A stretch of DNA of 64,000 nt from Nannocystales bacterium (GCA_050633305.1 JBOEGF010000002.1:217624-281623); one strand, 5' to 3'. Positions 1 through 64,000 are shown, counted from the first letter of the stretch. Translations and numbers: made by a program. Notes: a model not told the origin generated them from the sequence alone.

Positions 1-189
1 GAGCCCGATGCCCGAGCCAAGAAGAAGACCACCATCCGGGCCTGGCGTGGCCACGATGACCACATGCACGTCCGCTTCGGCTGCACCGAAGCCGACTTCC
101 AGTGCCGCGGCGCGGTCTCCCGGAAGAAGAAACGGCGCAGGAAGAAGAAGCGGCACAAGTCGAAGCGCAGGCGCAGCCGGAAACGCTAA
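1..189 (+). CDS. C-terminal part of a penicillin-insensitive murein endopeptidase (MepA-like), 5' partial
   Basis: Frame 1 from base 1 translates EPDARAKKKTTIRAWRGHDDHMHVRFGC...SRKKKRRRKKKRHKSKRRRSRKR-TAA(187-189). The H-x-x-H-x-H-V-R-x-x-C motif is typical of MepA/LAS peptidases. Absent from the ORF track because the start is off-window. Confidence 0.7.
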   Translation, partial: EPDARAKKKTTIRAWRGHDDHMHVRFGCTEADFQCRGAVSRKKKRRRKKKRHKSKRRRSRKR

Positions 190-277
190 GCACTACAGAC
201 CGAAGGTCCGTCTACGCTGACTCGGAGTCGCCAGGGCCGTCGCTATCCCCCGGGCCATCATCGTCGTCCGGCGGGAG

Positions 278-505
278 CTACCCAGAGTCTGAAGCTTCTT
301 GCTCGTGGCACGTCCGCTCCCAGTACTCGCGGTCGACTTCCCAATAGGTGTCGTGAATCCGTTCGAGGTCCACGGTGTACTTGCCACCTCGATACGGCAC
401 CGAAGGGTCGGCGAACGGCGCCGCAGAGGCGACCCCGCCAAGGAGCATGACCAACCCCGCCACGACGACTGAGCCAAGAACGCCCACACGCTTGGCGTGC
501 AACAT
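278..505 (-). CDS. Small secreted hypothetical protein, possibly truncated by a premature TAG
   Basis: ATG at 505 gives MLHAKRVGVLGSVVVAGLVMLLGGVASA (signal peptide). The frame continues past the TAG as LPPDDDDGPGDSDGPGDSESA to a second TAG at 212-214. Confidence 0.55.
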   Translation of the reverse strand: MLHAKRVGVLGSVVVAGLVMLLGGVASAAPFADPSVPYRGGKYTVDLERIHDTYWEVDREYWERTCHEQEASDSG

Positions 506-654
506 GTCCCTGGAGCGCCCGCGTACCCCGATCGGATCGAGCGGACAGGCAGCTTTTTTCCTGCCCGCCCTCGCGGCCCTCGACTGACGAGCTTCGCATC
601 GGCTCCCGACCACGGCCCTACACGGCGAACTCTCTCCCGAGCCCCCTCTCCGAC

Positions 655-1518
655 TCAGTTCGAAGGGGGTAGCAGGCCACCAAGCGCGGTGTCCTCCAGC
701 ATTGTGGACAAGCGCTCGGCCAGCTCCTGAGGATCGGAAAATGCATGCTTCCGATAGAGCGCCGGGTAGTCGTTGGTCAGCTTGTCGTACACGGCGCCCG
801 CTTCGCGCGTCGCCACTTGGTCGATCGATGCCACGCGGTCCCGCTGGAACTTGAGCCGGTCTCGGTCAACGAACCCTGCGTTCATGAAGGTGCGGGTCTT
901 TCGGGCGCAACGACACGGGTTGTCCTTGTTGATGAGCCCGCAGTGTCCATTCATGAAGTTGTGCAGATCCCCGCGCGCACGTTGCAACCGCTTGCGAAAG
1001 GTGGCGGACGGGACTTCGAGAATCTCGGACGCCATCGTGTCGGACAGCTCAAACACGGATCCGAGCACGTACGCGAGCCGCTGCTCCCGGTTGAGACACA
1101 GAAGCATCCCGGTCATGCATGCGGTCATCGCTTCCTCGACGAGGAGCTCACGTTCTGGCTCAGGGATGTCATCGAGCTCGAGGTCAGGCGCCGCATCCAG
1201 ACCGCCAGCGTACTCTTCGAACGTGGTGTGATGCTGCTCGCCGACGCTACGCTTTGCGTTGAGCAGGTGGTGAAACGCCACCCGGTACAGCCATGTACGG
1301 AACGAACTGCGCCCTTCGAAGCTCCCGATCCGCCGCAGGACTTTGATGAAGACCTCCTGCGTGGCGTCCTCGGCGGACCCCGGGTCGCCCATCATGCGCA
1401 CGGCGATGTTGTAGATCCAAGGACGGTGCCGCTCGATCACCACCGTGAGCGCGTCGCGGTCTCCCTTCTGCGCCGCAGCGACGACGGTGGGATCGTCGGC
1501 GTCAGAGAACGGATTCAA
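655..1518 (-). CDS. ECF RNA polymerase sigma factor with Cys-rich C-terminal extension
   Basis: Region 2 AEDATQEVFIKV...FEGRSSFRTWLYRVA; region 4 ASEILEVPSATFRKRLQRAR; extension CGLINKDNPCRC. TTG start overlaps the upstream stop (TTGA). Confidence 0.9.
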   Translation of the reverse strand: MNPFSDADDPTVVAAAQKGDRDALTVVIERHRPWIYNIAVRMMGDPGSAEDATQEVFIKVLRRIGSFEGRSSFRTWLYRVAFHHLLNAKRSVGEQHHTTFEEYAGGLDAAPDLELDDIPEPERELLVEEAMTACMTGMLLCLNREQRLAYVLGSVFELSDTMASEILEVPSATFRKRLQRARGDLHNFMNGHCGLINKDNPCRCARKTRTFMNAGFVDRDRLKFQRDRVASIDQVATREAGAVYDKLTNDYPALYRKHAFSDPQELAERLSTMLEDTALGGLLPPSN

Positions 1519-1880
1519 TTGGCCTCCGAGCCCGCCAGGGCGATCCAGGGGCGAGAGTCGTAGTGGGCTCGGATGGACGCGATGCGGCCGGCGCGAACCT
1601 GGAAATACTCTGCGACCGGGCTCTTACCGATCGGCGTGGCAGTCACCAGATCAAAAACGCAACACGCCTGCTCGCCCTCCACGAACAGGTGTTTCACGTC
1701 GAACGTCTCCGTCAGGCTGGACATCTTCGATAGCATAGCGACGAAGTGGTCGGCGTTGGAACTCGTCTCTACCGGGCTCTCAAAGACGAGGTCGTCGTGG
1801 AGCATGCTGCGCACACCGTCGAAGTCTTTCTTCTCGATTCGGGAGTAGAAGGCGGTGACGATTTCTTTGGTCGTGGTCAT
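1515..1880 (-). CDS. SnoaL/NTF2-like protein
   Basis: MTTTKEIVTAFYSRIEKKDFDGVRSMLHDDLVFESP...EYFQVRAGRIASIRAHYD is the typical SnoaL_2 pattern. ATG at 1880. Confidence 0.85.
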   Translation of the reverse strand: MTTTKEIVTAFYSRIEKKDFDGVRSMLHDDLVFESPVETSSNADHFVAMLSKMSSLTETFDVKHLFVEGEQACCVFDLVTATPIGKSPVAEYFQVRAGRIASIRAHYDSRPWIALAGSEAN

Positions 1881-1923
1881 GGTGTTGGTCCTGTACGCGG
1901 GCGGTCTTGCCCACTCGCCTCGG

Positions 1924-1949
1924 AGACACACCGCAGCGCCGACTGTGAC
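1924..1949 (-). promoter_or_regulatory. Putative ECF-type promoter (GTCACA-N16-GTCT)
   Basis: Minus strand reads GTCACA-gtcggcgctgcggtgt-GTCT, about 45 bp upstream of the SnoaL ATG. Resembles the ECF41-type TGTCACA/CGTC promoter. Confidence 0.35.
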
Positions 1950-2223
1950 CGTTGCCGCGAACTTTTTTCCTCCGCGCGCGATTCCACAGCCAGGGCACCG
2001 GACGTAGGGCGCCCCTCAGTTCGGTGAGATCGCCAGCGAAGTGTCTGGCGCCCCCCCAGGGCGGTTCTTCGTCATCGCAGCAACGAAGCCCGGGTCGACG
2101 GCGTCCAGGTCGCGGCACGGGACAAGAAGCTGGTTCTCCCCGCTTCAGGAGCTGGCCTCTCAACAGCACAACCTACAGAGACGACCTCAGGTCGACACTC
2201 TGTTGGTAAAACTGCCGCGACTG

Positions 2224-3414
2224 ATGCGAACTCGCCGCGGATTTTTGTTGTTCTCGGTACTGCGCCTCGCGGCCGGGTGCAGCCAGGGTCCCGCGGAACG
2301 CGCGGACACGGACGCGTCCTCTTCAGAAACCACCGACGGCGTGGAGACCTCCGCGTCCGAGAACACTGCGGAGACGACGTTGGCCGAGACGGAGACCGGC
2401 GTCCCAGCCGAGCCCGTCAACCTCGACATCGACGCGTACCCATTCGACACGCTCTCCGAGTACAACTTCTTCCAAGGTCACCTCGGCGACCTCATGCCGA
2501 ACACGGGCGTCGTCGGGTACACCGTCGCCGCCCCACTGTGGGCGGATGCTGCCGAGAAGGGCCGCTTCTTCGTCATCCCCGAGGGGACTGCGATCGCCTT
2601 CACCACACAGGACGCCTGGGAGTTCCCGACCGGCTCCGTCTTCATCAAGAACTTCTACTTCGATCAAGACCGCGGGAACGCGGAGGACTTGAGAGTCGTC
2701 GAGACTCGGCTGCTCGTGCTCGAAGCAGACGACCAATGGCAAGGCTACGTCTATCTGTGGAACGGCGAGCAGACCGAGGCTGAGCGCACCAAGGGTGGCG
2801 CGGATGTCTACATCGACTTTGTGGACGAAGCCGGCGCCCCACATTCCCAGCTCTACCTCGTCCCCGACCAGAACGTGTGCGAGACCTGCCACCGCCACGA
2901 GGATCGGAAGGTGCTCCTCGGACCGACCACGCTCCAGATGAACACCGCTTGGCCGATCGGTGGCGACGAGGAGGTCAACCAGATCGACTGGCTGTTCGAC
3001 AATGGCTTCTTCCGCGGAGATGTCCCCGCCTCAGCCGACCTGCCCGCTCTTGCCAACCCCGCGTCCAACGCCCCCATCGACGCTCGCGCGCGGGCGTACC
3101 TCCACGGAAACTGCGCACACTGCCATCGCCCCGGCGGACTTGCGGGCATCACCGGCCTCCGGCTCTCGATCTGGGTCGACAACCCCGGCGAGTACGGCGT
3201 GTGCAACCGGTCTGGAGGCGCGGGATCTGGCGCGGACGGAAGCCACCACATCATCTGGCCTGGGCACCCCGAGAAGAGCGTCCTCCCCATCCGCATGGCC
3301 AGCGACGACCCCGAGCTCAAGATGCCGGAGCAACCCAACCTCCTCCCGGACGCATTCGGCGTGGGGCTTATCGAGCAATGGATCACCGAACTCGACGGAG
3401 CGCCCTGCGAGTAG
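2224..3414 (+). CDS. SO2930-like diheme c-type cytochrome lipoprotein
   Basis: Two CxxCH motifs (CETCH, CAHCH), PLWADAAEKGRF, FPTGSVFIKNF, VETRLLV, ARAYLHGNCAHCH; lipobox-like LAAGC. Confidence 0.85.
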   Translation: MRTRRGFLLFSVLRLAAGCSQGPAERADTDASSSETTDGVETSASENTAETTLAETETGVPAEPVNLDIDAYPFDTLSEYNFFQGHLGDLMPNTGVVGYTVAAPLWADAAEKGRFFVIPEGTAIAFTTQDAWEFPTGSVFIKNFYFDQDRGNAEDLRVVETRLLVLEADDQWQGYVYLWNGEQTEAERTKGGADVYIDFVDEAGAPHSQLYLVPDQNVCETCHRHEDRKVLLGPTTLQMNTAWPIGGDEEVNQIDWLFDNGFFRGDVPASADLPALANPASNAPIDARARAYLHGNCAHCHRPGGLAGITGLRLSIWVDNPGEYGVCNRSGGAGSGADGSHHIIWPGHPEKSVLPIRMASDDPELKMPEQPNLLPDAFGVGLIEQWITELDGAPCE

Positions 3415-3469
3415 CCGATGCCCTGCGACGACAACACGACACAGGGGTCGCGCGATTCGCCGCCCTCTG

Positions 3470-4129
3470 TCAGTTCGGATCGCGCTCGAGCTGGAACGGG
3501 CACGTCTCTCCGTTGCTGAGCAGCAGCATGCGGTCGCCCTCGTCGTCGTCATCACCGACAGTCGAGACAGCGAGCTGTGCGTACCCGGGCCGTCCGAAGT
3601 CTCTGCCGAGCTGCTTGAGCGGAAAGCAAAGAAACCGGTTGCAGGTCTCACTTCGCATGGCACGAGGCAAGGCGCAGCCGAGAGCACCGTGAAAGATGCA
3701 GCTGCCCTCGCGTGCAACCTCGGGCACGTGATCCAGGTAGGACTCCAGCAGCGCGGCGTCGGTCGCAAGCCTCTGTTCCACCCTCACGCGAGAGAGGACC
3801 GAACGAGTGAGAAACGCGTGCCCCTCACCTGCCTTGCAGCATGCTCCCCGGCACGTCCCGCATACCGCGAGAATCGACGCGTCATCGAGGGGGGTCGAGG
3901 TCTGCGGAACCTTCGTCCGGTCTTTTCGCGCATAGAACTCCGCCTCGATGCTCGTCGCGAGTTCGTCCTTTCTGGCGCGGGTCACGGGCACCATCTTCAC
4001 CTCCGCCGCCGGAAGCACGACGAGCTCGACCTTCTCAGGGCCCGCAAGGCCCAGACCCTGTGCGACCTGCGTTCGGACTCGGAGACGGTCTTGCTCCTTC
4101 GCTCCCGAACGCTGGGTTTTCGAGTCCAT
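3470..4129 (-). CDS. Cys-cluster protein (YkgJ / zinc- or iron-chelating-like)
   Basis: CGTCRGACC ... CIFHGALGCALPRAMRSETCNRFLC. Confidence 0.6.
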   Translation of the reverse strand: MDSKTQRSGAKEQDRLRVRTQVAQGLGLAGPEKVELVVLPAAEVKMVPVTRARKDELATSIEAEFYARKDRTKVPQTSTPLDDASILAVCGTCRGACCKAGEGHAFLTRSVLSRVRVEQRLATDAALLESYLDHVPEVAREGSCIFHGALGCALPRAMRSETCNRFLCFPLKQLGRDFGRPGYAQLAVSTVGDDDDEGDRMLLLSNGETCPFQLERDPN

Positions 4130-4224
4130 TCGTCTCGAACGCTACCTCGTCCGCCTCCTCGTACATCACCCGCAGACCACCGTGCGCCGTGAGCTTCATC
4201 AGCGACCGTGTGAAGGGTCTGCCC

Positions 4225-5433
4225 TCAGTCGGCGAGGTGGTCGCGCACGTACGCGGAGAACCTCTCCCTCACCGTCGCATCGCTGGGGCCAAAGCCCCGT
4301 GCGCTGTAGGCGTGAGAGCCATACTTGTCCTTGGGTCGGGCGGCGAGATGCCGCTCCATTCCCTCGACCATCTCCTCGGAGACCGTCAACTCGAGGTGAG
4401 CGTAGATCCGCCGCACGCAGTCGATCGGGTTGGCGACCAAGTCGGCATACCGCACGTCAACCCAACCCTTCGAGCGCGCGCGCGCCAGCTCGGACGTTTC
4501 CACGAGGTGCTCGAGATGCTCGAGGTTGCTCGTGCACATTCGCTCGATGTCCAAGCCCTCGGAGACCAACGAGTGAAGCGAGAGCACCAGGCTGTTGGCG
4601 CTTGGAACCACGGACACCGGGTCTCGATGCGTCTGCACGAGAAGCGCGTTCGGGACGGCCTGCAACAGAGCTTGCACGGCGGCGGTATGAGCAGGTGCCT
4701 TCAACACCAACCGCTGGGTAGGGGTCTCGCGTTGGAACCACTGCAGGTACCAGCGGTAGAGCTCGTAGGATCCGTGCAAGTCCTGCGCTCTGAGCCACTG
4801 CAGGTAGCCGTGCACCGGCGCAAAAACCCAGAACGAAGCGCTCACGAGCGAGGGGTCCAGCAGCAGCACACACTCCTCGGGGTTGTCCGCGTCGAAATGG
4901 TGCTTGGCGTCGAGCGTTTGGTCCATCCATCTCGCTCGCGCGAGGGCCTTTGCAGTGCGGCGCCGCCGATGGTCTGGGCCGGGCCCCGCGATCGGTTCCA
5001 TCAGCTCCCACAGCCGAAGCGGTCGAGCCCCCGGGTCGCACGCGAGCAGGTGATGCAGAAACGTGGTGCCCGAGCGGGGAAGGCCCATGACAATGATCGG
5101 TGGTACCAAGTCGACCTGCTCGACTTCGGGTTGAGCCGCCCGGGTCTGCACGTACCGCAGTCGGTTCGTCAGACTGCGCACGATGTAGTCCCGAAACGCG
5201 ATTCGGCCCGCCAAGGACAGCCCGGCATCCACCTCGACCGACCGACATAGCGTCTCGAGCCCCTCGGAGAACTGCGTCTGTTCGCCGAAGTCGTGGAGGC
5301 CAGATGCCCGAACCGCTCGCTCCCGCAGCGCCGAGGCCTCGAGCGGCACGATCCGCGCTGCCGGCCTGCGACCGGCCCAGTTCAGCGCGCGGATCGGTAA
5401 CGGAAGCTTGTGAGGCGTTGGAGTCGGATTCAT
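4225..5433 (-). CDS. Sulfotransferase (Sulfotransfer_3 family)
   Basis: PAPS-binding loop IVMGLPRSGTTFLH, LVLKAPAH, VQTHRDP, VRYADLVANP. ATG at 5433. Confidence 0.9.
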   Translation of the reverse strand: MNPTPTPHKLPLPIRALNWAGRRPAARIVPLEASALRERAVRASGLHDFGEQTQFSEGLETLCRSVEVDAGLSLAGRIAFRDYIVRSLTNRLRYVQTRAAQPEVEQVDLVPPIIVMGLPRSGTTFLHHLLACDPGARPLRLWELMEPIAGPGPDHRRRRTAKALARARWMDQTLDAKHHFDADNPEECVLLLDPSLVSASFWVFAPVHGYLQWLRAQDLHGSYELYRWYLQWFQRETPTQRLVLKAPAHTAAVQALLQAVPNALLVQTHRDPVSVVPSANSLVLSLHSLVSEGLDIERMCTSNLEHLEHLVETSELARARSKGWVDVRYADLVANPIDCVRRIYAHLELTVSEEMVEGMERHLAARPKDKYGSHAYSARGFGPSDATVRERFSAYVRDHLAD

Positions 5434-5441
5434 GGGACGGC

Positions 5442-6071
5442 TCAACCAAACGGGGGCCACAGGGCGGCCGAAGCGAACACCGGGATGTTCAGGAGTTCGG
5501 CCTGCCAAGGCCGCAGGACGAGTACGCCGAACGCCAACACGGCCGCGTAGGCAAACTGAGTGCCCGCGGCTCCCGGCACGCCCGCGAACAACGAGGACAC
5601 GCCCAAGAACACGGCGGAGGCGGCGATCATCGTCCCCATCGTGATGTCGGCACGGACCCGCGAAAACGACAGCACGGCGGCTGCGATCCCCGTGCAGCCC
5701 AATGCGCCCAGCGTCGCGAGCGTACCGTCGGCTGCCAACGCGACGTCGGCCAACACGAATCGCATCCAGGACACGAGCGCGAACACGACCACCGCGGCCG
5801 ACCCAAGGGCGTTGCGCCGAAAGTAGACCACCTCGAGGTCCCGACTCGCCGCGCTACGAGTTCCATTCCTTGCGAGCAAACACTGGCCCAGCGCCTCGAG
5901 GGCAAACAAGGCCAGCAGCGGTGCCGACCCGCTGCCCCTCACCATCAACACCGCCACGGCGCAGAACACAACCGCCGAGACGTATTGAGCCTGATACGTG
6001 CGACGCTTTCCGACCTGTCCGCAGGAGCGCCGGTGCACGCTGTCGCTCAACTGCTCAATCAGCCTGCGCAC
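5442..6071 (-). CDS. Polytopic membrane protein, unknown function
   Basis: About 6 hydrophobic segments; overlaps the P450 stop and ends just before the sulfotransferase start. Confidence 0.65.
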   Translation of the reverse strand: MRRLIEQLSDSVHRRSCGQVGKRRTYQAQYVSAVVFCAVAVLMVRGSGSAPLLALFALEALGQCLLARNGTRSAASRDLEVVYFRRNALGSAAVVVFALVSWMRFVLADVALAADGTLATLGALGCTGIAAAVLSFSRVRADITMGTMIAASAVFLGVSSLFAGVPGAAGTQFAYAAVLAFGVLVLRPWQAELLNIPVFASAALWPPFG

Positions 6072-7548
6072 GCGACCTCGGCTCGATGTCCAGGTGCAAT
6101 CCCCCCTGGGGAGTCAGGCTCACGTGCGAGATGGGTCGGGGCATGTCGCCGGGCAAGGAGAGTGAGAACTCCGCCAAGACCCGCACGACGATCACCGCGA
6201 CCTCGACCGTCGCGAAGGTTTGCCCAACGCAACCGCGCTCGCCCTTGGAGAAGGGAACGTACGCGGACATCTGCGAGGCGGGGCACCCCGAGAACCGCTC
6301 GGGGCGAAACTCGAGCGGGTCCGACCAGTGCTCGGAGTCGCGATGCAAAACCCAGGTGGGCACAACGACGCTGGTGTTGGGTGGAACCCGATAGCCACTG
6401 AGCACGTCCTCCTGGAGAGTCCGCCTCGAAGACATCGCGATGACCGTGTACAGCCGGACCGCCTCCAAGATGGTGCAGTAGGTTTGGGGGTGGGTCTGCC
6501 GGAGCGTCGCCCAATCAACATCCAGACCCGCTGCATCGATCTCGGTGTGAAGCCGGGCCTGAATGGTGGGGTGCGCGGCGATGGTGGCAAAGACCCAGGC
6601 CAAGGTGTTGGCCGTCGTTTCGTAACCGGCGATCAGCAGCGTCACGACTTCGTCCCGCAACACTCGGTCGCTGAGCGGCTCGCCACTGTCAGGATCGACC
6701 CCGTGAACCAACTGATCGAGGATGCTCCTCGCCCCCTGCGGTGCCGGCGACTCCCGAGACGCTTCGATCAATCTGCCAACGATACGGTCCAAGTTGTCGC
6801 GGTGGCGATTGAACTTCCGGTTCACGGGGGTGGGCACCCAGTACGGCACCGGGAACAGCTGAAACATGTGGTCGTGGACCACCCCTGATGTGTATCGGAC
6901 TGCGTCATCGATCGCCGTCCCATCCTCGGGGCGGAGATTGGCGCCAAGCAGCGCCTTCCCGGCGATTTGGAACGTGATCGTCCGCATCGCTCGCCACACG
7001 TCGGTCTTCGAGCCGCCACCGGACTGCGCGACCTGGTTCCACTTCGCGACCAACGCATCGGCGTACTCGGCAAACACCGGCACGAAGCTCCGAACGGACC
7101 CCGCGCTCATGGCCTTGTTGACGACAGCCCGGCTCTTGGCCCACGAGCGCCGATCGTTGTTGGTCACCAGGCCATCGCCCATGACCACATTCATTTCTTC
7201 GGTCTGCGCCCCCTTGACGTAGTTGCGCTGGTTTTGAATGAGCACACGACCGACCGCGGCTGGCTCGTAGATGATCACCGTGCTGATCGGCCACGGGTAA
7301 CTCGCGATCGGGCCGTAGCGCTCGTGTGTGACCTCGAGCGCTCCCAGGCTGTCTCGCTGGAAGTGCCGCATCAGTCGGACGAACTCGAGCCCCCGTGGGC
7401 CGGGGATATGGCCCAGGTACGGAACACCCACCAACCGGTGGAACCAGCGAACGGCCCTGTCGAAGACCCTCCCGGCTGCGGAGCGGCGCACGAGCGCGGC
7501 GCCATCACCCGCGGAGGTCGCTAGCGCAGTCGGGTGCTCTCGCCCCAT
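6055..7548 (-). CDS. Cytochrome P450
   Basis: I-helix LIAGYETTA, K-helix EAVR, FRPERF, heme motif PFSKGERGCVG. Confidence 0.95.
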   Translation of the reverse strand: MGREHPTALATSAGDGAALVRRSAAGRVFDRAVRWFHRLVGVPYLGHIPGPRGLEFVRLMRHFQRDSLGALEVTHERYGPIASYPWPISTVIIYEPAAVGRVLIQNQRNYVKGAQTEEMNVVMGDGLVTNNDRRSWAKSRAVVNKAMSAGSVRSFVPVFAEYADALVAKWNQVAQSGGGSKTDVWRAMRTITFQIAGKALLGANLRPEDGTAIDDAVRYTSGVVHDHMFQLFPVPYWVPTPVNRKFNRHRDNLDRIVGRLIEASRESPAPQGARSILDQLVHGVDPDSGEPLSDRVLRDEVVTLLIAGYETTANTLAWVFATIAAHPTIQARLHTEIDAAGLDVDWATLRQTHPQTYCTILEAVRLYTVIAMSSRRTLQEDVLSGYRVPPNTSVVVPTWVLHRDSEHWSDPLEFRPERFSGCPASQMSAYVPFSKGERGCVGQTFATVEVAVIVVRVLAEFSLSLPGDMPRPISHVSLTPQGGLHLDIEPRSRAQAD

Positions 7549-8429
7549 ATTCCCCCGAGGTCGAAGTAGCGGCGTACAACGCCCGTTGGCCGGACAGCAC
7601 GCGCCCCTTCGGAGACCTGTTCTTGCGGTGGAATGGTCAGCATGGGCGCGCTCCGTTCATCCACCGTGCGGGGATCGATCAGCTTGGGCTGAAGGTGGTG
7701 ATTCTTGTGAAAGTAGCCGCCCATTGTCACCGCGTTCGCCACATCGTAGTAGAGGTTTCCGCTCAGGTTGACGATCTCGACCGAGCCGTCGTCCTGGTCG
7801 CGATGACACGCGTAGTTGATGTGGGCCAGGATCGCGACATCGCTGAGAATCGACGGGATGTAGAAAAGCAGGAACAGCTCGGGTCCGAAGACGAGGGCCC
7901 ACATCGCGACCCGCAGAATCACGTTGGCATTAAAGGCAACGAACTCCCCCCACCGAACGCGTTCGTAGCCAGGCGAGGCCCCGTGCACACTCGCCAGATA
8001 GGCTCGAGCGATCCTCGTGGGGTGGCGCAACGGCGAGATCAGATACTGGAAGAACGTCAGACCGCGCGGCGAAACGGGGTCGTGTTTTCGGTCGGTGTGG
8101 GAATGATGGAGCGTGTGAATGAGGACGAAGCTCGTGTACCCATATCCGAGGTACGCGCCAGCGAACTCCCCGATCACTCGGTTGCTTCGACCCGGGAAAT
8201 TGCTGTGCCCCGCGTTGTGGACCAGTGAAGCGACGAACCATCCGAAGGGAATCGCCACGACCACCGCGAGCGCGTGGGCAGGAACGAGGTCGAACGAGGT
8301 GAACGCCGTCCAGCGGAGCCATGCCAGAGGCGCCACGATCGAAAGCAGCTGCAGCGTTTCGAAGAAATAACGCCGCATCAAGAACTTGGCGTCGGCGCGG
8401 CAGCGCTGGAAGATCGCGGAAGCACGCAT
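7521..8429 (-). CDS. Membrane fatty-acid desaturase family protein
   Basis: His boxes HNAGH, HTLHHSH, HINYACH, FHKNHH with hydrophobic spans. Confidence 0.85.
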   Translation of the reverse strand: MRASAIFQRCRADAKFLMRRYFFETLQLLSIVAPLAWLRWTAFTSFDLVPAHALAVVVAIPFGWFVASLVHNAGHSNFPGRSNRVIGEFAGAYLGYGYTSFVLIHTLHHSHTDRKHDPVSPRGLTFFQYLISPLRHPTRIARAYLASVHGASPGYERVRWGEFVAFNANVILRVAMWALVFGPELFLLFYIPSILSDVAILAHINYACHRDQDDGSVEIVNLSGNLYYDVANAVTMGGYFHKNHHLQPKLIDPRTVDERSAPMLTIPPQEQVSEGARAVRPTGVVRRYFDLGGIWGESTRLR

Positions 8430-8647
8430 CGAAGTCCCCCTCGCCGCCGATAGGGCCGCAAGGTCGAGGAATATAGCCGCGGCGTTTCTGAGTTCCAGGC
8501 AACAGGATCGCGAATCGACTTCGCAGCATTGCGATTCGGCGGTAGGTGGACCGAGGGAGGACTGCTACACCGCGATGCGACCGAGCGGTCCTCGCTCCGG
8601 CTCGCGGAGGCGTGGTTGAACTTCAACGCGCCCGTATATTCCCGGCC

Positions 8648-9595
8648 ATGACCTTCAGCCGTTTGCATGTTCCGTTGGGCCTACTGCTTGCCTTGAGCGC
8701 GTGCGGGGATGACGACAGCGCCCCCGCGGCAACAGGCTCCACCGGAGTCGATACCGAAAGCGACCCCGGGACCTCGAGCATCAGCGGAAGCCCGACCAGC
8801 ACCACGGACGCGGGGAGCTCGACCGGGCCCGGGCAAACGACGGATGCCGATGCGTCATCCGGGACAACGACGGAAGGTGGTGAGGAGTCCTCTTCGACTG
8901 GCTCTATCGCAGACCCCGAGCCGAGCTACTTTCGCATCACGTCGCTCAACATTCGAGACCCCCACTTCTTCGTCCTCATCGAGGACGTGACCGATGTGAT
9001 CAACGACTCCGTCAACGAAGGGCTCACCACCGACGACCCCGACCGCCCCGACGGAATGCTCGACCTCGGGTTTGTACTGTCGTTCGAACCGCTCGATCAA
9101 AGCGACGGAGCCAGCGCGGATTTCTCGCTGGTCAACGCCCAGTGCGTCTCCCCCGTCGCGGAGACGTCGTGCGACATCCTGCCGGGCACCCAGCTCTATC
9201 CGACGACCTACACCTCGTCCGCCGAAGGCGAGTGCTACGCGGCCACGCCCTCGAACCTCTCCGACTACGACGATCCACCAGCGGCTCCAACGCCGACCAC
9301 GGGACCGTGCTTCATCACCGCTCCGACCGACGTCTCGATCATCGCCGGGGCGGTCGAGCTGCCCCTTTCCAACGCGTTGGTGTCGGCCCGATTCGTCGGA
9401 GATCCGGCGGACAACATCGTCGAAGGCAACCTGGAAGGGTTCATCAGCATGCAAGACGCCGAGGAGACCGAAGTGTCGACGCCGCTGGGAGACTTCCAGC
9501 TTGACCGCTTCTTGGACGACGACGATGCCGACGGCGCGGGCTGGGTGTTCCACATCGCATTCACCGCCGAAGCCGTGGACTGGACCGGAAAGTAG
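8648..9595 (+). CDS. Hypothetical lipoprotein with Ser/Thr-rich linker
   Basis: MTFSRLHVPLGLLLALSACGDDD lipobox, S/T/G linker, acidic Cys-containing globular domain. Confidence 0.8.
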   Translation: MTFSRLHVPLGLLLALSACGDDDSAPAATGSTGVDTESDPGTSSISGSPTSTTDAGSSTGPGQTTDADASSGTTTEGGEESSSTGSIADPEPSYFRITSLNIRDPHFFVLIEDVTDVINDSVNEGLTTDDPDRPDGMLDLGFVLSFEPLDQSDGASADFSLVNAQCVSPVAETSCDILPGTQLYPTTYTSSAEGECYAATPSNLSDYDDPPAAPTPTTGPCFITAPTDVSIIAGAVELPLSNALVSARFVGDPADNIVEGNLEGFISMQDAEETEVSTPLGDFQLDRFLDDDDADGAGWVFHIAFTAEAVDWTGK

Positions 9596-9682
9596 CGCTC
9601 TCAGAGGACTCGCCTGAGCGGGCGTGCGGCGGCCGGACAAGCCCGCCGCACGACAGCGGGGTTCGCGTAATACTCTCGTGGC

Positions 9683-11590
9683 ATGTCCAAGGAGTCGCCT
9701 CGCGTCCCCGCGCCGCCCGCTGATGCGGGGACCGGCGACACCTCGATGCATCCGCTCGGCGGCGCGGACACGGTGGCAGGAGACTCGACTCTGCCTCCGA
9801 CGCCGCTCGACGCCAGCGAGCCAGGTGAGCGGTACCGTGACCAAGGCCGACTCGGTCGCGGGGGCATGGGGGAGGTGCGGCTGTGCACTGACGTGCGGAT
9901 CGGTCGCGAAGTTGCGCTCAAGGTCATCCGTGACGAACGCGCCGGACAACCTCAGGCACGCACGCGCTTCCTCAAGGAGGTGCGGGTGCAGGGACAGCTC
10001 GAACACCCGGCCGTAGTCCCGGTCTACGACCTCGACGCCACCAAGGGCGGTCGGCCGTACTTCACGATGCGGCGGATCGGCGGCAACACCCTCGCGGACA
10101 TCATCCGGATGGACGACGAGGAGGAGTTCTCGCGCCGGCGGCTCCTCTCCGCGTTCTCTCAGGTCTGCCTCGCGGTCGACTACGCCCACGAACGAGGCAT
10201 CGTCCACCGCGACCTCAAACCGTCCAACGTCATGCTCGGGGACTTCGGCGAGGTCTACGTGCTCGACTGGGGTCTGGCCAAGACCATGGACGAGGAGGAG
10301 CGCCTCCCAACCGAGGACCCCGTCTCCTTCGATGGCCTCGGAGGCTCCGGAGAGACCGTGGAAGGTGAGGTGCTGGGGACGCCGGGCTACATGGCGCCCG
10401 AGCAGCTCGACGGCGTCCACGGAAACGTCGGCCCGCACTCGGACATCTACGCCCTGGGGGCGCTCTTGTTCGAGCTGATGACGTGCGAACCGCTGCACCC
10501 ACGAAGCACACCGCAACACGCGATCGGTTCGACCATCGGGGGCGCCGACGCTCGAGCCCACGCCCGGTACCCGGATCGCCAGGTCCCACCGGAGCTCGAG
10601 GCGATCTGCGTGCGCGCGACCCAGTACGACGCCGCCGACCGCTTCACCAGCGCCAGGGAACTCCAGCTCGCTGTGGAGCGGTTCCTCGACGGCGACCGAG
10701 ATGCTCAGTTGCGCCGCGAACTGGCGCAGAGCTACCTCGACCAGGCTATGCAGGCGTTCGACAAGCTGGAGCGCGATGGTGCCGACGCCGCCGCGCAGCG
10801 CGATGTCACCAACATGATCTCGCGCGCGCTCGCGTTCGACCCCGAGAACGCAGAGGCCCGGACAGCACTGATGCACCTCCTCACCCGGCCGCCGTCCACC
10901 GTTCCGACGGAGGTCCGAGACCAGCTGGAATCGGGACGCAGAGACAGCGAACGGAAAGCCGCCCGCGGTGGGGTCTCGGCCTACCTCGCCTGGCTTCCTT
11001 TTGCGGGTGTCACCTTGATCATGGGCGTGCGCTCGTGGGGACTGCTGATCGCGATGCTGACGCTCATCGCATTGGGCGTGGTCACCTCGTACCTCGGTTC
11101 ACGCGCACGAAAGACCGATGGCTGGGCGACGGGATCGCTGATGATCAGCACAGTCACGCTCATCATGCTGAGCCGGTTGCTCGGCCCGCTCGTGCTCATT
11201 CCAGGGCTCGCAGGAGCCAACGCCGTCGCGTTCACCCAGCACGCCCGCGGGCGGCGGCGAATCGCCTATGTGTCGATCGCCGCGATGGCGGTGGTCGTTC
11301 CCCTGCTGTTCGAGGTCACGGGTCTATGGCCGCCGTCGTATGAGTTCACCGAAGCGGGCATGCTCATTGTCCCCCACTTTGCATCGCTGCCCACAGTCTC
11401 GACCCTGCTGCTCTTGGCTCTCGCCAGCATCACGACTGTGGTTCTGCCCGCGCTCCTCATGCGGGAGGCCCGGGACAGCGTGGAAGAGAGCCGGGAACAA
11501 CTCGCGGTCCAGGCTTGGCAACTACGCCAGCTCGTCCCCGACCGAGACGCGCGACTCAGTCGCACGGCCATGCCGACCCAGGCGGCGTGA
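9683..11590 (+). CDS. Ser/Thr protein kinase with C-terminal multi-TM domain
   Basis: LGRGGMGEV, VALK, HRDLKPSN, DWG, GTPGYMAPEQ; 5-6 TM helices at the C-terminus. Confidence 0.95.
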   Translation: MSKESPRVPAPPADAGTGDTSMHPLGGADTVAGDSTLPPTPLDASEPGERYRDQGRLGRGGMGEVRLCTDVRIGREVALKVIRDERAGQPQARTRFLKEVRVQGQLEHPAVVPVYDLDATKGGRPYFTMRRIGGNTLADIIRMDDEEEFSRRRLLSAFSQVCLAVDYAHERGIVHRDLKPSNVMLGDFGEVYVLDWGLAKTMDEEERLPTEDPVSFDGLGGSGETVEGEVLGTPGYMAPEQLDGVHGNVGPHSDIYALGALLFELMTCEPLHPRSTPQHAIGSTIGGADARAHARYPDRQVPPELEAICVRATQYDAADRFTSARELQLAVERFLDGDRDAQLRRELAQSYLDQAMQAFDKLERDGADAAAQRDVTNMISRALAFDPENAEARTALMHLLTRPPSTVPTEVRDQLESGRRDSERKAARGGVSAYLAWLPFAGVTLIMGVRSWGLLIAMLTLIALGVVTSYLGSRARKTDGWATGSLMISTVTLIMLSRLLGPLVLIPGLAGANAVAFTQHARGRRRIAYVSIAAMAVVVPLLFEVTGLWPPSYEFTEAGMLIVPHFASLPTVSTLLLLALASITTVVLPALLMREARDSVEESREQLAVQAWQLRQLVPDRDARLSRTAMPTQAA

Positions 11591-11645
11591 TTCGAGCGGT
11601 GCGCTTCCATGAAGCGAGCCATCCACTCGGCCTGAGCTCAGGCTC

Positions 11646-14627
11646 TCAACGCGCTGCGAGCCAGGCGTCGATATCCGCAGGGTGCAGCATCTGTCCGCCG
11701 CCGAGCTCCACCACGATGGCTCGGGCCGCCGTTGCAGATGCAACCGCGGCTTCATCCTCTCCGGCTGCGTCGAGCACCCGGGCGAGATCGAAACGTGCTT
11801 GGGCTTCCTGTTCGTCGGTACCCTCTGCAGTTTCAAACCCGGAGATCGCCTGTTCGAGTAGCTCCCGCGCCTTTTCAGGGTTGCCATCCCGGAGCCACGC
11901 ATCTCCCGCATGCGCGAGCGCGGTCGCAGTGTGGGGATGGTTTGGGCCAAACGTGACCTTCCAGATCTCGTGGGCCTGGGCGTAGAGTTCGACCGCGTCT
12001 GTGTAGCGACCCGACTCCAGCGCCACGTCGCCGAGGTTGTTCAACGCCGCACCGTAGCCAGGGTGCGACTCCCCCAGGGTCGCCGCGTAGATCGTCTTCG
12101 CCCGTCGGTACATCTTCTCGGCCTTTGGAAGATCGCCCACGATGAAGTGTTCCGTCCCGAGGTTCACCAAAGCCTCCCCCACGCTCGCGTGGTCGAGCCC
12201 ACGGACCGTCTCGCGAATCTTCAGACAACGCTCGAGCAATTCAATCGCCGCCTGCGAATCCCCGTTCGCCGACTTCGCAGCTGCCAAGTGAGAGAGCGTT
12301 TCCGCCTCCGCCATCGTGTCGGGCACCGTACTGCGCTTGATCTTCAGCGAGCGCTCGAGCAGCACCTCTGCCGCTTTGCTGTCGCCCAACATGTTGGAGA
12401 CCGCGGCCGCGTTGTCGAGGGACTGCGCCACTAGGGGATGCTCGCTGCCAAGTGCTTGTTCACGGCGTTGCAGGACGGCTTCAAACATCTCCTTCGCCCG
12501 CCGGAGTTCCCCATTCTTTGCGAGACCGGCCGCAAGGTTGCCCAAGGACGAGATCGCCAAGGGATGAAGCGCGCCCAGCTCGCGCTCACGGAACTCGGCC
12601 ACGTCTTCGAACAGCGCAAGCGCCTTCCCAACCTCGCCCTTCTCCATGTAGACCGCCCCGAGATTCCCCATCGTCGACGCTCGCTCGGGGTGGTCGAGGC
12701 CGAATGCCTCCGCACCCGCCTGCAGCGCTCGTTCGTGAAGCGCGATAGCTTCATCGTAGTTTCCAAGCGCCCGTTCGACGACCGCGAGGTTCGCAAGCCG
12801 CCCGGTTTCGTGAAGCCGCAGAGGATCACCACCAAGGGCGCTTGCGATCTCAGCGTGTCTGGCCCATGCAGCCCCCTCGGCAGGCCGGTCCAGCTTTGCG
12901 CCGAGCACGAACATCAACGACTCGGCAGCGAGCGCCGCGGTCGTCCAATCCTCGCCCGAAGCTGCAAGCGTGTACGCCTGCGAGGCTGCCTCTTCGGACT
13001 CGGCGTACGCACCCGCGTGGGCCTGGAGTCGCCCCTGTGCCACCAGGATCGTCGCATGCAGAGGTGAGTCGGGCTCGGTGTCCAGCAAGCGCTTCGCGTC
13101 CTCGAGCACGATCAACCCTTCAGCGTAGCTGCCGGTGTCGTCGAGGGCTCCTGCCTCCGCGAGCTTGTGGAAGACCGCGCGATAGTTCTCCCGCTGAGAG
13201 CCACTCGGGGGATCGCGACGTCGCCCGAGATTGTATGCATCTCCGCACACATCTACGGCTGGGAGCGAAGCCGCCATCGCGACGGCGCCATCGAGCGCAG
13301 CTGACTTTGGAGCCTGCATTCGCTCGAGCACCGCCTCGAACCCGAGTTGCCCCTCTGCGAGGCACCACCGCGCGCGCTCAGCAAGCTCCTCGTCCCATGC
13401 CCCATCGACCGAGTGGGCTGTGCAGCTCTGCGTCCGGACGCTTGCCCACGATTCCTTCCAGTCGTCCAGCCTTGGGAGGACGCGGTCTGCCGTCCCAGCT
13501 CCGTAGGGTGAACCGCTGGCTTCCAACGCGGTGCGAACCTTGCCCGCAACATCGTCGTTCCACACGTCGTCGAGTTCACGCCCCGCTGCTTCGCATCCCG
13601 CGACCGCAACCCGATGCTGGTACTCCACGAACCCAAACCCGCCCGCCACAGCGAGCATCCCTCCGCCCAATACCGCCGCGACTCGCCGGAGTCGAGCTTG
13701 CCGAAGGTTGGGCCTCAGTTGTTCGACCAACGCCCGCATTGAAGGCCAGCGCGCGCCGGGGTCAGCGCAAAGACCCCGACGCAACGCATCGGAGACCGAA
13801 CGCGACACCCCACTCACCGCCGGCCACGGCGGTGGTCCGTCCAGCTTCAACGCCTCCATGTCGTCGATAGGTCCGGTGGCCGAGAGCGACGAGACCTGGG
13901 TCGAGGGCGTCACACCGCCGCAACTGAACGGCAGCACGCCCGTCAGTGCCAGCCACGCCGTCACGCAGAACGAATACTGGTCGGTGCTCTCGTCTGCGCT
14001 TGCACCGGCGTGTTGCTCAGGCGCCATGAAAGCGAGCGTCCCAACCGGACGCTCCGTGCCTCCGCGTTCACCAGGAATTCGGAGCCGTGCGATCCCAAAG
14101 TCCGACACCTTGATGCCCACAGCCTCGCTTCGCAGGACATTGGCCGGCTTGATATCACCGTGCACGATCTCCGCGTCGTGGGCCGCAATGATGCCGCTGC
14201 AGACCTCGATCAGTGCCGCCACGATCGCCGCCACGCTCCCCGTCTCCCGCTGGCTCGCCGCAAACGCTTCGAGGTCTCCCCCGGCGACCAACTCCATCGC
14301 CATGTAGGCCTGCCCCTCGTGAAAGCCGACCTCGTACACCTCGAGCACGTTGGGATGGCTGACTTTCGCGAGCATCCGCCCCTCGCGAATCAGCGCCGAC
14401 TTGGTCTCCTCGCTTCCGTGGAGAAGCTTGATCGCGACCTTTCGATCGAGGACCGGATCGAAAGCGGAATAGACCTCGCCGCCACCGCCCCGACCCAGCG
14501 TTCCCAGCCGGACGTATCTGCCGATCAACGCCCCGCCCGGACTTGCACCGGAGTCTGGCACAGCTCCGCTCGCAGCTTCGAGGGGTCCGGTCGCAGGTAG
14601 CTCGTTCGGGCTCATCCGAGACTCCAT
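11646..14627 (-). CDS. Ser/Thr protein kinase with TM segment and TPR repeats
   Basis: LGRGGGGEV, VAIK, HGDIKPANV, DFG, GTLAFMAPEQ; repeated LGxxHPxxAxxLxNL TPR units. Start inferred at MESRMSP. Confidence 0.93.
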   Translation of the reverse strand: MESRMSPNELPATGPLEAASGAVPDSGASPGGALIGRYVRLGTLGRGGGGEVYSAFDPVLDRKVAIKLLHGSEETKSALIREGRMLAKVSHPNVLEVYEVGFHEGQAYMAMELVAGGDLEAFAASQRETGSVAAIVAALIEVCSGIIAAHDAEIVHGDIKPANVLRSEAVGIKVSDFGIARLRIPGERGGTERPVGTLAFMAPEQHAGASADESTDQYSFCVTAWLALTGVLPFSCGGVTPSTQVSSLSATGPIDDMEALKLDGPPPWPAVSGVSRSVSDALRRGLCADPGARWPSMRALVEQLRPNLRQARLRRVAAVLGGGMLAVAGGFGFVEYQHRVAVAGCEAAGRELDDVWNDDVAGKVRTALEASGSPYGAGTADRVLPRLDDWKESWASVRTQSCTAHSVDGAWDEELAERARWCLAEGQLGFEAVLERMQAPKSAALDGAVAMAASLPAVDVCGDAYNLGRRRDPPSGSQRENYRAVFHKLAEAGALDDTGSYAEGLIVLEDAKRLLDTEPDSPLHATILVAQGRLQAHAGAYAESEEAASQAYTLAASGEDWTTAALAAESLMFVLGAKLDRPAEGAAWARHAEIASALGGDPLRLHETGRLANLAVVERALGNYDEAIALHERALQAGAEAFGLDHPERASTMGNLGAVYMEKGEVGKALALFEDVAEFRERELGALHPLAISSLGNLAAGLAKNGELRRAKEMFEAVLQRREQALGSEHPLVAQSLDNAAAVSNMLGDSKAAEVLLERSLKIKRSTVPDTMAEAETLSHLAAAKSANGDSQAAIELLERCLKIRETVRGLDHASVGEALVNLGTEHFIVGDLPKAEKMYRRAKTIYAATLGESHPGYGAALNNLGDVALESGRYTDAVELYAQAHEIWKVTFGPNHPHTATALAHAGDAWLRDGNPEKARELLEQAISGFETAEGTDEQEAQARFDLARVLDAAGEDEAAVASATAARAIVVELGGGQMLHPADIDAWLAAR

Positions 14628-14940
14628 TCGTACACCACCGCTGAGTCCGAGCCCAGCGGGAGTGTATTCGTTCGCATACCCGGCGGTCCCAAGGAGAGTC
14701 GTGGCGATGACGGCAGCCCCAGGACGAGGGGTGCACCCCCCGCGCGAGTTTGCACCATCGCCCGCGCCAGTGGCCCTCATCCGCTTTCGTCGCGCGAGCC
14801 AGGAGGGCGCACGGGCCCCAGCAAGCCCCGCATCGGTGCGACTCGCCGGGCGGAAGAACGACGAGGGCGACATCGGCTGCGCCGCATCGGCACAGCACAA
14901 AATGCACGAGGCCATCCACGACCCGGACTAGGCATGGGTC

Positions 14941-16173
14941 ATGAACTCGCTCGCCCCAACTCGCCTTCCAACGCCGGCCGCCTCCTCCGCGTGGCACGGT
15001 CTCACACTCGGTCTTCTACTCAGCATCGGATGCGGGGACGACCTCGAGTCGTCTCAACGTCCAGCAAGCACGGGCGTGACTGCCGAATCCTCCACCACCG
15101 CAGGATCGACGACTGAAGCAACAGAAGACGAGTCCGGTGAAATAGCCCCGACTTCGAGCGCAAATACATCAGACTCGGGCCCGGCATCGTCGAGTTCGGA
15201 AACCACCGCCGCCGACAGCACCGGAGCGGACTCCGACGCCGAACTCGCCCTGTGGCCCGCAGCCTACCAAGCCTTCATCGCGGACGTCGGCGGATCCAAG
15301 TTCGTCGACATCGACGGCGCCAGCATGCACTACATCGACACAGGCGCCGCGACGGAAGACACGTACCTCCTCGTCCATGGAATCCCAACGCACACGTACC
15401 TATGGAGAGACGTCATCCCCCACCTCGTCGACAAGCGGGTGATCGCTGTCGACCTGGTTGGATTTGGCCGCTCCGATCGCCCGGACATCCCGTACTCCCC
15501 CGCGATTCAGGCGGAGTACCTGCACACATTCGTCGAAACTCTGGGGCTTACAGGCGTCCACTTGGTCGTCCAGGACCTCGGTGGGCCGGTTGGGCTGTCC
15601 TGGGCTTCCCAATCCCCCGAAAGGGTCGCGTCCATCACGATGTTCGAGACCCTCTGGTCGACCTTCCCCGGCGGGGTCGGCTCCATGCCCAATGACTTCG
15701 CCCAGTTCCTCACGGCGCTCCGGACTCCAGGGGTCGGCGAGAATCTCGCGGGTAGACAAGATGTCTTCGTCAACGGGATCCCCGGGCTTACGGTGTCGGG
15801 CGTCTCAGATGAAGACATGGACGTCTACCACTACCCCTGGCCGAACGCCGCAGATCGAGAAGCTGTATTTCTTCCCTCGGGACCGAGGGCCTTCCCGTTC
15901 CCCGAGGACCCCGGCGCGACCGCATTCTTCGCGGAGTATCAGGATTTCCTGTCGCGGACTTCCGTGCCCAAGCTCATCTTTGACGTGACGCCTGGCGCAC
16001 TCTCGGCGATTCATATGGAGTCCGGTTTGTCGACCCTTGGGTATGCTCAGTTCGCCCACGAGTCCTTCCCCGACAGCACAATCATCGAGATCGACCGGTC
16101 CGGACACTATGTCCAAGAAGACCGGGCCGCGTTGTTGGGCCAGCTTATTCACGACTTTGTAGCCGCGCTCTGA
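14941..16173 (+). CDS. Alpha/beta hydrolase lipoprotein (haloalkane dehalogenase-like fold)
   Basis: LLVHGIPTHTYLWR, DLVGFGRSDRP, VQDLGG nucleophile elbow, GHYVQED; lipobox LSIGC plus S/T linker. Confidence 0.85.
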   Translation: MNSLAPTRLPTPAASSAWHGLTLGLLLSIGCGDDLESSQRPASTGVTAESSTTAGSTTEATEDESGEIAPTSSANTSDSGPASSSSETTAADSTGADSDAELALWPAAYQAFIADVGGSKFVDIDGASMHYIDTGAATEDTYLLVHGIPTHTYLWRDVIPHLVDKRVIAVDLVGFGRSDRPDIPYSPAIQAEYLHTFVETLGLTGVHLVVQDLGGPVGLSWASQSPERVASITMFETLWSTFPGGVGSMPNDFAQFLTALRTPGVGENLAGRQDVFVNGIPGLTVSGVSDEDMDVYHYPWPNAADREAVFLPSGPRAFPFPEDPGATAFFAEYQDFLSRTSVPKLIFDVTPGALSAIHMESGLSTLGYAQFAHESFPDSTIIEIDRSGHYVQEDRAALLGQLIHDFVAAL

Positions 16174-16353
16174 GCAACACCGGTCGGGCGCTCGACAGGT
16201 TCCCAACGCCCGCGGGACGGTCCTTATCCCTTCCTCCGCTCTGCCGGGGCGCAACGCGTGGGCTGCCGCGAGGAGCTGCGCCCGCGCGCACTCACGACGG
16301 AAGCACAAAATGTCAGATCGTTCTCGCGGGGGCCTGAGACACTCGTCACCCGC

Positions 16354-17244
16354 ATGAGCTACCTGACCCGCATCCAGCACGGCGTCGACTACATCGAGGA
16401 GCACCTCGACGACGACCTCTCGCTCGTCGCGGTCGCGGCGCACGCGGGGCTCAGCCAGTGGCACTTTCAAAGGGTCTTCCGCGCGCTGACCGGGGAAACA
16501 CTCAAGGCCTACATCCGCTCCCGCCGAATGGCCGCGGCGCTCAACCGCCTGTTGTCGACGGACCTGCGGGTCCTCGACATCGCGGTGGCCGCACGCTTCG
16601 AGTCTCAGGAGGCCTTCAGCCGAGCCTTCAAGAAGGCGTTTTCGATGACTCCGACCCAGTATCGAAAGATTGGGCGCAGAAACCTGTTCCCGCGAAAAGT
16701 CCAGTTCAACCGCGAGTATCTCAAGCACATCCACCGCAACGTTTCGCAGACGCCGCGGATGACCAAGCGACCTCGAACGCAACTGGTCGGCATGAAGACC
16801 TCCTTCTACGGGCCAGAATCCGAGAAGAACAACTTCGCGAACAAGGTACCCGCGTTGTGGGCCGAGTTCACGCCTCGGGTCTCCGAGATTTCAGCCGTCG
16901 TGGAAGGCTTGGGCTACGGCGTAGTTCGCACCGCGAGTTCTGGCCCTGATCTGCTCGAGTACATCGCCGCGGTTGAGGTCCGCGAACCTGGAGAGCTGCC
17001 ACCTCAGATGTTCGACCACGAACTCGACGAAGAGACGTACGCCGTCTTCGAGCACCGAGGGGACCCTGACCAACTCGACCTGACAGTCAACTACATCTAT
17101 TCCACCTGGCTGACTCAGTCAGGAAAATGGCATTCGAACGGCGCCGACTTGGAGATCTATGGAAAGGACTACGTGATGGGATCCACGGAGTCCGTCATGC
17201 AATATGCGATTCCCATCGGCGACCTGCCTCCGCCGGTCTCGTAG
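16354..17244 (+). CDS. AraC-family regulator with GyrI-like effector domain
   Basis: VDYIEEHL...LSQWHFQRVF...FESQEAFSRAFKK; C-terminal YAVFEHRG...YIYSTWL...DLEIY. Confidence 0.92.
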   Translation: MSYLTRIQHGVDYIEEHLDDDLSLVAVAAHAGLSQWHFQRVFRALTGETLKAYIRSRRMAAALNRLLSTDLRVLDIAVAARFESQEAFSRAFKKAFSMTPTQYRKIGRRNLFPRKVQFNREYLKHIHRNVSQTPRMTKRPRTQLVGMKTSFYGPESEKNNFANKVPALWAEFTPRVSEISAVVEGLGYGVVRTASSGPDLLEYIAAVEVREPGELPPQMFDHELDEETYAVFEHRGDPDQLDLTVNYIYSTWLTQSGKWHSNGADLEIYGKDYVMGSTESVMQYAIPIGDLPPPVS

Positions 17245-17310
17245 ACATGCGCGGCCGAGTTCGGCGCACAGAATGCACGAGGACGTGGCTCCGTCGGCGT
17301 AGACCAGGCC

Positions 17311-17835
17311 ATGGCAAAAACACACAGCTACGAGGTTTCCATCGTCATCCCGCAACCCGCGGAGAATGTGTGGCAGCTGCTCAGCCGCGACTACGGGCGC
17401 GTTCAGGACTACGCGGACCAGATCATCGCGTCCCGGTACGTCGAGGGACATATCAAGGGCAGCGAAGGCTGCGAACGGATTTGCGACCTCAACAAGAGTG
17501 GCACTCGCTACCTTCGGGAGCAGATGGTCGAGGTGGATGATGAAGGCATGCAGTACACGAACGTCCTCACCGGGGCGACAGGCATCCCTCTGGTCCCGCT
17601 CGTTTCTCGCACCGTCTTCAGCGTCCGGCGCATTGACGCCGCATCCTGCACACTGCGCGCCGCCTCGACCGTGCAAACGCGTCCCGCCTTCTTGGCGCTC
17701 CTTCTCAGAGGATCGTTCCGCAAATCCATGAAGGACTACCTGCTGTCGGTGAGTCATCACCTTCGGACGGGGCAAAGTGTCCACGCTGGACAGATCAAGG
17801 CCATTCGTCGGGCGCATTCGCATCCGGCAGTTTGA
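17311..17835 (+). CDS. SRPBCC / polyketide cyclase-like protein
   Basis: VSIVIPQPAENVWQLL...GCERICDL...LREQMVEVD START-like pattern; follows the AraC gene. Confidence 0.75.
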   Translation: MAKTHSYEVSIVIPQPAENVWQLLSRDYGRVQDYADQIIASRYVEGHIKGSEGCERICDLNKSGTRYLREQMVEVDDEGMQYTNVLTGATGIPLVPLVSRTVFSVRRIDAASCTLRAASTVQTRPAFLALLLRGSFRKSMKDYLLSVSHHLRTGQSVHAGQIKAIRRAHSHPAV

Positions 17836-17882
17836 GCCGTCTCGAGCGCCCCGCGTCGCGCCCCGGGGTCACAGCGGACGCG

Positions 17883-19727
17883 CTACTCCACCGTCCAGTC
17901 GACCTGGTGGCGCACCACGAACCACCGACCTCCACCGGAGTCCGCGAACTCCACTGTGTGTACATCGTTCTCGACCAGGACGCCGCAGTTGCCCTCCGGA
18001 TCGTACTCCCCCCACGAGATCGTGTCGCCCGAACACTCGTCGAGCATGTCGTCATACAGCAGCTCGTCGACGTCCTCGTACCGCGTCTCATCCACCGCCT
18101 CGCACGGCTCGACCGTGGTCGCGAGTTCATCCTCCGGGCTGGTCGGGAAGTCGTCCGAGCATGTCTCGACGTGCTGGTATCCCCGGTCCAGGATCATGCG
18201 GCTCGTATCGCGGGACCCGGTCGCGCAAAGCTCGTAGAGCTGTTCACATGCGTCCGCGAATCCGGCCGTTCGCGGCGGCGGAACCGTCCCGCCCAACCGA
18301 GTTTGAGCCGCACGGAGGTCGGCCACGAACTCGCAAGCCTCCCCACCATCGTGCAGCTCCTGCGCCAGCGAGGCCAGATGCTCTCGATGGCCGCCCGCCT
18401 CCAACCACTCGAGCGCTTCCTTTCGGTATGCGCCCGACCCGTTGAGGGCAAGCGCCACGGCGACCTCGGGGACGCGGTGGGAATCCAAGGAAAGCACGAA
18501 CGAGTCTCCCAACGGATGCTCGGCAGGAAGCTGATCGATCGTCTCGAGAAGCGGCGCCTTACAGCGACGAACCTCCTCCGCAGAGGCCTCTTCGATGATC
18601 GCAGCAAGCAGCGCATCGTGTTCGTGCCCAATCGGAACGAACCCGTCCATGGGCACCTCTTCGTACTCGTGGCAGCCGACCGGGATCATGATCGGCTCGC
18701 TGTCCGACAGATCCCGCTCGAGCAGTGCCTCAAGTGCGAACATGCGGGAGGCGCCGGACAGAGGGTTGTCGAGGTCCCCAACATCCACCCCCGAGAACCA
18801 CGCCAGCGCGGTCTCTGCTTCACCGACATCTCGCCACGGCAGCCCCAACGCGCTCGGGGCCCCGTACTCGGGCACATCGCCAGGCAGGAGCGCCAACGTT
18901 CGACCGTCTTGCTGGATCGTCACGACCCGGCCATTCGGATGAGAGACGGTGTCGGCGTCGAGCGGACTGGACAAGATCGCCTGCGCCCTCGCAGCAAGCT
19001 CGAGGGGCTCGAGCGCATCGGTGGTCACGTCCGCGAGGTCCCAGTCCTCCTCGGCGCTGGAGCTCGCCCGAAGAACCCTCTCGCTCTGGGGGAAGTAGAA
19101 CTCGCCTGGCTGAACGGCCACCGCGGGACCGATCTCCAGCGAGTCGGCCTCGTATACTGGAAGCGCCGTCACTGGTTCCCCGACCGCTTCCGCTGAAACA
19201 TGAATCGCGCGGACCTCGGCCTCGCCATACGGTCGAACCAGCGCCCACGCGCCCCGAGGCGTCGTGCCGAACCCGACCGCGAACTCCGAGCCGTTTCCGA
19301 ACCGTTGTTCCCACCGCAGCGCTCCATCTCCCCCATACGAGCGCACCCACAGCGACGCTGGCGACGACGAGCGTCCCAGCACGAACAGGCCGCCGTCCGG
19401 ATCCCACGCAGCCAGCTCTGCCGCGGACCGTCCTTCGGTGGAGCTTTGCACCGACCACACTCGACGACCCGAGTCGTCGAAGCGAGCCACCCACGCCCCA
19501 ATCGCACCGTCCCACGAATCACTCTCCATTCGGCGACCCACGACCACGAAGCCCCCGCGACCGACCGCCAACACGTGACGCGCTTGCTCCCGGCCTGCCG
19601 GTCTGCCGACGGTCGGAGGGCCTGCGTCCGGAACCGCCACCGATGGGGAAACCACGCTGACCGGGGGCACCGCCGGACGGCACGCACAGACCACGGCGGC
19701 AAGTACGAGGTGGGGTCGGAGGGTCAT
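17883..19727 (-). CDS. Hypothetical secreted or lipoprotein
   Basis: MTLRPHLVLAAVVCAC signal; beta-propeller-like repeats (WVARFDDSGRRVW, WVRSYGGDGALRW); acidic C-terminus. Confidence 0.7.
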   Translation of the reverse strand: MTLRPHLVLAAVVCACRPAVPPVSVVSPSVAVPDAGPPTVGRPAGREQARHVLAVGRGGFVVVGRRMESDSWDGAIGAWVARFDDSGRRVWSVQSSTEGRSAAELAAWDPDGGLFVLGRSSSPASLWVRSYGGDGALRWEQRFGNGSEFAVGFGTTPRGAWALVRPYGEAEVRAIHVSAEAVGEPVTALPVYEADSLEIGPAVAVQPGEFYFPQSERVLRASSSAEEDWDLADVTTDALEPLELAARAQAILSSPLDADTVSHPNGRVVTIQQDGRTLALLPGDVPEYGAPSALGLPWRDVGEAETALAWFSGVDVGDLDNPLSGASRMFALEALLERDLSDSEPIMIPVGCHEYEEVPMDGFVPIGHEHDALLAAIIEEASAEEVRRCKAPLLETIDQLPAEHPLGDSFVLSLDSHRVPEVAVALALNGSGAYRKEALEWLEAGGHREHLASLAQELHDGGEACEFVADLRAAQTRLGGTVPPPRTAGFADACEQLYELCATGSRDTSRMILDRGYQHVETCSDDFPTSPEDELATTVEPCEAVDETRYEDVDELLYDDMLDECSGDTISWGEYDPEGNCGVLVENDVHTVEFADSGGGRWFVVRHQVDWTVE

Positions 19728-19920
19728 GATGGTCGCTACGGTCTCGCTGGGCAGAAGCTTCCCGAAGAGTGTCCGACAATACGCGTCCGCCGGGCTACTC
19801 TGCATCCGTGGGTCAGACGCAGCCTGGCCTTTGGCTGCGCCTCGTCGTGCTCGCCGGTTGCACGGAGAAGGAGGACGGCGACGGGGTCATCGACACCGTG
19901 GAGGAATGCGGACGGCTACG

Positions 19921-21234
19921 TCATCGTGTCTCCGGGTAGCCGGATCCAGTGCGTGCCGACGAAGAAGCGTAGCCCGCAGCCCCGGACTCCCGACCAACGG
20001 CGGGCTTGAGAACACCCGCTCGGATCAGCCGCCGCACGAGGACTCGCTTCGATTTTGGCGTGACCGCGCCGGGTAGTTCTCCGACAGAAAACGGGCCCGA
20101 CGCATCAGCGATGAAACGAAGGGCCGAACTGACCTGCCGTGGAGCCCGGATGGTGGCCCCGGGCTCGCTCCCCGGCCACCGCAGAAGAACGTGGTCCCCG
20201 GTCGACTCCAAGGCGCACTGCACCCCCGCACGCTTGATCACCCGCGTCTCATCGTCCACCGTCGTCTCTTGTGCCATCGCGGTGTCGAGCTGGCGATCGG
20301 ACAACGCGACGTCGGCGATCGTGCTTCGTTCATAGAGGGCAGCGAGCGCATCGGGGTCGAGCACGTCTGCACAGCGACGAAGGAGTCGCTCCGCTTGCTC
20401 GGCCCGTCCCTTGGGGTCGAGCGACACGGAGCGACGGAGCTCGGGGTCCGACTGCGCAACCTCGCGCACCGTTTCCGCGAGCAACTCATGCCACTGCAAA
20501 CGATGCACACCGATCGTCAGATGGAGCGACTGCACCCCTTCGGTGCGCACCTCATGCACCGCACCGCGCGGCAAGTAGAGCATGTCCCCGGGCGTGAGCA
20601 GGTGGTCCGCCGTTGCCTCTTGCGTCCCCTTCGACTGCTCATACGTCGTCTCTCGCGGACGCATGGGCAACTGTTCGGCCTGGCCGAAGAGCCTCCAACG
20701 CTTGCGGCCCTCAACCTGCAGGATAAAGACATCCATGTAGTCCCAGTGGCGGCCAAGGCCTTGGGCGTGCTTGGGCGTGAGGTACAGCCCAATGTCCACG
20801 CGCGCGCGAAAGGCCTGTGCCAAGTCCCGGGCCAGGCGCCCCAACGGCCGAAACTGTGTATCGACCGCATACGCAGCCGCGGTGTCTCCGCTCAGGTGTC
20901 GCTCGCGAACCCAGCTCGCGATCGCGCCGTCGCGTTGCCGACGGCCGAAGCCCGGCGTGGCTCGGAACAGAGGGGGGGGGATCCGCTCTCCGTTCCGGAA
21001 GATCCCGTAGCTCTCGGCGTCGCTGAAGAATCCCCGCGCCAGAAGGTCCTCCACGTCGTCGAGGCTGACCAGTCCCGCGAATCGGTCCGCTGCGCCCGCC
21101 GAGTGCAGCGGCTGCTTCTCGAGGTGAGTCTCGACAAACGACTCTACGGAGAGCGGAGCGAGCAATTCTTCAGGGGTTAGCGTGGCGCGAGGAGACATTG
21201 GCGGAAGGGCTTCCTTGGGGAACGAGTCAAACAA
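19921..21234 (-). CDS. JmjC/Cupin_4 2-oxoglutarate-Fe(II) oxygenase (YcfD/NO66-like)
   Basis: LYLTPKHAQGLGRHWDYMDVFILQVEGRKRWRL (HxD), LTPGDMLYLPRGAVHEV (distal His), SLHLTIG, and a C-terminal winged-helix-like segment FSVGELPG...LVRRLIRAGVL. Alternative ATG at 21198. Confidence 0.9.
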   Translation of the reverse strand: MFDSFPKEALPPMSPRATLTPEELLAPLSVESFVETHLEKQPLHSAGAADRFAGLVSLDDVEDLLARGFFSDAESYGIFRNGERIPPPLFRATPGFGRRQRDGAIASWVRERHLSGDTAAAYAVDTQFRPLGRLARDLAQAFRARVDIGLYLTPKHAQGLGRHWDYMDVFILQVEGRKRWRLFGQAEQLPMRPRETTYEQSKGTQEATADHLLTPGDMLYLPRGAVHEVRTEGVQSLHLTIGVHRLQWHELLAETVREVAQSDPELRRSVSLDPKGRAEQAERLLRRCADVLDPDALAALYERSTIADVALSDRQLDTAMAQETTVDDETRVIKRAGVQCALESTGDHVLLRWPGSEPGATIRAPRQVSSALRFIADASGPFSVGELPGAVTPKSKRVLVRRLIRAGVLKPAVGRESGAAGYASSSARTGSGYPETR

Positions 21235-21284
21235 GTGCGTGGCGGTCGCGGGACCGCCACGACACGAGAGGAGGGATCCCGCCT

Positions 21285-21482
21285 CTAAATGTGCAGGGGG
21301 TTGCCGTCCCAGTCGTGCACCGACAGAGGACCCGGGAGACGGACTCTGCCCGGAACGATCGGCGTGGTTCCAGCCGAGGCACCGCCTACCGCCGATTCCA
21401 GCATGTCCTCGGTAAGCTCGAAGAGCCCCTGTTCGTTGCTATCGCCACCAGAGGGGGTCGTGTCATTACGTTTCTTCTTCAT
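21285..21482 (-). CDS. Putative RiPP precursor with double-glycine-type leader
   Basis: 65 aa; leader ends FELTEDMLESAVGG; core ASAGTTPIVPGRVRLPGPLSVHDWDGNPLHI; 50 bp upstream of the JmjC gene on the same strand. Confidence 0.75.
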   Translation of the reverse strand: MKKKRNDTTPSGGDSNEQGLFELTEDMLESAVGGASAGTTPIVPGRVRLPGPLSVHDWDGNPLHI

Positions 21483-21556
21483 CGGTTCTGTAGAGTCACC
21501 ACTCGATCGATTGGATCACGACAAAGCTCAAAAAACGTTGGGATTAGAGAGCCCAG

Positions 21557-21570
21557 CCCCCCCCCCCCCC
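21557..21570. repeat. C14 homopolymer
   Basis: gcccagCCCCCCCCCCCCCCatttc, about 75 bp upstream of the precursor ATG. Confidence 0.85.
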
Positions 21571-21854
21571 ATTTCGGATAAAAAGGACACAGCCGTCGCC
21601 CAAGGCCCGTTCGCGACACGTACTCGAGTCCGGCCCCCGAACCGAGGTCCCCACGACAATGTGATGGTTTGGGTCGGACCGCCCAATCGTGAAGGAGCAC
21701 GCCGACCGACTCGGCACAGGATTCGAACCCGAGGAGCTGGAGTGCGTGCGAGCACCGTAGCGGACGCGCCCGCGGGGTTCTCCACAGCGGGCGAGACGCA
21801 CGAGCGCCGGGGTGATTCCCTCCCGCCCTGCTCCTCAGCACCAGACGGCGGGAC

Positions 21855-22571
21855 TCAGATCCCGCAGACGAGGAATCTTTTGTTGTCGCAATGCGTGCCT
21901 TGGCACTGCACGCCCTGAATCACGGTACCGACCGGCGCAAGAAACGGACCGCTGTTTTCTTCTGAGAACCACGCACTCAGAATGCACCGGTCCGGGTCGG
22001 TCAGGAACCCGGGCGACGGGCTGCACTCGATGCTGATGTCGTCGCAGTACGACCCCCTGCAGTCGATGCCCGTCATTTTCTGGTCCGCATTGCACACGTG
22101 GCTCGTCTTCACGAACCCAGATGCGATTCCTGGAGGCGGGCCAACCTCGAACCAGTCCGAGAAACCATCGATTGCCGGCGGCACCGAGCCGCCGTAGCCG
22201 TGGCACTCGATGCGGACGTTGTCGCAGTAGTGGCCTGAACAGTCGAAGCCAGTGACGGCCTCATTGACCCCGCACTGCGATGCCCCTGGCGTCTCTTCCG
22301 AGTGAAACGGGAGGAACGAGAACGCTTGAGGATCACCTTTCGCGGTGAATTCCAGCGGGCGCGACCGGTCACCGACCAGTTCTTCCTCGGGCTCGGCGAG
22401 CACCACGTCGAGAAACTCGTCGGGGATTTCGTCGGCAACGGCCTGTGCTTCAGCCTCGATGTCGACGTCATCCTCCGAGTCGCAGCCGACGGGACCGACG
22501 ATGGCGACTGCGAGAGTGAGCGCCGCGAACCGGAGAATGCGTGCGAAAGATGGAAGCTGTGGTTGGGTCAT
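21855..22571 (-). CDS. Lipoprotein with three Cys-rich internal repeats
   Basis: Lipobox GPVGC; repeats VTGFDCSGHYCDN / MTGIDCRGSYCDD / IQGVQCQGTHCDN, each preceded by FHSEE, WFE or WFSEE. Confidence 0.8.
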   Translation of the reverse strand: MTQPQLPSFARILRFAALTLAVAIVGPVGCDSEDDVDIEAEAQAVADEIPDEFLDVVLAEPEEELVGDRSRPLEFTAKGDPQAFSFLPFHSEETPGASQCGVNEAVTGFDCSGHYCDNVRIECHGYGGSVPPAIDGFSDWFEVGPPPGIASGFVKTSHVCNADQKMTGIDCRGSYCDDISIECSPSPGFLTDPDRCILSAWFSEENSGPFLAPVGTVIQGVQCQGTHCDNKRFLVCGI

Positions 22572-22793
22572 CGAGGACGTCTGTACCCAACGCAGCCCAA
22601 CTGTTCCCAGGGATCGGGCGGAACCGGTCGTCGGTCGACAGCGGCCCCGACCTGCATCGAGCCCAAGACCCGCGGCAGCTCGGTGCCGAAGCACGAGCCG
22701 CCGGGTGTCATGCGGACCACGCTGTCGGCAGAGAAGAGCGGAGGAGCCGACCGTGCGGGCGGTCCTCGACCCTCGGCTCTCGGCTCGAATGCT

Positions 22794-23960
22794 CTAGGCC
22801 GGCAGTGAGCAGACGCCGACACCCTCGAGACACATGTCGGGCACTTCACCCATCTCGAACCAGGGCACGCACTCCTGCCCCGCGAGACACTCGGAGCCAT
22901 CCCCGTCAACATTGCAGAACGACGAACAGCATCCCGCCGCGCCGGCTGGGCAAGGGACGAGGTCGGGGCTCACACAACCAGCGCCGTCATCACACGCATT
23001 GAGGAATTCGCACGGGTCACCCGGCTCGCCCTGGTCCTCGCCCGAAGCATCCGGAGCACATTGGAAGACGTCGCCGACTCCATAGCAGCCCTGGCCAGCG
23101 CCACACTCGTCTGCCAGGGGGTTGCAGACAGGCAGGCACAGGATGAGCACGCCCTGGTTCGAGATGGAGCACGCCGTTCCAGCCGGGGCGCACGTGGGCG
23201 CCTCGGGGGACCCTTCGCACAGCGCGATGCACGTCCCTTCATTCGTCTCACCATCCACGTCCCAACACATCGCGCCCGCTCCACAGTCGTCGATGCCCGA
23301 GACCCCACTGCCCTCCACGACGCACGTCTCGCCGACGCCCGCCGGGTCGGGGTTGACGGGTACGCAGCGGACCGCGTTCCAGGCACTACCCCCGTCGTTC
23401 GACCACGCCGCGCACTTCTCTCCCTTGTCGCAGTCCTGAGCCCAGATGTCACATTCCTGGGCCATGCCGCCGCCGTCGGGATCGACGATGAAACCGCCGC
23501 CCTGCGGGGGTTCGGCAAGGCCGTTCCCGGCTGCGGAAGATGCCTGGAAGTCCGGGACGGATACCGCGATGTCCGCAAACGTCGGCATGTGATTGTCCGC
23601 GTCCATACGCCAGGCCTCGATCGCGGCCTGGGACATCTCTGGCTGGCACGGTGTCGCGCCCATCGGCTCGCCCGTACTCGAGCTGGATTCGCCTCCCGTC
23701 GTGCTCGAGCTCCCGGTGGTTGTCGCCTCGTCTGTCGTGGAGGAACTTCCACCGGTGGACCCGCTTGTCGTGCTCGTCCCTTCCGTGGTGGTCGTCGTGG
23801 TCGTCAGCGTTTCGCCGGTCGGGTTCGTCTCCGTCGATTCCGAAGTCGAGCCGCTCGAGCCATCCCCGTTCGAACCGCCATTCGAACCGCCATTCGAATC
23901 TCCATCACACCCCGCCGCGCCCAAAAGTGCCACCAACCCAAAACTAAAAACTCGTTTCAT
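22794..23960 (-). CDS. Cys-rich myxobacterial lipoprotein
   Basis: MKRVFSFGLVALLGAAGC, S/T linker, ECDIWAQDCDKGEKC...GIDDCGAGAMCW, many cysteines. Confidence 0.85.
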   Translation of the reverse strand: MKRVFSFGLVALLGAAGCDGDSNGGSNGGSNGDGSSGSTSESTETNPTGETLTTTTTTTEGTSTTSGSTGGSSSTTDEATTTGSSSTTGGESSSSTGEPMGATPCQPEMSQAAIEAWRMDADNHMPTFADIAVSVPDFQASSAAGNGLAEPPQGGGFIVDPDGGGMAQECDIWAQDCDKGEKCAAWSNDGGSAWNAVRCVPVNPDPAGVGETCVVEGSGVSGIDDCGAGAMCWDVDGETNEGTCIALCEGSPEAPTCAPAGTACSISNQGVLILCLPVCNPLADECGAGQGCYGVGDVFQCAPDASGEDQGEPGDPCEFLNACDDGAGCVSPDLVPCPAGAAGCCSSFCNVDGDGSECLAGQECVPWFEMGEVPDMCLEGVGVCSLPA

Positions 23961-24180
23961 ACGGGACAAGTAAAGCGGCATTCGCCCAGCGTGTCAGGTT
24001 CTTCTTTGCTCAATCTTGGAAGGCCGGGCAGCTGGAAATCCGGCGGACTGGCTGGCTCTGACAGACGTCCCGCCCCATCCGGTCGCGACAATGTGCACGT
24101 CACCTGGCCGGCATGCTGTACGTGCCGCCGAACGTTCGGCGTCCGTCGGAGCCATCCGCGAGGTCGAGGGTATCCTGGAC

Positions 24181-24708
24181 CTAGAAAGCTCCGCGAGAGA
24201 CCATCAGCGTCATCGACCCCGAGTCGAGTCGCAGGTTGCTGGAGTTCGGGTCGACCTCCGAGCCGCCAAGGGTGATGCCGACCACACAGTCGTCGGTGAG
24301 GGCGCAGACGCTGAGCGGTGCTGCCACTTCGGCCGGCTTCACCGCCCCGCTGAACTCGATGTTGGGACCGCCACTCCCACCCCAACGGCGATCGGACCAA
24401 GCGCAGCGTCCAGGTGTTAGCAGCTCTCCGCGAGTTCCCGCCCGACTCGCCGAGCCCTTGGCACGCATGTACATGCCGCCCATGGCCCTGCCGAACGCGA
24501 ACGGCGCTCAACAAAATAGGGTGGAACTCGCTCCCAACTCCGGCAGCTTCTTGTTTGTCGGAACCTTGCCCGGCTTCTTCGGAACCCTCCTCGCCGATGG
24601 TCGGTCCGATGCGGGCTTTGCCGCCCAGCTGGCAGAAACGGCGGCGGTTGTCCCGACGAGGGCGAGAAAAGGGATAGCGAGGCGGTGGTACTTGCGGCGA
24701 CGGTCCAT
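24181..24708 (-). pseudogene. Secreted protein gene interrupted by an in-frame TGA at 24508-24510
   Basis: Signal peptide MDRRRKYHRLAIPFLALVGTTAAVSASWA...STLFC*APFAFGRAMGGMYMRAKG...LLTPGRCAWSDR. ORFs 24508-24738 and 24181-24483 share one frame. Confidence 0.6.
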
Positions 24709-25199
24709 AGGGGTCGAACGCTTGACGTACGCCGCCATTCGATTCCCTCACGTGGATTCGTTTCCCGGCCGCGGGATCCACGCAGCGAACCCTGGGCTAC
24801 AGGCGGATCAGCTCATTGATGAGTGCGCTGCGCGACCGGGGGCATCACATCGGTGACAGTGACACTCACGGTGACTGCGGCGTTCACCGACTCTGATGGA
24901 GATGTCGAGTTGAACGCAACGCGGAGCAAGACCTGCGACCTGGCCACGAGCTGACCCCCGGGCGCCGGCTTCCCCCCACCGATTGCAAAATGCAAGTCGA
25001 TTGCGTCAAAGATCATTTCGGCGCCTTCGTGCTGGCCTTGTCGGAGGCGCCAAACAACCGGTTCGCGTGGGCGGCCTCGTTCAAGAGGTCGCCCGCACGT
25101 CTTCGCCTCGGAGCACGTTTGACGCCCCACGAACGCCGCCAGCCCGGGTGGTTCAGCGGTGTCTGGGCGGACTCACCCCCGACGAACCGTCGACGCGGG

Positions 25200-25663
25200 T
25201 CAGGGTCGCAAGTCCGTGATCACGACGCAGCGCTCGTCTCCACCGTGAAACGTGGGCCCCTGAGCTTCGACCACGATGCAGACGGACGTACCGATGACAA
25301 GCTCGGCGGCATCGATGTCGAAGACCACCCGGTCCCCGACCCGATCCCAGCCCTCCTCGTTCCAAAGCACGTTGTTCTCGTAGAGCTTGGCAGCGGTCTC
25401 ATCGCTCAGTGACTCGCCCGTCTCGGCGTCGACCGCCTCGTACGTCAACGTCAACCCGTCGGGGTCGACGCCGATCGCTCGCACACGGCGATGTCGACAT
25501 GCCACCCGCCCTGCAGACCCGCGACCAGTTCCAGCCCATCGCCGTTCGCCAGAGACGCCCACTGCACGAGTCCACTTCCCAACTGGAAGGAGGCAGTCAC
25601 CTCGGACTCATCGCCGAGCCTCAACCCCGGTTCTGGCTGGGACTCGCCCGTGTTCCTCGAGCA
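25200..25663 (-). pseudogene. Frameshifted, 5'-truncated hypothetical (lipo)protein
   Basis: CSRNTGESQ...LELVAGLQGGWHVDIAV then a shift at gtgtgcga (about 25485) into VRAIGVDPDGLTLTYEAV...ITDLRP. No start codon found. Confidence 0.5.
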
Positions 25664-27253
25664 CTACAGGTCGGGGAACAGTGGCACGTCGCCCGCGCTG
25701 CTCGGGGTCTCGTCGTCGCCAATGGTTGTCGTGTTGCTGTACCCAAGACGCCCGTCTGCGCCTTGCCCCCAGCAGCGGACGGCACCGGACACCATCAATG
25801 CGCAGGTGTGGGCTGCTCCCGCCGCCAGCAGTGCGACGGGCCCCCCGACGTCAACATTTCCCGCGGAGTACGGGGTCTCATCATCGCCGACCGTCTCCGT
25901 GTTGCCGTAGCCGAGCTGCCCTTCACCACCGTGGCCCCAGCACCGAACCGAGCCAGCCGAGATCAGCGCACAGGTGTGGTTTGAGCCCGCGACGACCTGC
26001 GTCACCGTTTCGCCGATCATGTCTTCGGCGACCATGACCGCCCCCACCGGTGTCTCGTCGTCGCCGATCACATCGGAGGAGAGGTAGCCCAAGCCGCCGC
26101 CGGGGACAGTCCCCCAGCACCAGACCTGACCGGTGTCCGCGGTCAGGATGCACGTGTGGTCGCCGCCTGCAACGATAGCGTCGGCGCTCGGAACGTTCAC
26201 CTCACCCACGCTGCTTGGATCCTCGGTGTCTCCAATCCAGTCAGGGAGGCCATAGCCGAGCGCTCCTTCCGAACCGTAGCCCCAGCAACGGACAGCACCG
26301 GTGCTGAGCCGCGCGCAGGTGTGCCGCTCGCCGGCAGCGAGCTCTACGACGTCCCCCGGTACGTCGACGAACCCCGCAGCGGTCACGAGTTCGTCGTCAC
26401 CGATCGTGTCGTAGTTGCCATAGCCCAGCGCCCCGAAGTCGGAGTCTCCCCAACATGCAACCTCTCCGTCGTCGAAGGCCGCGCAGGCATGTTGGAACCC
26501 AGCCGCAACTGCGACGACAGCACCCGCCGGCAAGCTGTTGTCGCCGACGGTACTGGGCAGCTCGTCGTCCCCGACGTCGAGAATGTCGCCATAGCCAAGC
26601 TGACCTCGGTTGTTGCGTCCCCAGCACCGCACTGTGTCATCGGCACCCAGCCCGCACGTGAAGTCCGAACCGGCCGCGACCGTGGCGACGCCGATACCGA
26701 CGCCCGCGGCCGCCACGTCGGCAGGGGCCTCGTCGTCGCCCACAGCATCAACGGTGCCCAGCCCCAGCGCCCCCGCATCGTTGGCCCCCCAACAACGAAC
26801 AACGCCCGTGTCCAACGTCGCGCAGGTGTGCCGGAGTCCGGCGGACAATCCGACCACCACCGATTCGGTGCAGTCGTTGTCACAGCCGTTGCCGTCGTCC
26901 GCATCCCCGTCATCGCACTCTTCGTCGAGGTCGACGACCCCGTCCCCACAGCCCACGAACTCCCCTGAAGACGAGCCGGAACCTTCGCCGGCCGTGCTCG
27001 ACCCGGACGGGCCCTCCTCGCCCCGGGTCGCGCCCGTACTCGTACCCGTACCCAGCGTATCGGCCCCCGTTGACACGCTGCCCGACACCCCCTCGCTGCT
27101 TCCACCATGTTGCCCGCCCGTACCGGTCGGAGAACCCGTGCCCGGCAACCCGGTGCTCGACTCTGAGTCGTGAGCGGTTCCCGTGTCGCTCGTATCCGAG
27201 TCCACACATGCTGTCGAAACGAGAAGAACCAATCCCAAGAATCGCCTTGCCAT
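25664..27253 (-). CDS. RCC1-repeat lipoprotein with myxobacterial Cys-rich repeat
   Basis: Lipobox VSTAC; CGDGVVDLDEECDDG; about 7 repeats of AGxxHTCA...VRCWG...G.LGYG. Confidence 0.92.
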   Translation of the reverse strand: MARRFLGLVLLVSTACVDSDTSDTGTAHDSESSTGLPGTGSPTGTGGQHGGSSEGVSGSVSTGADTLGTGTSTGATRGEEGPSGSSTAGEGSGSSSGEFVGCGDGVVDLDEECDDGDADDGNGCDNDCTESVVVGLSAGLRHTCATLDTGVVRCWGANDAGALGLGTVDAVGDDEAPADVAAAGVGIGVATVAAGSDFTCGLGADDTVRCWGRNNRGQLGYGDILDVGDDELPSTVGDNSLPAGAVVAVAAGFQHACAAFDDGEVACWGDSDFGALGYGNYDTIGDDELVTAAGFVDVPGDVVELAAGERHTCARLSTGAVRCWGYGSEGALGYGLPDWIGDTEDPSSVGEVNVPSADAIVAGGDHTCILTADTGQVWCWGTVPGGGLGYLSSDVIGDDETPVGAVMVAEDMIGETVTQVVAGSNHTCALISAGSVRCWGHGGEGQLGYGNTETVGDDETPYSAGNVDVGGPVALLAAGAAHTCALMVSGAVRCWGQGADGRLGYSNTTTIGDDETPSSAGDVPLFPDL

Positions 27254-27555
27254 CGCGTGGCCGACGGCAGCGCCGATCCTTCTATTCACCCCAAGCCCAA
27301 ACCTGGAGAGACAGGCGCAGTTTCAATGTTTGCGGTACGTAGAACTGCGTACGCGTGGGCACAATCTCGCGGTCACAGCGAGGGGGGCAAGCACGGTTTT
27401 GGTGTCGCCCGAACGCCCTGAGAGACCCCGGTTCCGCAACCTCAGCGGCGCGTCGGCACGCTGTGATCGCGAGCGCCTCGTCGCATTTTTCGGCTTCCCC
27501 ATTTCGTTCTACTCAACCGCGAGTCGAGCGTTTAGGATGCGCGACCATCGGAAGG

Positions 27556-27690
27556 GTTGGCGTCAACGCCCCGAAGTCCCCGGTCACCAAGGGCTCCAAC
27601 GGTATCGCGATGGCGACCGTACCCAACGTCTGCAAGATGCCGGGACCCCCGCTCCGTTCGTGCCGGCCCCACAGCCCAACGCATCCGGTG
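27556..27690 (+). pseudogene. DUF4150 / PAAR-like N-terminal remnant
   Basis: VGVNAPKSPVTKGSNGIAMATVPNVCKMPGP, then a 1-base deletion in a C-run, then APFVPAPQPN. Recognisable similarity is lost after that. Confidence 0.7.
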
Positions 27691-28151
27691 GTCGGTGTCT
27701 GCTTCTGTGTTCTTCGGCCTCAGGGCGACGTTCAGCGGTCCTGCTCGGCCCCTACGGGGCGACGGGCGCAACCCACCCATGCCCTCAGACCGTGGTCATC
27801 ACAGTCGCCGATCCCGACGCGCCGTCCGGGTCGTGACCGTGCCCGGCGATTTCTTCGCCTCAGCCTCCCGACCCATCGCGTCGTTCAACGTCATGGCGGG
27901 GCGGGAGGGGCAGTGACGACGCGACGAAGTCGCGCGCATCGAGGCCCAAGACGGAGTCCACGATCTGTGGGGTGCGGCCCCCTTCTGCGTCAGCGTCGTG
28001 GGCTTCGACCACGCCGACAGCTACGTCTACCCGGGCGGGATGGGGACCGCCGTCATCAACCCGAACCCCGAGGGCTGACGGTCCGGCGCGCGGAAGTGCC
28101 CCACATGTTGATGCAGCGCCTGGACCGGACCTTTCGTATTCTTACGCCCGG

Positions 28152-28589
28152 ATGCGGGACGGGCTGACGGTCATCGAACACGGCGACGCACGGGTTGCAC
28201 TCTCCACCGATCGCCTTCCGATCCTCGTCGCAACGTGGTCCGGCTCGCTCACTCCAACGCTTGTCGACCGATACTTCGACGCCCACTACGAGACACTGCG
28301 TGCGATCGACGACTCGGGGCGGCGTTGCGTACTCCTGACGATGGGCCTCGCCGCAGCACGCCCGAGCCCCATCGTTCGGCGTCGAATCGTGGAACGCATG
28401 GGTGACGACCGTGAACTGCTCGAGCGTGTGCTCGCATGCAACGCAGTCGTCGTCGAGAGCACGATCGTCCGCGGAGCGATGATCGCGATGTCGTGGGTGG
28501 ATGACAGCCTGCGTGTGCCCATGTTCGCGACCGAGGACGAGGCGTTCGCATGGGCGCACGAGCAGTGCCTTCAGTTCGACCTATGCTGA
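28152..28589 (+). CDS. Small hypothetical protein (STAS/SEC14-like)
   Basis: LPILVATWSG...RPSPIVRRRI...VVVESTIVRGAMIAMSW...FATEDEAFAWA. Confidence 0.7.
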   Translation: MRDGLTVIEHGDARVALSTDRLPILVATWSGSLTPTLVDRYFDAHYETLRAIDDSGRRCVLLTMGLAAARPSPIVRRRIVERMGDDRELLERVLACNAVVVESTIVRGAMIAMSWVDDSLRVPMFATEDEAFAWAHEQCLQFDLC

Positions 28590-28629
28590 TGCCCGCGGGT
28601 CCGTCAGCGACCACGAGCGCGAGTCCAGA

Positions 28630-29736
28630 CTAACGCCGTGCGGGACGACCATCGATGCGAGTACGGGACTCGCTCCTGACGAGGTCTCGTACCCCGTCCG
28701 AGGCGAGGAAGTCAGAGGGAAAACCCAGTGGCACAGCGCTCGCGGCATCGAGACGTTCGACCTGAGAATCGTCCAGCGCGACCTCGGTGGCGCCGAGCGT
28801 GTCTTGGATCTGCTCGACTTTCCGGGCGCCGACGATCGGGATGTAACCGTAGCCCTTCGAGCGAACCCACGCCAACGCAACCTTGGCCGAGCTCACGCCC
28901 AGTTCGTCCGCAACCGTGTCGACCACTCGTGCGACCTCCAGCGACTTCTCATTTGTGCGGCCTCGCGCCTCGTTGCTTTGCGCGCGCATCGAGTCGTTGT
29001 TGCCGCCGCGGGTGTACTTGCCTGTGAGCACGCCGGCGCCCAGGGGTCCCCAGCCGAGAACAGACAGCCCGTAATGCTCAGCCATGGGCAGGAGCTCTCG
29101 CTCTGGAGTGCGTTGCAGCAGGCTGTACTCGATCTGAAGCCCGACGAAGCTGGACCATCCACGGAGCTCAGCCGTGGCGTTGGCCGCCGACACGACCCAG
29201 GCGGGCGTATCGCTAATGCCGACGTACAGGACCTTGCCCGAACGAACCAGGTCATCCAGACCGCGAAGTGTCTCGCTCATGGGCGTGTAGTCGTCCCACG
29301 CGTGCACCCAAAGCAGGTCGATGGAGTCGGTCCCGAGGCGACGCAGGCTGTCTTCGACTGAACGCACCATGTTCTTGCGGTGGTTGCCTGCCGTGTTGGG
29401 GTCGGTGTGGTCCATCGCGAGGGTGTACTTGGTGGCCACCACCATTCGATCGCGCTTGGTCTTCAGCCAGCTGCCCACAATCTCCTCGGTCTCGCCGCCA
29501 TGGTATTTGTTCGCGGTGTCGAGGAAGTTTCCACCCGCTTCGGCATAGGCATCGAGCACCGCGTGGCTGGTGGCCTCATCGGCACCGAAGCCCCACTGCT
29601 GGCCGAAGCTCATGGTGCCCAGGCAGATCTCGGAGACGCGGAGCCCCGAAGGGCCGAGAAGTCGATAGCGCAACACGTCGGCAGGGTTGCTCGTGGACTC
29701 TTGGCCGGCAACCCGGATGATCGGGGGGCCAGACAC
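28630..29736 (-). CDS. Aldo/keto reductase
   Basis: SGLRVSEICLGTMSFG, GNFLDTANKY, VATKY, SLRRLGTDSIDLLWVH, GKVLYVGIS. True start may be near 29676. Confidence 0.95.
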   Translation of the reverse strand: MSGPPIIRVAGQESTSNPADVLRYRLLGPSGLRVSEICLGTMSFGQQWGFGADEATSHAVLDAYAEAGGNFLDTANKYHGGETEEIVGSWLKTKRDRMVVATKYTLAMDHTDPNTAGNHRKNMVRSVEDSLRRLGTDSIDLLWVHAWDDYTPMSETLRGLDDLVRSGKVLYVGISDTPAWVVSAANATAELRGWSSFVGLQIEYSLLQRTPERELLPMAEHYGLSVLGWGPLGAGVLTGKYTRGGNNDSMRAQSNEARGRTNEKSLEVARVVDTVADELGVSSAKVALAWVRSKGYGYIPIVGARKVEQIQDTLGATEVALDDSQVERLDAASAVPLGFPSDFLASDGVRDLVRSESRTRIDGRPARR

Positions 29737-29898
29737 GTCCGGTCGGCGAGGGCCGCCAGCGCATCGTCGCTCAGTCGGGTTTGCTTGGGGTTGATCCCCT
29801 GGGGTTCACCCCGCCCTGCAGTCGCGCCCGTTCCGGACTCCACGGTCGGAGTGGACGCACTCCCGCAAGATCGAGAAGAAGACGCTACCCTCGGGCGC

Positions 29899-32040
29899 GT
29901 GACGCAGAAGATCCACACCTGCACTCTCTGTGAAGCAGCCTGCGGGATTCTGGTCACGGTCGACCAGGGACGCGTCACCCGGGTCGAGGGCGACCCCGAC
30001 GACCCGCTCAGCCGTGGTCACATCTGCCCGAAAGCAGCGGCTCTGGCCGACCTCCAGCACGACCCCGATCGGCTGACGCACCCTGTGCGGCGGACGGCGG
30101 ACGGCTGGGAGCGGGTCTCGTGGGACGACGCGATGCAAGAGGTCGCCACGCGGTTGCACGAGATCCAGCGTGAGCACAGCCCAGACGCCGTCGCGACATA
30201 CCTGGGCAACCCGAACGTGCACAACCTCGGCTCCATGCTCTACATGCCCGGCCTGCTGCGAGCGCTGCGGAGTCGTCGTCGATACAGCGCGACGTCGGTC
30301 GATCAGCTCCCGCACATGCTGGCCGCGTTGCAGATGTTCGGGCACCCACTGCTGATGCCCGTCCCGGACGTGGACCGTTGCGACTTTCTGCTGATGTTCG
30401 GCGCGAACCCGGCCGTGTCCAACGGCAGCATCGCAACGGCCCCCGGGATTCGAAGGCGGCTGAAGGACGTGACGGCGCGGGGCGAGCTGCACGTGTTCGA
30501 CCCTCGACGGACGCGCACGGCCAAGCTCGCCACCGCGCACCACTTCATTCGGCCCGGAACCGATGCACTCGTCCTGCTCGCGATGCTGGCCGTCGTCTTC
30601 GAGGAACGCAGTCCCAACCTCGCGCATCTGGGTGAAGGAGCCAGGAACCTCGAGCGCTTGCGGGCTGTCGCAGCCCGCTTCACGCCGGAGCGCGTCGCCG
30701 AAACGACCGGTGTCCCGGCCCAGACGATCCGGACGCTGGCCCTGAAGCTCGCCGACACCGAACGCGCCCTCGCCTACGGGCGCATGGGTGCGTGCACGCA
30801 AGACTTCGGCGGCACCACGGGCATGCTGCTGGTCGCACTCAACGCGGTGACCGGCCACCTCGACACGGTCGGCGGCATGATGTTCACCCAGCCGGCCATC
30901 GACGCCATTCATACACCGACGGGCAAGCCGGGGCGGGCGAAGGCGAGGTTTGGGCGTTGGACGAGCCGGGTCCGCGAGCTCCCGGAGTGCAACGGCGAGC
31001 TTCCTGTCGCCACCTTGGCCGAGGACATCCTCGAGCCCGGCGACGACCGAATCCGTGCCCTCGTGCTCTGGGCCGGCAACCCGGTGCTTTCGTGTCCCAA
31101 CGGCACCAAGCTCGACCAAGCCTTCGATGCCCTCGACTTCTGCGTGTCCGTCGACCTCTACATCAACGAGTCGAACCGGCACGCCGACCTCATTCTGCCG
31201 GTTGTGCCTCCGCTGTCACGACCCCACTACGACACCGCGTTCGCCCTCCTGTCGGTGCGCAACTTCGCCAAGTTCGTCGACGCCGCACTCCCCGTTGAAG
31301 GCGAAGAGCGCCACGACTGGGAGGTCGCGGTCGAGCTGCAACAGAGGCTCGAGGCGCTGGGCGGGGTTTCCCGTTCACGGCGGTTGGCGACTCGCGCCAG
31401 CGGGGCCCTCGGTCCCCAGGGAACCTTGGCGGCGGCGTTGCGCGTGGGTCCCCGGGGCCTGCAGACCGGACTCGGGGGCCTCTCCCTTCGCAAGCTGAAA
31501 CACCATCCCCACGGGCTCGACCTCGGACCGCTCGAGCCATGCCTGCGCCAACGCATGCCCACCGACTGGCCGGGCGTCGACCTGTGCCCGGACGTCTACA
31601 CCGAAGGGCTCGACCGACTCGAAGACGCGGTCGACTCCCCTGCGCCTCCACTCGTATTGATCGGGCGAAGGCAACTCGCCAGCAACAACAGCTGGCTGCA
31701 CAACACCAAGCGACTGACCAAGGGCCCGTCCGGATGCACCGCCTTGATGCACCCCGACGATGCGAGTACCGCAGGCATCTCCGACGGGGACACCATCGAG
31801 GTGCGTTCTGCCGTGGGCACCGTCTGTGCCCCCGCGAAACTCACCGACGAGATCATGCGCGGCGTCATCAGCCTCCCTCACGGCTATGGCCACAGCCGCG
31901 ACGGAGTGGGGTGGCAACACGCCGCCGCGAACCCGGGCTGCAGCATCAACGACCTGACCGACGACGCACGGGTCGATGTCGTCTCCGGAAATGCGGCGTT
32001 CAGCGGGACCCCCGTCGAGGTGTCGCCGGCCCAACGTTGA
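29899..32040 (+). CDS. Molybdopterin-dependent oxidoreductase
   Basis: CTLCEAACG...GHICPKA Fe-S motif, GANPAVSNGS, C-terminal MHPDDA...GVISLPHGYGH. GTG start inferred. Confidence 0.93.
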   Translation: MTQKIHTCTLCEAACGILVTVDQGRVTRVEGDPDDPLSRGHICPKAAALADLQHDPDRLTHPVRRTADGWERVSWDDAMQEVATRLHEIQREHSPDAVATYLGNPNVHNLGSMLYMPGLLRALRSRRRYSATSVDQLPHMLAALQMFGHPLLMPVPDVDRCDFLLMFGANPAVSNGSIATAPGIRRRLKDVTARGELHVFDPRRTRTAKLATAHHFIRPGTDALVLLAMLAVVFEERSPNLAHLGEGARNLERLRAVAARFTPERVAETTGVPAQTIRTLALKLADTERALAYGRMGACTQDFGGTTGMLLVALNAVTGHLDTVGGMMFTQPAIDAIHTPTGKPGRAKARFGRWTSRVRELPECNGELPVATLAEDILEPGDDRIRALVLWAGNPVLSCPNGTKLDQAFDALDFCVSVDLYINESNRHADLILPVVPPLSRPHYDTAFALLSVRNFAKFVDAALPVEGEERHDWEVAVELQQRLEALGGVSRSRRLATRASGALGPQGTLAAALRVGPRGLQTGLGGLSLRKLKHHPHGLDLGPLEPCLRQRMPTDWPGVDLCPDVYTEGLDRLEDAVDSPAPPLVLIGRRQLASNNSWLHNTKRLTKGPSGCTALMHPDDASTAGISDGDTIEVRSAVGTVCAPAKLTDEIMRGVISLPHGYGHSRDGVGWQHAAANPGCSINDLTDDARVDVVSGNAAFSGTPVEVSPAQR

Positions 32041-32220
32041 ACGTCTCAACTTCGTAAGACAGCGGAGCGCCCGGTAGGGTCGCGGAGCCCCCCTTGCGAT
32101 GACCGCCCATCGTATGATGCAGATGTCCGGAACCTCGGAGAGATCTCGTGGCGGTCGTGATCCGGACGGCTCCGTACCCGGAATCCAGCCGTCGCAAGCG
32201 GTCCGCTACAATGCGTCGCA

Positions 32221-33018
32221 GTGACCGACCGGTTGCGGATCATTTCGTGGAATGTGGGAGGGTTGCGGGCGGCGGCGCGCAAGGGGCTGCGCCGAAAGCT
32301 GCGAGGATTGTCGCCCGACATCTTCGCCATTCAAGAGGTTCGGGCGCGCGTCGACCAAATGACGCGCGCACTACACCACCCGCGGGGCTTCAGCGCGCGC
32401 TACGTCGCCGCGGAGCGCCCGGGTTACAGCGGTGTCGGGATCTGGTCCAGGGCTGAGCCTGATGAAGTCACTGGCCCGTTGGGCGAACCCCGTTTCGATT
32501 GTGAGGGTCGGATGATCATCGCTCGCTGGGGACGCTTGGCGATCGCCAATGTCTACTTCCCCAATGGCAACGGGAAAGACCGCAACAACGAACGGGTGCC
32601 CTACAAGCTCGACTTCTACCGCTACGTCTTCGCCGAGGTGCAACGACGTCGGAAGGCCGGCCAGCGCGTGCTTGTGATGGGCGACTTCAACACGGCCCGA
32701 GCGCCGATCGATCTCGCGCGACCCAAGGGCAACAAGCACACCTCGGGCTGGCTACCTGACGAGGTCGCCGAACTCGCGCGATGGATCGATGCCGGTTGGG
32801 TCGACACCTTTCGCGCCTTCGAGCCGGGCCCCGGCCACTACACTTGGTGGAGCACACGCGGGGATGTACGGGCGCGCAATGTCGGATGGCGCATCGACTA
32901 CGTGCTCGCCTCCCCCGCAGCGATGCACTTCGTGAGGAGCGCGACGATCTACCCGCGGGTGATGGGCTCGGACCACTGCCCGGTCGGCGTGGATCTTGAC
33001 CCCCTGATCTGCGACTGA
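32221..33018 (+). CDS. xth: Exodeoxyribonuclease III / AP endonuclease
   Basis: IISWNV, IQE, GYSGV, NVYFPNG, MGDFNTA, YTWWS, GWRIDY, GSDHCPV. Confidence 0.93.
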   Translation: MTDRLRIISWNVGGLRAAARKGLRRKLRGLSPDIFAIQEVRARVDQMTRALHHPRGFSARYVAAERPGYSGVGIWSRAEPDEVTGPLGEPRFDCEGRMIIARWGRLAIANVYFPNGNGKDRNNERVPYKLDFYRYVFAEVQRRRKAGQRVLVMGDFNTARAPIDLARPKGNKHTSGWLPDEVAELARWIDAGWVDTFRAFEPGPGHYTWWSTRGDVRARNVGWRIDYVLASPAAMHFVRSATIYPRVMGSDHCPVGVDLDPLICD

Positions 33019-33210
33019 GCCACGCATCGCGGCGAACGAACCTCTCCGGCGGCGAAGCAGTTGCAGTCTCGAGGGTTCGGGACCAAGCGGCCCCGTCCTG
33101 AGACACCGCCGAGAGCCTTCAGACAAGAGGCGAGAGCCGTAGAAGCAGTGGATGTCGTGCGGCTTCTCGGAGAACTGCCGCCTGCGCCGCAGCCTTGCTA
33201 CTCTGGCAGC

Positions 33211-34773
33211 GTGTTCGGGGATGAACGGGACGACGTTGAGCACCGGGCTCGGATCTCCGAGTTTCTGCAAGCGACGTTTGAGGCGATGGAGGAAGGCGTC
33301 GCAATCTTCGATGACGCGCTGCGCCTGGTGTCGTGGAACCAGCGGTACCTGGACATCATGGGTGAGGCGGTGAAGCCGTTGACCAAACATGGGATGCGGC
33401 TGCTCGACCTCTACGTCGAGAGCGCGAAGAAGGGCTTGTTTGGGCCCGGCGACCCGGTCGCGATCGCCGAAGCGCGAATCCAGGCGGTGCGAACGGGGCC
33501 ACTCATCCACACCGAAGACCTCACACCAGCGCCCGGTCGCGTCGTTCGTATCAACCGCTTTCGGCTCGAAAACGGTGGGATATGCGCAACGTTCCGTGAT
33601 GAAACGGAAGAGCGTCGGGTCGAGGCTCAACTGCGACAGGCTCAGAAGATGGAGGCGGTTGGCAAGCTGACCGGTGGTGTTGCTCATGACCTCAACAACA
33701 TCCTTGCGGTCGTCATCGGCAACATCGAGATCCTGACGGACTCCGCCGCGGCCGGCCCCGAACGAGAATCGCTCGACGATGTCCTGGCTGCGGCGAACCG
33801 TGGTGCCGAGCTCACGCATCGCCTGCTGGCGTTCGCACGTCAGCAACCGTTGACCCCTCAGCCCACCGATGTCGCTCCCTTGCTCGAGACGTTGTGCTCG
33901 ATGCTTCGTCGCCTGCTTGGAGAAACGATCGCCGTCGAGGTCGTGGCTGCCCCCGACTTGTGGCCTTGCGATGTCGATCGCAGCCAGTTCGAGAACACGA
34001 TTGTCAACCTCGCGGTCAACGCTCGTGACGCGTTCGGTCCGACCGGCGGAACGGTCACGATCGAAGTTGCAAACCTCGAGCTCGACGGCAAGAGCGCGCA
34101 CGAGATCGAGGGAGCGGTTGCAGGCCAGTATGTCGCGGTCACCGTCACGGACGACGGGGCCGGGATGGCAGACGATGTTCGCTCTCGCGCCTTCGATCCG
34201 TTCTTCACCACGAAGCCGACCGGGCACGGAACTGGACTCGGGTTGTCGATGGTTCACGGGTTTGTGAAGCAGTCGGGCGGGCACGTTCGGATCGACTCCG
34301 CGCCCGGAAAAGGGACCTCGGTTCGCCTTCTCCTGCCTCGAAGTGCAGCCGCCAATCCAACGGTTGCCGGCTTGCCCGAACCCGACGAGCGGTCAGAAGC
34401 TCTCGCGGGAGAGACGGTCTTCGTCGTTGAGGACGACGCCCGCGTCCGCGCCGTGGTCACTCGCCAGCTCCAGGTGCTGGGGTACTCCGTCTTGGGAGCT
34501 GCAACCGCCGAGGAGGCGCTTCGTGCCCTGGATGCAGGTGTCCCGGTCGACCTCCTGCTGACCGACGTGGTGCTTCCGGGGGGGATGACTGGACCCGCGC
34601 TGGCTTCGCGGGTGGCGACCTCGCGACCGGACCTCCCCGTGGTCTTCATGAGCGGTTACACGGAGAACGTGATTCCGCAGACCCAACTCGACGCCGAAGT
34701 GACACTGCTGAACAAACCGTTTCGATTGGCCGACCTGGGCCGCGTGCTGCGACGGAAGTTGTCCAGGCCCTAG
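33211..34773 (+). CDS. PAS-domain hybrid sensor histidine kinase with receiver
   Basis: QAQKMEAVGKLTGGVAHDLNN, NLAVNARDA, FDPFFTTKPTGHGTGLGL, receiver VVEDD...LLTDVVLPGGM...KPF. Start uncertain. Confidence 0.93.
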   Translation: MFGDERDDVEHRARISEFLQATFEAMEEGVAIFDDALRLVSWNQRYLDIMGEAVKPLTKHGMRLLDLYVESAKKGLFGPGDPVAIAEARIQAVRTGPLIHTEDLTPAPGRVVRINRFRLENGGICATFRDETEERRVEAQLRQAQKMEAVGKLTGGVAHDLNNILAVVIGNIEILTDSAAAGPERESLDDVLAAANRGAELTHRLLAFARQQPLTPQPTDVAPLLETLCSMLRRLLGETIAVEVVAAPDLWPCDVDRSQFENTIVNLAVNARDAFGPTGGTVTIEVANLELDGKSAHEIEGAVAGQYVAVTVTDDGAGMADDVRSRAFDPFFTTKPTGHGTGLGLSMVHGFVKQSGGHVRIDSAPGKGTSVRLLLPRSAAANPTVAGLPEPDERSEALAGETVFVVEDDARVRAVVTRQLQVLGYSVLGAATAEEALRALDAGVPVDLLLTDVVLPGGMTGPALASRVATSRPDLPVVFMSGYTENVIPQTQLDAEVTLLNKPFRLADLGRVLRRKLSRP

Positions 34774-34975
34774 GGGGCGAAACCGATCGCCGACTTGGCT
34801 CCTGACCGCGTCGCCGAGAGTTGCCGTACGCGCCCCGCCCTCCCCCGGTATCGGCAGCCGGGCGACCTGCGCGGTTCCTGCGAGAGCCCGAATCACACGC
34901 CGCCGACCGGAATCGAGGGCGAGTCGGGCTCAGGCCGTGCGACGGTTGCAACAGTCGCGGCGTCCGGACCCCGGC

Positions 34976-35752
34976 ATGCGTCTCTCCACTGTCTTGTTCT
35001 GTTCTTCCGTTCTGCTCGGTGGCTGTTTCCGAGGCCGCGGCAGCAAAGGGACGGTCCCTGTCCAGCCCGACCTCCCGCCGCTGCCGGAGTTCGTCGAAGT
35101 CTGTGTCTCGAAGGCCGTGGTCCTGCCAGCGAAGCTCAACGGCAAGTCATGGGACGGCATCGGTCGGGCCAACCGTAAGGCTCGCAAGCTGTTGCCCGAC
35201 CTGATCGCTGCGTCTCAGGGCGGCGGCTATGCAGCGGCGCTGTCTGCGGCTGGCTCGGTCGGGACGACGGTCTTCAACAAGGTGAAGGGTCCACCGGACC
35301 TACGGGTTCAGATGCAACTAGGTCGCGAGTACATCGTTCGCACCGACTACGTGAAGGACACCGCGATCGCTCCGTTCGGTTCCAGCGAGGCGAACTGCGC
35401 CGTGATCGCGCGCGAGGAGTACGGGGAGCGGGTGCAGTTCGTTGTCGAGGATGTCGACGTGGCCAAGACCGAGGTCGTGGGCACGACCTCGTTCGTGGGG
35501 ATTCCCGTCGACGCGATTCGCTCTGGGTCCTGGCAGGTCCTCGGTTTCGATGCGGTGGTGGAGATCGAGCTGACCATGCAGCCGATGGAGAAGGCATCCA
35601 ACCGAGTTCCTCTTGCGGACGAGGCGGCTCCCCCTTCGGTCGGGGACGAGGGCGGCGACGACGCAGCTGACCCGAACCCGGCGGGGAGCAACCCGGGGCC
35701 GACGCCGGAGGCCGTGAACACCGACGCGAACGGCTGGACGATCGACGAGTAG
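34976..35752 (+). CDS. Hypothetical lipoprotein (C2-like fold possible)
   Basis: MRLSTVLFCSSVLLGGC; NGKSWDG...PDLRVQM...VEDVDV. Confidence 0.7.
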   Translation: MRLSTVLFCSSVLLGGCFRGRGSKGTVPVQPDLPPLPEFVEVCVSKAVVLPAKLNGKSWDGIGRANRKARKLLPDLIAASQGGGYAAALSAAGSVGTTVFNKVKGPPDLRVQMQLGREYIVRTDYVKDTAIAPFGSSEANCAVIAREEYGERVQFVVEDVDVAKTEVVGTTSFVGIPVDAIRSGSWQVLGFDAVVEIELTMQPMEKASNRVPLADEAAPPSVGDEGGDDAADPNPAGSNPGPTPEAVNTDANGWTIDE

Positions 35753-35756
35753 GAAA

Positions 35757-35808
35757 GGACCAAGAAAGCGACCCACTCGGCCCCTGCCCGAGCCGGTCGT
35801 TTCCGGTC
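35757..35808. terminator. Imperfect hairpin between convergent genes
   Basis: gaccaagaaagcgacc...tcgg-loop-ccga...ggtcgtttccggtc; no U-tract. Confidence 0.3.
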
Positions 35809-35818
35809 GAGGCACCGT

Positions 35819-36172
35819 CTACTCGTCGTTGGGGTTGTCGTAGTGCGCGACGCAGGAACACGACACCGACGTGCGCGAGTCGGCGAAGCAGTTCGAGGGG
35901 AGCGAGTCCACCGAGTAGTCCGGACACTCGGAGGGCTCAGGATCCACACACGCACCGCCGACAGCCACGGGAAAACACGAAATGACCGTGACGAGGTCGG
36001 CTTGGGGACCTGCGGCCTCCTCGCAGGCCTCCTGACAGGTCGTTGAGGAGTCATACACGGACAGCTGCCGCTGCTTTTCGCACTCGTTGGGGAAGGCCAG
36101 CAGCCACCACTTGTCCAGGGTTTGACATATGTTTTGAGCGAGGCGACGTCTACGCCTGGGGGAAGGCTTCAA
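35819..36172 (-). CDS. Small Cys-rich hypothetical protein (start uncertain)
   Basis: Cys-rich acidic C-terminal part; lies directly downstream of the kinase gene. Confidence 0.4.
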   Translation of the reverse strand: MKPSPRRRRRLAQNICQTLDKWWLLAFPNECEKQRQLSVYDSSTTCQEACEEAAGPQADLVTVISCFPVAVGGACVDPEPSECPDYSVDSLPSNCFADSRTSVSCSCVAHYDNPNDE

Positions 36173-36175
36173 GCG

Positions 36176-38536
36176 CTAGTCGACTTCTCCTGGGTCGCGA
36201 CGTTGGGTCAGGGGACACCGCAAGCGTGCATGGAACGTGTCGCCCTCGCGCTCGAGGTGCAGCTCCCATCCACACAGTCGCGCCAGCTCCTCGGCGATCG
36301 AGCGGCCGCCGTAGGCCTTGTCGGCCCGGGTTGGCTTCGAGACCTCCACCACCGTGTTGTGCACGTGCAAACCCAACTCGCGGCGTCCACGGTCGACCTC
36401 GGCCTCGAGCGCGACGGTCGTCCCCGGAGCGCCGTGTTTGATCGCGTTGACCAGCAACTCCCCAAGGAGGAACCCGAAGACGCCATCGGCGGGTACGGTC
36501 AGCCGGTATCCCTCGGGCCAGTCGACCCAGGACTCGAGCACCGCACTCCGCTCGCCGACCTCCCCCGCGGATGCGAGCGCCCCGTTGTTCCAGTGAAGCC
36601 GTGCGCGGAGCCTGGGGTCACCGCGTACGACGGCGAAGATCCGCTCGTACTGTCCGAGCGCGCCTGCGAGGTGTTCGGGCCCGAGAATGCGCTCGGCCTC
36701 AGGGCGGGCCCGTCCGCCCCAGTGCCCCAGCACCCACTGGCTGACCTGAAGTCGACGCAACAGGTACTCGGCCAGCCAACGGCAGAACGCTTGCTCGTCT
36801 TCGGTTCGGGCGTGTTCGAGCTGGCTGGCAAGGACCCGAGCCAGGGTGTCGGCGCCATGGTCCAACAGCGCGGCGAGTCGGTTGCGCTCGTCTCGCCTCG
36901 CGGTGTCCCGATGCACGTCGAGCACGGGCGCGAGTTCGGCCTCGTCCTCCACCACGCAGACCAAGCCAAGCCGGTGGTGCGCGGCGGCACCGAACCCGGG
37001 CAGCGGTTCACGTAATGAGACCGACCGAACCAGCGCGAAGCTGCTGGTGCCATCGTCGCCCCGCAACCGCACCCCGTACGCACGCCTTCGCCCCCCACCG
37101 GCCTGCTCCTGTCGGTACAGCGCACGAGCATCGGCGTCCGGCTCGACACTGTCTGCAAACGGCTGACCGGGCCGAAGTCCCACCGAGCACGCGGCGGCGT
37201 TGGCCCGGACCACCGTGTCGTCATTGGGGTCGACCACGACGAGCGGGACATCGAGGCGGTCGATCGCGTCCTGGGCTGCGTCGCGTTCTTCCTCGGCCCG
37301 GAACCAGCGTCGCTCCGCCCACAGCAGCAAGACCACGAGCAGACCTGGGATCACCAGCATGGACCCCCAGGGCATCGAAGCCCGCCCCTGCATCGTCCAA
37401 CCCACCAGCCACCGCTCTCGGCTGACCTGCACGGCGAACAACGCCCCACGGCCGTCTTCGAGGCGGTGATGCACGACGGGCCCCTGCGGCGCCCATGCGT
37501 TCTCTCGGCCCTCCCGCAACGCTTGAACCTGCACTTCGCGACGCAGAGCCTCGGGGGCATCGGGCCGTAGAGACTTGGCCAGCGTGCTCCACGGTTGCCA
37601 CCAGGGTGCACGTGGTGACGGGGTGGAAGCGACCGGCTCGGTCACGATCCGAAGCTGGGGTCCGTCCGCGCGCTCCAGGCGGGCCAGGTCGACATCGGCG
37701 ACCACGTCGGCTGCGAGCATCAGACGGTTGCGACTTCCGGGGTACTGCACGGGTACGGAGATGGTCGCGACGAAGCCGGATCCCCCCACGTCGGCGTAGA
37801 TGCCGGAGTAGTGCGTCTGCTCTGCAAGAGGTCGTTCGAAGTCGAACTCGCGGAACACCGCGCTCGAGACGAGATTGGGCTCCCCGGGTCGACGTTGGCT
37901 CAGCCGTGTTTCCTGTTCCAACGGATCCCCGCCGGACGGCGTGGGCCCCGGAAACGGCCGCGACAAGAAGCTCCCGTCCTCCATCACAACATACAGACGG
38001 AGCAGGTGTGGCTCGTCGTCGTGTCTTCGCTCGTTCCAGCTGGCCGCGGCCGCCACCAGGTGCGCACTTGCCCGCCGCAGATCGGGGCCGAGGTCCGGTC
38101 GTGACTCGAAGAGGTTGCGCCGCCGATCGAGGACCAGCGTGTCGTGACCAAGCTGCACATGTTTGGTGAGGCGAAACGAGCCCTCGTGGCCGGGATCGCC
38201 GGGCGAGTCGACCACGGTGACTGCCGCCGAAGACTTCGTGGGGACTTGCCCATGCAGCAACGCGGTCACCGGGTCCATCCGCGCGGGAGGCTCGTGCGAT
38301 GGGCGAAGCAACGCTTCGGGGATCCCCACGTCGTGCAGCAGGTCGAGCAGCCACGCCTCCACGCCGGGGGCCTCGACCAAGCGAGGGGTGTGAGAGGTGG
38401 CCAGCAGGCGCGCCAGCGTCTGGGCTCGCCCATCCTCGAGCTGAGCCTCAAAGCGTCGGTGGGTCCACCACGCGCCCAGACCCACCACCGCCAAGCAGAG
38501 CACCAAGATCGCGAGACGTCGATGGGAGCGGCGCAT
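36176..38536 (-). CDS. Atypical membrane sensor kinase (Cache-like, PAS-like, HATPase-like)
   Basis: Two TMs flank YSGIYADVGGSGFVATISVPV (Cache-like); PAS-like LDVPLVVVD..VVRAN; N-box ELLVNAIKHG; degenerate G boxes. Confidence 0.75.
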   Translation of the reverse strand: MRRSHRRLAILVLCLAVVGLGAWWTHRRFEAQLEDGRAQTLARLLATSHTPRLVEAPGVEAWLLDLLHDVGIPEALLRPSHEPPARMDPVTALLHGQVPTKSSAAVTVVDSPGDPGHEGSFRLTKHVQLGHDTLVLDRRRNLFESRPDLGPDLRRASAHLVAAAASWNERRHDDEPHLLRLYVVMEDGSFLSRPFPGPTPSGGDPLEQETRLSQRRPGEPNLVSSAVFREFDFERPLAEQTHYSGIYADVGGSGFVATISVPVQYPGSRNRLMLAADVVADVDLARLERADGPQLRIVTEPVASTPSPRAPWWQPWSTLAKSLRPDAPEALRREVQVQALREGRENAWAPQGPVVHHRLEDGRGALFAVQVSRERWLVGWTMQGRASMPWGSMLVIPGLLVVLLLWAERRWFRAEEERDAAQDAIDRLDVPLVVVDPNDDTVVRANAAACSVGLRPGQPFADSVEPDADARALYRQEQAGGGRRRAYGVRLRGDDGTSSFALVRSVSLREPLPGFGAAAHHRLGLVCVVEDEAELAPVLDVHRDTARRDERNRLAALLDHGADTLARVLASQLEHARTEDEQAFCRWLAEYLLRRLQVSQWVLGHWGGRARPEAERILGPEHLAGALGQYERIFAVVRGDPRLRARLHWNNGALASAGEVGERSAVLESWVDWPEGYRLTVPADGVFGFLLGELLVNAIKHGAPGTTVALEAEVDRGRRELGLHVHNTVVEVSKPTRADKAYGGRSIAEELARLCGWELHLEREGDTFHARLRCPLTQRRDPGEVD

Positions 38537-38575
38537 GGTGAACGGAGGGTGGCTGCACTACGATGGACGGGCGAG

Positions 38576-39586
38576 ATGAAGCTCCCCCGTCGCCCCTTGG
38601 TCGTCGTCGAAGATCACCTCTATCACATCGACGAACTCCTCGGCCTGCTCCAAAGACAGACACCCGGCCTGCTCTCGCGGCTCACGGTGGTCTGTCTGGA
38701 TCGACCTGGACCCGACACGCAGGCCGCGGTGGAGCGCTGGGCCGTCCGCTTTCCCGGGGTTCTCATCGTTGCCGACGTCGCGCCTCCCGACCCTTCGCGG
38801 CAACAGGCCCTGCCGCCCGAAGCCCTGCAACGAGAGAAGGGCTACGTCGACATGATCGCCGACCTCCTCACCCCTCGTGGGGTCCTCTTGCAGGACATCC
38901 AGCTGGAGCCGCTGCGGTTCTTGGCCGCCGACGAATGGTGGGAAACCATCTATCTCGCGTCCAATGTCAGAGGCCGGTACGGCGATGGAAGGCCGCGGTG
39001 TGTCTTCATGTCGAACAAGCGCGCGTTCGAGGCCACGTTCGGCAAGAAGCTGCGCAACGCCGGCTTCGACGAAGACGATGTGTTGAGCAAGGACGAGCTC
39101 GAACACACGCTCTCGCCGCTGCTGCATCGCTGCCTACGCGAAGCGTTTCCCCTGGAAGTCGAGCGCTCCGACGTGCGCGGAGACCACTGGCTCAGCGACA
39201 CCGACGACGACGCCAAGGACGTGAGCGAGGCCCTCGACCTGGTGCTGTGGGAGCATCGAACGTCCAAGGTCGTCTTGACGGGGGACGCCATCGCAGGTGG
39301 GCGCGTCGAACTGTCGTCCACCAGCCATGAGGCCACCACGTGGCGTGCTTTGGTCGAGGCGCACCTGTCCCGAACCGCAGGCATCCCCACCCACCAACTC
39401 GGGGAACGCATCGCACCCGAACACGCGCTGCGGGCCGAACAGAGCAATGCTGCCTCGCGTCACATGCACAAGCTTCGCACACGCCTGCGCGACAAGGGCA
39501 CCGTGATGACCGCCCAGCACTGCTACCGCCTGGCCGAACACGTTCGCGCGGGCCGGGTCCGACGGCGGCCGCGTTCACCTCTCTAA
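38576..39586 (+). CDS. Atypical receiver-like protein with possible C-terminal winged helix
   Basis: LVVVEDHLYH...VVCLD N-terminus; C-terminal ASRHMHKLRTRL...YRL resembles an OmpR-type wHTH; divergent from the kinase with a 39 bp gap. Confidence 0.65.
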   Translation: MKLPRRPLVVVEDHLYHIDELLGLLQRQTPGLLSRLTVVCLDRPGPDTQAAVERWAVRFPGVLIVADVAPPDPSRQQALPPEALQREKGYVDMIADLLTPRGVLLQDIQLEPLRFLAADEWWETIYLASNVRGRYGDGRPRCVFMSNKRAFEATFGKKLRNAGFDEDDVLSKDELEHTLSPLLHRCLREAFPLEVERSDVRGDHWLSDTDDDAKDVSEALDLVLWEHRTSKVVLTGDAIAGGRVELSSTSHEATTWRALVEAHLSRTAGIPTHQLGERIAPEHALRAEQSNAASRHMHKLRTRLRDKGTVMTAQHCYRLAEHVRAGRVRRRPRSPL

Positions 39587-39694
39587 CACCGCATGAACCA
39601 CCTCCCTCGACCTCCCCCTCGCTCCGCCCTTGAGATGGAGGGCGGTGGAGGTCCGTGCATAGTCACTGTGGGGCCTGCCCCCTAGCGTGCCCGG

Positions 39695-41125
<1,431 letters not shown>

Positions 41126-41210
41126 TCAGCCGTTCGAAGCCGTCCCCACGCCGCGCCAAACCTCGGCCAAAGCGGCGCCCATCGAGAAACGCCGCCGAGA
41201 ACAATACGAG

Positions 41211-42398
41211 TCACCCGGGCAAAGACCCGCGCGGGGATGGCCGAGCTCCACCAAGTTCGGGAATCTCCGACGACCGCGCGTTCCCGGTCGCTGAGGGCCC
41301 AGCTTGTCTGGACCCCGTTAGCAGCCACGCCGCCACGCCCACCGCAGCAAGCCCCACGGCAACCGCCAGGACGACCAGCAACCGACGGGGTCCGTACGCG
41401 CCGCCGCGTTTGGCAACTGCATCTTCGTGGACGACGGTGGGCTCGCCCTTCGGAACGTCGGGCTCTGTCGGCACGGCTTCGGCAGCCCTCCGCGCCAACA
41501 CTTTCAAGTCGGGCAAGGCCATCACGGTCCCTTGTCCGCTGTCTGAGAGCTGCACGCATCGTCGACGCCGCAGCTCGTCGAGCGCTCGAAGCGTCGGGGC
41601 TCGGCCGAACACGCTGCGCTCGGCGACGGCGTCGATCGAAGACATGCCGTCGCACATGCGCCAGACGGCCCACAGAACTTTGTGCGCACCCTCGCCCTCG
41701 CTGGCATCCTCGCTCTCGAGGTCCCCAAAGCTCGTCTCGCCGTCCGAACCAGCACCACCGGACTGGAGCGTGCACGCGGTCTGAAGAGGCGGAGAGAGCG
41801 GGACCACGATCCGCGACAGCGGCTGAAGCCGGACTTCGATGAGTTGGCAGTCATCCGACTCGCGAGCAAAGTCCATGAGCAAGTGCTGCAAGCTCGGAGC
41901 GTCCTCGAGGTCGAGACGGGAACCCGTCCATCGAACGTCACCACGGAGCACGGACACGGTCGAACCAACCTCGGTCGCCATGGGCAGGTGCTCGAGTACG
42001 CAGCGCTCGACGAAGAGCCTGACCAAACCCACCCCAGAGCGGCCGGGTCTCGCCATGGCTCGTTCGATCTCCTGAGTTCGTGCCGCCTGTGACCAAGCCT
42101 GCATCGAGCCCCGCGGGCCCGTTCCGAACGCGCCCACCACCCGACCTTGTTGGAGCGCAAACACGACCCCTTCGTCCCCGTGCCGAACGAGCACGACCCC
42201 CGTCGGATCGGTGGAAACGATGCTTCCCAGCAGGTCGACGGCGGGTATCCCGGCCGTCGAACTCGCTTGCAGCGTGTTGACCTCGATCGGGTCGGCGCTG
42301 GTCGTCGCAACTGCGCGCCCACCCAGGGTGATCAACGCTCGCTCCTGTACTGGCGCAATAGAGTTTATGCGCTCCGATGCTTGCCTCACTTGTCCCAT
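41211..42398 (-). CDS. Hypothetical protein, DUF4388-like N-terminus, C-terminal TM
   Basis: IPAVDLL...TGVVLV...VFALQQGRVVGA; wHTH-like CDGMSSIDAV; TM near the C-terminus. Confidence 0.6.
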   Translation of the reverse strand: MGQVRQASERINSIAPVQERALITLGGRAVATTSADPIEVNTLQASSTAGIPAVDLLGSIVSTDPTGVVLVRHGDEGVVFALQQGRVVGAFGTGPRGSMQAWSQAARTQEIERAMARPGRSGVGLVRLFVERCVLEHLPMATEVGSTVSVLRGDVRWTGSRLDLEDAPSLQHLLMDFARESDDCQLIEVRLQPLSRIVVPLSPPLQTACTLQSGGAGSDGETSFGDLESEDASEGEGAHKVLWAVWRMCDGMSSIDAVAERSVFGRAPTLRALDELRRRRCVQLSDSGQGTVMALPDLKVLARRAAEAVPTEPDVPKGEPTVVHEDAVAKRGGAYGPRRLLVVLAVAVGLAAVGVAAWLLTGSRQAGPSATGNARSSEIPELGGARPSPRGSLPG

Positions 42399-42671
42399 CC
42401 CCGACCCCGACCTCAGCTCCAGCCCTCATGCGACCGCGCGGGTCGGGATGCGAGTCTCGATTCCCACTTTCTTCGAACGGACCGCCGGCTGGCCCATAGG
42501 CGACCGATTCTGCTCGATCGTGCGCGGACGACCGTGCCCGAATGTCACCAGGACTCGCACGCACACCGACAACTCGATGAGCACTCGAGGGACACGCAAG
42601 AGGGAGATCCGGCCCGGAGCCCTTTCCGAAGCCCGAGACGTCACAGATCGCAGTTCGGTCATCTACCCTCC

Positions 42672-45401
42672 GTGAGTACGACGCTCAAGTACGAGAAACG
42701 GGGGCTGTCGGTCCCGCTCAACAGAGCCTCGGTCATCGAGCTGCCTGCGCAGCTGTTTCGCGTGCGACTTCGCGGCGCGCTGTTCGATACGGACAAGGCG
42801 TTCTTGTTGCCCGGCGCGATGGCGGGGATCCGCGGGCTCGTGCACATCTACGGGAAGCATCCGAACATGTCGCTTGTCGTCACGGGGCACGCGGACCGCG
42901 TGGGAGCGGCCGACTACAACCTCGGACTCTCGGATGAGCGGGCCGCGGCGGTAGCGATGTACCTGCGCGACGACGTCGACGGATGGATGCGGTGGTATGC
43001 GTGGCGTCCGTATTCGAAGACTTGGGGGCTGCTCGAGGAGCAGCACATGTTGGGAGCGATTCCCGACCCTTCCCGCGGCCTCCCGTACTACTTGGGGCCC
43101 GCGCACGGACAGCTCGACCTGGCGACGCACGCCGCGCTGAAACGGTTTCAAGCCGCGCACAGCCTCTCGGAGACCGGGATGCCCAACACAGACACCCGCC
43201 GGGCGCTGATCGCCGACTACATGGGTCTTGATGCGACGAGCTTGCCCGCGGAGGCGGACGTCGGGTTGCTCGGCTGCGGGGAACACCACAACGAGATCGA
43301 AACGGCCGACCACGTCGATGAGCAGGCCAATCGCAGGGTGGAGGTGTTCTTGTTCGACGGCGGCGAGGTCGAGCCGCCCGTGCCCGATCGCTGCCCGGAC
43401 GCGGACTGTCCGTACCTGACCTGGCGCGACGAAATGGAGCACACGATCGACTTCGACACGAACCTCGGTGAGCTCGTCGTGGGCGTGGTTGAGGACGATG
43501 AACACGACGAACACGCTCCCGACGTGGTTCCCATCGCGGAGGCGCAGGTTCGACTCCTACGCGACGGCTTCCCGACGCGTCACCTCATCACGCCCCCCAG
43601 CGGTGTCGTGCGGTTTGGCGATATCGTCCCAGGCACCTACACACTCGCAACCCACAAACAAGACTTCGAGGAGAGCAACGAGGTCGTCGAAGTGGTCGAG
43701 GGCGGTTCGGCGCCGCCCGATCTGCACGACGACGTTCACGTGCAGGGCTTCGACGGCAGCGGAGATTCGAGCGGTTCCAAACTGTTCGAGGGCGTGGGCG
43801 GTGCCGCCCCGACGGGCGGCGGCAACAAGGCGCACAAGGTCGCCCTCAAGTCGCGCACGATCATCCACATCGTCGAAGAGCTGCCCAGCAACCTCGAAGC
43901 CGCAGGCAAGGAGGGGGTCGCGCGATCGGGTCGCAAAGCGTTCGAGCGCATGCGCGTGCTTGCGACGTGGGGAACGTCGCCAGCGGTGACCCACGAGTTC
44001 GTGGTCGATACCCAGGGCAAGACCGTGATCGCCAACACGAAGGTGCCCAAAAAGCTGGGCAAGCTCAGCGCCGTTCAGCATGAGGGGCCGCACCTCGCTC
44101 CACTCATCTATACGCTGCGCGACGCCAGCACGGACGCCATCGTCACGGCGCCGCCGATCAAGCGTGGCAAGACGACCGAGGTAAAAGTCTCCGCCCGCGG
44201 CCGGGTGTCGATCTGGGCGTTCGGCGCCCCGCTCATCAAGGCAATGTTCAAGAAGGTCAAAAAGGGGACCACGTTCGTCGCGGTGAAAAAGGTTGTGCTC
44301 GACCCCGACCAGCTCAACGCGATGAAGGACGCACGCCTCGATGACCTCACGCTCAACTACTGCATGGCTCCGCCGGCGAGCAACTGGGGCATCAACAACG
44401 GGTCGGACGTCAAGGACACGAAGGTCGCCTTCTCCGCGCGCTTGGGTCCAGGCGGCATTACGCAGAGCAGCCACACCCCAGCCCAGGAGGTTGCCGAGAA
44501 CGACCAGGTGCGTGACGACTACGTGCGCGAGGTCGTCAAAGAGCTTCACGCGCGCGGGATCCAGGTCATCCTCAGCTACACGGTCGGCACCGACGGCAAG
44601 CCGAAGCTCCCCAAGAACCCAACGCCCAAGCAGCTCGAAGCGTACAAGAAGGCGCTTGCAGCGTATCCGGTGACGGAGAAGTTCAACCAGGAATACGCGG
44701 ACTGGTTGTTCGCGATGACCGATCGACAGATCGAAGAACACGCCAAGGCAATCGACGATTTTCGGGAGCGCTACGACGCGGACGGTATCGGATTCAACCT
44801 CGAGTTCCACCAAATCAAAGAGAAGCACCGGCACAAGCTCCGGCATCTCGTTCGCACCACCGCCAAGTACGCGCAGCTGCGCAACGCCGTCGTCGCCTAT
44901 GCCACCGCGCCATTCACCGTGGACGGGGAGAGGACCGCTGGTGGTCCCCTCCACCACTCGCTCACGTCGCTGTCGATCCTCTCCTTCGAGCTCGCCAAGA
45001 CGGAGAAGAACCTCATCGCGCGTCCGATGTGCTTCGATGAGACCCCATTCAAGACGTCGCATATCGAGGCTTCGCTCGAGTACGCCCTCAAGCCCACCGC
45101 GCAGGGCGGCGCGGGCCTCGATAGCGCGCAGATCCAGTACGGGGTTTTCGGCAGTTTCAATCCTCGCGCAGGGTTTCCTGCGAGCGAGTATGGCCCAGCG
45201 CGCATCAAGAAGCTGTGCCAAGAAAAGCTCCGGCCAAACCGCCAGGGCATGATGGTGTACTCGCTACCGCAGAAAAGAGCTCCCGCGCTCGCGGAGCTGG
45301 CGCGAGTGGTCGGCTGGGAGGCAGAGCTCAACCCAGGCGAGGTCGGTCCTGGCACCAAAGGACAGCCAGTGCAGGTGCCTCGATGGATGGACGTGACATG
45401 A
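42672..45401 (+). CDS. OmpA-like + peptidoglycan-binding + GH18-like multidomain protein
   Basis: FDTDKAFL...VTGHADRVGAADYNLGLSDERAAAV...NRRVEV (OmpA); GQLDLATHAALKRFQAAHSLSETG (PG_binding_1); LHARGIQVILS...YDADGIGFNLE (GH18-like). GTG start inferred. Confidence 0.8.
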   Translation: MSTTLKYEKRGLSVPLNRASVIELPAQLFRVRLRGALFDTDKAFLLPGAMAGIRGLVHIYGKHPNMSLVVTGHADRVGAADYNLGLSDERAAAVAMYLRDDVDGWMRWYAWRPYSKTWGLLEEQHMLGAIPDPSRGLPYYLGPAHGQLDLATHAALKRFQAAHSLSETGMPNTDTRRALIADYMGLDATSLPAEADVGLLGCGEHHNEIETADHVDEQANRRVEVFLFDGGEVEPPVPDRCPDADCPYLTWRDEMEHTIDFDTNLGELVVGVVEDDEHDEHAPDVVPIAEAQVRLLRDGFPTRHLITPPSGVVRFGDIVPGTYTLATHKQDFEESNEVVEVVEGGSAPPDLHDDVHVQGFDGSGDSSGSKLFEGVGGAAPTGGGNKAHKVALKSRTIIHIVEELPSNLEAAGKEGVARSGRKAFERMRVLATWGTSPAVTHEFVVDTQGKTVIANTKVPKKLGKLSAVQHEGPHLAPLIYTLRDASTDAIVTAPPIKRGKTTEVKVSARGRVSIWAFGAPLIKAMFKKVKKGTTFVAVKKVVLDPDQLNAMKDARLDDLTLNYCMAPPASNWGINNGSDVKDTKVAFSARLGPGGITQSSHTPAQEVAENDQVRDDYVREVVKELHARGIQVILSYTVGTDGKPKLPKNPTPKQLEAYKKALAAYPVTEKFNQEYADWLFAMTDRQIEEHAKAIDDFRERYDADGIGFNLEFHQIKEKHRHKLRHLVRTTAKYAQLRNAVVAYATAPFTVDGERTAGGPLHHSLTSLSILSFELAKTEKNLIARPMCFDETPFKTSHIEASLEYALKPTAQGGAGLDSAQIQYGVFGSFNPRAGFPASEYGPARIKKLCQEKLRPNRQGMMVYSLPQKRAPALAELARVVGWEAELNPGEVGPGTKGQPVQVPRWMDVT

Positions 45402-45573
45402 ACTCCGGAACACGCGCCAAGCTGGCCGGATAGAGTCTCGTCCGTACCATGGGGCATGTCGGGCGGCGATCGGTCCAACACGCTCGCCACGCGATCGGGA
45501 GCGTCAGCCGACCCCGGAGCAGGCGAACTCGCAGGTCGCGGCCATCGCCTCGCGCGTGGCGACCCACGCCAGC

Positions 45574-45627
45574 CCGCCGAGAACCACCACGGTGAGCAGT
45601 ACCCCATCACGGCGACCTCGAACAGGA
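45574..45627. repeat. Direct repeat copy 1 (partner at 46734-46788)
   Basis: ccgccgagaaccaccacggtgagcagtaccccatcacggcgacctcgaacagga. Confidence 0.85.
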
Positions 45628-45651
45628 CGAGGGTGGGCGCGCGTCGTGCGA

Positions 45652-46653
45652 TTAGAAGGGGATGTCGTCTTCCGACGGCAACGGCATCGGGCCTTGCGAA
45701 TGATTGTCCTGGTGCGGCGGCCCCGGAAGGTCCTCGCCGGGCGGTGAGTCGGGAAAGGAGAACTCGACCAGCGGTCGACCCTCGACGGCGTTGAGCGAGA
45801 GAACGGTCAACTGCGTTCGCTCGAGCAACGCGATGCGATCCACCGCGCGGTCAAAGGCGATAGCGCGGAAACCTGGTCGAACAACTGCAAGTGGCGCACA
45901 CTCGACGGCTAAAAAGTGCTCCAGCCGATTGGGCCCACGCACGTGCTCGTTGCCCACCGTCCAAAGACGACCGTCCTCATCGACGGCCAGTGCCTCCACG
46001 GAATCGGCGTCCCGTGCATCGATCGGGCCGAGGACGGGGAACGTCTTGTTCTCAGTGAGTGCCCATGGAATCTCGAGCGGGCGTACGTCGCGGGTCTTGC
46101 CAGTCCGCAGTTCGACCGGAATTCCGGCAAGGGACGCGTTGTGCCCAGCAGGATCCATCACCGGCATCCACGTGCGGTCGGAGAACGCAGCATCGAACAG
46201 GAAGCCTTCGAACGGGTCGTACAACCAGGAGTCCTCCGGCTCACCGTGCTCCGTGTGGTGAGGCAGACACAGACCGCAGGAACGCGGCCACATGCCAACA
46301 TGCCATTCACGACTTCGGGTATCGAAGAGCCAAGCGTCCCGCACGACCTTAACCTCAGCACCGTCGTTCTCGGCCACAAGCCTCCCGCTCAAATAGCCAC
46401 CGTCATCCGAACGGAAATCAAGCCACTGACCTCGCGCTGAGAAGAGGCTGATACGAGCCATGTCGCATCGCACTTGCGTGCCGGCTCCTGAGCCGCCGTC
46501 GATGTGCCAAAGGCTGGCGCCGCGATGGACCCAGACGTCATCCCCGACGAACGCCACCCCGTACAGCACGCTTTCGACGCCGCCAGGCTCTACGCTTGGC
46601 CGCGGCGCCTCAACTCTGATCTCGGCGATCGGTGGGACGTGCTCAATCGTCAC
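45652..46653 (-). CDS. Hypothetical protein ending in EDDIPF
   Basis: Long ORF with Trp/aromatic-rich, beta-like segments; start uncertain (GTG 46653). Confidence 0.6.
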   Translation of the reverse strand: MTIEHVPPIAEIRVEAPRPSVEPGGVESVLYGVAFVGDDVWVHRGASLWHIDGGSGAGTQVRCDMARISLFSARGQWLDFRSDDGGYLSGRLVAENDGAEVKVVRDAWLFDTRSREWHVGMWPRSCGLCLPHHTEHGEPEDSWLYDPFEGFLFDAAFSDRTWMPVMDPAGHNASLAGIPVELRTGKTRDVRPLEIPWALTENKTFPVLGPIDARDADSVEALAVDEDGRLWTVGNEHVRGPNRLEHFLAVECAPLAVVRPGFRAIAFDRAVDRIALLERTQLTVLSLNAVEGRPLVEFSFPDSPPGEDLPGPPHQDNHSQGPMPLPSEDDIPF

Positions 46654-46733
46654 GAAGTGGAGGATGGCACGAACGGTCGCGTCGAGAGTCTGCACTCGTG
46701 ACGCTCCACGCGAACACCGCCAGCGACATCGGT

Positions 46734-46788
46734 CCGCCGAGCACCACCACGGTGAGCAGTACCCCGATCGCCGCAAACTCGAACAGGA
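46734..46788. repeat. Direct repeat copy 2
   Basis: ccgccgagcaccaccacggtgagcagtaccccgatcgccgcaaactcgaacagga. Confidence 0.85.
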
Positions 46789-46944
46789 AGGCTGTCGTAG
46801 GACACGGTCAGGAATCCGAGGACTTTTTTTTTTCGATCGACATGAACCGAAACGGCTCTCGCTTCACTCCCCATCCAAGCAAGCGAAACGCACCCATCGC
46901 GCTGCTCGCTCGACGTCGTAGCGCGCATCCACAGGTCAACCGTC

Positions 46945-48132
46945 ATGTACGATCAAATCCCCCCGAAAACCCCCTCCTTCTCATCCACCAAACACGCTGC
47001 TCCTTGGTCCGCGATTTCCCTCGCCCTGTGCGGACTCATGCTCACCGCGACCGGCTGTGACTCGGAGCTCCAACAGGCGCAACCTGGTCAACACGACGAG
47101 GTCATCGGCGAATGGGAGGGCATCATCATTCCGGCGCTTGCGGCCGCGGACATGGGCCTGCAACTCGACGAGAGCTCAACCGTGCCCGGGTACCACCGTT
47201 CTCAGGTCAGAGTCGTCATCGAGGCGGCGGACCATCCCGATGGCACCCGGGAAGAGGCGCTCTTCACCGTCGTCGACGAGACCGACCAGCAGGAGGGGAA
47301 CGCGGCCGAGATTTTCATCTGGGACGACACGATTCAAGCGGTCCTCGGGGAAACCAAAGACGGGAAACAGCGCCTCGAGCTGACGCAGAACGACTTCCCA
47401 AGCGACGCCGCGATGTACGCCGAGGTCACGACGCACACCTGCGCTGCGGCCAAGGTCGAGGAGGCTCTGCCCAGCAGCAGTCAGAACAAGGCCGAGTCAG
47501 GGTTTGGCGAATGCCTCGACGGCGCGTGGCCGGACATCATGAATCTTCCCGAGAACTACGTGTTCCTGGCGCCACACGGCGGCGAGGTCGAGCCCGGCAC
47601 GGACGAGCAGGCAATTGCTGCACACGGTGTGCTGAGCCAAAGCTCGTACGCCTGGTACAGCCTGGGATGGAGGAAGGCGAAGGGCGCCTATGACCACTGG
47701 CACATCACGAGCACCGACATCAGTCGCTACAGCTTCCCGGAGCTCGACAAGATCGGTCCGAAGGCAAACAACCTCTTCAACGGCTTCACCTGGGCCGTCG
47801 CGTTCCACGGCATGAGTGCCAAGGCCAAGGACTATACAATCTACGTTGGCGGTACACCGGACACAGAGTGCGCACGCATCCACGTTCGAGACGCCCTTGC
47901 CAATCTCATGGCTGGAGAAGGTGTGAACAACGTCGAGGTCGAGATCACGGAGGACGTCAACACGCCGCTCAAAGGCGCGAGCGCCCGCAACATCGTCAAC
48001 TGGATGTCCTTGAACGGCCAGCGTGGGATTCAGCTGGAGCAGACGAAAGACGTGCGCGATGACTACGGGACCGCGGTCGCCACGACGGTCGCCGCAATGC
48101 TTCCCACGCTCGACGCTGTCAGCTGCCCCTAG
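46945..48132 (+). CDS. Lipoprotein with poly-gamma-glutamate hydrolase (PghP/DUF867-like) domain
   Basis: Lipobox TATGC; motifs APHGGEVEPGT, WHITST, AFHG, NIVN, GIQLEQ. Confidence 0.85.
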   Translation: MYDQIPPKTPSFSSTKHAAPWSAISLALCGLMLTATGCDSELQQAQPGQHDEVIGEWEGIIIPALAAADMGLQLDESSTVPGYHRSQVRVVIEAADHPDGTREEALFTVVDETDQQEGNAAEIFIWDDTIQAVLGETKDGKQRLELTQNDFPSDAAMYAEVTTHTCAAAKVEEALPSSSQNKAESGFGECLDGAWPDIMNLPENYVFLAPHGGEVEPGTDEQAIAAHGVLSQSSYAWYSLGWRKAKGAYDHWHITSTDISRYSFPELDKIGPKANNLFNGFTWAVAFHGMSAKAKDYTIYVGGTPDTECARIHVRDALANLMAGEGVNNVEVEITEDVNTPLKGASARNIVNWMSLNGQRGIQLEQTKDVRDDYGTAVATTVAAMLPTLDAVSCP

Positions 48133-48209
48133 TGGCTCGAGCCCAGCGCTGCCCCGCGCCCTCGACTCCACCGTCCTCCCGTCCGGTCTCAGAAACAACT
48201 TGCCGATCA

Positions 48210-48237
48210 ACTACCGGGGTAGTACTAATCGGGTAGT
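48210..48237. promoter_or_regulatory. Tandem BlaI/MecI-type operators
   Basis: ACTAC-cggg-GTAGT followed immediately by ACTAA-tcgg-GTAGT, ending 1 bp before the ATG of the BlaI-like gene. Confidence 0.7.
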
Positions 48238-48238
48238 T

Positions 48239-48646
48239 ATGAGCACGGAGCACCTGGGAAAGCTGCAGCTCGCGATCATGCGGGTGCTGTGGGCGTCGGA
48301 AGAGCGGACCGTGGCCGAGGTCCATCAGACGCTGGAGCCGACCCATGGTCTCGCGCCCACCACCATCGCGACGATGCTTAAGAAGATGGAGGACAAGGGC
48401 GTGGTCTCGCACCGCACCGAGGGCCGACGCTTCATCTATCGACCTGCCGTCAGCGAAGACGCGGTCATGCGCTCGATGGTGGGCGACCTCAAAGAGCGGC
48501 TCTTCGGAGGCAGCGTCTCGGCGCTGGTCAGCCACCTGCTGCAAGCCCACGAGGTCGAAGGCGACGAGCTCGATGAGCTTCGTGCCCAGATCGATCGCGC
48601 CCAGCAAGCTACGGACGACTCCGCGAAGAAGGGAGACGAACGATGA
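48239..48646 (+). CDS. BlaI/MecI/CopY-family repressor
   Basis: LQLAIMRVLW...TTIATMLKKMEDKGVV...FIYRP...LFGGSVSALVSHL. Confidence 0.93.
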   Translation: MSTEHLGKLQLAIMRVLWASEERTVAEVHQTLEPTHGLAPTTIATMLKKMEDKGVVSHRTEGRRFIYRPAVSEDAVMRSMVGDLKERLFGGSVSALVSHLLQAHEVEGDELDELRAQIDRAQQATDDSAKKGDER

Positions 48647-50580
48647 GCACGGTGTTGGCCTGGGTCGCGACGTACTTGCTGCACAGCACCATCCTGATCT
48701 TGAGCGCGTGGCTGCTCGAGAGGCGCTGGCGTGACCGTCCCGAGCGCATGTCTGCCGTTTGGAAGGTCGCCCTCTTCGGTGGCGTAGCCACGGCGTCCTT
48801 GCAGATGCTGCTCTCGATTTCCCCGATCGCGGGCGTCTGGAATGTTTCCCAAGCTGTGTCGGTGCCCTCCGACCCGGTTCTCGCAGCGGGCGTGGCGGTG
48901 GATGCCGCGCCCGCGCGCGAGCCCGTCCTCGCGTCACAGACGGTCATCCGGCGGCCGTCCGTGTCAGCCCGCACCGTTGTCGTCCGCGTGAAGCGCGGAG
49001 AAGACCGTACGGAAGCAGCGCTTACTTCCGCGCCCGCGGCTTCGGTGCCCCCCATCGATCCCGGCACGACGTCTCTGCTCCACCAGATGGCTCCTTGGCT
49101 CGTCGGTGGCGTCACACTGGGCGCGATGATCGGATTGTTCTCGGTCATTGGAGCGCTCGTGGTCCTGCGCCAACGCCTCGCGGGTCGGCAACGCCTTCGC
49201 GACGGGTCGCTGGTCGCTCAGCTCGACCGTCTCAGGCGCTCCGCCGGTCTGCGGCGTCCCGTGGAACTTGCCGTCGTCAACAAGGTGCGCACCCCGATGG
49301 CTGTCGGCGTCTGGAGGGCACAGATCGTCCTTCCACCGGAGGCCGCCGAAGCCCTGTCCTCCGAACAGCAAGAGGGACTCCTCGCCCACGAGCTCGCCCA
49401 CGTCGTTCGGCACGATCCTCTATGGCGCATCGTGGGCCTCATGTTCGAGCGGGTGCTGTTCTTTCAGCCGCTCAACCGGCTCGCGTCCGCCCGCATCTCG
49501 ACCTACGCGGAGTACCTGTGCGACGACTGGGCAGCCAAGCACACGCAAGCACCGCTGGACCTGGCGCGATGCCTCACCGAGGTCGCCCGCTGGGTGGCGC
49601 AGCCTTCGGTGGTCGCCGCGACGATGGTCGGACCTCGGTCGATCTTGGGGAGCCGCGTACAGCGACTGATTCGCCCATCGACCGACGCCACGCGCCCAGC
49701 GTGGCTGGCTGTGCCACTCGCCGGTCTGCTGTTCACCATGCTCCTCGTCGCGCCAAGCGTCTCGGCACAGCGGGTGGATGCCGAAGAAGAATCTGCCGAC
49801 GGAGAGAACGCCAACGGAGAGGACCCCGACGCCTCGTCCGGGGCGAAGGCTGCGCGCCGAGACCGTCCCTCAGCGGTCGCCGCCGCTCCGGACAAGAAGC
49901 GCCGTCGCACGAAGCGGAGCTCGAAGCGCCGGGCAGAGCCCAAGGCTCAGCGAAAGGCCAAGGCCAAGGTCCGCAAGACCCATCACAAGAAGCCGCAGGC
50001 CTACCGCGTCCGCAACGATGGCTCAGTCGAAGCCATCGAAGGCGCCGAGGCCGTCGAGTTGGAGCGTGAGCTGGCGAAGGTCCACAGAGACCTGGAGACC
50101 CTCAAAGACGTCGAGCGCCGCATCGAACGAGAGCTCTCGGACCCCCTGGAGGAACTCGAGGTTCTCGAAGTTCTCGAGGGCCTGGGGGAACTCCAGGAGT
50201 TCGACGGTCTCGAGGACCTCATTGCGCAGAGCGACGAACTGATCGCGCTCGGGGACGCTGAAATGGCGCGGAGCCTCCGGGCACTCCAGGCTCTGGGCGA
50301 AGTGGCGGACCATCGGCACTTCGAATCTCTAGAAGACCTCGAAGACCTCGAAGACCTCGAAGACCTCGAAGACCTCGAAGACCTGGCCATGGGGATCGAG
50401 CCCGCCCTGCGGGTCATCGAATCGCTCGAGATCGAGGGCGCACAAATCAACATCGAAGTGAACGGCGACGACATCACCGTCGAGATCATCGATGAGCGGA
50501 GCAAGCGTCACAAAGCACGCAGCCGCAAGAGGCGGCGCAAGCACGACCGCAAACGACAACGCAGCACTCGCAAACGCTAG
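48643..50580 (+). CDS. M56-family (BlaR1-like) metallopeptidase / anti-repressor
   Basis: LLAHELAHVVRHD, EYLCDDWA; ATGA overlap with the repressor; C-terminus has acidic coiled repeats and basic tracts instead of a penicillin-binding domain. Confidence 0.9.
   Translation: MSTVLAWVATYLLHSTILILSAWLLERRWRDRPERMSAVWKVALFGGVATASLQMLLSISPIAGVWNVSQAVSVPSDPVLAAGVAVDAAPAREPVLASQTVIRRPSVSARTVVVRVKRGEDRTEAALTSAPAASVPPIDPGTTSLLHQMAPWLVGGVTLGAMIGLFSVIGALVVLRQRLAGRQRLRDGSLVAQLDRLRRSAGLRRPVELAVVNKVRTPMAVGVWRAQIVLPPEAAEALSSEQQEGLLAHELAHVVRHDPLWRIVGLMFERVLFFQPLNRLASARISTYAEYLCDDWAAKHTQAPLDLARCLTEVARWVAQPSVVAATMVGPRSILGSRVQRLIRPSTDATRPAWLAVPLAGLLFTMLLVAPSVSAQRVDAEEESADGENANGEDPDASSGAKAARRDRPSAVAAAPDKKRRRTKRSSKRRAEPKAQRKAKAKVRKTHHKKPQAYRVRNDGSVEAIEGAEAVELERELAKVHRDLETLKDVERRIERELSDPLEELEVLEVLEGLGELQEFDGLEDLIAQSDELIALGDAEMARSLRALQALGEVADHRHFESLEDLEDLEDLEDLEDLEDLAMGIEPALRVIESLEIEGAQINIEVNGDDITVEIIDERSKRHKARSRKRRRKHDRKRQRSTRKR
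50332..50385 (+). repeat. 9-bp tandem repeat (GAAGACCTC) x6 encoding (EDL)6
   Basis: 5 perfect units plus a final gaagacctg. Confidence 0.9.
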
Positions 50581-50738
50581 CAGGGTGAGGAAAAAGTCGC
50601 GCGTATGCAGAACGGTGTCATCGCCATGCAGAGCAAGGCGCGAAGAGGGAGCTGGTTGGACACCTGTGACCGATGAGAAACGCAGCTATGCATGACGAGG
50701 GCGCCGTTATGCACTGCGTGGGACTTTTCCTCACCCTG
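50581..50738. mobile_element. 158-bp MITE-like element with terminal inverted repeats, flanked by CTAG
   Basis: Left end CAGGGTGAGGAAAAAGTC, right end GACTTTTCCTCACCCTG; imperfect inverted repeat extends about 55 bp; CTAG at 50577-50580 and 50739-50742. Confidence 0.8.
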
Positions 50739-50883
50739 CTAGTGCCGAAGGACAGGACTCGTCGTCCGAAACCGGGTTGCGCTCCGCCCGCGAGAAGACT
50801 CCGTCGAGACGAGTCGCGGTCGGCGAAACACAAAGGGTGGTGGGAGCTGCTTGGTGTCGTCCAAGCGGATGATCGGAGGCGCT

Positions 50884-50939
50884 CAGCGTGGGACTCAGCT
50901 GGAGCAGACGAAGGACGTGCGTGATGACGACCCGACCGC
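50884..50939 (+). pseudogene. Remnant copy of the PGA-hydrolase gene 3' region
   Basis: cagcgtgggactcagctggagcagacgaaggacgtgcgtgatgac matches about 48019 onward, cagcgtgggattcagctggagcagacgaaagacgtgcgcgatgac (QRGxQLEQTKDVRDD). Confidence 0.75.
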
Positions 50940-50970
50940 CGCATGTCGCGTCGGGACACTGCGCGTAGGC

Positions 50971-51960
50971 TCACCCGCCGACGACCTCGACGATCCGCTC
51001 CGCGGCCGCCTCGAAGTACGGGGCGTAGTCTTCGACGCAGATCGGGGCACGGACCGCGTGGTCGCCGAAGCCCGACGCGAACAGCCAGAAGCGTGCGCCG
51101 TCCTCGTTCGCCAGCGCGTTGCCGTCGCATTCCAGCCCAGGCGGATCCACGAGCGTCACGACGAACACGCGGTCTGCACTCCCGCGCGCGCTCTGGATTC
51201 GGTCGGACCACGACTGTGGACTCCCCGTCGCAGGGTCTTCGTCCCCGTCGGCGAGCAACACCAGCACCAGCACGGCGTCATCCCGAAGGAACCCTTCGTT
51301 GCATGCCCCCGCCTCGGACAACTCGCCCTCCACGACCTGTAGCGCCGTCTCCGCGACCCGGGGCACAGCATCCCCGAACACGCCTACCCGCCCCACACAC
51401 CCGAACACCGCTTCGAGGTCGTCCCCATCCGTCATGTAGTTGAATCCCGAATCGAACGGACCACAGTCCCCAAAGGCAGTGCTCCGGACCAGGCCGGGTA
51501 GCGTCTCGCACCCAGTTCCGGACGATTCGTTGAAGCCGTAGGCGTCCCCGGTGCTGACGCCGACGTGCAACGAAGCGCGCAGTGGCTCCGCGCGCAATGC
51601 CTCCAAGAACGGCGGTGCAGCATCGATGAGCCGCTGATGTGCATCGGAGAGCTGGAAGTCGCTGATGTCGTCCTCCACCGAGTTGTCGATGACGAACAGT
51701 ACATCCACCGTAGGCCCATCCTCGACAGGAGCACCGCTCGAGCTTCCGCTCCCCGTTTCGGAGCCCCGCGTCGTCTCCGAGGCCCCAGCGTGTCCATCCG
51801 CGGACGTCGAGGCGGACGTCGACGCGACAGGATCCACTCCCGAGGCGAAGGGGGTGTCGTCATCGTTCGACACCCCTTCGACGGTGCAGGCCTGCATCGC
51901 CGCCACAAATACAGAGAGAAGCGGGGTCCGTTTCGCATTTGATTTCATTGCGTCCCTCAT
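50971..51960 (-). CDS. VWA-like lipoprotein (paralog 3)
   Basis: Lipobox MQAC; VDVLFVIDNS, LHVGVST, CNEGFLRDDAVLVLVLLAD. Confidence 0.85.
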   Translation of the reverse strand: MRDAMKSNAKRTPLLSVFVAAMQACTVEGVSNDDDTPFASGVDPVASTSASTSADGHAGASETTRGSETGSGSSSGAPVEDGPTVDVLFVIDNSVEDDISDFQLSDAHQRLIDAAPPFLEALRAEPLRASLHVGVSTGDAYGFNESSGTGCETLPGLVRSTAFGDCGPFDSGFNYMTDGDDLEAVFGCVGRVGVFGDAVPRVAETALQVVEGELSEAGACNEGFLRDDAVLVLVLLADGDEDPATGSPQSWSDRIQSARGSADRVFVVTLVDPPGLECDGNALANEDGARFWLFASGFGDHAVRAPICVEDYAPYFEAAAERIVEVVGG

Positions 51961-52955
51961 GCGGGGGGTACGAAGGCATCACAGGCGAGAGAGATTCGCC
52001 CCACCGCCTCGGCAAACAACGGGCTGTAGTCGGGCTCGGCGACGTCCCCCACCAGGCCATTGTCTTGAAACATCTCTGTGAACTCGGCCAAGCGGCGGCC
52101 ATCGACCTCCTTGTTTTGAGCCGAGTCGGACTGCTCGATGACGGAGACCACCACGACGTTTTGCCAGTAGGTCTTGGCTCCGACGATCAGGTCGAACCAA
52201 TCTTGGGGAGACCCTCCGGGGGGCCCGAATGTACCGCAGTCGGTCAGGAGCACCACGACCAGCAGTGCATCCTCGCGTAGGAACCCCTCGTTGCACTCGC
52301 CCGCGCCATCGAGGTCGCCCGTGATGACGCGAGTCATGGCGAACACAGGAGCCTCATTCGGGTCTCCATCCGTCCCTACACTCGCCGCGCACGAGAAGGC
52401 CGTCGAGAGGTCATCCAACTCCGTCATGAAGTTGTGGCCCTCGGCATAGGGGCCGCACAGTGCATCGCTGGAGTTCGCACCACCGGTCCGAGTGACCAAC
52501 CCGCCGACTTCGCGGCAACGCTGCTCATCCAGGTTGAACTCGTATGCGTCCGTCGTCACCACCCCGAGGTGGTAGCTCGTGACCTCCTCGAGTGTGGACT
52601 CGACGGTTTCGATGAACCCGGGGAAGCTCGCCCGCAGGCTCTCCTGGTGCCCACGCATGCTGTCCGAGTTGTCCACCACGAACAGGAAGTCCACCTTCTC
52701 GCACCCCATGGGAACGTAGCCATCGGGGTCGATGTGCGGCAGGTCGAGCCGGGTGCCCTCGGGTCCGGATGTAGACCCGAACGCACCGCTGTCGTCTTCG
52801 TCCGGTGCACCACCGCTCGACTCCTGTGCTGCTGCAGCCGTCGTGGGCTGCATGGCAACGACATCTTGCCTGGGGGTTTCAGAACAACCGCTCCCCATAC
52901 TGAGCAAGACCAGCCCCGACAGCGGAGTGAACGCGCCTACCCACGGCCGCGTCAT
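51957..52955 (-). CDS. VWA-like lipoprotein (paralog 2)
   Basis: GCEKVDFLFVVDNSDSM, CNEGFLREDALLVVVLLTD; ATG at 52955 overlaps the upstream stop. Confidence 0.87.
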   Translation of the reverse strand: MTRPWVGAFTPLSGLVLLSMGSGCSETPRQDVVAMQPTTAAAAQESSGGAPDEDDSGAFGSTSGPEGTRLDLPHIDPDGYVPMGCEKVDFLFVVDNSDSMRGHQESLRASFPGFIETVESTLEEVTSYHLGVVTTDAYEFNLDEQRCREVGGLVTRTGGANSSDALCGPYAEGHNFMTELDDLSTAFSCAASVGTDGDPNEAPVFAMTRVITGDLDGAGECNEGFLREDALLVVVLLTDCGTFGPPGGSPQDWFDLIVGAKTYWQNVVVVSVIEQSDSAQNKEVDGRRLAEFTEMFQDNGLVGDVAEPDYSPLFAEAVGRISLACDAFVPPA

Positions 52956-53917
52956 GGCGTGCACTCCGTCGGCTGGAGATCGAGGTCGCGGGCAACGTCC
53001 GGGTCGATCCCCTCGGCGTACAGTACGATCCTGTCGATCGTGTGCCCTTGGAGACGGGGCGCCAACGTGAGCACGTAGTTCCCTGGCTCGGGAATGTCGA
53101 TCGCGAGTTCGTTGCTCAAGCTGAAGTTGGACAAGACACTCGCGGTCCAACTCCACGAGAGGTCGCCCGCATCGCGGTTGAAGGGATCGAGCCATCGCTG
53201 GTGGGACCAACCACCGACGCACTGCACCGAGTCGACGCCCGGCAGCCCCGCGACTTCGGCCAAGACGTCGAGGTCGTAGCAGGTCGGCCGTGCGTACAAG
53301 CGGACATTGTTGTCAAAGGCGGTATCCATCGCGTAGAGCCCCAAGCCCGCGTCGAACCGGACCCAGGTGCTGTTCCGCGTGAAGCTCTTGCCCTCGAAGG
53401 CCGACCTCCAGTCGAAATGGTACTGCCCCGCCTCGGCAAACCCGATCGAGACTTGAATAGGGGATCGCGTGGCGTCCTGCAGCAGGCTCTCGCCGGTCCA
53501 CACCAGAGCACCATCGCCCGTGGCTCCGGCGATGACCACGTCGGTCTCCCAGGGAGACTCGAAGTCCAAGGCCTCCGCTTCGATGACGACGATGCCGTCT
53601 CGGGTCTCGTAGTCGCACGTGCTCGGCATCTCGAACCCGCCGCCCGAGCTTCCTTCATCGCCGGAGGATTCCTCCGAAGCGCCGACGGTTCCCGACGAGG
53701 AGGTCCCTTCCTCCTCCGTGGCACCGCTGGTCGTCGACACTCCGGTGTCGGAGCTCGAGGCCCCGGACCCGGACCCGGACGTGGTCGTGCCAGCCTCCCC
53801 TCCGCTGGACTCGGCGGACCCGCTGGGGCCTTCGGCGACGTCGTGCGCCTCGGGGCTGCACGCAACAACGAGGGCGACCGCAGCCCCCGAGAAACAGATC
53901 GTTTTCAGAGTCTTCAT
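52952..53917 (-). CDS. Lipoprotein with putative carbohydrate-binding-like beta-sandwich
   Basis: Lipobox VVAC, S/T linker, GIVVIEAE...GQYHFDWRS...GNYVLTLAPR..GHTIDRIVL. Confidence 0.75.
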   Translation of the reverse strand: MKTLKTICFSGAAVALVVACSPEAHDVAEGPSGSAESSGGEAGTTTSGSGSGASSSDTGVSTTSGATEEEGTSSSGTVGASEESSGDEGSSGGGFEMPSTCDYETRDGIVVIEAEALDFESPWETDVVIAGATGDGALVWTGESLLQDATRSPIQVSIGFAEAGQYHFDWRSAFEGKSFTRNSTWVRFDAGLGLYAMDTAFDNNVRLYARPTCYDLDVLAEVAGLPGVDSVQCVGGWSHQRWLDPFNRDAGDLSWSWTASVLSNFSLSNELAIDIPEPGNYVLTLAPRLQGHTIDRIVLYAEGIDPDVARDLDLQPTECTP

Positions 53918-53935
53918 GGCTCTACTCACTCCTGT

Positions 53936-55024
53936 TCAGCCCTCGGGGACAAAGTCCATGCAGGCTGCCTCGATGCTGTCGATCGCGTCCCCCAACACTG
54001 CGGAAAAATCGGGTTCACAGATGTCGCCGACCACCCCATGGGTGAAGGCTCGGGTGAACGCGATGATCCGGTCCGCCGGCGAGAAGAACTCCGGGTCCTT
54101 GGGGTCGAGCAATCCATCGCAAGCGTTGGGCGGCACGGTTGGCACGACCGAGACCACGGCGACATGTTCTTCGCGTCCTTTGCGGTCGACGACATCCTGC
54201 ACCCACTCGACCGGCCCGCCCATCGAACCCGAGTTGGTCATCCCCTGGCTGATGTTGAAGTCGTCGATGTCGGTGATCAGCACGATCACCAACAACGCGT
54301 CGTCTCGGATGAAACCGTCGTTGCATGCACCTGCGGCGTTCAACGCGGGTGCAATGGCGTTGCGTGCGGAGTCGATTGGGCGCTGCCATGTGCTCCCGCT
54401 CGTGCCCAGAAGGAGCGCACAAGACAACGCTTCGGTGAGGTCGTCGTCCTCGGTCATGTAGCGGCCCCCGCTGACAAACGGTCCGCAGTCGGTGTTGGAT
54501 GAGTTGGCGCCGCCCGGCGCAGTCACCAGTGCGCCCAACGTGTCGCACTCTGGCGGGTCGGGGCTCTCGACATTGAACGCCCCGGTCGACACCACTCCGA
54601 CGTGCAGACTCGAGATCTCGTCGAGGTCGGTGCGCAGCGTGTCGACGAAGCCCGGAATGCTGCCGACGAGCGTGGATTGACTCGAAGCCATGCTGGGCGA
54701 GTCGTCGACCACGAACAAGATGTCGGCCTTGCTGCATCCGATTCCCGCGTCGGGGTCGGCGGTGTCCGGCGGCTGCCCGCCCCCCACGTCCAACAGCACG
54801 CGCCCCTCTCCCGTCTCCGACGTATCAACCTGAGCGGTCGAGGATGCCTCCCCCGACGACACCACCCCAGTCGTGACCTCGGACTCCTCTCCCTCCCCCT
54901 CGGTATCCGCAGCTCCGAACGAGCCAGAGCCCAGCGAGCCGGAACCCGTGCACCCCGCACACAGCCCCACGGCGGCCAGCGTGTACGACAACCGGAGACA
55001 GCGGCTCGAGCGTAGCGGGTCCAT
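53936..55024 (-). CDS. VWA-like lipoprotein (paralog 1)
   Basis: Lipobox CAGC; GCSKADILFVVDDSPSM, CNDGFIRDDALLVIVLITD. Confidence 0.87.
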   Translation of the reverse strand: MDPLRSSRCLRLSYTLAAVGLCAGCTGSGSLGSGSFGAADTEGEGEESEVTTGVVSSGEASSTAQVDTSETGEGRVLLDVGGGQPPDTADPDAGIGCSKADILFVVDDSPSMASSQSTLVGSIPGFVDTLRTDLDEISSLHVGVVSTGAFNVESPDPPECDTLGALVTAPGGANSSNTDCGPFVSGGRYMTEDDDLTEALSCALLLGTSGSTWQRPIDSARNAIAPALNAAGACNDGFIRDDALLVIVLITDIDDFNISQGMTNSGSMGGPVEWVQDVVDRKGREEHVAVVSVVPTVPPNACDGLLDPKDPEFFSPADRIIAFTRAFTHGVVGDICEPDFSAVLGDAIDSIEAACMDFVPEG

Positions 55025-55095
55025 CTGCCCGAGCCATGTCCACGTCGAACAGAACTCAGTAAGAAAAGTGGAGCTCGGGCGACAGACCACTGCCC

Positions 55096-56070
55096 ATGCT
55101 CCGCGCACTCCCGCTGGTCGTCGCTCTGCTCGCACCCAGCGAAGACAGTGACTCGATGATCATCCGCTGGACCGCGCCTGCGCACTGTCCGACCGAAGCC
55201 GACGTGCGCCAAGCGCTCACTGCCGAGGGGCACCACCGCGGCGACTCGAAGATTCGAATCACGGCCGAGATCGAGAATCTGGCCCCCGGTGCGCCAGCAC
55301 GACTCTCCATCGAGGTGGTCGCGGGCGACACTCGGATTCAACGGACGGTGAGGGGTGAGGGGTGTGCGCAGCTGGGTGCCACCGCCGCACTCATCATCGG
55401 GATCGCATTGGACCTGCTCCCTGCAGCGCCGCGCATAGTCGAACCGCCACCGGCACCCGGCCCGGCCGACCCCCCGCCCCGTCGACCGCAGACGCCCGCT
55501 CAGCAGACGCCCGCTGCGCAACCGCCCGCAACCCCGTGGGTGCTGGACATGCGAGTCGGGGCAGGGCTGCAGTCGGGCCCGCTACCGACCGGCCCCGTCG
55601 TCACGGTCGCCCTCGGAGTACAACGCAGACGACTCCGCGCCAGCGTGGCGGGGCACTACGCACCACCCCGTCCCGTCGTCGCCTTCCCCGAAGAAGACGC
55701 GGGTGCCCTCGTGCAGGGCGGCGGCGTACAAGCGCGAGGCTGCGCCGTGCTGGCGGTCGGAGCTTGGGCATTTCCATCCTGTGTGGGCGCCGAAGTCGGG
55801 ATCGCCCGGGCAGCCGGAGTGAACTTCGTCCGTACCCAAGCCGCGCATCGGGCATGGGCAGCCGTGGTGTTCGGGCCGGAGGTCGTCTGGGCCCTCCACC
55901 CCGTTGTCGGGGCGTTCGCCGGACTGGACGGGGTGGTGAGCATGTTACGGCCCTCCTTCTCCGCCGACGGCTTGGGCGTCGTTCATCGAGGACAGACGTT
56001 GGGCCTTCGTGTGCAGCTGGGGCTCGTGCTGCGCCCAGGAGCTGTGAAAAGGGAGAAGAAAAATTACTGA
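55096..56070 (+). CDS. Secreted or outer-membrane hypothetical protein associated with an ECF locus
   Basis: Signal peptide, WTAPAHCPT...CAQLGATAALII, Pro-rich linker, amphipathic beta-strand C-terminus. Confidence 0.75.
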   Translation: MLRALPLVVALLAPSEDSDSMIIRWTAPAHCPTEADVRQALTAEGHHRGDSKIRITAEIENLAPGAPARLSIEVVAGDTRIQRTVRGEGCAQLGATAALIIGIALDLLPAAPRIVEPPPAPGPADPPPRRPQTPAQQTPAAQPPATPWVLDMRVGAGLQSGPLPTGPVVTVALGVQRRRLRASVAGHYAPPRPVVAFPEEDAGALVQGGGVQARGCAVLAVGAWAFPSCVGAEVGIARAAGVNFVRTQAAHRAWAAVVFGPEVVWALHPVVGAFAGLDGVVSMLRPSFSADGLGVVHRGQTLGLRVQLGLVLRPGAVKREKKNY

Positions 56071-56104
56071 GTCCGCCGCCGCTTGGACACCGCCCGTTCG
56101 AGAG

Positions 56105-56665
56105 GTGAACGCAGAGGCGATTCAAGAGCCGGCGCCACGCCGGGACGAACAGGCGTTCGAAGCCTTGTTCCAGCAATACTATCGCTGGGCCGTCCGAAAC
56201 GTGTGCGCTCTGGGCATTGCCAGAGGTGACGCCGAGGACGTGGCTCAAGAAGTCTTCGTCGTCGCGTACCGCCGCTGGGCGGAGCTTCCACTGGACGCCC
56301 ATGAGCCCGGGTGGCTGTTCGGCGTCGTGCGCCGCGTGTGCGCAAACCACCGACGCGCCCGGCAGCGAGCCGGAGAACGCCTCAAGTATGCCGATGGACC
56401 CGCCGAAGCCATGGACCCCGATGCAGCCTTGGACCAACGCGCCGCAGCGATGTTGCTGCAGACCTTTCTCGAGCAGCTTCCCGAGCCCCAACGACTCGCG
56501 TTCGTCCTCTACGACATCAATGGGATGAAAGCGCCACAGGCCGGCACAGTTCTGGGCATATCCGCCAACACCGTGCACTCCCGCGTTCGGCAAGCGAGGG
56601 ACAAACTCGACCGGCTCATCGCCAACCACAAGGCGCGCCAGAAACGAGGACTGCGCAATGGATGA
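56105..56665 (+). CDS. ECF RNA polymerase sigma factor
   Basis: DAEDVAQEVFVV...WLFGVVRRV; LPEPQRLAFVL...LGISANTVHSRVRQAR. Confidence 0.92.
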   Translation: MNAEAIQEPAPRRDEQAFEALFQQYYRWAVRNVCALGIARGDAEDVAQEVFVVAYRRWAELPLDAHEPGWLFGVVRRVCANHRRARQRAGERLKYADGPAEAMDPDAALDQRAAAMLLQTFLEQLPEPQRLAFVLYDINGMKAPQAGTVLGISANTVHSRVRQARDKLDRLIANHKARQKRGLRNG

Positions 56666-57458
56666 CCCCAAGTCGGCTCTGCAGTTGTACGTCGACGCGT
56701 TCAACGACGATTGCGAGATCACCGATGCCGCCGTCGAATCCGCATGGCAACAGGTCCGTGCGGACACGATCGCCTCGGCAACGGTCGGCACCACGGCACC
56801 CGCAGCCGCCCGCACATCGGCCCGAGTGCTGGCGGTGCTCACCGGAGGGGCGGTCCTCGCAGCGCTTGCGCTGCCCTTCCTCCTCTCGCGTGAGCGGCCA
56901 CCGGCTCAGGCGGTCGCCTCGGTCCAGCATCGACTGCCCCGAACCGTGGCGAGCGAGCCGCCCGTGCCCCCTGAGGCACCGATGCTCCCGGCGACGATTC
57001 AGCCTCAGGCTCCGAAGGCTCAGGCTCCGAAGAACACCACCGATTCGGTCCCTCGGGCAGACGAAGCGCCGGGCAGCCCCCCGCCCCGACGGCCGCGCCG
57101 AAAGACGAAGACTCGCCCGACCCCAACACCTCCGGACCCGCTCGACCACGCGAGCGCGGACCCACGCGACGACCTGATCGAGGAGCTGAGGATCATCCGT
57201 CGGGCCCGTGCAGAACTCCGGTCGAATCGAGGCGAAGCAACCCTGCGTGCGCTCGCCGAGCATGCCCAGCGATTTCCGCACGGGGCGCTCACGCAGGAGC
57301 GCTGGGCGACCGAGATACAGGCGCTATGCAAGCTCGACAGGGACCGGCAAGCGAGCCGCGCAGCGCAACGGTACTCCGCGACATACACCCGGGACCAAAA
57401 TGCGAGGCGCCTCCTGTCCGAATGCAGCGACCCTCCGCGGACACGACACGAGCCGTAG
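56658..57458 (+). CDS. Putative anti-sigma factor (TM, Pro-rich linker, TPR-like C-terminus)
   Basis: Overlaps the sigma stop; ELRIIRRARAEL...HAQRFPHGALTQER...ALC. Confidence 0.8.
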   Translation: MDDPKSALQLYVDAFNDDCEITDAAVESAWQQVRADTIASATVGTTAPAAARTSARVLAVLTGGAVLAALALPFLLSRERPPAQAVASVQHRLPRTVASEPPVPPEAPMLPATIQPQAPKAQAPKNTTDSVPRADEAPGSPPPRRPRRKTKTRPTPTPPDPLDHASADPRDDLIEELRIIRRARAELRSNRGEATLRALAEHAQRFPHGALTQERWATEIQALCKLDRDRQASRAAQRYSATYTRDQNARRLLSECSDPPRTRHEP

Positions 57459-57550
57459 CGCGGCGCATAACACAGCGCGGACTTTGCCCGGGAGCGCCCA
57501 CTGGTCTGGCCCGGCCCTGTCGGTCGAGCCTCGCCCCCTCCCCCACCGCT

Positions 57551-60160
57551 CTATTCGATATCGTCGAGGTTCTCCCACGACTCGCGGTCGAGGTCCTCCC
57601 AGTAGTCCGCCCGGTAGACCAATCGACGCGGCTGGCCATCGGCGCCGTTGGGTACCGAGAGCCCCTGGAAGCGCATCCACGCGCACCTGCCATGCAGCTG
57701 CGAGATTTCGCCAGGGCGAATGTGGATACGTTTTTGCGGGTCATAGCTCGTATCGCTTCTCACCGTCGTGGCGGACCCGCCGCCAGGGTTGATGCACTGG
57801 CCACCGACAGGGTTGGTGGTGACGACACGAAAGATGATGTCGGCGGCGAAGTTCGACCCATTGTTGGCGTTGAGGAAGGGCTCGTCCCAGGCGATGGCCC
57901 CGGTCCACGCATCCACATCGCTGCTGATCGGGGCGCCTCCGATCGGGATGTCGGTCACGTCGCCATGGTGGACGTACAGCGCCCCTGTCCCCCACGCCCC
58001 GGGGCCGTCCAGCCCTGCGTTGTTGAACAAGCGCATCTTGAGCCGACCCGCGCCCCACAAACGATTCATTCCGCTGAGCGATAGGCCGGTGGGTGCGCCC
58101 GGGTTCTGGTTGAGCCCAAAACCAGCGCCGCTCCCGTCGCCCATCAACAGCATGTTGACGTGCATGAACCCCGGGTCGGAGAACACCCCGAAGCTGTTGG
58201 TGTTCGCCCAATCCTTGAGCGACACGGCTGCCGAGGCGGCATGTGGAGCGGCCTGAGACGTACCGCAGCACTGCGTAGTGTAGGTCTGCGTCAGTGCGTT
58301 CAACGGCCCGTTCATCTGGGCACCAAGTGCCCGACCCGAGGGCGTCACCACGTCGACCACGCCTCGGCCGGGGTTGACCTGGACGGACGAGAATCGGAGG
58401 TTCGCCCCTCCGATTGACGAGTTCCAGCAGGTGGCTCCGTTCCCGCCGCAGTTGGGGTTGGCCGCCAGGTTGGTGAACTGCTGCCCCATGATCGCCTCGG
58501 TGTCATAGTTCCAGCCCGCGATGGGGGTCGCGGCTGTGTTGTCGCCCATGCCCCCAACAACCAAGAGATCAACACGGGTCGCCCATCCATTGGCGCTGCA
58601 GTTGTCGTTGGTGCGGTTGACGGCGTTGCCCGCTGAAATCACACCAAACGTGCCGTGCGAGTAGGCGAAGTCCCATGCGTCCCGCCACGCTGCCGCACCG
58701 TCGACGTTGGCGCAGCTCCCACCCGACCAGCTGATCTCCGCAATGTCCACGCCATTGTCGACGTTGGGGTCCGTCGCTTCGATGAGCCCAGGTTCTCCTC
58801 CACCCGCAAACCACCGATAGAGCTCGAGCTCGGCTTCGTAGGCGCCATGACTTCGCTCCTCGCGAGCCTGCGCGGAGACGACGGTTGGGTCCTGGCCCTG
58901 CTTGAGATGCGAGAAGGCCCCCACCATGGAGATCGCGCCGTGTTTGTTGCCATCCGTCCCGCTCACGGTGTCGTTGACGCATACACCTGACCCGAAACAC
59001 GCTCTGACCCGGTCGATGCGGGTTGGCCCATTTGCCCAGTCGTCGAAGGCGGGATGGTTCCACGCGCGGTAGAAGCCCTCGCCGTCGAGCAAGGCCACCT
59101 CGACCACGGACCGACCGCTGCCAGGTGTTGCCGTGTCCCCCTGAAACGCCGCGTCGTCGGTAAAGCGGGCCAACTGGGCGCCCGTGTCGGCGCGGAGATC
59201 GTCGCCGCGCATATCCGTAGGTTGGCCGACCTCGATGATGTCGATGTCTTCCACAAAGTCGGCATCGCGAGCCAACAGACGAAGACCCTCAGGTGAGCAC
59301 GCAAGGTACCCCGCGTGGTTGGCCTTGGTCCCGTAGAGAAACTCGCAGTGTCCCAGCGCCTCTAGGCGGGGTCGCGTTCGTGCGAGCCGCTCTCGGATCT
59401 CGACCTGCCGTTCGCGCTCAGCCGCCTTCATCGCGGAGCCGCGGTCCTCCTGCTCGGCCAACCAGGCGACGCGCATCGGCGCATCGGCTCGGACCTGAGG
59501 GGTGAAGGTTGCGTAGACCAACAATCGATCATCATCCACCCGGACCGGGGCATGCGTTTGCTCGAGCTCCGTCTTCGCGGCCAGGACCCGTTCTTGACCG
59601 GAGGGTCGGCGAGGCTCCTTGGGGGAGTCGACCACCGGGCTGCGACCCCGATACATCAGACTCTCCCGCACTGTGATGTCGCCAGCCTCCGAGGTTTTCG
59701 ACACGCGCAAGTCAAATGCGAGGTCGAGCCCTGTCTGCTCGACAAGCGCGGCCAAGGGCATCCGCATGGGATCGATCGTCGCATCGGCCAACAAGGGGCT
59801 CTCGGCCTGGCTGTCGACGCGCTCGTGTTCGGCGTCCTTGGCACGCGCACGTACAAACAACGGGGTATGCCCAGCCCAGGTTGTCTCGAGTCGCTCGCGT
59901 GTGGCCTGATCGATGTCCTCGCGTGGTGCCGCGAGTTCCGGCTCCGGCGCTCGGTACGGGGGGGACCACGCTTCGGGGTCAAGACCATGTTCCTCCAGTC
60001 GTTCCGCGAGCTCGGGGCCAAGCTCGGCTTGGGCGCGTTCGGAATACTCCTCGCTCGATGCGACAGCGGAGTCGTCTTCCGGCTCGAGAGCACAAGCGCT
60101 CATCGCTGCGAGGATGCCCAGGGGCCACAGTGGGGGTGCGTAGGGTCTTGGAGTTCTCAT
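57551..60160 (-). CDS. S8 (subtilisin-like) serine peptidase lipoprotein
   Basis: Lipobox MSAC; candidate triad VALLDG, NKHG, GTSQAAPHAA; oxyanion ISAGN. Confidence 0.8.
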   Translation of the reverse strand: MRTPRPYAPPLWPLGILAAMSACALEPEDDSAVASSEEYSERAQAELGPELAERLEEHGLDPEAWSPPYRAPEPELAAPREDIDQATRERLETTWAGHTPLFVRARAKDAEHERVDSQAESPLLADATIDPMRMPLAALVEQTGLDLAFDLRVSKTSEAGDITVRESLMYRGRSPVVDSPKEPRRPSGQERVLAAKTELEQTHAPVRVDDDRLLVYATFTPQVRADAPMRVAWLAEQEDRGSAMKAAERERQVEIRERLARTRPRLEALGHCEFLYGTKANHAGYLACSPEGLRLLARDADFVEDIDIIEVGQPTDMRGDDLRADTGAQLARFTDDAAFQGDTATPGSGRSVVEVALLDGEGFYRAWNHPAFDDWANGPTRIDRVRACFGSGVCVNDTVSGTDGNKHGAISMVGAFSHLKQGQDPTVVSAQAREERSHGAYEAELELYRWFAGGGEPGLIEATDPNVDNGVDIAEISWSGGSCANVDGAAAWRDAWDFAYSHGTFGVISAGNAVNRTNDNCSANGWATRVDLLVVGGMGDNTAATPIAGWNYDTEAIMGQQFTNLAANPNCGGNGATCWNSSIGGANLRFSSVQVNPGRGVVDVVTPSGRALGAQMNGPLNALTQTYTTQCCGTSQAAPHAASAAVSLKDWANTNSFGVFSDPGFMHVNMLLMGDGSGAGFGLNQNPGAPTGLSLSGMNRLWGAGRLKMRLFNNAGLDGPGAWGTGALYVHHGDVTDIPIGGAPISSDVDAWTGAIAWDEPFLNANNGSNFAADIIFRVVTTNPVGGQCINPGGGSATTVRSDTSYDPQKRIHIRPGEISQLHGRCAWMRFQGLSVPNGADGQPRRLVYRADYWEDLDRESWENLDDIE

Positions 60161-60466
60161 GGCTTTGCTCTGTCGCCGACCACGACGACGTCGTCGTGTT
60201 CACCAACGGAACCCAAGCCCCAAACACCTCACCTTGCTCGGGCGAATCTTCGCAGCCGCCCATCCTCCGCGACTTCCCCACGATCATCAGGACACGCCGG
60301 CCGCCTGGTCGGGATGGCCGGGACCTTTTCCTGAGACCCGTCCTTGGGCCACCTTCTAGGCCAACGGGGCGTGCTCCCGGCGGCACTGAGCTGCGTACGA
60401 CTCGGGCCGTAAACTCGGCCCGGCCCACAAGCTCGGTCCTCCGGGTCGTCCCAACAATGCGAATCC

Positions 60467-60634
60467 CTACGGCGAATCGTAGATGGAGCCTATCCGTTCG
60501 ATTCGCGAGATTCCTGAGCCCCCGACCACGGCCTCGAGCGCGGCTTCGTCGAGCTGCTGGAGCTCCGACTCGGAGCGTTCTCGCTTTTCCGAAGGAGGCT
60601 GCGGTGCGTGCGAGCGAGTCTGATCGCGAGTCAT
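60467..60634 (-). CDS. Second putative double-glycine-leader precursor peptide
   Basis: Internal ATG at 60634 of ORF 60467-60847 gives MTRDQTRSHAPQPPSEKRERSESELQQLDEAALEAVVGG-SGISRIERIGSIYDSP. Confidence 0.55.
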   Translation of the reverse strand: MTRDQTRSHAPQPPSEKRERSESELQQLDEAALEAVVGGSGISRIERIGSIYDSP

Positions 60635-60830
60635 CGTACGATGATCGACGCACCCAGTGCCAGTGTCAATTACCCTGGACGGAGGGAGTCTTCTGGTGAC
60701 AAACCCCCTCGCGGGAAGACGTGCAGCTGCTGTCATGCCCCCTGCGGTCATACATGCGAGGCTTCTCAATTCGCGGGGGCGACGGCGCCCAGTCCCGTCG
60801 GCAACCACTTCCTCGCAACCGGAGCGCCGG

Positions 60831-62048
60831 TCACAAGGTACAGACACAGCGGCGCTGACAACTTTGGTTGGTGAACGTCTCGTCGCACGACACCTCGGTG
60901 GTCACCGTGCAGACACGCGCAGCGGCGAAGCACACGTAGCCTCTGTTCTCACAGAAGTCGTTGCAGCTCCCAGAGCCGTCCGTTGTCTGATCGAGAACGC
61001 AGTTTCCGGCACCATCGCACTCCCCCGAACCGGGGCACTCCAGACCGCACTCTCCGCAGTTCGTTGTGTCCGTGTCCAGGTTCACGCACGTCGTAGAACA
61101 CAGGTCGGGCACATCGGCCGGGCACGTGAGTGCGCCGTTGAGACAGGCCGCGGCGTCGTTGTCGATATCGGAGACGGAAACGCCACATTCACCGCAGTGA
61201 TCCGGGTCGGAGATCGACACGCAAGCCCCGTCGCAGCGATGCTGCCCCGCGACGCACCCGGGAACACCGTCGACGCAATCCACCCCGTCGGTCGACACCC
61301 CGCACGACCCACAGTTCCCGACGTCCGAAGAGAGGTCCACGCAGACGCCATCGCAGGCCACGCGCCCTTCTTGGGTACATGTCGCAACGCCATCCTCACA
61401 GTGGCCCCATTGTGGAACCGGGGAGTCACACCCGCCGCAATGCTGCCCATCGGTTCGCAGGTCGACGCACTGCCCGTCGCACGCCGCGCCAAACTCGGAG
61501 ATACAGCGTGGGACCCCGTCTTCACAGATGCCGCCGCTCGGGACCTCATTCCGGCAGGCTCCGCAGTGCTGTTCGTCAGAGTTGAGGTCGTGGCAACTCC
61601 GTCCGCAGAGGGTCGTCTCGGGCTGGCAGATCTCGATATCTGTGGAGACTTGCCCCCCGCCCTCGAGTTGGTAGTTCAGGACCAGCGGGAGCGTATTCTC
61701 CGGCATCTCGAACACCAGGGAACAAAATGTCTCGCGCCCCTTTGGCACCGACGCGTCGGCGCGGCACCCCCCTTCGAGCAGGTCGGTCAGGACCGCGCCG
61801 AGGATCTCGACGCCGGAGTCCGTCTCCACGGAGAACAACGGCGCGGCGAGAAGTGTCTGCCCGTTGGAGACGTTCATGATCGAGACATCGAGCACAATCG
61901 CCTCACGACCGTCCTGCAGCCCCGCGACTCCGGCAAGAGAAGGCTCGAGATCTACACCACCGACGTCGAGCAACACGGGTGCCGATTCAGCTGCCGAACA
62001 CCCCCCGGCAAGAAGGGCAACAGCCACGAGGTTTTTCCAGCAGGACAC
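60831..62048 (-). CDS. Lipoprotein with DUF4352-like domain and Cys-rich repeats
   Basis: Lipobox AGGC; about 5 repeats of C.DL..D..(H/N)CG.C. Confidence 0.85.
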   Translation of the reverse strand: MSCWKNLVAVALLAGGCSAAESAPVLLDVGGVDLEPSLAGVAGLQDGREAIVLDVSIMNVSNGQTLLAAPLFSVETDSGVEILGAVLTDLLEGGCRADASVPKGRETFCSLVFEMPENTLPLVLNYQLEGGGQVSTDIEICQPETTLCGRSCHDLNSDEQHCGACRNEVPSGGICEDGVPRCISEFGAACDGQCVDLRTDGQHCGGCDSPVPQWGHCEDGVATCTQEGRVACDGVCVDLSSDVGNCGSCGVSTDGVDCVDGVPGCVAGQHRCDGACVSISDPDHCGECGVSVSDIDNDAAACLNGALTCPADVPDLCSTTCVNLDTDTTNCGECGLECPGSGECDGAGNCVLDQTTDGSGSCNDFCENRGYVCFAAARVCTVTTEVSCDETFTNQSCQRRCVCTL

Positions 62049-62282
62049 TGCAGCGGGACTAGAGCGGAAGAAAACCCACCGTCAAGGCTACAAACCTCGG
62101 AGGGACACCCTGCTCAGAAAAGGCCATTGTTGCCGAGGTCCCAGTGGTCCCGGAGGCATGCCGGTCAGCCGGTCTATAGGTGTTGAAAAAGACAGGTCGC
62201 ACCTGCCCGGCGTCCGTCATGGATGGGCCGAAGAATCGCGAGTCTGCGATGGCATTGACCTGCGGCGAGTTCGCCACCCCCT

Positions 62283-62386
62283 AGTGTGGTGGAACAGGAA
62301 TCCGTTCGAAGTGAGCGCCGCCCTCGAACCCCGTGGCTTCGTTGCTCATCGGTCGACTACGCCCAGTGTCGTGGAACAGGACTCCG
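62283..62386. repeat. Pair of 22-bp direct repeats (2 mismatches)
   Basis: agtgtggtggaacaggaatccg (62283-62304) and agtgtcgtggaacaggactccg (62365-62386). Confidence 0.6.
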
Positions 62387-62458
62387 AGCTGCGAATCCTC
62401 GCTCTGCGCTTTCCGGCACCGCCGTCAGAGCGCGGCCGACGGCCGACGAGGCGCACCG

Positions 62459-64000
62459 CTACAGCAACACGCTGGGCAACGGTTCGCCGATCTGGTTGAA
62501 GTCGTAGTCCAACGCGTGGGTGCTGGCTCCCTTGCCTACGGTTGAGGTCGAGCCGTAGCCGGGTTCGCCGTTCGTCTCGTAGTCGCCCGGCTGCAAGCCC
62601 ATTGCCTGCAGCATCGTCACGAAGAACTGGTTGTACGGGATCCCTCGGATGACGTGGCCATTGTGCTGGCTGAAGTAGGACTGCGTGTCCCACTCGGTGA
62701 AGTCGAGGTAGCGACCCGTGTCCACGCGGCCCCCCGCACTGCCGGCGGTGATGGTGGGCACCGAGTAGTTGAGGTGGTTGAACCCCAGCTCGTTGCCCCA
62801 GACGATCAGCGAGTTGTCGAGGTAGGTCGACTCGCCGCCCTCGAGCACATCGAGCCGCTCGATGAGTCGCAGGAACACGTTCTGCGCGACCCACTGGTTC
62901 ATCCGTCGCAGGTGGGCGTCGCCGGAGGGAGAGCCCCATTCGTGCGCGAGAGCGTGCCAGGTTTGTCCCGAAGCGTTCTCGCTGTGGGTGAAGCCAGCAG
63001 GTGCTCCGTCTGCGTCGGAGATGACCTTCTCCGCATCGATGGTGATCACGCGTGTGTGGTCGCAGATGATCCCCGCAACCGCGACGTCAATCATGAGCGC
63101 CCACGACTCCTCGATGTCGGAGAGGCCCAGACTGCCGCCGTCTGGATACGAGTTCGGCATGGGTGGGAACTCGCACTGCGCGGTGACGCCACCTCCTTCG
63201 AGCCGACCCTGGAGCTCGTTGAGAAAGGTCAGGTGCCGGTCGAGGAGCATCCGGTCGTCGGCCGACAGTCGGGAGTTTGACTGGATACGCCCATAGTCTT
63301 CGTAGACTCGGTCGACGAGGCGCTTGTTGGGGGACTCGCCTTGTTCGGGCTCTCCGTCGGGCTTCGGGGGGGTGACGCCCGGACCTGTGAACAGCTCGTT
63401 CCAGGCGGTCAATGGGTCGACGTGGGCCTGCATGCGGTTCACCTCGCCGCCCTCGATTCCCGCGTGGGTATACGAGCACGAGTCCCCGCGTGAGTTGTTG
63501 AGCTGCAGCGAACGGACCAGCGGTTGCGACGAATAGAAACGGTCCGAGTACGCCATGACCTGGTCGACGGTCGGGACGTGCTGAAGCGACAGGGATGCAC
63601 CTGCGGTCACGGTGCTCGCGCCTGCATAGTTGCCCAGGAAGGCGCCGTGGTTGTGGTTGGTGTCGGGCAAGAAATCCATGCCCCGCAGCAACATCATCTT
63701 GTGCAGATACGGGTTGAATGCCTGATCGATGATCTGGGACAAGCCCGGGTCCATGAAGTCGGTCATCGGCGCCTGCTTGTAGGGCGTACCGGCGATCTCC
63801 TGCGTCAGCCCGGTCGTTCCGTCAGCCTTGGCTTTGCGTAGCGCGTATCCGTTGCCTTCGAAGGTCGGGTACCAGTCCACGATGGTCTGCCCGCTGTTGC
63901 TCTTGATGCCGATGAAGCGCACCGGCTGTTGCACATCCCCACCCGCATGAGCATCGCGGCGAAACAGGGAAGACAGCATGGGAATCGCAAGGGTGGCCCC
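62459..64000 (-). CDS. DUF1552-family protein, 5' partial
   Basis: GATLAIPMLSSL (post-Tat-like), TVDQVMA, LSADDRMLLDRHL, CDHTRVIT, TYLDNSLIVWGNELG, TAGSAGG..TGRYLD; frame open to the window end. Confidence 0.88.
   Translation of the reverse strand, partial: GATLAIPMLSSLFRRDAHAGGDVQQPVRFIGIKSNSGQTIVDWYPTFEGNGYALRKAKADGTTGLTQEIAGTPYKQAPMTDFMDPGLSQIIDQAFNPYLHKMMLLRGMDFLPDTNHNHGAFLGNYAGASTVTAGASLSLQHVPTVDQVMAYSDRFYSSQPLVRSLQLNNSRGDSCSYTHAGIEGGEVNRMQAHVDPLTAWNELFTGPGVTPPKPDGEPEQGESPNKRLVDRVYEDYGRIQSNSRLSADDRMLLDRHLTFLNELQGRLEGGGVTAQCEFPPMPNSYPDGGSLGLSDIEESWALMIDVAVAGIICDHTRVITIDAEKVISDADGAPAGFTHSENASGQTWHALAHEWGSPSGDAHLRRMNQWVAQNVFLRLIERLDVLEGGESTYLDNSLIVWGNELGFNHLNYSVPTITAGSAGGRVDTGRYLDFTEWDTQSYFSQHNGHVIRGIPYNQFFVTMLQAMGLQPGDYETNGEPGYGSTSTVGKGASTHALDYDFNQIGEPLPSVLL

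Follow-up and report, generated by a model that had tools for sequence, protein, structure and literature searches.

The window analysed here, 64,000 nucleotides of genome G000 from a Nannocystales bacterium, contains a 65-residue open reading frame followed by the gene of a JmjC oxygenase, both on the minus strand, and this raises the question of whether the two constitute a RiPP system in which the oxygenase modifies the peptide. Translation of the small ORF yields ELTEDMLESAVGG and a 31-residue core, exactly as quoted in a sequence-only reading of this DNA. The same reading placed the co-oriented oxygenase gene 50 bp downstream. The order and orientation hold, and the gap is 50 bp only if translation begins at an alternative TTG at position 21234. 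The Met codon at 21198 is where all seven close homologues (7/7) align. With this Met as the start, the two genes are separated by 86 bp and the enzyme has 425 residues. The features of the locus are collected in Table 1.

Table 1. Features of the precursor–oxygenase locus (positions in the window)
Feature	Position	Strand	Basis
Precursor peptide gene, 65 aa	21285..21482	-	ORF translation; 7-member family
ROX-type JmjC Fe(II)/2-oxoglutarate oxygenase, 425 aa	19921..21198	-	PF08007; AlphaFold2 model, pLDDT 90
JmjC catalytic domain, residues 125–239	20482..20826	-	H151/D153/H215, K166, Y139, clade-specific G137
C-terminal winged-helix domain, about residues 316–399	20002..20253	-	RRE-like order of elements
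Leader box, residues 21–34: L23-(X)4-L28 and double-Gly G33-G34	21381..21422	-	Conservation in 7 peptides
Core motif, residues 55–65, putative modification site	21288..21320	-	V-H-x-W-D-G-[NH]-x-x-H-I, then stop
ECF-type promoter-like element	21490..21518	-	TGATCC (21518–21513), 17-nt spacer, CTCTAC (21495–21490)
Intergenic stem-loop with U-rich tail	21238..21261	-	Terminator-like, 10 bp

A conserved two-gene cassette

The peptide family and the enzyme clade have seven members each, in one-to-one correspondence. A protein search in which the best 8000 candidates were scored gave six relatives of the oxygenase with BLAST identities of 57–81%, the rest being at 37% or below; when aligned, the seven enzymes are 56–79% identical, and other homologues reach at most 35%. 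A profile built on three of the peptides recovered 7 proteins among 89 candidates, and four matches, all of them members of the peptide family, came from a word-free profile search through 1.84 billion representatives. DNA was available for three pairs, those of the window, of locus L013 (genome G046) and of locus L014 (genome G047). Peptide and enzyme genes are adjacent in all three, with the peptide directly upstream of the oxygenase in both relatives. For the other four pairs the longest contigs of peptide and enzyme are equal in size, one-to-one; adjacency is thus observed for three pairs and inferred for four.

Peptide and close enzyme are present together in the identical three genomes among 72 of the order, and all six congeners of G000 that were searched lack both. 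Of 300 random 4.2-kb windows taken from G000, 9 contain a short ORF with a leader-like sequence, versus 3/3 loci of the clade; around distant ROX homologues, a GG-leader ORF lies within about 1.5 kb at 4 of 21 loci, one of which is probably spurious. Co-occurrence, adjacency and the matched seven-member families identify peptide and oxygenase as a conserved unit. The distances between the enzymes and those between the peptides correlate in this small sample of related pairs (Pearson 0.79, reached in 33/5040 permutations; Spearman 0.30, 480/5040), a correlation that linkage alone would explain.

The neighbouring genes differ across the three DNA loci, and, with no common neighbours, the conserved unit comprises two genes. 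Among the 46 window ORFs scanned there was no match to PF03412 (C39), LanB/C/M, YcaO, radical SAM or ATP-grasp families, which bears out the observation that no maturase or C39 transporter adjoins the pair. No exporter or protease adjoins the cassette among the ORFs scanned around the window and the G047 locus or the three neighbours scanned at L013. A P450 gene (6058–7548) and a sulfotransferase gene (4228–5508) lie in the window more than 12 kb from the cassette, and neither was seen beside the two homologous loci.

The carriers are a few uncultured myxobacteria, and the range is narrow at seven sequences. The core pattern was found in only the three already-known genomes across 400 of the class, and the enzyme profile, run against 401 genomes of the phylum, found no close orthologue beyond G000 among those searched. 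A metagenome scan gave eight loci, none of them close (27–36%), and no viral contig carried the core DNA pattern. The cassette is confirmed as a real, conserved and previously unannotated precursor–oxygenase pair.

The oxygenase and its winged helix

The oxygenase is a member of JmjC_2 (PF08007; Pfam E value 2.4e-30). Its HxD...H triad is intact, as had been noticed from the sequence, and consists of H151-x-D153...H215; together with K166 it is invariant in an alignment of 85 homologues, comprising the seven of the clade and 78 others picked by coverage from 120 listed. The AlphaFold2 model computed from this alignment superimposes on NO66 with a Z score of 31.3 and an rmsd of 4.2 over 383 aligned residues, and gives Z scores of 27.1 to MINA and 20.1 to YcfD. 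The closest PDB sequences are MINA and NO66, with YcfD ranking behind. The enzyme combines PF08007, the HxD...H triad and the 2OG-binding Lys with the architecture of ROX-type oxygenases, a JmjC domain followed by a helical dimerisation region and a C-terminal winged helix, and aligns over its full length with NO66, MINA and YcfD. The winged-helix-like region reported at its C-terminus corresponds, by model and domain comparison, to the ROX-type winged helix.

Judged from the alignment, the active site is rewired in this clade only. Gly137 is found in 7/7 clade enzymes, and the equivalent residue is Asn in 77 of the 78 other homologues. Further clade-only residues are Y110 and D135, where the others mostly have Gln, and M155, which is His in 75/78. 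With the NO66 numbering anchored on the L299C/C300S entry and the alignments, positions 108, 110, 137, 139 and 230 correspond to R297, L299, N326, Y328 and S421 of NO66. The Tyr alone is retained (Y139); R297 is replaced by A/V108, N326 by G137 and S421 by G230. Two further candidate relationships were considered and rejected. The change of S421 to Gly does not mark the clade, because Gly is also present in 77/78 distant homologues, and an association of G137 with a core ending in WDG is not supported, as the core at L048 ends in WDG and its ROX neighbour keeps the Asn.

The sequence-only reading assigned the winged helix the role of leader reader. A winged helix is common to all ROX enzymes, including YcfD, NO66 and MINA, and its function is called unclear in the accounts of this domain (PMC6182338; PMC6006756); its presence is therefore no evidence for an RRE role. 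By DSSP, the modelled domain has strands at residues 329–333, 336–340 and 350–353, followed by helices 354–365 and 381–393 with a three-residue helical turn between them, which reproduces the RRE topology of three antiparallel strands and then three helices. The ESM Atlas clusters nearest to residues 312–402 belong to PF20514 (WHD_ROXA), PF05402 (RRE/PqqD) has no match in the oxygenase, and a fold search with the whole model mainly retrieves matches to the JmjC domain. Four extra residues are inserted between strands 2 and 3 in 7/7 clade enzymes versus 0/78 others. Within the clade, strands 2–3 are more conserved than the catalytic core (0.73 versus 0.69), and the order is reversed in two control groups (0.57 versus 0.70 and 0.46 versus 0.59).

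In an RRE, the leader is bound as an additional strand of the sheet. Prediction of the enzyme–peptide complex gave a score of 0.54 versus 0.02 for the best control, with a partner pLDDT of 46–49, contacts agreeing to at least 55% and no contact positions. Of 157 solved complexes, 116 pass the mark set for this score, as do 2 of 215 mismatches, and the support is weak because a score at or below 0.60 was obtained for only 18/157 solved complexes, as well as for both passing mismatches. The RRE order of elements and, weakly, the complex favour the proposed role of the winged helix; the lack of a PF05402 match counts against it.

The precursor, its predicted expression and its proposed modification

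The peptides share a leader box with the consensus F-x-L-T-x-x-M-L-x-x-x-x-G-G, in which seven of the 14 columns (F21, L23, T24, M27, L28, G33 and G34) are invariant in 7/7; the double-glycine character of the leader is evident in all seven, where the conserved hydrophobic box ends in Gly-Gly. The core is likewise conserved, with V55, H56, W58, D59, G60, H64 and I65 invariant, and is separated from the box by a variable, Pro-rich linker of about 15–22 residues containing the invariant P44 (7/7). Mean pairwise identity in the leader box is 0.77, and over residues 53–65 it is 0.70, compared with 0.27 in the linker (residues 35–52) and 0.17 at the N-terminus. A conserved leader and a conserved core within a drifting remainder form the bipartite pattern typical of precursors. 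Among the three DNA loci, codon differences in the leader box are 15 synonymous versus 10 non-synonymous, with 22/32 base changes at third positions; in the core block they are 6 synonymous versus 12 non-synonymous, with an even distribution of the changes and no synonymous bias. The stop codon varies between TAG and TAA.

Comparison of the peptide with Pfam revealed no family above the cut-off, and comparison with NCBIfam gave weak matches only; TIGR01847 matches the leaders of 3/7 peptides weakly (best E value 0.086). There was no match to PDB sequences. The best ESM Atlas score is 0.89, which serves as a lead only, and one row, at 0.87, is a type-A lantibiotic.

The peptide gene is preceded by a promoter-like element whose CTCTAC hexamer sits 7 nt before the ATG in the window. 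The arrangement TGATCC, 16–17 nt, CTCTAC, 7–8 nt, ATG is kept in the window, L013 and L014. TGATCC-N16/17-CTCTA occurs 11 times in G000 versus about 1.2 times per control spacing, and is followed after 7–10 nt by an ATG or GTG at 7/11 sites, versus 2/22 for the control spacings; after any CTCTA in this genome, a start codon at that distance is found in 480 of 4271 cases. The other six ORFs behind the motif are exported or lipoprotein-like, as judged by eye. In five other related genomes, 7 of 30 sites sampled among 60 listed have a start codon at such spacing, and the strict motif is found upstream of 0/9 other leader-like ORFs. A sigma-70 promoter scan of the locus found none. The -35 hexamer TGATCC is identical to that of the RpoE/ChrR-type consensus, given as TGATCC-N16-CGTA (PMC5507510), and the -10 hexamer CTCTAC differs from the CGTA there, so that the element does not match this consensus. 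We infer that it is an ECF-type promoter giving a leaderless precursor mRNA.

The stem-loop between the two genes is a weak terminator match on its own, as the terminator-like scan found 2 sites versus 1.3 expected in shuffles. Hairpins of 10–13 bp are present in 3/3 spacers, with sequences that are not alike and folding z scores of -3.3 in the window, -2.8 in L014 and -2.4 in L013. RiPP operons commonly have such a hairpin behind the precursor gene, and this one probably sets the precursor mRNA above that of the enzyme.

The reading with a better than even chance of being correct is a one-enzyme RiPP pathway: the winged helix would recognise the leader by its L(X)4L motif, a His, Trp or Asp of the core would be beta-hydroxylated by the oxygenase, and cleavage and export would take place in trans. 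The ECF-type promoter would drive a leaderless precursor transcript, and the stem-loop behind it would hold the oxygenase at a lower level. The winged helix, acting as an RRE, may then bind the leader box, and the Pro-rich linker would give the invariant C-terminal motif access to the Fe/2OG site. There, beta-hydroxylation would take place at one core residue or several, with a gain of 16 Da each. Once the leader has been cleaved off behind Gly-Gly, a C39 ABC transporter encoded elsewhere in the genome would export the core. Such domains exist: G000 has five C39 domains with the Cys/His/Asp motifs, G046 has 10 C39 matches and G047 has 3, and in 3/3 genomes they are present away from the cassette. 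A peptide that binds metal or is secreted as a signal is the likely product.

As to the residue modified, the sequence-only reading had listed His, Asp, Asn, Arg, Trp and Pro as available. His, Asp and Trp are invariant in the family and stand; Arg and Pro are outside the core-motif invariants, and Asn alternates with His. The reading singled out the terminal His from the resemblance of GNPLHI to GNHQHI of Rpl8, an argument that fails on closer comparison. NO66 requires the motif N-H-x-H, of which it modifies the first His; the Rpl8 site is Asn215-His216-Gln217-His218-Ile219, with His216 modified, and the terminal His of the core aligns with the unmodified His218, as the site is described (PMC4556315). 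In the Rpl8 register, the modified position is Pro here and Trp in four relatives, and the likeness to NO66 hence does not single out the terminal His. The motif NHxH is found in 0/7 peptides, and of the substrate-contacting residues given for NO66, R297, Y328 and S421 (PMC6006756), one of three is kept, as Y139; A/V108 and G230 stand in place of R297 and S421.

If the hydroxylation is leader-guided, a histidine, His56 or His64, has somewhat less than an even chance of being the site, Trp58 is a reasonable possibility, Asp59 a doubtful one, and any other residue is scarcely to be expected. His56 is preferred over His64, since V-H-x-W is similar to the spacing of a target His and an aromatic residue at +2 in NHxH. 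For Trp58, there is a direct precedent in the hydroxylation of Trp by MppG.

The chemistry could also be a different one, namely a desaturation, a His–Trp-like cross-link or an oxidative backbone cleavage by a genuine enzyme–peptide pair, rather than a stable hydroxylation. A lone enzyme would have to create the class-defining feature of its pathway, a single residue lies between the invariant H56 and W58, and the pocket is rewired in the clade. The beta-hydroxy-Trp formed by MppG is described as dehydrating readily (bioRxiv 10.64898/2026.10.04.756588), and oxidative backbone cleavage is reported for 2OG-dependent HEXXH enzymes (PMC12636437). However, the characterised JmjC/ROX relatives examined are all reported as hydroxylases (PMC4556315, PMC12707348, PMC11575548, PMC8784127), and a different chemistry is considered rather unlikely.

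It is also unlikely that the oxygenase alone hydroxylates His56, Asp59 and His64 processively to give a linear ribosomal metal chelator, with the winged helix of the ROX enzyme serving as a genuine RRE for the leader. A ligand set of beta-hydroxy-His and beta-hydroxy-Asp occurs in non-ribosomal siderophores. No match to the TonB-dependent receptor family was found near the cassette, which counts against a chelator. Were the chelator real, it would represent a one-enzyme RiPP class and would give the winged helix of NO66, MINA and YcfD a tested function.

MppG and BipG need prior modifications of their substrates by other enzymes, so that the best-documented case is not that of a lone oxygenase working on a linear peptide: MppG turns over less than 10% of a linear substrate (bioRxiv 10.64898/2026.10.04.756588), and BipG is described as requiring an Orn formed by another enzyme (PMC12707348). 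The cassette may be a satellite in which a maturase from another locus acts on the precursor first and the JmjC enzyme does no more than tailor the product. G000 has clusters with LanB/LanC, ATP-grasp and other 2OG-oxygenases; it carries several RiPP clusters and also orphan GG-leader ORFs. Against this arrangement, which we regard as quite unlikely, the core is devoid of Cys in 7/7 peptides and has no invariant Ser, Thr, Lys or Glu, and the cassette occurs in 3/72 genomes without a common partner gene nearby.

A YcfD-like hydroxylase of a ribosomal or other cellular protein, the peptide being separate or merely co-regulated, is very unlikely, even though the closest structures are ribosomal oxygenases, the uL16 RMGKGKG region is kept in G000, and no YcfD match closer than this enzyme was found in G000, nor a closer YcfD homologue in the five genomes searched. 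Full-length orthology to YcfD/RoxA is not supported, as the identity to E. coli RoxA is 35% over 106 residues only and a close enzyme is confined to 3/72 genomes. The enzyme does not group with YcfD; in a quick tree, a long branch separate from YcfD carries the seven enzymes as one clade (SH-aLRT 100), the placement of this branch being unsure in view of long-branch warnings. The tree comprised 60 rows, namely the 7 clade members, every second of the other 78 homologues and 14 locus proteins trimmed to the C-terminal 430 residues. The absence of the enzyme from 6/6 congeners is unlike a housekeeping gene, and the close enzyme was never found without the peptide. The full core motif, moreover, occurs once in G000, within the peptide, and the bacterial uL2 of this genome is without NHxH.

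That the small ORF is a ribosome-arrest or attenuator peptide controlling the oxygenase in cis through the intergenic hairpin is most improbable: arrest peptides do have invariant residues clustered just ahead of the stop codon, as found here, and a hairpin is present in 3/3 spacers, but a second conserved block of double-Gly type lies 25–34 residues upstream and resembles the leaders of peptides in the PCAT-containing clusters of the genome, and elsewhere the promoter motif precedes ORFs that by eye are exported or lipoprotein-like.

Comparison with known systems

The description of the locus as a new RiPP system overstated its novelty as a kind, because PF08007/JmjC hydroxylases of RiPPs, namely PhaI, BipG and CzlI, have been published. 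The characterised cases, MppG included, are all described in multi-enzyme clusters. PhaI, from the phaeornamide (selidamide) cluster, shares with the cassette enzyme the PF08007 domain, the hydroxylation and a precursor leader that ends in Gly-Gly; its account differs in an NHLP leader, an ornithine target made by an arginase and a cluster with LanM and GNAT (PMC8784127). BipG, BpmG and PbsQ of biphenomycin are JmjC 2OG oxygenases hydroxylating a RiPP precursor (PMC12707348; PMC12257519), and CzlI of curacozole is a YxbC-like JmjC 2OG oxygenase whose gene adjoins that of the precursor (PMC11575548). By contrast with the cassette, BipG and CzlI are presented as tailoring enzymes of multi-enzyme clusters, with Orn and Phe as targets.

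MppG, from the mpp cluster of Moorena producens, carries its RRE at the C-terminus, depends on an L(X)4L motif in the leader and acts on Trp of the core by beta-hydroxylation (bioRxiv 10.64898/2026.10.04.756588). Compared by description only, it resembles the cassette enzyme as an Fe/2OG hydroxylase with a His/Asp/His triad, spaced 141/143/229 versus 151/153/215 here; the system differs in its long Nif11 leader, its lanthionine-cyclised 7-residue core and its multi-enzyme cluster. Fusions of PF08007 with an RRE, and bacterial homologues in 'RiPP-like genomic contexts', are mentioned in PMC12710340; the part of the paper that concerns them treats a general link between PF08007, an RRE-like fold and RiPP-like neighbourhoods, and names no individual precursor family or chemistry. 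No literature on the cassette pair was found in open-licence PMC and bioRxiv, in searches that did not use the core motif as a query.

The ribosomal oxygenases NO66/RIOX1, MINA53/RIOX2 and YcfD/RoxA share with the cassette enzyme the three-domain architecture (PF08007, dimerisation region and winged helix) and the Fe and 2OG ligands, and NO66 shares in addition the Tyr equivalent to Y328. The cassette enzyme differs from them in its patchy distribution and in being tied to a small precursor gene. Its leader has the hydrophobic L-x4-L-x-x-x-x-G-G box of the double-glycine leaders processed by PCATs; unlike in those systems, there is no PCAT in the cassette, and export would be in trans.

With one 425-residue enzyme, one 65-residue peptide, seven natural pairs, an invariant 11-residue region and pocket changes specific to the clade, the cassette offers about the simplest setting in which to test a ROX-type enzyme on a substrate that is itself genetically encoded. 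It could reveal whether peptide docking is the role of the winged helix common to NO66, MINA53 and YcfD, and could extend the peptide hydroxylases by a new residue specificity. The published precedents, and a range as narrow as seven sequences, make the find less surprising. JmjC hydroxylases of RiPPs and, in MppG, a leader-dependent hydroxylase with a C-terminal RRE are already known from the published accounts; new are the V-H-x-W-D-G-x-x-x-H-I core, the stand-alone two-gene design and the rewired active site.

Settings of related oxygenases

RiPP-like settings of other kinds were found around distant homologues of the cassette's ROX-type (ribosomal-oxygenase) enzyme, which belong to the same family but lie outside the seven-member cassette clade (Table). 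At a further locus (L048, contig C111 of genome G447), a double-Gly precursor with a long leader carries a core that, as a further one besides that of the cassette, ends in W-D-G-x; the precursor is followed by a ROX enzyme that retains the family Asn, together with a second JmjC-like gene. At L008 and L043, the ORFs located immediately 5' of distant ROX homologues in two different families display repeated D-S-D...D-P units, a Cys and a twin-Arg-like signal. They are possibly Asp-rich exported substrates.

Table. Coordinates of the loci and features described
Feature	Location	Setting
GG-leader ORF	L009:1252-1431	By distant ROX homologue
GG-leader ORF, then TfuA	L011:2744-2929	By distant ROX homologue
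Leader-like ORF, Thr/Glu repeats	L010:2881-3102	By distant ROX homologue
Trp halogenase as neighbour	L005:548-3318	By distant ROX homologue
ORF with D-S-D...D-P units	L008:2387-2650	
ORF with D-S-D...D-P units	L043:609-1157	
W-D-G-x precursor locus	L048:1-3200	
TGATCC-N16/17-CTCTA	G046:C1359:4225-4252 (L089)	
14-C run	window 21557-21570	
Orphan GG-leader ORF, 69 aa	G000:C2:326337-326546 (+)	Cassette's contig, beyond window
Orphan GG-leader ORF, 58 aa	G000:C38:118907-119083 (-)	
Two adjacent RiPP clusters	G000:C10:588253-604961 (L055, L056)	
C39-transporter cluster	G000:C14:311900-317000 (L057)	
C39-transporter cluster	G000:C39:22800-30300 (L058)	

Promoter motif

The TGATCC-N16/17-CTCTA motif occurs on contigs C499, C623, C729 and C1359 of G046, the genome of one homologous cassette, with back-to-back pairs at three places; on C1359 a further gene for a ROX-type oxygenase has the motif directly 5' of its ATG. 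The motif may mark an undescribed ECF regulon. The 14-C run, situated just upstream of the cassette promoter motif, was not seen in the stretches read of the two homologous loci.

Other RiPP-like loci of the source genome

Two orphan double-Gly leader ORFs are present in the source genome, G000. The core of the longer one contains repeated G-C-F-P-P-V-G units, and no maturase was recognised from the starts of the nearby ORFs; that of the shorter is rich in Ala and Pro and holds a single Cys. The C39-transporter clusters L057 and L058 each contain a small 2OG-Fe(II) oxygenase (PF13640). L057 also includes a leader-like ORF that is Cys-rich and divergent, and L058, in which two genes lack a family match above the cut-off, has a TGATCC-N17-CTCTAC motif upstream. 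Side by side on contig C10 are a cluster with LanB-like and LanC-like genes, a GG-leader precursor and its own C39 transporter, and one in which a C39 transporter, an ATP-grasp ligase and a precursor with a repeat core form a graspetide-like arrangement.
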